A stretch of 32,000 nucleotides of DNA, taken from Nanoarchaeum equitans Kin4-M. GTDB taxonomy: Archaea > Nanobdellota > Nanobdellia > Nanobdellales > Nanoarchaeaceae. Positions 1 to 32,000 of the stretch are shown here, one piece after another. Within the stretch, counting starts at the first letter, position 1. Each line of letters begins with the position of its first letter. The stretch lies in assembly GCA_000008085.1 (NCBI GenBank), contig AE017199.1, positions 1-32,000 of the forward strand. Direction: 5' to 3'. The position numbers were made by a program, and so were the translations under genes. The notes beneath the pieces were generated by a model. That model was not told the origin of the DNA. It ran no database searches and worked only from the letters and a program-made list of their open reading frames with translations.

Positions 1-879
1 TCTCGCAGAGTTCTTTTTTGTATTAACAAACCCAAAACCCATAGAATTTAATGAACCCAAACCGCAATCGTACAAAAATTTGTAAAATTCTCTTTCTTCT
101 TTGTCTAATTTTCTATAAACATTTAACTCTTTCCATAATGTGCCTATATATACTGCTTCCCCTCTGTTAATTCTTATTCTTATTGATACTGTTTTATAGA
201 AAGTAAAACCTTCGAATATTGCTTCTTCAAAATAAAAGTTCTTCCCACAGAAATTATTATATTTTCTTAAGCTTTGCTCTTTTAGGTCTCGCAACCAATT
301 AGAAAAAGCGCTAAAACTCTTATTTCTAAAATCGTAATACCTATCTTTTACATCTATAATTTTCCATCCATCTTTGATTTGGTTTAAACTAATCTCTATG
401 GGTTCTTCTAAAATGGGCTCTTTCTTTTTTATTAGATTATACTTTTTCAATTCTTCCAATCGCTTAACAAATACCTTATAGTATTTGTCCCCTTTTAATA
501 TTACTATTTTGCCTTCCCTTAATACTATAGGAGTTATAGTAACCCAAGGAAATCTTAATTTTGGATCGAATTTTTTTGTTTTCCTTAATTGGAATTGAGC
601 CAAACCAATAGTTATTATATCTAAATCTTTTATTTTATTATGCAAAACCTCTATAAACCTTTTATCGGGCGAAGATATGATTAAATAATACCTCTTATTC
701 TCTATTATGTCTTTTTTTGGGATTAAGGTAAAATTAAAATATTTCTCTTTCTTCCAATTATGTAACCAAGAGTATTCGGTATTTTTTAATATATTATAAA
801 TGAAACCTTGTATTAGATAGTTAGATAATTGTTTTTTATCTATGCTATTTAGGGCTTTAAGTTCTAATAGCAATCGCAT
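1..879 (-). CDS. cas6: Cas6-family CRISPR repeat endoribonuclease (3' end runs off the window start)
   Basis: Absent from the ORF track because it is open to the window edge. The minus-strand frame is stop-free from ATG (877-879) to nt 1 (293 codons, checked triplet by triplet). Translation runs MRLLLELKALNSIDKKQLSNYL... and ends ...EFYKFLYDCGLGSLNSMGFGFVNTKKNSAR. G-L-G-x5-G-F-G is the C-terminal glycine-rich loop (GhGxxxxxGhG) typical of Cas6, and the length fits Cas6. Confidence 0.7.
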   Translation of the reverse strand, partial: MRLLLELKALNSIDKKQLSNYLIQGFIYNILKNTEYSWLHNWKKEKYFNFTLIPKKDIIENKRYYLIISSPDKRFIEVLHNKIKDLDIITIGLAQFQLRKTKKFDPKLRFPWVTITPIVLREGKIVILKGDKYYKVFVKRLEELKKYNLIKKKEPILEEPIEISLNQIKDGWKIIDVKDRYYDFRNKSFSAFSNWLRDLKEQSLRKYNNFCGKNFYFEEAIFEGFTFYKTVSIRIRINRGEAVYIGTLWKELNVYRKLDKEEREFYKFLYDCGLGSLNSMGFGFVNTKKNSAR

Positions 880-882
880 TTA

Positions 883-2691
883 ATGAAAAAGCCCCAACCC
901 TATAAAGATGAAGAGATATATTCTATTTTAGAAGAGCCCGTAAAACAATGGTTTAAAGAGAAATACAAAACATTCACTCCCCCACAAAGGTATGCAATAA
1001 TGGAAATACATAAAAGGAACAATGTTTTAATTTCTTCCCCCACAGGTTCGGGAAAAACGTTAGCAGCGTTTTTAGCTATAATAAATGAATTAATAAAGTT
1101 ATCTCATAAAGGAAAATTAGAAAATAGAGTTTATGCCATTTATGTTTCTCCATTAAGAAGTTTAAATAACGATGTAAAGAAAAACTTAGAAACTCCATTA
1201 AAAGAAATAAAAGAAAAAGCGAAAGAGCTTAACTATTATATTGGAGATATTAGAATCGCTGTAAGAACTAGTGATACAAAAGAATCGGAAAAAGCAAAAA
1301 TGCTTAAGCAACCTCCACATATTTTGATTACCACTCCTGAATCTTTAGCTATAATATTATCAACAAAAAAATTTAGAGAACATATAAAGAAAGTGGAATT
1401 TGTTGTTGTGGATGAAATACATGCTTTAGCAGAGTCTAAAAGGGGAACACATTTAGCTTTAAGCTTAGAGAGATTAAACTATCTAACCAATTTCGTTAGA
1501 ATTGGGCTTTCAGCAACAATCCATCCATTAGAGGAAGTGGCAAAATTTTTGTTTGGTTATGAAAATGGGAAACCAAGGGAAGGCTATATAATAGATGTTT
1601 CTTTCGAAAAACCTATAGAAATACAAGTATATAGCCCTGTGGACGATATAATATATAGCTCTCAAGAAGAGTTAATGCGGAACCTATACAAATTTATTGG
1701 AGAGCAATTGAAAAAATATAGAACTATATTAATATTTACCAATACCAGACATGGTGCAGAAAGTGTGGCATACCATTTGAAAAAAGCTTTTCCCGATTTA
1801 GAAAAATATATTGCGGTGCACCATTCCTCTTTGTCTAGAGAAGAAAGATTAGAGATAGAAGAAAAACTAAAAAGGGGCGAATTAAGAATAGTATGCACTT
1901 CTACTTCTTTAGAACTAGGAATAGATATAGGTACAATAGATTTAGTTATACAAATAGGTTCTCCTAAGAGTGTTAATAGGGCATTACAAAGAATTGGTAG
2001 GGCTGGCCATAGATTAGATGAAAAGAGCAAAGGTATTCTAATTGGCTTAGATAGAGACGAACTATTGGAAAACACAATAATAAAATATAGCGCCGACAAT
2101 AGAAGGTTAGACAGAATTCATATTCCAACTAATGCTTTAGATGTATTGGCCCAACATATAGTAGGGATGGGCTTAGAGAAAGAATGGGATCTAAAGGAAG
2201 CATACAATTTAATAAGAAATGCTTATCCCTATAGAAATCTATCGTGGGACGATTATATTAATACTATAAAATATTTGGCTGGAGAGTATACAAAATTAGA
2301 ACATAAAAAAGTATATGCTAAAATAATTTTGAGGGACAATAAATTTAAAACTAAGGGTAGTGTAAGAGCTATTTATTTTATGAATATAGGCACTATCCCC
2401 GAAGAAACAAAAATAGCGGTATATACTTTAGATAATAAAAGAATAGGTTATGTAGAGGAAGAATTTGTAGAAAAACTAGTAAAAGGGGACATATTCGTTT
2501 TGGCAGGAAAAACTTATGAATTTCTATATAGTAAGGGCAATAAAATATATGTTAGACCTGTAAAAGGGGTAAACCCCACAATACCCCATTGGTTTTCTGA
2601 GATGTTACCATTAAGTTATGATTTAGCGATAGAAATACAAAAATTTAGAGAGGAAATAGCCAAAAAATTAGAGAGAGAACCTTTGGACTAA
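883..2691 (+). CDS. lhr: Lhr-type (large helicase-related) superfamily-2 DEAD/DEAH helicase; only the N-terminal ~600 aa portion is present
   Basis: Lhr-like N-terminus (PVKQWFKEKYKTFTPPQRYAI). Walker A SPTGSGKT, motif II VVVDEIHAL, motif III LSATI, motif VI QRIGRAGH. It ends at 602 aa, inside the region where the Lhr winged-helix/domain 4 continues. Confidence 0.85.
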   Translation: MKKPQPYKDEEIYSILEEPVKQWFKEKYKTFTPPQRYAIMEIHKRNNVLISSPTGSGKTLAAFLAIINELIKLSHKGKLENRVYAIYVSPLRSLNNDVKKNLETPLKEIKEKAKELNYYIGDIRIAVRTSDTKESEKAKMLKQPPHILITTPESLAIILSTKKFREHIKKVEFVVVDEIHALAESKRGTHLALSLERLNYLTNFVRIGLSATIHPLEEVAKFLFGYENGKPREGYIIDVSFEKPIEIQVYSPVDDIIYSSQEELMRNLYKFIGEQLKKYRTILIFTNTRHGAESVAYHLKKAFPDLEKYIAVHHSSLSREERLEIEEKLKRGELRIVCTSTSLELGIDIGTIDLVIQIGSPKSVNRALQRIGRAGHRLDEKSKGILIGLDRDELLENTIIKYSADNRRLDRIHIPTNALDVLAQHIVGMGLEKEWDLKEAYNLIRNAYPYRNLSWDDYINTIKYLAGEYTKLEHKKVYAKIILRDNKFKTKGSVRAIYFMNIGTIPEETKIAVYTLDNKRIGYVEEEFVEKLVKGDIFVLAGKTYEFLYSKGNKIYVRPVKGVNPTIPHWFSEMLPLSYDLAIEIQKFREEIAKKLEREPLD

Positions 2692-3189
2692 ACTTTCTAA
2701 GATTTTGCTTTTTATTATTAGTTGGCCATCCTTTTCTTCAATAACATCTTTATAACCAAGGTTTTGAGCCAATTTTTCTAAAAATTCTTTTCTATCCAAT
2801 TTCTTTATATCCTCTATAATAATTTTTATTTTTTTCCCTGCCAATGGATGGTTAAAATCCACTAAAACTCTATCACTATTAACAGTTAAAACTATTCCGG
2901 TTTTGCCATCCATATTAACTACTAACCCAGGAATTGGTATTAATCTATTTTCTCTAAAAACTTTTGCAGGCACTATCACTATATTTTTCGGATTTCTTTT
3001 TCCGAAAGGATTATTATTTTCATCGAATTCTAATTCTATTTTTTCTCCTTCTTTGCCAATCAAATTATTCTCAATTTCTTTATTATATAACCCAGAGCCC
3101 AGCTTTGTTAAAATCTTATCCTCTAACAAAAGCTTTTCTCCTTCGTAAATTTTTATTTTCCCCTCTATATAATCGCCCTCTTTTAACAT
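2668..3189 (-). CDS. FKBP-type peptidyl-prolyl cis-trans isomerase (short archaeal/SlyD-like type)
   Basis: Signature VLVDFNHPLAGKKIKI (FKBP DFNHPLAGK motif) plus an insert-in-flap-like middle region. Convergent with lhr, 24-nt 3' overlap. Confidence 0.85.
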   Translation of the reverse strand: MLKEGDYIEGKIKIYEGEKLLLEDKILTKLGSGLYNKEIENNLIGKEGEKIELEFDENNNPFGKRNPKNIVIVPAKVFRENRLIPIPGLVVNMDGKTGIVLTVNSDRVLVDFNHPLAGKKIKIIIEDIKKLDRKEFLEKLAQNLGYKDVIEEKDGQLIIKSKILESLVQRFSL

Positions 3190-3203
3190 CGCCTTACTAA
3201 TAA

Positions 3204-3216
3204 AAAATTTTTAAAA
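3204..3216 (+). promoter_or_regulatory. BRE/TATA-like box (AAAA-T-TTTTAAAA) for the tRNA 3'-half gene
   Basis: Same element and spacing as upstream of tRNA-Ile and tRNA-Phe. Applying the tRNA-Ile spacing (last TATA nt at -20) places +1 on G3236. That G is preceded by CTCT, exactly as in tRNA-Ile. Confidence 0.5.
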
Positions 3217-3235
3217 GCTTATAATATATTACTCT

Positions 3236-3289
3236 GCGGCGGCCAGGGGGGAAACCCCCAGGTCCCCGGTTCAAATCCGGGCCCCGCGT
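3236..3289 (+). tRNA. tRNA 3'-half gene: GC-rich leader plus tRNA positions 38-73, with no 5' half adjacent
   Basis: Parse: GCGGCGGCCAGG GGGG AA|A CCCCC(39-43) AGGTC(44-48) CCCGG-TTCAAAT-CCGGG(T arm) CCCCGCG(66-72) T. No D arm, anticodon or 5' acceptor strand lies upstream. The AGGTC variable loop matches both complete tRNAs in the window, and the TTCAAAT T-loop matches tRNA-Phe. Confidence 0.7.
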
Positions 3290-3748
3290 CTATATGTCTA
3301 CAATAAATTCTATAACATATTTCGCCCTCCCTTCCCTTTTAATATCTAAACCATGCCATGTTACAGCTTTTACTTCTTTTTTAAAATTATGCTTCTCCAT
3401 AGAATAAGGCTCCCCCATAGCATATCCTTTTAAATACCATTGCTTTTTGCCATTCTTTATTCTTCTCAAATTTTTTATTTTAAAAAATCCAAAAGCTATC
3501 TTTTTTATATAGAATTGGGCCAATATATTAGATAACCAATCATATAAAACTTCGCTAGCGTAATCGCCATAGCTTTCTATTTCTATTTTTTCGCTATCGC
3601 TTTCTACTTTATCTACATCATATATTAGATGTAACATCCCAGCTGCGGCAGAGTAAAATGCATGTTTCAAATTCCTACCATATGCTTTTATCATTACATC
3701 AGCGGTATGGTCTAAATATTCAAAACAATAATCCCTAATGCAAATCAT
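3290..3748 (-). CDS. Archease (activator/chaperone of the RtcB tRNA ligase and of tRNA-modifying enzymes)
   Basis: N-terminal FEYLDHTADVMIKAYG is the archease signature (F-E-x-x-D-HTAD). About 150 aa, with C-terminal KAVTWHGL. Its stop codon abuts the last nt of the tRNA half. Confidence 0.85.
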   Translation of the reverse strand: MICIRDYCFEYLDHTADVMIKAYGRNLKHAFYSAAAGMLHLIYDVDKVESDSEKIEIESYGDYASEVLYDWLSNILAQFYIKKIAFGFFKIKNLRRIKNGKKQWYLKGYAMGEPYSMEKHNFKKEVKAVTWHGLDIKREGRAKYVIEFIVDI

Positions 3749-4665
3749 TGCTTTTCTATGACTTCTACTTTAAACACTTTTAGATAGGGTTTAATATCCC
3801 GACCAAACATTTTATTTAGCTCTTCATATTCTTTTTTTGGTAAAACGAATTTGTTATCTAATTTAACCCAGCGCTTTGGCAATTCGATAGATAATCTCTC
3901 TAATATGTCTTTCCTAGTTAGGTTCTCTTTTATTGCCTCTTCAATAGTTTTGTTTTCGAATTTGACTTTTAATAATATTGATATTATTCTGTTAAACCTA
4001 TCTGGTACCCCTTTGGTTTTGCCATAGAATTCGATTCTTTTTCTAGGAAATTCTTTAAACAATTCTTTAGTCCATGGTCTATTTTGTCCCAAATCTACTA
4101 TACCCCCAATTAGAAATATATTGTTCTCTTTTATGTCCTTTTCAGTTAATATTTCATCGGCATTTGGATCTAAAGCGATGCCATTTAATGGATAGTCTAA
4201 TCTTAAAATTTTATTGTTCCCCAATTTATGGGAAATAAAATTAAATAACTCTCTATTAGCTACTAAAGCTAAATGCCTATCCCATAGATATTTTCTTACT
4301 TCTATTAAACTGGCTAGTATCTCTTTTATTATTCTGCGCTTTTCTTTTTCGGTATGCCTATTATAGTAACGCAAATCTATTATAAATAATGGGTATTTGG
4401 GCAAATTTAATTCTGGTTTTACCCCTTGTTTGGATAAAATAGCATCACTATAGTAAGGGCCTTTCCTATTTAATAGATAGAATTCCCCCTCTTTGTATAA
4501 AGGGATGCCTCCCTCTTTTTTGAAATCTATTCTATAATCATTAAGCAATATTTCTAATAACACCGATTGGAATGGATTTAAATAAGACCTAAGTTTTCTT
4601 CTATTTAAATGCAAAAAATATATATTGTGCTCTTTAAGCCATTCTAACAAATATTTATAGAGCAT
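3745..4665 (-). CDS. trm10: Trm10-family SPOUT tRNA (purine-9-N1) methyltransferase
   Basis: Blocks align by eye with yeast and archaeal Trm10: FIIDLRYYNRHTEKEKRRIIKEI (cf. VIDCxFDxLMxxKEIxSLxxQ), LDPNADEILTEKDIKENNIFLIGGIVD (cf. LSADSxxxLxELDExKIYIIGAIVD) and the C-terminal FNRIISILL helix. ATGA overlap with archease. Confidence 0.65.
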   Translation of the reverse strand: MLYKYLLEWLKEHNIYFLHLNRRKLRSYLNPFQSVLLEILLNDYRIDFKKEGGIPLYKEGEFYLLNRKGPYYSDAILSKQGVKPELNLPKYPLFIIDLRYYNRHTEKEKRRIIKEILASLIEVRKYLWDRHLALVANRELFNFISHKLGNNKILRLDYPLNGIALDPNADEILTEKDIKENNIFLIGGIVDLGQNRPWTKELFKEFPRKRIEFYGKTKGVPDRFNRIISILLKVKFENKTIEEAIKENLTRKDILERLSIELPKRWVKLDNKFVLPKKEYEELNKMFGRDIKPYLKVFKVEVIEKQ

Positions 4666-4679
4666 TTATTTACTATTAA

Positions 4680-5090
4680 ATGCAATATAAAGTTTTTTGC
4701 TACTATAGGCCATTCCTAGCTATAATTAAGAATAACAAAATTGTAGAAGTGAAAACTACAAATAAAAAATGCGAGATCTCTTTGGATAAACTATTAGAGA
4801 TGTATGAACCCAATTTGTATTATCCTTATAATTTATTGTATGAATATATGAAAGAGAAAAGGCTATATTTTTACAAAGAGCTAGCTAACTTATTAAAAAT
4901 GCATCCTAGAAAAATAGGCCTAATACTGAAAAAGAATCCTTTGCCTATAATAATACCTTGCCATAGAGTTATTAAATCTAACTATAATATTGGGGGTTAC
5001 AAATTTGGAATAGAATTGAAAAAATATCTATTGATTCAAGAAAAACTTTGTAGCGAAATAAAAAATGGCTATTGCAAACCCAAAGCCTAG
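4680..5090 (+). CDS. ogt: O6-alkylguanine/methylated-DNA-protein-cysteine methyltransferase
   Basis: Active-site motif IIPCHRVI, followed by [15 protein letters not shown] (cf. GGYxxGxxxKxxLL). Confidence 0.8.
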   Translation: MQYKVFCYYRPFLAIIKNNKIVEVKTTNKKCEISLDKLLEMYEPNLYYPYNLLYEYMKEKRLYFYKELANLLKMHPRKIGLILKKNPLPIIIPCHRVIKSNYNIGGYKFGIELKKYLLIQEKLCSEIKNGYCKPKA

Positions 5091-5582
5091 GGTTAGCAAT
5101 ATTAGTTCTTTCTTATCCTTGTTAACAAATGGGTAAATAAACATCAAAGAAATAATTACAAAGGGAAATATTTTTCCTTCTATCGATAAAAATAAACCCA
5201 AACCAATTAAAAAAGAGTTTAGCAATAGGTTATCTTTGTTTATATTTATGAATGGAAATATTATTAACAAAGGTATTAGCATAAAAATATGCGATTCATA
5301 TTCGTCTATATAATAAAAAAACCCTTGCAAATCCCATTGCCCTTTTGTTAGGCTATCAAATATTAAATGGTAAACCAACAAAATAGAAAAAAGCATAACC
5401 ATATTAATTACTACAAAATCATCTATATCTTTTGATTTGGATAATAAATAATAGTTTAATAAAATAAATGGAAATAATAAAGCGAAAAAGCTATTGTATA
5501 TAAAAAGAATTAGGGAAAAAATTATAAAAACTATCGCTACTGCTTCCTTTTGTATTTCCATGCCCAAGAATATTTTCTCCAT
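5028..5582 (-). CDS. Polytopic membrane protein, function unknown
   Basis: 184-aa ORF with at least 5 hydrophobic helices. It overlaps the ogt 3' end by 63 nt and the L37e 3' end by 46 nt, so the true start may be internal. Confidence 0.45.
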
Positions 5583-5707
5583 TTTTTAGATTTTCCAAAT
5601 CCACAATGGGCGCAATAACCTTTTCTTACATTGAATGTTCTTCTACCGCATCGCCTACAAGTAACATGAGTATATTTATTTTTCTTTCCAAAGTGCGCCT
5701 CGCTCAT
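5537..5707 (-). CDS. rpl37e: 50S ribosomal protein L37e (eL37)
   Basis: Not in the ORF track (56 aa). Hand translation: [56 protein letters not shown]. It has the C-x2-C...C-x2-C zinc ribbon and the RKYSW motif of eL37. Confidence 0.9.
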
Positions 5708-5758
5708 TAGTATAGGTTAAGCAACCCATTTATAAAGGTTCGCCATTAGCATTATAAA

Positions 5759-7000
5759 GTGAAAGTCTATTTCGAAAGCTATGGTTGCACACTAAATAAG
5801 AGAGACACTTTATATATGCAAGCACAAATAGAAAATACTACAAACAATTTAGAAGAAGCGGATGTTGTTGTTATAAATAGTTGTATAGTAAAACAACCAA
5901 CCGAAACTAAAATATTGTATAGAATAAACCAACTAAAGAAGATGGGCAAAAAAATTGTTTTAACTGGTTGTATGGTTAGTGAACCATATTTAAAATACAA
6001 AGAATTACAGGACATATCTTTAGTAAACATATACAACCAAGATAGAATTAAAGAAGCAATAGAGAGAACATACAAAGGAGAAAGAGTTTTGTTTTTAGAA
6101 AAGAAAAAAATATACAAAGAATTTGCTAGGCCTTTATCTAAAGCTAGGGCAATAATACAAATCCAAGAAGGTTGTTTATGGAGATGCACTTATTGCGGTA
6201 CAAAGCTAGCGAGATCGATGTTTTATTCTTATCCACCAAAGTTAATAAAAAGAGAAATAGAGGAAAAACTCAAACAAGGAATAAAAATATTTTATTTAAC
6301 GGGCCCTGATACTGCCACTTATGGAAAAGACATTAACTATAGCTTGGCGGATTTGCTAAAAGATTTAATAGAAATAGAAGGCGATTTTTATATAAGAGTG
6401 GGTATGGCTAACCCAACATTTTTCTTAGAGCAAATAGATGAACTAATAGATGTGTTTAAATCAAACAAAATATTTAAGTTCTTCCATTTACCAGTACAAA
6501 GTGGGTCTAATAAAGTGCTAAAAGATATGAATAGGCCCTATACTATAGAGGAATATAAAGAGCTTATTTATAAGCTAAGAAAACATTTTCCTTTAGCTAC
6601 TTACGTTACAGATATAATTGTAGGCTATCCAACTGAAACGGAAGAAGATTTTGAACAAACATTAGAATTGGTTAGGGAAATAAAATTTGATGGCATAAAC
6701 ATAAGCAGATTTTGGAGGAGGCCCGGAACAATAGCTTGGAATTTGAAACAATTGGATCCAGAAATAGTTACTAATAGAGTAAAAAGGTTGAAAGAAGTAT
6801 TCTTACAAGGAGCGTATGAAAGAAATAAGCTATGGCTAAACTGGGAAGGCGAAGCTATAATTGAAGAAAAAGGCAAAAACAATACATGGATTGCCAAAAA
6901 CGAAATGTATAAACAAATAATAGTGAAAGGCAATTATGAAGAAGGGCAAAAAATTAAGGTAAAAATAAAAAAAGCTAGAGCTATTGATTTAATCGCCTAG
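5759..7000 (+). CDS. MiaB/MtaB-family radical-SAM tRNA methylthiotransferase (archaeal CDKAL1/e-MtaB type)
   Basis: GTG start. N-terminal UPF0004 domain (VYFESYGCTLNxxD...NSC...TGC), radical-SAM EGCLWRCTYCG, and a C-terminal TRAM-like domain (GQKIKVKIKKA). Confidence 0.85.
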   Translation: MKVYFESYGCTLNKRDTLYMQAQIENTTNNLEEADVVVINSCIVKQPTETKILYRINQLKKMGKKIVLTGCMVSEPYLKYKELQDISLVNIYNQDRIKEAIERTYKGERVLFLEKKKIYKEFARPLSKARAIIQIQEGCLWRCTYCGTKLARSMFYSYPPKLIKREIEEKLKQGIKIFYLTGPDTATYGKDINYSLADLLKDLIEIEGDFYIRVGMANPTFFLEQIDELIDVFKSNKIFKFFHLPVQSGSNKVLKDMNRPYTIEEYKELIYKLRKHFPLATYVTDIIVGYPTETEEDFEQTLELVREIKFDGINISRFWRRPGTIAWNLKQLDPEIVTNRVKRLKEVFLQGAYERNKLWLNWEGEAIIEEKGKNNTWIAKNEMYKQIIVKGNYEEGQKIKVKIKKARAIDLIA

Positions 7001-7074
7001 TGGGCCCGGCGGGATTCGAACCCGCGACCTCCCGGTTATCAGCCGGGCGCTCTGCCAGGCTGAGCCACGGGCCC
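7001..7074 (-). tRNA. tRNA-Ile (anticodon GAU), 74 nt, no encoded CCA
   Basis: The reverse complement folds as GGGCCCG TG GCTC AGCCTGGCA GAGC G CCCGG CTGATAA CCGGG AGGTC GCGGG TTCGAAT CCCGC CGGGCCC A. Its 3' end abuts the MtaB-like stop codon (6998-7000). Confidence 0.95.
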
Positions 7075-7093
7075 AGAGCTAGTATAAGCAACA

Positions 7094-7106
7094 ATTTAAA
7101 ACTTTT
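7094..7106 (-). promoter_or_regulatory. BRE/TATA-like box (AAAAG-TTTTAAAT) at -32..-20 of tRNA-Ile
   Basis: Minus strand reads AAAAGTTTTAAATTGTTGCTTATACTAGCTCT|GGGCCCG. The spacing implies transcription starts at tRNA position 1. The box overlaps the stop codon of the upstream 98-aa gene. Confidence 0.5.
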
Positions 7107-7401
7107 ATATTTGGAAAAATATTACTTTAATATCTCTTTTGGTTTGCTTTATTTTCTCTTTCGGCTTATAATATACAATATAGTCCCCATTTAATTGTTC
7201 ATATTTTTCTACTCCATATTGTTTGTTTAGTTTTTCCGATAATAAAACGGCTAAATCCTCAAAATAATCATAAGTCCCACAAGTAAAACAGATATGCCCT
7301 GAAAATAGCACTATTATAGTGTCGTCCTTTATTTCTAATAATTTGCAATTGGCTTTATGCAATCTATTAAACTCTTCTATAACTTGTTCTATCTCTTTCA
7401 T
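7105..7401 (-). CDS. Small conserved-looking protein with an H-x-C-x2-C motif, function unknown
   Basis: 98 aa with GHICFTCGTYDYFEDL. ATGA translational coupling to the upstream ATP-grasp-like gene supports it as real. Confidence 0.55.
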   Translation of the reverse strand: MKEIEQVIEEFNRLHKANCKLLEIKDDTIIVLFSGHICFTCGTYDYFEDLAVLLSEKLNKQYGVEKYEQLNGDYIVYYKPKEKIKQTKRDIKVIFFQI

Positions 7402-8441
7402 ACTATAGTATAAAAGCCTACTCCTCCTCCTTTTGCCACATTCAATATATGATCTTTGGAAAATCTTAATAAAATATTGCCAAACCTTAATTTTTTGTCG
7501 AAAAACGCATAAGGGTTAAAATCATAATAAAATATACCTTTTTTGATTTTATCATCTATATCTAAATATGAAATCTCTCTTTTTGGTATTTCTATAAACT
7601 CTTGGTATACACAGTTATCTCTTTTTTCGAAATAGACTTCTCCATGTGTGCCAAAATATGGTTTACACACATATTTTTTGAATTCTGGTTTAAAAGAGGT
7701 TTTTGCTACAATATCTAAAGCCCAATCTACCTCTTTATCTAAAAAGGCCAAGTTAGCTTTGTTTCCCATTATTGTAAATAGTATATCGTTAATATTTTGT
7801 TTTTCTAACCAATAATCTAGTTTTTTAACTTTATCTATATCTATGGCCCTTCTATATATTGGATAAATTCTATACTTTTTGTTCTCATAGAACTCGCTTT
7901 CCTTAATATATGGGCCTTTTAATAATTTGCTTTCCAAATAGTATTCGTCAACGAACAAATAATTATCGGGATAAACTATAATCGCAGGTTTATCGAATAA
8001 ACTTAAAAATGGCTCTCTATTATATCGAGGTTCGCCAACAAAATCAAAAAGCTCAGAAAACCATTTAGATGTAATATCTAATTGTATTACTCCTTCCACA
8101 GCATCAGCGTTAATTTCTATGAGCTTAAAATTAATCATATCAAATCTAATTATTCCCTTAAATTTGTAATTGTAGTTCTCATAAATTTTTAGATATAAAT
8201 TTTTTCTAAACTCGTCTATAGGATAGCCCTTTAAACTATTATCCAAAAACTCAAATACTATTTCCTTTATTCTTAAAAATATGGCATTTAGCTTTTCCTC
8301 TATCTCTTTTAGTTTTTCCTTCTCTATAAAAAATTCAGTAACTGCTAAAGGTATTCGATATTTGCCTTTAGTTATTGGATATGCTTCTTTTACAAACTCT
8401 ATAATTCCTTCTCGGTTTTCCATAACCCATGTAAAGTACAA
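7398..8441 (-). CDS. Putative ATP-grasp-type amide ligase (glutathionylspermidine-synthase-like)
   Basis: IIRFDMINFKLIEINADAVEGV resembles the R-f-D-f...k-l-l-E-x-N-a-D-t-P block of the GspS/pre-ATP-grasp family. Recognised by eye only. The start may be the internal Met at 8423. Confidence 0.4.
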   Translation of the reverse strand: MYFTWVMENREGIIEFVKEAYPITKGKYRIPLAVTEFFIEKEKLKEIEEKLNAIFLRIKEIVFEFLDNSLKGYPIDEFRKNLYLKIYENYNYKFKGIIRFDMINFKLIEINADAVEGVIQLDITSKWFSELFDFVGEPRYNREPFLSLFDKPAIIVYPDNYLFVDEYYLESKLLKGPYIKESEFYENKKYRIYPIYRRAIDIDKVKKLDYWLEKQNINDILFTIMGNKANLAFLDKEVDWALDIVAKTSFKPEFKKYVCKPYFGTHGEVYFEKRDNCVYQEFIEIPKREISYLDIDDKIKKGIFYYDFNPYAFFDKKLRFGNILLRFSKDHILNVAKGGGVGFYTIV

Positions 8442-8728
8442 TAGCTTATAGCAATTAGTTTACCTTTCCCTTCTAGTTTAGCATAAACTATCGCTTTTGG
8501 TTCGGTATAATTATTGTATTCTCCATGCGCTTTAAATTCTATTCTCGCTATATGGGTTGGCTCTTTTCCCTCTGGTTCGAAATATAAGTCTACCCATTGT
8601 ATATGGTGGGAAGGCTCATTGGGATGTTTCACTTCTTTGCCAACTTCTATTGTAATTTTATATAATTCGCCCTCTTTTTCTATCTCTATTATAGGGGAAT
8701 GTTTTGGATTGTATTCGGTTTTGATCAT
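8399..8728 (-). CDS. sor: Superoxide reductase (1Fe-SOR / neelaredoxin)
   Basis: Collinear with Pyrococcus-type SOR: KHSPIIEIEKEGELYKITIEVGKEVKHPNEPSHHIQWVDLYF...AHGE...ISYCTLHGLWKTE. The His4-Cys ligand set is present. Confidence 0.93.
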   Translation of the reverse strand: MIKTEYNPKHSPIIEIEKEGELYKITIEVGKEVKHPNEPSHHIQWVDLYFEPEGKEPTHIARIEFKAHGEYNNYTEPKAIVYAKLEGKGKLIAISYCTLHGLWKTEKEL

Positions 8729-8774
8729 TGTTATAACTAAGTGTGATATTTAAAGGGGAAAAAACTGAAAATTA

Positions 8775-9815
8775 ATGAAAAAAATTGCGGTTTTTGTTCC
8801 CCATTCTATATACCCAAATTTTGGTGGGGCGGTTAGATGTTATGAGTTATTAAAAAGACTTGACAAGCGATTCCGTTTAATAATATTCTCCTTATCAGAA
8901 AAATTTGAAATAAAACGAATATGGGATAACTCCATTTTAATTGAGTACCCTAAAGGAATATTGCCTACTATAATGTTTTTTCGTATTGTTAAACAATTTA
9001 ATCCCGATTTGGTTATAGTTGAGTATACATCTATCTATTCTTTCTTCCCAACCATCATTGGTAAGTTATATGGGAAACCTGTTATATTGGATGCGCACAA
9101 TGTAGAATATGTATTTAAAAGGGGTAGGCTACCCTCCTTTTTATTACCTTTGTTTTTCTTGAATGAACTATTATTGTCTAAGTTGTCTGACATATTATTA
9201 GTAGTATCTAAACTTGATAAAAAGATATTTGAACTTTTATATAACATAGATAGGATTGTTGTTATACCCAATGGTGTAAACCCCGACAGGTTTTCTAATA
9301 ATGAAACAAAAAGTAATTGTGCCGTATTTCATGGAGATTACAATTATGATGCCAATAGGGAAGCTATAAACTTTATATTAGATCTGGCAAAGGAATTACC
9401 AGAAATAGAATTTGTAATCTTTGGTAGAGATACGAATAAAGTAAAACCAAAATCTAAAAATGTAAAAGTGTTAGGAGAAGTTGCATATGAAGAGATACCA
9501 AGAATTTTACAAAAATGTAAAATTGCAGTAGTCCCTCTATTTAGAGGGTCTGGCACTAGTTTAAAAATCCTAGAATACCTTTCAGCAGGTTTAACGATTG
9601 TTGCTACCAAAATAGCTGTCCGAGGTTTGCCTTTAAAAGAAGGTACACATTACTATAAAGCTGAAACAGAAGAAGAATTTGTAGAAAAAATAAAATATGC
9701 ATTAGAACACCCAACTAAGCAATATAGTGTTATAGAATTTTCCTGGGACAATATAAGTAAAAAACTAATAAAAACTATAGAAAAAGTAATAAATGTCCGT
9801 ACTAAACAAGATTAA
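8775..9815 (+). CDS. GT-B fold glycosyltransferase (GT4 / Glycos_transf_1 type)
   Basis: C-terminal catalytic-domain motifs: VPLFRGSGTSLKILEYLSAGLTIVATKIAVRGL (E-x7-E-like region). N-terminal GGAVRCYELLKRL. Confidence 0.8.
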   Translation: MKKIAVFVPHSIYPNFGGAVRCYELLKRLDKRFRLIIFSLSEKFEIKRIWDNSILIEYPKGILPTIMFFRIVKQFNPDLVIVEYTSIYSFFPTIIGKLYGKPVILDAHNVEYVFKRGRLPSFLLPLFFLNELLLSKLSDILLVVSKLDKKIFELLYNIDRIVVIPNGVNPDRFSNNETKSNCAVFHGDYNYDANREAINFILDLAKELPEIEFVIFGRDTNKVKPKSKNVKVLGEVAYEEIPRILQKCKIAVVPLFRGSGTSLKILEYLSAGLTIVATKIAVRGLPLKEGTHYYKAETEEEFVEKIKYALEHPTKQYSVIEFSWDNISKKLIKTIEKVINVRTKQD

Positions 9816-10833
9816 AACAGTATTAACTACCCCTATAAGAGATATCGAAGGAAGACTAAAAAAAGGTTATTATTTTTTGAGCCTAGAGATATCCTTAACC
9901 TATTTGTGTAATTCGCGTTGTACCTTTTGCAATATATGGAAAATTTATAAGGAAAACCCCAATTTATTGAAAAAAGAACTTTCTAAAGAGGAGTGGATTG
10001 ATTTTCTATCAAAAAATAATAAATATCTAGCATGGGTCTCTCTTACAGGGGGAGAACCCTTACTAAAAGATGGGGCAATAGATATTATTAACTATTTGCT
10101 GAACAATGGCAAAAATGTTGAAATAACGACTAATGCAATAGCATACAAATATATAATAGGAAACCTAGAAAAAATAAAAAATAAAAAGAAATTGTTTGTT
10201 GGTGTGTCTCTTGATGGACCCAAGGAAATACATGATAAGCTTAGAGGAGTTCCGGGAAATTTTGACAATGCCATAAAGCTATTGGAATGGTTAGAACAAA
10301 ACAATTTTAATTTTGGAATCTCTGTAACAATTTCATACCAAAATGCTCCATATATCATGGAATTGTTTGAATTTTTAGAAAAAAGGGGCTGGATTGATAA
10401 AGTATCCTTTAGAGTAGCTACTATATCCCAATATTATAGAAATGAGCAAAAAATAGTTATAACAAAAGAGCATATACAGTCTATAAAAGAGGCATTATTA
10501 AAAATTTACAAAGGATATCCTCGTTTTAGGAAGGACAAATTCTATTTCGGAAATCTATTATTTTTAGAAGGTAAGATAGATTTTGATTGCGTAGCGGGTA
10601 GAAATTTCTTATTTATAGATCCATATGGCAATGTTTATCCTTGTCTCTATAGATTGGATAAAAAATTGGGAAACATAAAAGAGAATCCAAATTTGTTAAA
10701 TTACTTAGGGAAATTCAAAAGGGATTGCAAATGTTGGAGTGAATGCCATTACCTACCGGCTAGGAGGAGTAGTACAAAGGAGCTATTATCATATATTTGG
10801 TTTCGACTTTTTTCTAACAAAAAACATCTCTAA
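9793..10833 (+). CDS. Radical SAM enzyme with C-terminal SPASM/twitch-like Cys cluster
   Basis: CNSRCTFCNIW (CxxxCxxC), SLTGGEPLL, and C-terminal CVAGRNFLFIDPYGNVYPC...CKCWSEC. Overlaps the GT gene by 23 nt. Confidence 0.8.
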   Translation: MSVLNKIKTVLTTPIRDIEGRLKKGYYFLSLEISLTYLCNSRCTFCNIWKIYKENPNLLKKELSKEEWIDFLSKNNKYLAWVSLTGGEPLLKDGAIDIINYLLNNGKNVEITTNAIAYKYIIGNLEKIKNKKKLFVGVSLDGPKEIHDKLRGVPGNFDNAIKLLEWLEQNNFNFGISVTISYQNAPYIMELFEFLEKRGWIDKVSFRVATISQYYRNEQKIVITKEHIQSIKEALLKIYKGYPRFRKDKFYFGNLLFLEGKIDFDCVAGRNFLFIDPYGNVYPCLYRLDKKLGNIKENPNLLNYLGKFKRDCKCWSECHYLPARRSSTKELLSYIWFRLFSNKKHL

Positions 10834-11052
10834 GCATTCATTTAGTTGGTTATTTTGAAAGTATTTAAAAGATAAGGGAATTGGTATCTCTCCATATCGT
10901 GGCACTATATTTGGATTAAACCTATAAAGTAGCTCTCTTAGTTTCTCCAATTCAAAACTTAAAGTAAAGGGCAAATATGATCCGTATAATTTAATAATAT
11001 AGTTAGTTCGGTAAATTTGAATATGTGTTAAATAATTTATTCCTCTTTGCAA
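10789..11052 (-). CDS. Possible small protein (87 aa), doubtful
   Basis: It fills an otherwise about 200-nt gap. No recognisable motif. It overlaps both neighbours. Confidence 0.25.
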   Translation of the reverse strand: MQRGINYLTHIQIYRTNYIIKLYGSYLPFTLSFELEKLRELLYRFNPNIVPRYGEIPIPLSFKYFQNNQLNECLEMFFVRKKSKPNI

Positions 11053-11984
11053 ATTTCTCCCTTTTTGATAGCAATTAGAGTTTTAATTCCAACTATTGTT
11101 AACAATATTGTGGCCAAACTTTCTATTGCTATTGCTAAGTCTATAAACAAAGGCATCTTAGTTAGATGGTAATACAAAATTGTTGCTATAGTTAAAGCAT
11201 CTATTGGAAATATGTAAGCCCACCAGGTTAGTTTAAATCTTATTTTAACGAATCTATCAATCAAAGTTACTAGTAATAATAAGAAAGCTAAAGCTGTAAA
11301 ATATAATATATTGGCGATACTATCTAAAGAGTGGGTTATTTTTATATAGCTAATAAACCCTACAGATGGAGGAGCTAGCAAAATAAATAATGAAGGCAAT
11401 AACGCCTCTGGCAATGGTTCATGGAAGAATTTTCTATAAAATAGAATAGTTGTTAAAATTATCCAAAATATTATTCCTATAGAGAAGAAGAACCAATTAA
11501 ATATTCCTAAAATTTGGTTTATAGGGGTTATTGGAACCAATATATTACCAACTATTGGTATATACCATGTTGGTGTTATAGTTGATAAATGTAGATCTTT
11601 TGTAATCCAAGTTCTTAGGTTAAAATATGTGAAAAGCAGATGTATCATAGTGCCTGCAATTGCTAAGGGTAAGGCAAAGTTACATTTTAATATTCCAAAA
11701 GATATAGAATCTATTAGTAAAGCTATAGAAAATAAAGGCAACATCGATAATTTTATTGGATTATTTATGTCTTTCAAAAACTCTTGTTTGAAAAATACAA
11801 TTTTTGCCAAATATAATATGGCTATTACTATTAAAGAAATAAAGGAAAGCCAAGCTAATCCTAAGCCTATCGATTTTAGATAGGGAAATAGTTCTGCCAA
11901 TCTTAAATAAGCTATTGATAAACCTCCAATCCCAACAGGGATAGCAAAAAACCCAGGTTGGAAATATCTAATTCTGCATGTCAT
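11037..11984 (-). CDS. TehA/TDT-family (SLAC1-like) anion channel/transporter
   Basis: About 10 TM helices. The N-terminus FQPGFFAIPVGIGGLSIAY resembles the TDT-family start (f-p-x-w-F-a-x-v-M-G-t-g-g-l). Confidence 0.55.
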   Translation of the reverse strand: MTCRIRYFQPGFFAIPVGIGGLSIAYLRLAELFPYLKSIGLGLAWLSFISLIVIAILYLAKIVFFKQEFLKDINNPIKLSMLPLFSIALLIDSISFGILKCNFALPLAIAGTMIHLLFTYFNLRTWITKDLHLSTITPTWYIPIVGNILVPITPINQILGIFNWFFFSIGIIFWIILTTILFYRKFFHEPLPEALLPSLFILLAPPSVGFISYIKITHSLDSIANILYFTALAFLLLLVTLIDRFVKIRFKLTWWAYIFPIDALTIATILYYHLTKMPLFIDLAIAIESLATILLTIVGIKTLIAIKKGEICKEE

Positions 11985-12030
11985 AAATAAATTGAATATA
12001 TGATTTTAAATTTATTTTTAGAAAAGCATT

Positions 12031-13089
12031 ATGCGTATTACCGTTATAGATTATTTCAAAGACATAGAAGATATTATTGGTATAACCGCCAAATCAACCC
12101 AAAGTTTGTTCCCTCCATCAGAATTAGAGATAGATCAAAAAGATATAGACGATATGTTAAAATATACTGTAGAGCACAAACTTTCTTCAGTATTAGATTT
12201 CCCATACTATATTATAGAGATTTATGGAGTTTCAAGAAGCTTTACCCATCAATGGGTTAGGCATAGATTATCTTCTCACATGCAACAAAGCTTAAGGTAT
12301 GTTAAAATAATTGATGAGAAGGTTTTAGAGTTATATGAAAGTGATAAAAGAATAGACCTTATTACATATGTGCCAAAATGGTTTGTAATCCCTCCAAGCA
12401 TTTTAATTTCTGGGAAAGAAGCGATTATAAAATATATAGAAGCTATGATTAATAGTTCTAAAGCTTATTTAGAATTACTAAACTACAAAATTCCAGAAGG
12501 AAATAGCTTTAACCATTGGTTTTTAACAAAAAATAGGGAGTATATTCCAAAAGAAGATGCTAGGTTTGCATTACCAATAGGTACAAAAACTTTTGTCACT
12601 ACTGCTGCAGATGCTGAAGAATGGTTGCATATTATGAAAGTTAGATGTTGTATGGACGCCCAATGGGAAATAAGAATTACCGCTTGGACTATAGGATTTT
12701 TGTTATATTTATTGCATCCAAGGATTTTCTATAGATTTGGGCCATGGTGTATACAAGAAAGATGCAGAGGTTTCTCAATAAAAAGGGATCCAACGTGTAT
12801 AAAAAACATATTTAATTTGAAGGAAACATTAAAAGAAATATCAAACAAAATTAGGGAGCATTTTATTAATAGAGAGGATGGAGAAATAGAAACACCTTTG
12901 GGAAGAATTAAGTTTTATATCGAAAACAAAAAATGGGATTTCTTTACTATAGATTTAACTGATATATTTGGGTATAGAACTAGTGAAGAAATTAAAAAAG
13001 AAGTTATTGATTATTTTGAATCACAAGGAATAAAATTGGATAAAAATTTGTTAGATTTTGAAGTTATAGGAAGGATAAGGTATATCTAA
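12031..13089 (+). CDS. thyX: Flavin-dependent thymidylate synthase ThyX, with an atypically long C-terminal extension
   Basis: ThyX motif THQWVRHRLSSHMQQSLRY (RHRxxSxxxxSxRY). Second block EDARFALPIGTKTFVTTAADAEEWLHIMKVRCCMDAQWEIR. Confidence 0.85.
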   Translation: MRITVIDYFKDIEDIIGITAKSTQSLFPPSELEIDQKDIDDMLKYTVEHKLSSVLDFPYYIIEIYGVSRSFTHQWVRHRLSSHMQQSLRYVKIIDEKVLELYESDKRIDLITYVPKWFVIPPSILISGKEAIIKYIEAMINSSKAYLELLNYKIPEGNSFNHWFLTKNREYIPKEDARFALPIGTKTFVTTAADAEEWLHIMKVRCCMDAQWEIRITAWTIGFLLYLLHPRIFYRFGPWCIQERCRGFSIKRDPTCIKNIFNLKETLKEISNKIREHFINREDGEIETPLGRIKFYIENKKWDFFTIDLTDIFGYRTSEEIKKEVIDYFESQGIKLDKNLLDFEVIGRIRYI

Positions 13090-13344
13090 TTCTTAAATTC
13101 TGGGGAAAGAGCCCTTTAATTTACTATTATAGAATAATGAAAAAATCTGCAATGTTTTAATAGCATTCCAAAATTTCTTTGGAAATCCTTTTATATGTGA
13201 ATGTAGTAAAATATGGCTATAGCATTAAGGTTTTCTAATAGTCTGTTAAAATAAAGAAAGGTAAAATTTATTTAACTTTAGACATAGGATTTCTAATGGT
13301 TGGTTACAGAATCTCCTCATTCGCATCTGTATAAACACGACTCC

Positions 13345-13590
13345 TTATTTTACCTTATATATAGGAATTTTCTTTCTATATGCATAAAGAATTAAGAAAA
13401 ATATGGACCATATTAAAACTATTACCAAAAACAATATTCCCTGTTCAAATATACTTTTGGGTTGCTTTTCCAAAATGGACAATATTATAATTATCGTAAC
13501 AAAGATAGAAACTATTAATCCCATTAATAATTGAAATTTTGTAACATAAACTTCCATTTGTTTAATACTATTCCAATTCTTTAAATACAT
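13345..13590 (-). CDS. Possible small two-helix membrane protein
   Basis: 81 aa with two clear hydrophobic helices. No other support. Confidence 0.3.
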   Translation of the reverse strand: MYLKNWNSIKQMEVYVTKFQLLMGLIVSIFVTIIIILSILEKQPKSIFEQGILFLVIVLIWSIFFLILYAYRKKIPIYKVK

Positions 13591-13652
13591 TTGCTATCCC
13601 TAGTATTAGAAATGTGTAAGCACTAATGATTGGGAGAAAATAGTCGTAGAAA

Positions 13653-14585
13653 ACTTCGACATTTCTAATATTCTAGAAACGCAACAATTTTGACTGAAGA
13701 AGAACTAAAGCTATTCGCCTTTCAATATTTCTAATATATTAGAAACGTGTCCAATGAATTAGTGTCTATATTATTATTATAGATAACTTTCAATATTTCT
13801 AATATATTAGAAACTTCTTTCGAATACGCTCCAAACACCGATTTCAATTCCTCTCTTTCAATATTTCTAATATATTAGAAACATCAAAATGAGAACGGAA
13901 AAATAACTGTTAAATTGAAAGTCTTTCAATATTTCTAATATATTAGAAACTAGCCAGCAGAATAGAAACTGCAGTAAATGATGCCTTCCTTTCAATATTT
14001 CTAATATATTAGAAACAGATAAAGTTATTGAAATAGTAGATTATAATAGAAGATGCTTTCAATATTTCTAATATATTAGAAACCTTCTAAAAAAGTCTAT
14101 TTTTCATTAACTCCGTCCGCACTCTTTCAATATTTCTAATATATTAGAAACACTATCGTATACTTGATCGAATGTTGATTTGAATGTTTTTCTTTCAATA
14201 TTTCTAATATATTAGAAACCTTTCCTTCTTTCAGTAAATTTATTACATCGTCCTGTGTGCTTTCAATATTTCTAATATATTAGAAACTATTCGCCCTCTA
14301 TCGGGTTTGCTTTAATAAACTCTTTCGCTACTATGTCCTCCTCTTTAGTATAACTTTCAATATTTCTAATATATTAGAAACTGTTGTGTGTTGTTGCCTA
14401 TATAATATATGATGTTGTGCTCTTTCAATATTTCTAATATATTAGAAACTTCTATATCATATTTATATGCATATAGTCCCAGTTTGAGACTTTCAATATT
14501 TCTAATATATTAGAAACGGAACATTTTGTTTTCCTTGAGCAAACTAAATACATCGTCCTTTCAATATTTCTAATATATTAGAAAC
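13653..14585 (-). CRISPR. CRISPR array with 14 repeats of 28 nt and 13 spacers
   Basis: Plus-strand repeat is CTTTCAATATTTCTAATATATTAGAAAC. Thirteen copies are identical, starting at 13719, 13787, 13855, 13923, 13989, 14056, 14124, 14192, 14260, 14354, 14422, 14490 and 14558. One degenerate copy (6 mismatches) lies at 13653-13680. Spacer lengths are 38, 40, 40, 40, 38, 39, 40, 40, 40, 66, 40, 40, 40. The minus-strand reading GTTTCTAATATATTAGAAATATTGAAAG ends in ATTGAAAG. The degenerate repeat is at the left and the leader at the right, so transcription is on the minus strand. Confidence 0.97.
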
Positions 14586-14871
14586 CCACAGGGCTATTCG
14601 AGCCTTTTCCCTTATATTTACAATTACGAACCTTATTATTTAAAAACCTTCTGCGAGGTTTTATAGTAAAAATATTTAAAAACCCCTGCAGAAAGCAACT
14701 TTCACTATTCCTTTTGGTTTCGAATAAGTATGTCTCGATCTAGCCTTAAACATAGAAAAATAATACTAAACAAAATAAAAGCAAGTAAATCAAATTATAT
14801 TAGAATAAAACCAAATAATTCCTAAATATTCAAATCGAAGTTATTAGAAATATCAATTATTAAACAAAAAT
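14586..14871 (-). promoter_or_regulatory. CRISPR leader, AT-rich, with two copies of a TATA-like module
   Basis: Lies between cas2 stop and the newest repeat. TATTTAAAAACC occurs at 14637-14648 and 14673-14684; on the minus strand this reads GGTTTTTAAATA, each preceded by CTGC(A/G)...GG. An oligo-T (ATTTTTGTTT on the minus strand) follows the cas2 stop directly. Confidence 0.65.
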
Positions 14872-15147
14872 CTAATATATTTGTAAATCTTTGTCTTCGC
14901 CAAGAACTATTTTATCCATAAGGCAACTTTTATCTCGCAGAACATATATTATTAAGGAATCAGTTTCCCCAATATAGGATTGCAATATCTTTTTCATATA
15001 ATATAAAGAAGAAGGGCTTATTTCCCCTTCAAACACAGATCTTTGCACATGGTATAAATATTTCCTTAAAAACTCTCTTATTTGGTTTTGCCTACTAACA
15101 TTTACATCATAAACCACTATCGCATACATGTTTATTTTATATTGCAT
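14872..15147 (-). CDS. cas2: Cas2 (CRISPR adaptation endoribonuclease-fold protein)
   Basis: MYAIVVYDVNVSRQNQIREFLRKYLYHVQRSVFEGE is the canonical Cas2 N-terminus. The true start is probably the second Met (ATG at 15129), not 15147. Confidence 0.9.
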   Translation of the reverse strand: MQYKINMYAIVVYDVNVSRQNQIREFLRKYLYHVQRSVFEGEISPSSLYYMKKILQSYIGETDSLIIYVLRDKSCLMDKIVLGEDKDLQIY

Positions 15148-15156
15148 TTTCTATAA

Positions 15157-16158
15157 ATGAAAACTATATACATACTTAGTATAGGCAAACTTTATAGGGG
15201 TAAGAATGGCCTTTACTTTATTAACAAAGACAAAAAGAAAAGTCCCATACCTTTGGAAAGCATAAAAGAGATATTTATCCTAAACAAAGTTTCTGTAACC
15301 TATAATGCTTTAAAACTATTAGCAGATAGAAATATTCCAATACATTTCTTTTATGAAAATACTAAAAAAGGAATATCCTATTATTTGGGTTCTTTCTTAC
15401 CGAGGCAAAAGACAAAATCTGGTTTAGTTTTAGTAAAACAAGTTGAGGCATATAAAGATATAGAAAAAAGAACAGAAATAGCATTAGAGATAGTTGATGC
15501 TATTAGATATAATTGTATAAAGGTTTTAGAAAAATACCACATTGATGAAGTAAAAGAGTTAAGAAAAATAGATGTTTGGAAAATGTTTGAAGAAAGTTTA
15601 AATGACTGGAAAGATGCCATAAATATAATAAGGGGTATAGAGAGTAATATATGGAATCTATTTTACCAAGGTTTAGATAAAATATTAAAACTATATAAAT
15701 TAGAGAGAAGAACTAGGAGGCCTCCTAAAAATGAGGCTAATACTATTGTAAGTTTTGCAAACACTTTATTATATGGAGTAACTTTAACAGAAATATACAA
15801 AACCCATTTGGATCCAACTATATCTTTTTTGCATGAATTAAGAGATACAAGGTATTCTTTAGCTTTAGATTTGTCTGAAAATTTCAAACCAATAATTACT
15901 TTTAGAATTTTGATTTGGCTAGTAAACCAAGGAATTATAAAGGATACACATTTTGTTAAAGGTTTAAATGGAGTTTTGTTAAATGAGCAAGGCAAAAAAT
16001 TAGTAATCAAAGAATTTAATAAAAGATTGGACGAAACTATTAAATTGAAAAGCGGGTTAAAGAGAAGCATGAGATGGTATATAAAAGCACAAGCCTATAA
16101 TTTAGAAAGGTTTTTGTTAGATGGTAGAAAATTCAAAGCTTTTAGGTTAATTTATTAA
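15157..16158 (+). CDS. cas1: Cas1 integrase
   Basis: RRTRRPPKNEANTIVSFANTLLYGV...LDPTISFLHELRDTRYSLALDLSENFKPII matches the Cas1 catalytic region (RPPxDxxNalLsfgY...gflH...sLalDlxEefrP). Confidence 0.95.
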   Translation: MKTIYILSIGKLYRGKNGLYFINKDKKKSPIPLESIKEIFILNKVSVTYNALKLLADRNIPIHFFYENTKKGISYYLGSFLPRQKTKSGLVLVKQVEAYKDIEKRTEIALEIVDAIRYNCIKVLEKYHIDEVKELRKIDVWKMFEESLNDWKDAINIIRGIESNIWNLFYQGLDKILKLYKLERRTRRPPKNEANTIVSFANTLLYGVTLTEIYKTHLDPTISFLHELRDTRYSLALDLSENFKPIITFRILIWLVNQGIIKDTHFVKGLNGVLLNEQGKKLVIKEFNKRLDETIKLKSGLKRSMRWYIKAQAYNLERFLLDGRKFKAFRLIY

Positions 16159-16353
16159 ATTTTCCTTATTACTATACAAAAGACTATTTTGTTTCGGTTT
16201 TCTTTTTGATGTGGTTTGTTTGTAATTCCAAAAAGCCTAAAATAACTCTTTAGTTTCTAATAATTTTGTATATTTAGACAATGCTTTAAGACCAACATAT
16301 TAAGTTGATTATAGCCAAACCAAGAATTTAAAATATAAAAACAAAGATAATTA

Positions 16354-17631
16354 ATGACAGGAAAACCTGACAATTCTTTAACAATAGATCTATCAAAACT
16401 TAACGATCCTTATTACTTCAATGTTCTCAAAAGTCTTTTGGGCCATCTTAAGGATGCTAGGAGTGCAAAAGATATCCAAAAACTCATAGAAATCCTAAAA
16501 AACGAATCTGAAAAATCCATAGAAGAGGATATTAGAGCATCTATTTTACCCACATCCGTTTCTAAAAAAGAAGGAAGAAATTTTTACTTACCAAAAGAAG
16601 GGTTGTTAGTAGAGGAAGAAGTAAACGAATTAATAGACGATTTAGCAGGGGTATATCTATCTTCTGGAGGAAATATCTACTTATTAAAAATAAAGAATAG
16701 CCAATTGTTTGAAAATTATAGTAATAAAATAAGGGGAGAAGGTATTTTGGATAATGGAATAGACACCAAACGCTTATTGGGCGAAGTTGGGCTTCCCCGT
16801 GGTGTAAAGATTTCAGGAGATTTTCCAAATATAAATTTATTTCTAATTTTAAATGATTTTATATTGTTTATATTAGGTTCTGAGAAGTTAAAGAAAAGTA
16901 TAAACCTTAAAGTAGAAGAGCTATCTGATGACGTTTTGAAAAATTTCTTACTTCCTTATTTAAAAGATATTTCTTTTACTTCTGGAGTATATACTGTACT
17001 TTCTAGACAAAAGAAAAGGAAGTATTACATTACGAATCTTACCGACTTTATACTAAAATTTTACAAAAACGAGATAGAGAATCCATCAAGCTCGATAATA
17101 GGGAAGTTTACATTCTCTTTTTATATAACAGATAAAGATTTCAAAGATAAAGCCCTAGGATTACTAGACAAATTTTTGTATTATCTTATTTTCAAACATT
17201 CCATTAATTGGAAAATCCTTTGTGATATGTTAAATATTTTCTATGACTATAACTATAAGAAATATTTAAAAAATAACAAGCAACCTATACATATGAGATC
17301 CGCAAAGGAATTCTTTGCAATGATGAATTTAGAGAAAATCTATGATTGGGCTTATGCGACAGGAAAAACGATTCTAGAAGTGGATAAAGAAAATGGTAAG
17401 GATTATGTTAACGAGATCATAAAGGAAATCAAGAAGGAGGAGTTACCAGGGAAGTTTAAAGAAGAACTATCCAAAGTTTTACATAAGGTAAGTGAAAAAA
17501 TAAGAAAAGACACAAGAAATGATCAATTCAATCTACACATACATCCAGACATAGCTAAAAAAGATTTACAAGGAGACGAGTTTTATAAGGTAAAGGCCGC
17601 AGTTCTAGCTGGTTTAATGAACTCCCTATGA
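16354..17631 (+). CDS. Putative Cascade large subunit (Cas8b-like), assigned by position only
   Basis: It is the first gene of a four-gene ATGA-coupled operon, directly upstream of cas7-cas5-cas3. 425 aa with no motif I can recognise. The C-terminal ~110 aa look all-helical and Lys/Glu-rich. Confidence 0.45.
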   Translation: MTGKPDNSLTIDLSKLNDPYYFNVLKSLLGHLKDARSAKDIQKLIEILKNESEKSIEEDIRASILPTSVSKKEGRNFYLPKEGLLVEEEVNELIDDLAGVYLSSGGNIYLLKIKNSQLFENYSNKIRGEGILDNGIDTKRLLGEVGLPRGVKISGDFPNINLFLILNDFILFILGSEKLKKSINLKVEELSDDVLKNFLLPYLKDISFTSGVYTVLSRQKKRKYYITNLTDFILKFYKNEIENPSSSIIGKFTFSFYITDKDFKDKALGLLDKFLYYLIFKHSINWKILCDMLNIFYDYNYKKYLKNNKQPIHMRSAKEFFAMMNLEKIYDWAYATGKTILEVDKENGKDYVNEIIKEIKKEELPGKFKEELSKVLHKVSEKIRKDTRNDQFNLHIHPDIAKKDLQGDEFYKVKAAVLAGLMNSL

Positions 17632-18596
17632 TGAAGACCGTTCAAATTTCTATATTAGCTAGAGTATATGGAAATGTAAATGCAGACGAAACAATAGGAA
17701 ACAGAGTTACAATAAAGAAATTCTATAGCTCTGAAGGAGAAGTTTTACCATTCGTTTCAGCAAGGGCAATAAAATACTCTATAAGACAGGCATTAAAAGA
17801 AAGAGGATTCGAGATAGACCCATTCGTAGCTGAAAAGAAGGAGATGAGGGATTCTGGTAATCCAATAAAGTATGTAGATAATGATTTGTTCGGTTTTATG
17901 GCACCCTACAAAGGAAAAAAGAAAGGAGAAGGGGGTTCTGTAAATAGACAAGCGCCAATTGCTATATCATATTTTAAAGCTCTAAAAAATACTCCAATAA
18001 ATGTAGAGTTTGGTGCGAGATTTCCAAGGGAAAATACTATAAAAATAGATAAGGAAAAAACAGAAGAATCGAATCAAGAATCAGATCAAACCTTGAACCC
18101 AATACCTTTTGAAGTAGAAGTTGCAGATTTTATTGGAAGATTAAATGTGTTAATCTATGAGAATGTTGGTAAGTTTACAGAAGAAGAGCTAACTAATGTA
18201 CAAGATAAAAATATATTACAAAATATACTACAGAAGGAAGGCAAACTTTATGTTTTACCAGAAGAAGAAAGGAAAAAAAGGCTAAAAGCTTTCTTAGAAA
18301 TACTATTAATACCAAGTTATGTTTTACCGAGGAGAACCAATTCGCTAAACATTCCAGAGTACAAAGTCGCTTTAATAGTATTAAACAAGGAGGGAGTTCT
18401 ACCCATATACCAATATCTGGATTATGTAAAAGAGGGAGTGGTTAATTTAGAGAAATTGAAAAGATTAAAAGAAATAGTTGAAGAAGCGGGGAGCGAAGCT
18501 TATATAATTGACTATGACGGCTGGGTTGAAGAAGAGATATTCCCAAAAATTACTGTTAAGCAAGCTGTAGAAAAAATATTAAACCATCTATTATGA
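17628..18596 (+). CDS. cas7: Cas7 (Cascade backbone subunit, Csh2/Csa2-like RAMP)
   Basis: N-terminus ISILARVYGNVNADETIGNRVTIKK (the Cas7 l-N-a-d/g-x-x-g-N pattern), FVSARAIKYSIRQAL, and DLFGFM in the thumb region. Position between the large subunit and cas5. Confidence 0.8.
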   Translation: MMKTVQISILARVYGNVNADETIGNRVTIKKFYSSEGEVLPFVSARAIKYSIRQALKERGFEIDPFVAEKKEMRDSGNPIKYVDNDLFGFMAPYKGKKKGEGGSVNRQAPIAISYFKALKNTPINVEFGARFPRENTIKIDKEKTEESNQESDQTLNPIPFEVEVADFIGRLNVLIYENVGKFTEEELTNVQDKNILQNILQKEGKLYVLPEEERKKRLKAFLEILLIPSYVLPRRTNSLNIPEYKVALIVLNKEGVLPIYQYLDYVKEGVVNLEKLKRLKEIVEEAGSEAYIIDYDGWVEEEIFPKITVKQAVEKILNHLL

Positions 18597-19297
18597 AAGC
18601 CTTAGCTTTTAGGATTTCTTTTTTTGAACACCTCTTCAAAAATCATTATACTAAAGCGTTCAAGTTATCTTATCCAACCTTGTTGCCTACAGAAGCTCTA
18701 GGATTGATAGGCAACATCTGCGGTTATGATAGAAAAAATGTTTATAAAGAACTAAAAGATCTCTATTTTGGTTCCACTTTTTTAGATGGATACTATATTG
18801 AAGAAAATATAACTTTTATCCAATTCAAAAAAGAGACCGGTGGTAAATACAGATCTGGTATAGTTAAATCCCAGGTATATCACAATTCGGAACATTTGGT
18901 AATAATTGCTGGGGATGAGAAAAAACTGAATGAAAAAATACTGAACAAGATTAAAACTCTAAACTCTGATCCTATAGAGAACAATTTAGGTAAATGGTTA
19001 CTAGTTAAACCAATAAGATATCCTTATGGAGGGTGGAATGATTTTTTTGCAAAAGATATAAGGATTTTGGATAAATTTTTAGAAGTAGAGGAAAAAGAGA
19101 ATGTTAGGGGATATGTTCCTTTGGATTGGGTTAAAAGCATAAATGAAAACTCAGAAATAGAAACAATGCCCGTAAAATACAAAAACAAGATGGAATATTT
19201 CGTTTTTATAAAAAGAGGGTATGCGTTGTTGAAGGAAAAGGTAAAAACCGTCTTAGATATACCTATATACTCTTTAGAAGACTTCAATTATTTATGA
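18593..19297 (+). CDS. cas5: Cas5 (RAMP, 5'-handle binding subunit)
   Basis: N-terminal FKLSYPTLLPTEALGLIGNICGY fits the Cas5 pattern (sy-x-x-P-x-p-S/T-x-x-x-G-l-l-x-a-i-x-G). Size and position also fit. Confidence 0.72.
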   Translation: MKALAFRISFFEHLFKNHYTKAFKLSYPTLLPTEALGLIGNICGYDRKNVYKELKDLYFGSTFLDGYYIEENITFIQFKKETGGKYRSGIVKSQVYHNSEHLVIIAGDEKKLNEKILNKIKTLNSDPIENNLGKWLLVKPIRYPYGGWNDFFAKDIRILDKFLEVEEKENVRGYVPLDWVKSINENSEIETMPVKYKNKMEYFVFIKRGYALLKEKVKTVLDIPIYSLEDFNYL

Positions 19298-21561
19298 AGT
19301 GCAAATCACATCCCAATAAATTATTAGACCAACACATAAAAGAGATTAAAAATATATTTAATAATTTGGTTAATTTCTATGATATTGAATTAAACGAAAC
19401 AGAGAAGAAGCTGTTTGATTATTTAATAGAGTTACATGACATAGGGAAGTGCAGAAAAGAATTCCAAGAATATATAAAAAAACTGGAAAAAGGCGAGAAA
19501 CCAAAATCTCCCGGTAGCCATTCTTTATGGTCTTTGGAGGAACTGGAAAGGATTTTATCTAAAATCGATTTAGATAAGGAATATTTACCCTTATTATTTT
19601 ATTTTATTGCGAAACATCACTCTAATTTATCTTTAAGTAATACTGATGAAAAATTAAAAAGGCAAATAGCTAAACTTATTCTTAAATTAAATAACTTGCT
19701 AAATAACCAGCCCGAAATAGATTTATTGCTAAATCAAGGATTTTTTGAAATCTATTATAAGGGTTTACTTAAAAAGTTCGAAAAAGAAGAATTAATAAAA
19801 TTGGCGGATCTATTTGGAGTATTCAAAATTTCAGATATCTTATCAGCTAAAAATATTTTAGATAAAGTTAATGAAATAGTTTATAAAGAGGAAATTACAG
19901 AAAGAAAAGTTGAGCAATTAATAGGGAGAAGTATTGATGAAGAAAGATGGGGTTTCCAAAAGTGTTTGTCAAAATTTGATTATTTGTCCCTAAGAGCGCC
20001 AACAGGATGGGGTAAAACAACTACTGCTTTATTATTTGCCTTAAATAAAGATTATAACAAAATATTTATTACTCTTCCAACAATAACAGCAATAGAAGAT
20101 TTTCGTCAAAAACTAAAAAATGCTGGTTTTAAAGCAGAGGAATATTTCTATTTCTACGATGCTAGAGCAATTTTAGACGAAGAGGATGAGAGATTAAATA
20201 GTTTATATTTTGTCCAAAATCTCTATTCTCCTATAAATATTACTACGATAGATCAAATATTGTTATCATTTCTGCAAGCTGGCAAATATTTTATGAAAAG
20301 GTTAAATCTAAGAAAATCGATATTGATTATAGATGAAATCCATCTATTAACACCACAAATGTTGTTCTTGCTTAAAAAACTGCTAGAACATTTGGTTCCA
20401 CTCTACAAAATTAGGTTATTATTAATGTCTGCAACCTTACCAAAAGGAATTATTGATTACCTATCAGAAAACATTAATATCAAATTTGAATTCGTAGATA
20501 TATACGAATTGGAACCAAAATATAGAAATAGGGAAAGAGTGGAAATAGAATTAATAAAAAAGGACATCTCGGAAAACATAGAGAGGATAGTTGAAGAAAA
20601 TAAAAAGGGAAAGAGCGTTTTAGTTATAGCAAATACTGTGGAAAAAGCAGTATGTATTTATAAAAGACTAAAAGAAGAGTACAATATAAACAATATTTCT
20701 TTATTACATGGAAGATTTATGTTTAAACATAGAAAAGAGAGAGAAAGGGAAATAAGGGATTTGTTGGAAAATAAAGGAATTTTGGTTTCTACCCAAGTTA
20801 CAGAAGTTTCTTTAGATGTGGATTTTGATGTTTTGTTTACGGAGGCTGCACCAATATCGGCAATAGTTCAAAGGTTAGGTAGAGTTAATAGATATGGAAA
20901 AAAATCAAAATCCAAAGTGTATATCTATTATCCTAAGGAGATAGATAAAATTGAAGAGGACAGAAGAAAAAAGTATCCATACAATATTGAAGAGATAAAG
21001 AAAAGTTGGAAATTTTTAGAAGAACTAGATAATTTTAAAGAAGGGATTTTCATAAAAAAGATTGATGAGGTATTTACTAAAGAATTTTATGAAGGGTTAA
21101 TTAAAGGGGAAGAAATCTTTTTTAAATTTAGAGAAGTTTTTGAAGATAGAAAATCCCAAAATAATATACATTGGTTTTTGCAAAGTACATCTGAAGAGGT
21201 AGGAAAAAAATTATTAGACTTTAGGGATAATGTTACCACATTAATAATTCCCTATGGCGATTTGGTTGAAGCCGAGATTTATGATGAGATAACCAAAATT
21301 CTAGAGGAATACAAAAAATTGAAGGAAAAGCCCTACTCATATGACGAATGGAAAAAGTTTTTTGCGAAAGCCAAAGCCCATGCAGTATCAGTACCATTAT
21401 ATCTAGTTTTAGGGTTAGATCCAGACAAAGTTGGTTTGCCTGTAATTAATAAACTTAAGGAGGATTATGAATTTAAATATTTTAAAGAATGTGGGTTTGT
21501 GAATTTGAAAAAACTGAAAGAAATGGGGTGTGAATTTGATAGTGATTATACTTATCAATAA
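19294..21561 (+). CDS. cas3: Cas3 with fused N-terminal HD nuclease and SF2 helicase
   Basis: HD domain: HPNKLLDQH, ELHDIGKCRKEFQ, GSHS, AKHHSNL. Helicase: APTGWGKTT, IIDEIHLL, MSATLP, VSTQVTEVSLDVDFD, QRLGRVNRYG. Confidence 0.92.
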   Translation: MKCKSHPNKLLDQHIKEIKNIFNNLVNFYDIELNETEKKLFDYLIELHDIGKCRKEFQEYIKKLEKGEKPKSPGSHSLWSLEELERILSKIDLDKEYLPLLFYFIAKHHSNLSLSNTDEKLKRQIAKLILKLNNLLNNQPEIDLLLNQGFFEIYYKGLLKKFEKEELIKLADLFGVFKISDILSAKNILDKVNEIVYKEEITERKVEQLIGRSIDEERWGFQKCLSKFDYLSLRAPTGWGKTTTALLFALNKDYNKIFITLPTITAIEDFRQKLKNAGFKAEEYFYFYDARAILDEEDERLNSLYFVQNLYSPINITTIDQILLSFLQAGKYFMKRLNLRKSILIIDEIHLLTPQMLFLLKKLLEHLVPLYKIRLLLMSATLPKGIIDYLSENINIKFEFVDIYELEPKYRNRERVEIELIKKDISENIERIVEENKKGKSVLVIANTVEKAVCIYKRLKEEYNINNISLLHGRFMFKHRKEREREIRDLLENKGILVSTQVTEVSLDVDFDVLFTEAAPISAIVQRLGRVNRYGKKSKSKVYIYYPKEIDKIEEDRRKKYPYNIEEIKKSWKFLEELDNFKEGIFIKKIDEVFTKEFYEGLIKGEEIFFKFREVFEDRKSQNNIHWFLQSTSEEVGKKLLDFRDNVTTLIIPYGDLVEAEIYDEITKILEEYKKLKEKPYSYDEWKKFFAKAKAHAVSVPLYLVLGLDPDKVGLPVINKLKEDYEFKYFKECGFVNLKKLKEMGCEFDSDYTYQ

Positions 21562-22061
21562 CCTTCCCAGCACAAAGGGTAATAAGCGCAAGCCTTACAA
21601 TAATCTTTAAAAACTTCTCTAGGGGGCTTATCCATCGAAATTATTCTTTTTATTTCATTTAAAATCTCTTTTATTTTTCTCTCGTCCTTTTCAGTTAATT
21701 CAATGTATTCCTCTTTATTATATTCGGGAATAACTAGTTTGCCTTTAACATTTAATCCTAGTCTTTTCAAATACCATAAATAATATTTTAACTGCCATAA
21801 AGCTGCTTCTTTAAACTTGTCAGATTTTTTTATTTCAAAAACCAAAACAAAATCTTTGTACCTTTTTATAACATCGGGCGATATTTCGTTTATTATAACT
21901 TTTCTCTCATATTTATGTTTTTCTTTATAAAATAACTCTATGTATTTGCCTATTTGAACCAAATCTGATTCATGTTCCATTGTAATTTTATTAGCATAAA
22001 ACCAGAGCTTTCTTTTGCATACAAAATAGTAATATATATAGGCACCACCAATTAAAGCCAT
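21555..22061 (-). CDS. cas4: Cas4 (RecB-like nuclease with 4-Cys Fe-S cluster)
   Basis: N-terminal CKRKLWFY. A D...EIKKS (D-EXK) core. C-terminal CKACAYYPLC. Convergent with cas3, 7-nt overlap. Confidence 0.88.
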   Translation of the reverse strand: MALIGGAYIYYYFVCKRKLWFYANKITMEHESDLVQIGKYIELFYKEKHKYERKVIINEISPDVIKRYKDFVLVFEIKKSDKFKEAALWQLKYYLWYLKRLGLNVKGKLVIPEYNKEEYIELTEKDERKIKEILNEIKRIISMDKPPREVFKDYCKACAYYPLCWEGY

Positions 22062-22092
22062 TATTTTATAAAGTTCGATGAATTAATAATTT

Positions 22093-22350
22093 ATGCAAAT
22101 TCTAGACAATGGTATTCCAATATATTATTTCCCTTCGAATGCTGAAACTATTGCCATAGGAATTGGCATTAAAATTGGAAGTATATACGAAGAGAAAGAT
22201 AAAAGAGGTATATCACATTTTGTTGAGCATATGACCTTCAAAAGCAATACTAAATATAATAAAAACCAAATATTAGATATACTTAAAACTTACTCTTTTT
22301 ACAATGGTTATACCAGTCTCGCCCATACTATTTATGTGTTTGATCACTAA
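22093..22350 (+). CDS. M16 (pitrilysin/insulinase) zinc-peptidase, N-terminal fragment carrying HxxEH
   Basis: GISHFVEHMTFKS (inverted zincin HxxEH), followed by NGYTSLAHTIYVF (cf. M16 NAxTxxxxTxY). It terminates at TAA 22348-22350. Confidence 0.7.
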   Translation: MQILDNGIPIYYFPSNAETIAIGIGIKIGSIYEEKDKRGISHFVEHMTFKSNTKYNKNQILDILKTYSFYNGYTSLAHTIYVFDH

Positions 22351-23197
22351 TACTAAATTTGATGAAAAAGAATTCGAAATAGAACGCGAAATAGTATTAA
22401 ACGAGATAAAGAGATATGATTCTAGGCCTGCAGGAATTTTATGTAGGAACATCCCTAAATCTTTGTTTGGGGAATCTGACTATGGAGACCCCATCGGGGG
22501 ATACGAAGAAACTATAAAAAATATAGAAAAAAGTGACTTAGAAGAATTCAAACAAAAATACTATGTTTCAAATAATATGTTTGTTGTAGTTAATGGGAAT
22601 ATAAAAGAGAAGCATAAACAAATAATAGAAAAATATTTTTCTAAAATAGAAGAAGGAAACCCAAAAAAGAAAAAACCTACTATAGGGAAGGGCAAAGATA
22701 TAGAAATAAAATTTCCAACTAAGCTAGTTCATTGTTCTTTAAATTTCGAAGCGCCTTTGGATTTAAGATATAAATTATTAACTTCTATAGTTGGCTATAG
22801 AGGATTGATGAACGCCATTTTTAGAGAGAAATACGGAATATGCTATAGTTGCAGTTTCTACATTTATAACACTTATCCGGATAGACTCGCTATTAGTTTA
22901 GAATTACCAGGAATAGAAAAGCAAAAGCTTGATTTGGTAGAAATAGCTAAAGAGGAATTCTTTGAAAAGCTAAAACAACTAGATGAACAAGAATATAAAA
23001 AAGCAATGGAAAAGTTCAAATTGGACTTTATGACAAGTAAATACAACCTATATTTAAAAACAAAAAAAGATCTAATATATATTAACTATTTTGGAAAACC
23101 TTGGGAATCCATATACAAAGAGTTGCTTAATATAAACTATGAAGAGTTAAAAGAGCTAACTTTCAAAAATGGCAAAAAAGTTATTGTAAGCGATTAA
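22304..23197 (+). CDS. M16 zinc-peptidase, remainder (distal Glu region plus C-terminal domain), in the +1 frame relative to the N-terminal fragment
   Basis: FDEKEFEIEREIVLNEIKRYDSRP is the M16 ExERxVVxxE block. An in-frame ATG at 22334 (MCLITNTKFDEKE) could serve as an independent start. Confidence 0.7.
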   Translation: MVIPVSPILFMCLITNTKFDEKEFEIEREIVLNEIKRYDSRPAGILCRNIPKSLFGESDYGDPIGGYEETIKNIEKSDLEEFKQKYYVSNNMFVVVNGNIKEKHKQIIEKYFSKIEEGNPKKKKPTIGKGKDIEIKFPTKLVHCSLNFEAPLDLRYKLLTSIVGYRGLMNAIFREKYGICYSCSFYIYNTYPDRLAISLELPGIEKQKLDLVEIAKEEFFEKLKQLDEQEYKKAMEKFKLDFMTSKYNLYLKTKKDLIYINYFGKPWESIYKELLNINYEELKELTFKNGKKVIVSD

Positions 23198-23218
23198 ATA
23201 TAACATTATTATAACATT

Positions 23219-24316
23219 ATGCCCAGGGCCATAATTTTAGGAGGAGGTGTAGCAGGTTTGCAAGCAGCCCATTTATTAAAAGATAAAGCAGAGGTATATG
23301 TAATAACAGAGAATGACTATTACATTAGCGGGCCTTCGAGACCATTAATTTTAAGCAACGAACAACAATTAGATAGAATAGTTAGAGGTTACAACCATTT
23401 ACCTAAAGAAATAAAAGTTTTGTTTGGCAAAGCTAAAATAGATTTAGAAAACAACAAAGTTTTAGTGAATAATAAAGAATTAGAATATGATTATCTAATC
23501 ATTGCTACCGGTATAAAATATGATTATAATGCAATAGATATTAAGGATAAAATCTATAATGTATACGACATAGGAAAACTTTTCGATTTAAAACATTTGA
23601 TTTGGACTATAAACAAAGGGTCTATATTGGTTTATGCGCCAAAACAACCTTATAGATGTGCCCCTGCCCCCGGGGAAACAATTATGACTATAGACATGGT
23701 ATTAAGGCATAGAAAAGTTAGAGATAATATAAAATTAATATTTGTCGATGCTAACGAAAAGGTACAACCTCCAGTAATACACGATGTATGGATAAAAAGA
23801 TTTGAAGAAGCAGGGATAGAATATTATTTAGGCAAAGAAATTGTAGAAGTAAACGAAAAGGGCGTAAAACTAAATGATGGCACATTTATAGAAGCAGATT
23901 ACAAAGTTATTTTGCCCCCAAACAAAGCTAACAACCCTATAGGAGAAGGCTTTATAGAAGTAAGAAGTCCAAAAGATTTAAGGTTAAAAGATTACGATAA
24001 TGTTTATGCTGTAGGAGATGTTGCTAAATTGCCCTTCCCTAAGAATGCAGAAATAGCTTTGCAAAGCGCAATAAATGCAGCAAACCAAATAATTGCAGAA
24101 ATAGAAGGAACAGAATATAAACCACAAGACTATAGATTTGGAGGATGGGCTTACATGGGTAATTTAAAAGAACTAAAAACTGAAAGTACATTCTTTAGCT
24201 TAGATTTTAGCGAAGGTAAACCCAAAGGAAACAAAGACCCAGAGCCAAAAGTAGAATATACAAAAATTAAAGACCAATGGGAGCAAAGCTTATTGAAAAA
24301 GCTATTCGGTTACTAA
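23219..24316 (+). CDS. FAD-dependent pyridine-nucleotide-disulfide oxidoreductase (sulfide:quinone oxidoreductase/NDH-2-like)
   Basis: N-terminal AIILGGGVAGLQAA (GxGxxG). YRCAPAPGE resembles the SQR-family KCxGAP motif. VYAVGDVAKLP is the FAD-binding motif. Confidence 0.6.
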   Translation: MPRAIILGGGVAGLQAAHLLKDKAEVYVITENDYYISGPSRPLILSNEQQLDRIVRGYNHLPKEIKVLFGKAKIDLENNKVLVNNKELEYDYLIIATGIKYDYNAIDIKDKIYNVYDIGKLFDLKHLIWTINKGSILVYAPKQPYRCAPAPGETIMTIDMVLRHRKVRDNIKLIFVDANEKVQPPVIHDVWIKRFEEAGIEYYLGKEIVEVNEKGVKLNDGTFIEADYKVILPPNKANNPIGEGFIEVRSPKDLRLKDYDNVYAVGDVAKLPFPKNAEIALQSAINAANQIIAEIEGTEYKPQDYRFGGWAYMGNLKELKTESTFFSLDFSEGKPKGNKDPEPKVEYTKIKDQWEQSLLKKLFGY

Positions 24317-24344
24317 TTTTTTAATTGTTTTTAATTTTAGTTTT

Positions 24345-25118
24345 GTGAAAGATCTAAGTGTTATTATTTTATCGGGAGGCTTTGCAACAAGGTTAAAACC
24401 CCTATCAGAATACATACCAAAGCCCTTATTGCCTATCGGCGGTGTACCAATAATAAATTATATTTTACAAAGGGTTATAGAACTAAACCCAGAACGAATA
24501 ATAATATCTGTAAACAAAAAATTCGAAAACCATTTTAGATATTGGTTGAAAACTTTAGAAAACGATAAAATCGAGCTAATCGTAACTCCTATAAAAGATG
24601 TTAAAGAGCTTAAAGGAGCAATATGGGATTTAAATTACTCTATTAAAGAGGCTTGGATTAACGAAAACTTATTAGTTGTTGCTGGAGACAATTTGTTTGA
24701 TTTTAATTTAAGAAAATTAATTAGAATAATGAGAGAAAACAAATCATTTGCTTTGGCTTTGTATGATGTTAAAAATTTAGAACTAGCTAAAAGATATGGA
24801 GTTGTAAAGCTAAAAAGCAATAAAATTATCGATTTTAAAGAAAAACCTGAAAAACCCGAAAGCACTCTAGTTTCAACAGCAATTTATGCTATCCCTAAAG
24901 AAAAACTAAGTCTAATAGATGAATATATAGAAAACCCAAATAATGAAAAAGACAAACTAGGAAAACTAATAGAATGGCTACTTTACACAAAAAATGAACC
25001 GGTCTATGGTATTATTTATGAAGGAAACTGGTTTGACATCGGTAGTTTAGACGAATACATTAGAGCTAATAAATTTGTTGAAAAAACAGGTTGGAATAAC
25101 AGATTTCTGTGGCCTTAG
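24345..25118 (+). CDS. Sugar-1-phosphate nucleotidyltransferase
   Basis: GTG start. VIILSGGFATRLKPLSEYIPKPLLPIGGVPIINYIL is the G-x-G-t-R-l-x-P-l-t signature. It also has VVAGDNLFD and RYGVV. Confidence 0.8.
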   Translation: MKDLSVIILSGGFATRLKPLSEYIPKPLLPIGGVPIINYILQRVIELNPERIIISVNKKFENHFRYWLKTLENDKIELIVTPIKDVKELKGAIWDLNYSIKEAWINENLLVVAGDNLFDFNLRKLIRIMRENKSFALALYDVKNLELAKRYGVVKLKSNKIIDFKEKPEKPESTLVSTAIYAIPKEKLSLIDEYIENPNNEKDKLGKLIEWLLYTKNEPVYGIIYEGNWFDIGSLDEYIRANKFVEKTGWNNRFLWP

Positions 25119-25198
25119 AAATAAAATATGGCTGTAAAAGATATTGTCTAACTTTTAGTAGTAATACAGAGCTTTATTAGATCGTTACTATTAATATT

Positions 25199-25507
25199 AT
25201 GAAGACGATAGAAATAGAAATCGTTAGACCTGTAAACCCAGTGGGTATTAGCTTTGTAAGATATCTATGGGGAGCTATGGCAGCTAGAGACAGAGAAGTA
25301 TTAGAGAGGCATAGAAAAGAATTCTCTAAACTAGTACAAAGGCTAGGCTATACAATAGAAGAAAAAATTGGTACTGGCAAACTAATAACAGGCAAAGTAG
25401 TAATAGAATTGGATGAAGATGACAAACCATTAAAAGCTAGAGTAGAAGAGCTAAAAATTTGGGAGCCAGTAAAAGAAATAAATGAAAAAATCGAAGTTGA
25501 ATTATAG
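25199..25507 (+). CDS. Hypothetical protein (102 aa)
   Basis: Clean ORF with non-biased composition (Arg/Ala/Gly richer than spurious ORFs here). Overlaps the next gene by 26 nt. No motif recognised. Confidence 0.5.
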   Translation: MKTIEIEIVRPVNPVGISFVRYLWGAMAARDREVLERHRKEFSKLVQRLGYTIEEKIGTGKLITGKVVIELDEDDKPLKARVEELKIWEPVKEINEKIEVEL

Positions 25508-26426
25508 CGAGTTAAATTCTATCTATAAAGATTTAGTATTTTTTGATTCTAATTATATTCGTAAAACCCTACATAGAGCTGATTATATCGAACAATTTTT
25601 AGATAAATACAAAATAGATTATCATATTTACGAACATTTTGTTTTAGTTCCAGATTGGGTAAAATACTATTTATACATCGATGGACAAAAAATAGATGTA
25701 TTGCCCACCGGTTTAAAATCTGGTAAAATAGAGAAAAACATAAAGGATTCGTCTGATTTGGAGAATAACTATAATTATCCTAACATAAATTTTAACTCTT
25801 ACTTAGAATCTAAAACAGATATTTCAACTCCAATATTTTATAATGTTCCTTCTTTAGCAGTATCGAAAAATAGTATAAATCTTTTATTAAACTCTAATGA
25901 CGTTGATGGCTATCTAAAAGTAAAAATAAGAGATATAAAAAACAAAAACTTTGTTATTGGTAATGTTGATAAAGCCGAACAAGCAATAGTTGTGCATTAT
26001 GACGCTTTGTGGTATGGGGCAATAGATAATACCTCTTCGCTTGGATTAATATTATATATGCTAAAAAACAAAGAAATTAATTTGAATAAGAATGCAATAT
26101 TTTTGATAGGTTTTACAGAAATAGCATATTATTGGCCCGAATACTGGGACTATTCCTTTATTAGAGTTATAGAAAAATACGAGGATGTTTTTAAGAAAGT
26201 AAAAAGAAAACTCATAATAGATTGTATTGGATATAAGGATACACAATTTTTAACGGACAAAGAATATATCGAAGCTTATGGTGTGTTTGGTGATAATATA
26301 TTAATTTATGGTACTCCCTTAGAGGGTTTAATAGCAATATACCATGCTACAAATGATACAATAGACAAAATAAATTTTGACCAATTGAAAAAAGATAGAG
26401 ACTCACTCAAAACCTTTCTTTCTTAG
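25482..26426 (+). CDS. Hypothetical protein with weak M28-type metallopeptidase-like blocks
   Basis: VVHYDALWYGAIDNTSSLGLIL resembles H-x-D...GAxDNxSG. LIIDCIGY resembles the v-x-n-l-D-m-v-G block. The Glu-Glu pair is not evident. Confidence 0.3.
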   Translation: MKKSKLNYSELNSIYKDLVFFDSNYIRKTLHRADYIEQFLDKYKIDYHIYEHFVLVPDWVKYYLYIDGQKIDVLPTGLKSGKIEKNIKDSSDLENNYNYPNINFNSYLESKTDISTPIFYNVPSLAVSKNSINLLLNSNDVDGYLKVKIRDIKNKNFVIGNVDKAEQAIVVHYDALWYGAIDNTSSLGLILYMLKNKEINLNKNAIFLIGFTEIAYYWPEYWDYSFIRVIEKYEDVFKKVKRKLIIDCIGYKDTQFLTDKEYIEAYGVFGDNILIYGTPLEGLIAIYHATNDTIDKINFDQLKKDRDSLKTFLS

Positions 26427-27497
26427 ATATTCTATCAATTTATTTCTATCTAGTACTGTTATAACTATTGAGTAAGTGTCATCTCCTTCTATTCTAACGA
26501 AGTCTAATCCTTCATATTCTTGTTTTTGTTTACTAATTTCTCTTTCTAACCTATTAAAATCCATTATCTTATATATAGAAACCAACCGTCTTAAAGTTCT
26601 TGCAGAGAGATAATTTTGATCTTTTCTATGGGCCAAATAGTATAGAAATATATCGAGAATATTCCTATGTCTATATTTGTTCCATATTTCGTAAAATGTT
26701 TGGAATTTTAACAAATCATAAGCTATGGATTTTGCCTTTCTGTCACCAAAAGCGATTACTGAGGCTTTAGCATAGTGAGGTAAGAAGGTTTCCTTGTCTA
26801 TAGTATCGAAAGGTACTCTTTTGACTTTTTCTAATGTATCCATAATTTCTTTTTCCTTGGATTTAAATTTATTAATTATTTTTTCGGGATCGTAGGGTTC
26901 GTGCTTTTTACGAGGAAAGGGCGTTACACTTTTACCGAGTTCACTACACAACTGTGGGTTATATAAACAGGCCAATAATGCATACATATCCTCCAGTTTG
27001 GTAAGCTTTATAGAGAAAAACACTGTGCCAGCGATATACAACCTATTTAACTCTGGTTTTTCGTATATATCAAAACCTACAATTCCATCCAATTCTTTTC
27101 GATTCTTTTCTTCATATAACAACTCGACTGGATCTTTGTTATTTCTGTACTTAGGGGAGACAGAAATTTTTTCATAGTATTCCCTAAGATCCCATGGTAA
27201 GTGTTGCCATATATAATAAAATACCAACCTTCTAGAAATAGCCAACGGATCATAGGGATCCAAAACACCTTTATCAAGGTTGTATACCGAGAAGTATATA
27301 AACGAGGGTAAATCATCTATCCCTGCTTTTTTTAGCTCTTCTCTATTTTCTTTATAGAAATTGAAGAATTTTTCTATTCTTGATTCTAGTGGTTGGGGTA
27401 ATGTGTAAGGCAATCTCCCCCTATGAGGGAATAAAGATCTTAAACTTCGCTTTCCAAGAATGTTTTTTAATAATTTAGCTATTGCGCTATTTTCCAT
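26403..27497 (-). CDS. Hypothetical protein (364 aa), no recognisable motif
   Basis: Long clean ORF in compact context. No nucleotide-binding or metal motif that I can identify. Confidence 0.55.
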   Translation of the reverse strand: MENSAIAKLLKNILGKRSLRSLFPHRGRLPYTLPQPLESRIEKFFNFYKENREELKKAGIDDLPSFIYFSVYNLDKGVLDPYDPLAISRRLVFYYIWQHLPWDLREYYEKISVSPKYRNNKDPVELLYEEKNRKELDGIVGFDIYEKPELNRLYIAGTVFFSIKLTKLEDMYALLACLYNPQLCSELGKSVTPFPRKKHEPYDPEKIINKFKSKEKEIMDTLEKVKRVPFDTIDKETFLPHYAKASVIAFGDRKAKSIAYDLLKFQTFYEIWNKYRHRNILDIFLYYLAHRKDQNYLSARTLRRLVSIYKIMDFNRLEREISKQKQEYEGLDFVRIEGDDTYSIVITVLDRNKLIEYLRKKGFE

Positions 27498-27543
27498 GGC
27501 GCAGTAATATGTAACAATTTAAAAGTAGAAATAAAATAAAAAA

Positions 27544-28059
27544 CTATTTTATGATAGTTAGATTTTCGCATCCTTGGCTTTTACATATATTTATTAGCCA
27601 TTCAATAGCTTTTCTGTTTCCCAATATTGTGTTATTTATTTCACAGAAATAATAACTATTATTAATATATACGGGTTTGCCTCCCAATTTTTTGCATAAT
27701 TCAATTTCATATTCTTTTCCATAATAGTAACCATTATTATCTTGTATTTCCGATGGATACCCGCTTATTATAATTAGCTGGTTTTTGGTTTTAGCAAAAA
27801 CCAAGGGAACACCATTAAAATATTTGGCAACAAATTTGTAATAAGGAGTTTTCGGAAATTCCCTATAATCAATTGTTATAGCTTTAATTCCTAATTCATC
27901 TAAAGTTTTAAGCAAATTATGGCAATGTGGACAATAAGGAGAGTAAACCACATATATATTATAATGCTTATAATGCTTAGGTTCGGTTTTGTGCATTAAT
28001 AAAGTTAATAAAGGCAGTAACAACAATGGCACGAATATTAATAACTTCTTCGCCTTCAT
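27544..28059 (-). CDS. Membrane-anchored/secreted thioredoxin-fold thiol-disulfide oxidoreductase with a DsbA-type CPHC active site
   Basis: N-terminal hydrophobic signal/anchor (LLIFVPLLLLPLLTLL). VVYSPYCPHCHNL. Four further Cys in the C-terminal part. ATGA-coupled to the upstream CcdA-like gene. Confidence 0.7.
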   Translation of the reverse strand: MKAKKLLIFVPLLLLPLLTLLMHKTEPKHYKHYNIYVVYSPYCPHCHNLLKTLDELGIKAITIDYREFPKTPYYKFVAKYFNGVPLVFAKTKNQLIIISGYPSEIQDNNGYYYGKEYEIELCKKLGGKPVYINNSYYFCEINNTILGNRKAIEWLINICKSQGCENLTIIK

Positions 28060-28691
28060 ATCAAGTATAGAAGAACTAACAACAATAGTATACCTGCTAC
28101 TAAATGCAATTCCCTAATATGTTTATCTCTCCATTCTTTTATTTTTTCTGGAGAAAATCCATAATACACTAACAAAGTTATTAGAATCATTGGTGAAACG
28201 AATATTGTTAGATAATATAACAATAACACCCAATCAATTGTTTTTTGCAATCCTAAAAAGCTAACATATGGACCGGAAGAGCATGGTAATAGAAATAAAC
28301 TCAACAATATCGCTAATGGGATCGCTATTAAGGGATTTTTGGTATTTTCTATTAATTGGTTAGCCAATGGTCTTAATTTTATGGGCATCTCTATCGATAT
28401 TAAACCTGGTTTGTAATTAAAGTATGCTGCTATTTCTAATATGGCCAAAACCAATAGCAAAACTAACAAAAATATTCTTACATAATCATAGAACATTGAT
28501 AATATAGAATGTAATATCAAACCATACAATAGATACATTATGAATATTGTAATGGTAAACAAAATCCCACCAATTAAAGCATCTCTTCTACTTTTAGTTA
28601 ATAACACCGCTAATAAAGATGCTTGTATCGCTAATACACAAGGGTTAATCGCATCAACCAATGCTAATTTCGTTGTTATAACAAGATCCAT
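28056..28691 (-). CDS. CcdA/DsbD-family transmembrane thiol-disulfide electron transporter
   Basis: Six hydrophobic helices. Paired motifs DAINPCVLAI (TM1) and LLPCSSGPY (TM4), as in the CcdA/DsbD core. Confidence 0.62.
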   Translation of the reverse strand: MDLVITTKLALVDAINPCVLAIQASLLAVLLTKSRRDALIGGILFTITIFIMYLLYGLILHSILSMFYDYVRIFLLVLLLVLAILEIAAYFNYKPGLISIEMPIKLRPLANQLIENTKNPLIAIPLAILLSLFLLPCSSGPYVSFLGLQKTIDWVLLLYYLTIFVSPMILITLLVYYGFSPEKIKEWRDKHIRELHLVAGILLLLVLLYLI

Positions 28692-28721
28692 AGAATGTTA
28701 TAAAACGTTATATAAAAATTT

Positions 28722-29234
28722 TTAGAGAGAATCTCTTAAATCTCTGAGCTTTTTAAGCCTTCTATTCGATTCTAAAAAGGAATAAACCTTCCCATGGGGC
28801 TGGCCCTCTATTATTCTATTTATGGACTCTCTCGCTATAATTAAATCCTCTATCTTTCCTAGCAAATAGGCTTCTTTTTTCTTATCATCTATTATAACAG
28901 AAACCCCTGTTAGATTGGATATATTCTTTTTAGCTTTCCCCTTTGTTCCAATTAGTCTAGCAAGAATCCTTTTTCTCTCTTTATCATTTTTTGTTGCCCT
29001 TTTTATGGGGATTACCATAAAATCATAGTTATCATCTAACAATTTGTAAGCTTCTTCCCCGAAACCAGCATTTAAAGCGTCAATAATCTTTATTGCCTTG
29101 TTTAAGGTTAATCCATCATTTGCTTTAACTATATAACTGTTCTCTTTTTCTTCCAATTCTATGTTTAGTCTTTCTTCCAATTTCTTTTTATTCCTTATTA
29201 TATTTGGTTTTTTCTCAATTTCGAAACTAAACAT
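28722..29234 (-). CDS. KH-domain RNA-binding protein (archaeal Dim2/Pno1-like)
   Basis: ARLIGTKGKAKKNISNLTGVSVIID carries the KH GxxG loop (IGTKGK). A second KH-like half lies N-terminal. Confidence 0.6.
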   Translation of the reverse strand: MFSFEIEKKPNIIRNKKKLEERLNIELEEKENSYIVKANDGLTLNKAIKIIDALNAGFGEEAYKLLDDNYDFMVIPIKRATKNDKERKRILARLIGTKGKAKKNISNLTGVSVIIDDKKKEAYLLGKIEDLIIARESINRIIEGQPHGKVYSFLESNRRLKKLRDLRDSL

Positions 29235-29269
29235 TTTGGATTACTATTATAATGCGATTTATAAATCTA

Positions 29270-29341
29270 TGGGGCGGGGGGGATTTGAACCCCCGACCTC
29301 CCGGTCTTCAGCCGGGCGCTCTCCCGCTGAGCTACCGCCCC
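29270..29341 (-). tRNA. tRNA-Phe (anticodon GAA), 72 nt, no encoded CCA
   Basis: The reverse complement folds as GGGGCGG TA GCTC AGCGGGA GAGC G CCCGG CTGAAGA CCGGG AGGTC GGGGG TTCAAAT CCCCC CCGCCCC A. Confidence 0.95.
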
Positions 29342-29360
29342 GAGATTGGTATATTATATA

Positions 29361-29373
29361 GTTTAAAGGCTTT
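29361..29373 (-). promoter_or_regulatory. BRE/TATA-like box (AAAGC-CTTTAAAC) at -32..-20 of tRNA-Phe
   Basis: Minus strand reads AAAGCCTTTAAACTATATAATATACCAATCTC|GGGGCGG, the same geometry as tRNA-Ile. Confidence 0.5.
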
Positions 29374-29431
29374 ATCCATTTACCACCATAAAATAAGTAT
29401 TCCTTTTTGTTAGATGGTTAAACATTTTTAA

Positions 29432-30583
29432 ATGATGAATGTAATAGACCGTATGAGAAAAATTCCCTTGCCTAAGAAGTTTGTCTATAAAATTGAAGAA
29501 AAAGCAAAAAACTATATAATTAAAGAAGGTCCCAAACTTGCTCCAAAATTGGCATCGGTATTGACAATTTTAGCCGGAGCAGGTTTGGCAATGGCCAAAG
29601 AATATGAAATTGACCTTAGCTCTGTAAAAGAGGGCAATATCCAATACAAAAATATAAAAGTAAAACTTAATGATACAGATATTTCATTAAATGGGAATGA
29701 TATGGTTGACTATGTTTATGAGAAAGATGGTTTCAAATATATTGATTATTTAAATAAAGTAGTAAGTGACACTTCGGGCGACTGGTATGTAAATAACGCT
29801 TTCTTTACTTCAAGTGTCAATAACCCATTAAGATACAGCGATTTAATCGAAAACGACCAAATAAAATTGTCTATCCCTACTAAAGAAAAAGAAATCAATA
29901 AATTATTAGATGAAACCGATACATTAAATAATTTGGGAGGGGCTTACCAAATAACCGATGGTACTTTAGTTATACCAAAATTTGAATATAATGGCAAAAC
30001 TCATAAGGTGGAAATCCAGTTAGATGGTGTAAATAATGCGAAATTAAATATAAAATTCAAAGTATTACCCATAGTAATAGATGAAAAGGGTCTTAAATTC
30101 AATGATAGTGAGTCCTTATCTAATTACTATTTTGACAAAAATAAACTTATAGATTACTTAACCAACATAGCAAGCAAGATGAAGGATACAAATGGCCATC
30201 TAATAGTAAAAGATGGGGCTGTATTTGTAGATTACGATAAAGACAATATCTGGGATGCTGGAATAGAACCTGGCACATATATTGATGATACCGATTTGGG
30301 AAAAATTCTAACAGGTAGAGCAATATATGCTATTGGTAACATTTCTATGGACAGTTTACCACAATATATAAAGGTAGATGGGAGGAATGTGGATTCGTCG
30401 AATCCCATCTATACAAATATAAGTAGGGCATTACAGAATGGCATATCATTCGAAAAACTGCTGTATCTTGTAGATGTTAGCGAAGTGGATGCTGATTACT
30501 CTAAAAAATTCGCTATTCCTGCACCAGTGCTTGGAGTAATGGGATTGGTACCATTATTTAAAAGAAAAAGGAAAAATGCTTAG
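29432..30583 (+). CDS. Secreted/surface protein with an N-terminal signal-like helix and a C-terminal hydrophobic anchor plus basic tail
   Basis: N-terminus KLASVLTILAGAGLAMAKE. C-terminus PAPVLGVMGLVPLFKRKRKNA*. The body is Asn/Asp/Tyr-rich. Confidence 0.6.
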   Translation: MMNVIDRMRKIPLPKKFVYKIEEKAKNYIIKEGPKLAPKLASVLTILAGAGLAMAKEYEIDLSSVKEGNIQYKNIKVKLNDTDISLNGNDMVDYVYEKDGFKYIDYLNKVVSDTSGDWYVNNAFFTSSVNNPLRYSDLIENDQIKLSIPTKEKEINKLLDETDTLNNLGGAYQITDGTLVIPKFEYNGKTHKVEIQLDGVNNAKLNIKFKVLPIVIDEKGLKFNDSESLSNYYFDKNKLIDYLTNIASKMKDTNGHLIVKDGAVFVDYDKDNIWDAGIEPGTYIDDTDLGKILTGRAIYAIGNISMDSLPQYIKVDGRNVDSSNPIYTNISRALQNGISFEKLLYLVDVSEVDADYSKKFAIPAPVLGVMGLVPLFKRKRKNA

Positions 30584-32000
30584 ACTTATAATATTATTTT
30601 TAACTATTATTGGAGCATTAGCTATCAATGTAAATGTATATAGTGGCACTTTAGTAAAGAGTGAGGATAATTATTTAATTCTATTAAAAATAGGAGAAGG
30701 TTCTTTTGATGCAAATAAAGTGACAATTACTTCGTTAAATAGCACATTTTATTTAGATTATTTTAACAATATAAATTCGTCTATTGATAATTATGTATAC
30801 TTTGACTGCCCCAGTGGTATAAAACATACAATTACCTTTCATGATGTAATAAATGTTGGGACGGATAGAGGAAGAATACCACAACCTACAATAATTCTTG
30901 ATATACCTAACGAAACAGGGTGTAAACTAATAATGAAAGATTATAATAATGCTTTGGAAAGATCTGAATTTAATGTTTCTGTTTGTAAGGACTTAACTTG
31001 TAACAAAAACCATGTACAAAAAGTCCTATCTGTACAACCTACCGCAACACTAAGCGTTTCTCCCAGTACTATTAATGTTGGAGAAAGCGTAACAATTACT
31101 CTAACCGCCAATAATTGTTACAAAGATCCTGTTAATTTAGGAGGAAGCTACGAAATTACCGATGATAAAAGTGAAATATCTTACAGTGGTACATTTAATG
31201 GGAATTTAAGTATTAGCAAATCGTTTACACTCACACAAACAGGTACACACACTATAACAGCGAAGCTCTATTGTTATAATGGAATTATAACAAAAACTGC
31301 TACTGTTAGAGTAAATAAACCATCTCCTACTCCATCTCCATCCCCGAAACCATCCCCATCTGTTTCTTTGAGCGTTACACCTACTAGCATAAACCAGTAT
31401 GAAAGTATAGAGATAACAGCAACAATAAATAATTGTAATGGGGGAACATTCCATATATGGGATAGCCAAGGTGAATATGACAAAACCGGTAATGTAACAG
31501 GTAATACATATACTTTTACTGATACTATACAACTAACTATACCGGGTACTCATACTATATCTCTTAGTGCAACATGTAATAGCAATAATTACACAGATAG
31601 CAAAACAGTAATTGTTAACGAAGTACCATTACAAATTAATTCCGTAACACCAATAAACTTTACAGCTATTAAAATTGTAACGAACAAATATGTTAATACT
31701 ATAAATGCTACTTTAAATGAAAAATATTTGCATTGGACGCCTTCTCAAAGAAAAATCGAGAATTATAACGAGAAAGTTGATTGTTCACAACAAGGCATAA
31801 AATATGAATATATATGTGTATTTAACAATTTTATAGCCAATGGATCAAAAATAACAATAGAAGCGGATAGTAAACAATTTAACTTTGCTATGAATAATGA
31901 AACATTGCCAGACATTTTATATTATATAGAGCCCAACAAACCCATTTTCATAGCTTTTGAAGGATATGTTGATATTAGTTATAAACCATTTAATGATGCT
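30576..32000 (+). CDS. Large secreted Cys- and sequon-rich protein with two tandem Ig-like (CARDB/PKD-like) domains; 3' end runs off the window
   Basis: Absent from the ORF track because it has no stop in the window. The frame from ATG 30576 is open for 475 codons (read through by hand). Signal peptide MLRLIILFLTIIGALAINVNVYSG. Overlaps the upstream gene by 8 nt. At least 11 N-x-S/T sequons and at least 10 Cys. Confidence 0.7.
   Translation, partial: MLRLIILFLTIIGALAINVNVYSGTLVKSEDNYLILLKIGEGSFDANKVTITSLNSTFYLDYFNNINSSIDNYVYFDCPSGIKHTITFHDVINVGTDRGRIPQPTIILDIPNETGCKLIMKDYNNALERSEFNVSVCKDLTCNKNHVQKVLSVQPTATLSVSPSTINVGESVTITLTANNCYKDPVNLGGSYEITDDKSEISYSGTFNGNLSISKSFTLTQTGTHTITAKLYCYNGIITKTATVRVNKPSPTPSPSPKPSPSVSLSVTPTSINQYESIEITATINNCNGGTFHIWDSQGEYDKTGNVTGNTYTFTDTIQLTIPGTHTISLSATCNSNNYTDSKTVIVNEVPLQINSVTPINFTAIKIVTNKYVNTINATLNEKYLHWTPSQRKIENYNEKVDCSQQGIKYEYICVFNNFIANGSKITIEADSKQFNFAMNNETLPDILYYIEPNKPIFIAFEGYVDISYKPFNDA
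31038..31622 (+). repeat. Intragenic tandem domain duplication (~90 aa, two copies) joined by a Pro/Ser linker
   Basis: Copy 1 is ATLSVSPSTINVGESVTITLTANNC...GTHTITAKLYC...TATVRVN (31038-31316). The linker is KPSPTPSPSPKPSPS (31317-31361). Copy 2 is VSLSVTPTSINQYESIEITATINNC...GTHTISLSATC...KTVIVNE (31362-31622). Confidence 0.6.

Follow-up and report, generated by a model that had tools for sequence, protein, structure and literature searches.

The window analysed here, the whole stretch of 32,000 nucleotides, is the opening 32 kb of the Nanoarchaeum equitans Kin4-M genome, with window and genome coordinates being identical; four proteins encoded in it are exact matches to NEQ002, NEQ003, NEQ004 and NEQ008 of this strain. 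Two minus-strand open reading frames, at 2668–3189 and 3290–3748, flank a gap of 100 nucleotides, and on the plus strand this gap holds the 3' half of a tRNA. The features of the locus are as follows.

2668–3189, minus strand: NEQ002, an FKBP-type isomerase (Pfam match)
3202–3216, plus strand: promoter, a purine-rich BRE-like run at 3202–3207 followed by box A, TTTAAA, at 3210–3215
3204–3216, plus strand: AT-rich box, AAAATTTTTAAAA
3236–3289, plus strand: tRNA 3' half gene, a GC-rich block of 54 nt
G3236–G3251, plus strand: leader including the GC extension, GCGGCGGCCAGGGGGG
3236–3237, plus strand: unpaired 5' extension GC, with the transcription start at G3236
3238–3251, plus strand: trans-annealing leader, GGCGGCCAGGGGGG, lost during maturation
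3252–3254, plus strand: AAA bulge of 3 nt, with the 3' splice site between A3253 and A3254; A3254 is tRNA position 38
3254–3289, plus strand: mature exon, tRNA-iMet positions 38–73, 36 nt; CCA is not encoded
3255–3259, plus strand: 3' strand of the anticodon stem, CCCCC, positions 39–43
3260–3264, plus strand: variable loop, AGGTC
3265–3281, plus strand: T arm, CCCGG-TTCAAAT-CCGGG
3282–3288, plus strand: 3' strand of the acceptor stem, CCCCGCG, positions 66–72
3289, plus strand: U73 (T3289)
3290–3748, minus strand: NEQ004, an archease, PF01951 (Pfam match)

Read in order, the 54-nt block runs G3236-CGGCGGCCAGGGGGG-AAA-CCCCC-AGGTC-CCCGG-TTCAAAT-CCGGG-CCCCGCG-T3289, and every sequence element that an earlier note on this DNA had listed is found in its place. 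The block thus encodes, without interruption, the part of a tRNA that runs from the split site to position 73, T arm and acceptor 3' strand included, with no adjoining 5' portion. An alternative acceptor register, in which positions 66–72 read CCCGCGT and allow an A1:U72 pair, was dropped, as it breaks the T stem and leaves C:C at 49:65. The G+C content at 3236–3289 is 76% versus 29.8% across the window, and at least 70% G+C over 54 nt is reached at three places only in the 32 kb, namely the 3' half, tRNA-Ile and tRNA-Phe; the GC-rich feature is well beyond chance. Four independent assembly contigs carrying NEQ004 all have the element and its flanks in identical form. ARAGORN and Rfam call tRNA-Ile (7000–7074, minus strand) and tRNA-Phe (29270–29341, minus strand) as the only tRNAs of the window and return nothing tRNA-like at 3236–3289 with E-values up to 10, nor do they make a tRNA call on the 3' half when it is scanned alone. 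The earlier note had read a stand-alone tRNA 3' half from position 38 here, and the missing tRNA call, the flanking protein genes and a published mature start at 3254 all agree with it. The absence of a call would also fit a dead tRNA fragment, that is, the 3' end of a tRNA duplicated by integration or the relic of a disrupted gene, without function, and partial 3' tRNA copies are, as a matter of general knowledge, common at integration sites. There is, however, neither an integrase nor a repeat context among the surrounding open reading frames and Pfam domains, and the promoter and partner described below argue further against such a fragment.

Upstream regions were compared after alignment on the 5' ends of the RNAs. 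Box A, TTTAAA at 3210–3215, occupies −26 to −21 from G3236, exactly the place that TTTAAA takes in front of tRNA-Ile and tRNA-Phe, with a purine-rich run just 5' of the box in all three; CTCT before the start is common to the 3' half and tRNA-Ile, as the earlier note had pointed out. The 5' half described below carries TATAAA at −26 to −21. TTTAAA occurs in the window at a frequency of 1.9 per kb. [quoted passage not shown] The same count implies that many N. equitans mRNAs are leaderless, with the spacing seen in the leaderless tRNAs. A promoter 26–27 nt upstream of every N. equitans tRNA has been reported (PMC10100707), and the 3' half has its own at this fixed distance of leaderless N. equitans tRNA genes; a promoter at the exact genome-wide spacing is not what a dead fragment would be expected to keep. 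By RNA-seq, the precursor of the 3' tRNA-Met half reaches two nucleotides (GC) past the complementary stretch (PMC3491384), which places the transcript start at G3236. Both results bear out the earlier proposal of an own promoter and a start at this G.

The partner lies 3.2 kb past the end of the window, at genome positions 35248–35301 (15817–15870 of assembly contig L009). This contig, which was retrieved via the protein encoded at 29432–30580 of the window, is identical to the window at 2500 of 2500 bases over the compared overlap, and the 5' half has the same sequence in a second contig. It reads ACGCGGGGTGGGGCAGCCTGGAGTGCCCGGGGGGCTCATA|TCCCCCTGGCCGCC, then TTTTTTT, or in short form ACGCGGGG...GGGGGCTCATA|TCCCCCTGGCCGCC-TTTTTTT, and carries A-1, positions 1–37 and the anticodon CAU. 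A trailer complementary to the leader directly after a tRNA 5' half ending at position 37, as the earlier note had asked to be looked for, is present at this site, and the complement of the leader has no copy within the window, in line with the claim that no 5' portion is found upstream and that the partner is encoded outside. The T7 run directly after the trailer (L009 15871–15916 region, genome ~35302–35347) looks like an archaeal terminator, and about 17 nt past it the 3' end of a tRNA gene on the opposite strand (tggacccgccgggattcgaacccgg...) is interrupted by the end of L009. [quoted passage not shown] Searches outside the genome were less productive. The partner pattern GGGGGCTCATAN{0,10}CCTGGCCGCC gave four chance matches in genome_contigs, a collection without N. 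equitans, all in GC-rich coding DNA with no tRNA, and a stricter pattern gave none in metagenome_contigs, likewise without N. equitans; as both patterns match the true 5' half exactly, the empty scans of these collections are uninformative on the N. equitans genome. The 3' half string had no match in viral_contigs, which for want of N. equitans in that collection says as little, and a full-text literature search with the sequence strings returned unrelated primer matches only.

Joining positions −1 to 37 with 3254–3289 gives 76 nt, which ARAGORN calls as tRNA-Met(cat) with all four stems perfect, whereas it makes no call on either half alone. The separately encoded partner thus supplies the acceptor and anticodon strands that complete the cloverleaf. 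The joined acceptor stem has 8 bp, A-1:U73 and C1:G72 included, with CCCCGCG-U complementing the 5' strand A-CGCGGGG; the anticodon loop is CUCAUAA and the anticodon stem GGGGG:CCCCC (G27–31:C39–43). [quoted passage not shown] The earlier note had flagged G72 and U73 as unusual; they are indeed there, and the oddity arises because G72 pairs with C1 and U73 with the extra A-1. N. equitans is without RNase P and its C1 tRNAs carry an extra purine at −1 (PMC3491384, PMC10100707): transcripts must begin with a purine and no RNase P is there, hence the additional base. [quoted passage not shown]

With the partner in hand, the identity of the tRNA can be read. From the GGGG of the leader, which could in principle pair with a C32-U33-Y34-Y35 loop, the earlier note had leaned towards Glu or Lys, while also remarking on initiator-like features; the latter observation was the correct one, the partner's CAU identifying an initiator tRNA-Met. 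That the block is the 3' half of another split tRNA, Glu or Lys, now has a negligible probability, as the only complementary partner carries CAU, CCCCGCG-U matches the iMet 5' strand A-CGCGGGG, and the published 3' halves of tRNA-Glu and tRNA-Lys lie at 487064 and 380370, with tRNA-Lys split at 30/31 (PMC3218864).

The GC-rich leader 3238–3251 is complementary to the trailer of the matching half, UCCCCCUGGCCGCC, with which it forms 13 Watson-Crick pairs and one G-U pair (G3251-U). The trailer ends in ...CCGCC followed by T7 and holds no complement to G3236-C3237. Pairing of the leader with a partner trailer was thus rightly foreseen, but the trailer sequence predicted for it, ...CCTGGCCGCCGC, was not, the real one being UCCCCCUGGCCGCC with a U-run, and pairing does not extend from G3236 as had been supposed, since it covers 3238–3251 and leaves G3236-C3237 unpaired. 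When the two halves are co-folded, all four tRNA stems (acceptor, D, anticodon and T) are predicted at 37 and 70 °C together with a 13-bp leader:trailer helix, and at 90 °C a 14-bp leader:trailer helix and the acceptor stem persist. At 37 °C the co-fold has −79.3 kcal/mol versus −25.2 and −31.1 kcal/mol for the separate halves, and a hand-drawn cloverleaf with a continuous 14-bp helix and a 6 × 3 internal loop has −74.3 kcal/mol. A 14-bp complement between leader and trailer, with matching acceptor and anticodon strands at a second locus, is unexpected of a dead fragment, against which a published transcript, a reported mature tRNA spliced at 37/38 and the lack of a redundant tRNA with the same anticodon also speak (literature); we consider the chance that the block is such a fragment to be minute.

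The co-folds also bear on the geometry of the junction. A 4-bp central helix of GGGG with positions 32–35 had been proposed earlier and does not hold: against the real loop, CUCAUA, GGGG forms three pairs only (G:C, G-U and G:C) and a G-A mismatch, and the conformer in which it is paired to 32–35 has −62.9 kcal/mol, 11 kcal/mol less stable than the continuous helix. A canonical bulge-helix-bulge (BHB) at the junction was rejected on this ground, as it is less stable than the continuous leader:trailer helix. The hBHBh' 3-4-3 arrangement, with two 3-nt bulges on opposite strands and a 4-bp helix between them, is accordingly absent from the predicted minimum-energy structure. In the hand-drawn cloverleaf model an unpaired AAA separates the leader:trailer helix from the anticodon stem, placing the 5' splice site at the edge of a 6-nt unpaired stretch and the 3' splice site inside the 3-nt AAA bulge. 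As modelled, the junction is a relaxed BHB, or bulge-helix-loop, which fits the published description of such substrates, motifs of this kind having been described for the split-tRNA substrates of N. equitans. The earlier suggestion to co-fold the halves yielded the leader:trailer helix and, in place of the canonical BHB, a predicted relaxed bulge-helix-loop.

The block folds on itself as well, and it is bounded exactly by the NEQ004 stop codon on one side and the NEQ002 promoter on the other, so that one may ask whether it is a GC-rich terminator or stability hairpin for the minus-strand genes NEQ004 and NEQ002, its likeness to a tRNA being coincidental. The self-fold of the 54-mer has −31.1 kcal/mol at 37 °C but is almost lost at 90 °C (−4.5 kcal/mol). 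It is general knowledge that archaea terminate transcription at oligo-T tracts and not at hairpins, which weighs against this explanation. A hairpin moreover leaves the exact T arm, the 72/75 homology to tRNA-Met (see below) and the complement in trans unexplained, and it is at odds with published plus-strand transcript data (PMC3491384); we give it scarcely any credence.

The published record agrees with the tRNA-iMet 3' half at every point, and no result obtained here contradicts this identification. The 3' half of the split tRNA-iMet of N. equitans is reportedly described already in the 2005 papers of Randau et al. (Nature) and of Randau, Pearson and Söll (FEBS Lett). Table 1 of Chan, Cozen and Lowe (2011) gives the iMet CAU 3' half with a start at 3254(+), a precursor of ~52 nt and 36 mature nucleotides, and the 5' half at 35249(+) with a precursor of ~53 nt and 39 mature nucleotides, ligation being at 37/38 (PMC3218864). 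The published mature coordinates of the 3' half are identical to A3254–T3289, exactly 36 nt, and its ~52-nt precursor implies a start at 3238; cleavage before A38, as proposed earlier, follows the published start at 3254 and ligation at 37/38 (PMC3218864). All 11 tRNA halves, the 3' Met half among them, were detected by RNA-seq (Randau 2012, PMC3491384), and PMC3491384 cites Randau 2005 for the mature spliced tRNAs. According to the literature, with PMC3491384 among the sources, no redundant tRNA shares an anticodon with the split tRNAs, and six trans-joined tRNAs are known in N. equitans: iMet, His, Lys, Gln and two Glu (Podar et al. 2013, PMC3655853). It is, in our judgement, practically certain that 3236–3289(+) encodes the 3' half of the initiator tRNA-Met(CAU) that N. 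equitans Kin4-M makes by trans-splicing. The N. equitans split-tRNA architecture invoked by the earlier note applies literally, the window being N. equitans DNA. The 3' half is already known and its novelty is nil; all that this analysis adds is its derivation anew from the sequence, energies for the co-folded junction and the box A common to the divergent NEQ002.

On this basis a maturation pathway can be drawn up, for which this analysis supplies the sequence anatomy, the partner and its complementarity, the cloverleaf of the joined exons and the spacing of the promoter, and the literature the transcript ends, the expression and the cleaving enzyme. Box A at 3210–3215 would direct initiation at G3236 to give a 5'-triphosphate precursor at least ~54 nt long. 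No T-run terminator follows the 3' half, and the lack of a T-run after U73 would therefore leave ragged 3' ends, with 3' half transcripts running into the convergent NEQ004. Leader 3238–3251 would then form 14 bp with the trailer of the 5' half, whereupon the acceptor stem (8 bp with A-1:U73 counted) and the anticodon stem (G27–31:C39–43) could pair. The heteromeric splicing endonuclease NEQ205/NEQ261 would cut after A37 and before A38 at the relaxed bulge-helix-bulge junction, the conformer of which, as seen by this enzyme, we infer; an RNA ligase would subsequently join the exons, after which the 3' end would be trimmed and CCA added.

Two features tie the 3' half to its neighbors. TTTAAA at 3210–3215 is palindromic and lies exactly 26 nt from both G3236(+) and A3189(−), where the NEQ002 start codon begins, so that one TATA box may fire both ways, towards the 3' half and towards NEQ002. 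Divergent pairs with 5' ends exactly 47 nt apart and a single palindromic TTTAAA 26 nt from each start are seen three times.

A3189(−), NEQ002 ATG, and G3236(+), tRNA half: box at 3210–3215
8728(−) and 8775(+), open reading frame starts: common TTTAAA
11984(−) and 12031(+), open reading frame starts: common TTTAAA

The three 47-nt pairs suggest bidirectional promoters and leaderless mRNAs. On the other side, the NEQ004 stop codon (3290–3292) directly adjoins U73 in convergent orientation, and NEQ004 is an archease, a cofactor of the RtcB tRNA ligase. Reads of the 3' Met half have been found to run into the adjacent gene of opposite orientation (PMC3491384), which at this locus is NEQ004, and an antisense overlap of the 3' half transcript with NEQ004 is possible. 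One could go further and regard the 3' half gene as more than a passive exon, with the shared box and the antisense run-in to NEQ004 coupling the supply of trans-splicing substrate to expression of the ligation machinery; we hold this to be improbable.

Split tRNA genes are a landmark in that they show how the machinery for intron splicing can put together an essential tRNA from two RNAs transcribed independently. They also bear on the debated question whether tRNAs originated from half-sized genes, a significance that belongs to the 2005 discovery and its follow-ups. The value of the present case is that of a positive control: a tRNA half missed by both ARAGORN and Rfam was yet recognised by reading the sequence alone.

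In comparison with known systems, the locus shows no difference from the published 3' half of the N. equitans split tRNA-iMet, with organism, strand, coordinates, split site, partner location and precursor size all the same. The other split tRNAs of N. equitans (His, Gln, Lys, Glu-UUC and Glu-CUC) likewise have separate promoters and GC-rich leader/trailer complements of 12–14 nt, and are likewise processed by NEQ205/NEQ261 at relaxed BHB motifs. They differ in the split site, which is 30/31 in Lys and 32/33 in Gln (PMC3218864) versus 37/38 in iMet, and in Glu one 3' half is common to two 5' halves; a −1 base extending the acceptor stem is found among the split tRNAs in iMet and His only. The relative Nst1 has ordinary full-length genes for the tRNAs that are trans-joined in N. 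equitans (PMC3655853).

Beyond N. equitans, the 23-nt T-arm and acceptor string CCCGGTTCAAATCCGGGCCCCGC was found at 75 metagenome loci. Of the loci, 72 prove to be tRNA-Met(CAT) genes, among which 46 are contiguous and 26 contain an intron; the N. equitans locus itself was not retrieved from this metagenome collection. Most of these matches end in CCCCGC-TA (A1:U72, A73), and none has the G72-U73 end of N. equitans. Two matches deserve mention in their own right. In Ga0209123_1002102, on the minus strand and ~130 nt upstream of the match at 5953–5975, a T-arm and acceptor piece reads …CACACA-CCCGGTTCAAATCCGGGCCCCGC-CTCCA, with no tRNA 5' part within 400 nt and no ARAGORN call. Before it come AAAGTTTAAAAGG, which resembles a promoter, and the leader CCTGACCCCGCA; two copies of the complement of this leader, TGCGGGGTCAGG, lie ~100–130 nt upstream. 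The piece may belong to a split or permuted tRNA of an uncultured thermophile. In JREQ01004717.1, on the minus strand upstream of the match at 5909–5931, a tRNA-Met(CAT)-like gene for which ARAGORN makes no call has a long intervening sequence after ...GGCTCATA, with C/D-box-like motifs (TGATGA ... CTGA) occurring twice; this recalls the C/D box sRNA reported in the intron of the N. equitans elongator tRNA-Met (PMC3491384).

Introns in the 26 intron-bearing tRNA-Met(CAT) genes that share the T-arm and acceptor string lie mostly at or near 37/38. Cis-spliced archaeal initiator genes with a 37/38 intron have the same exon boundary as N. equitans iMet and near-identical exons; their exons, however, are contiguous and on one transcript, with A1:U72 and A73, whereas those of N. 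equitans iMet lie 32 kb apart, each with its own promoter, and form A-1:U73 and C1:G72. The split tRNAs of Caldivirga maquilingensis and the Desulfurococcales follow the same sequence of trans-annealing, BHB cleavage and ligation (Fujishima 2009; Chan 2011, PMC3218864), but they are different tRNAs (Gly, Ala, Glu, Asp and Lys), several have the canonical hBHBh' motif, and some of their halves lie close together in the genome (PMC3218864).
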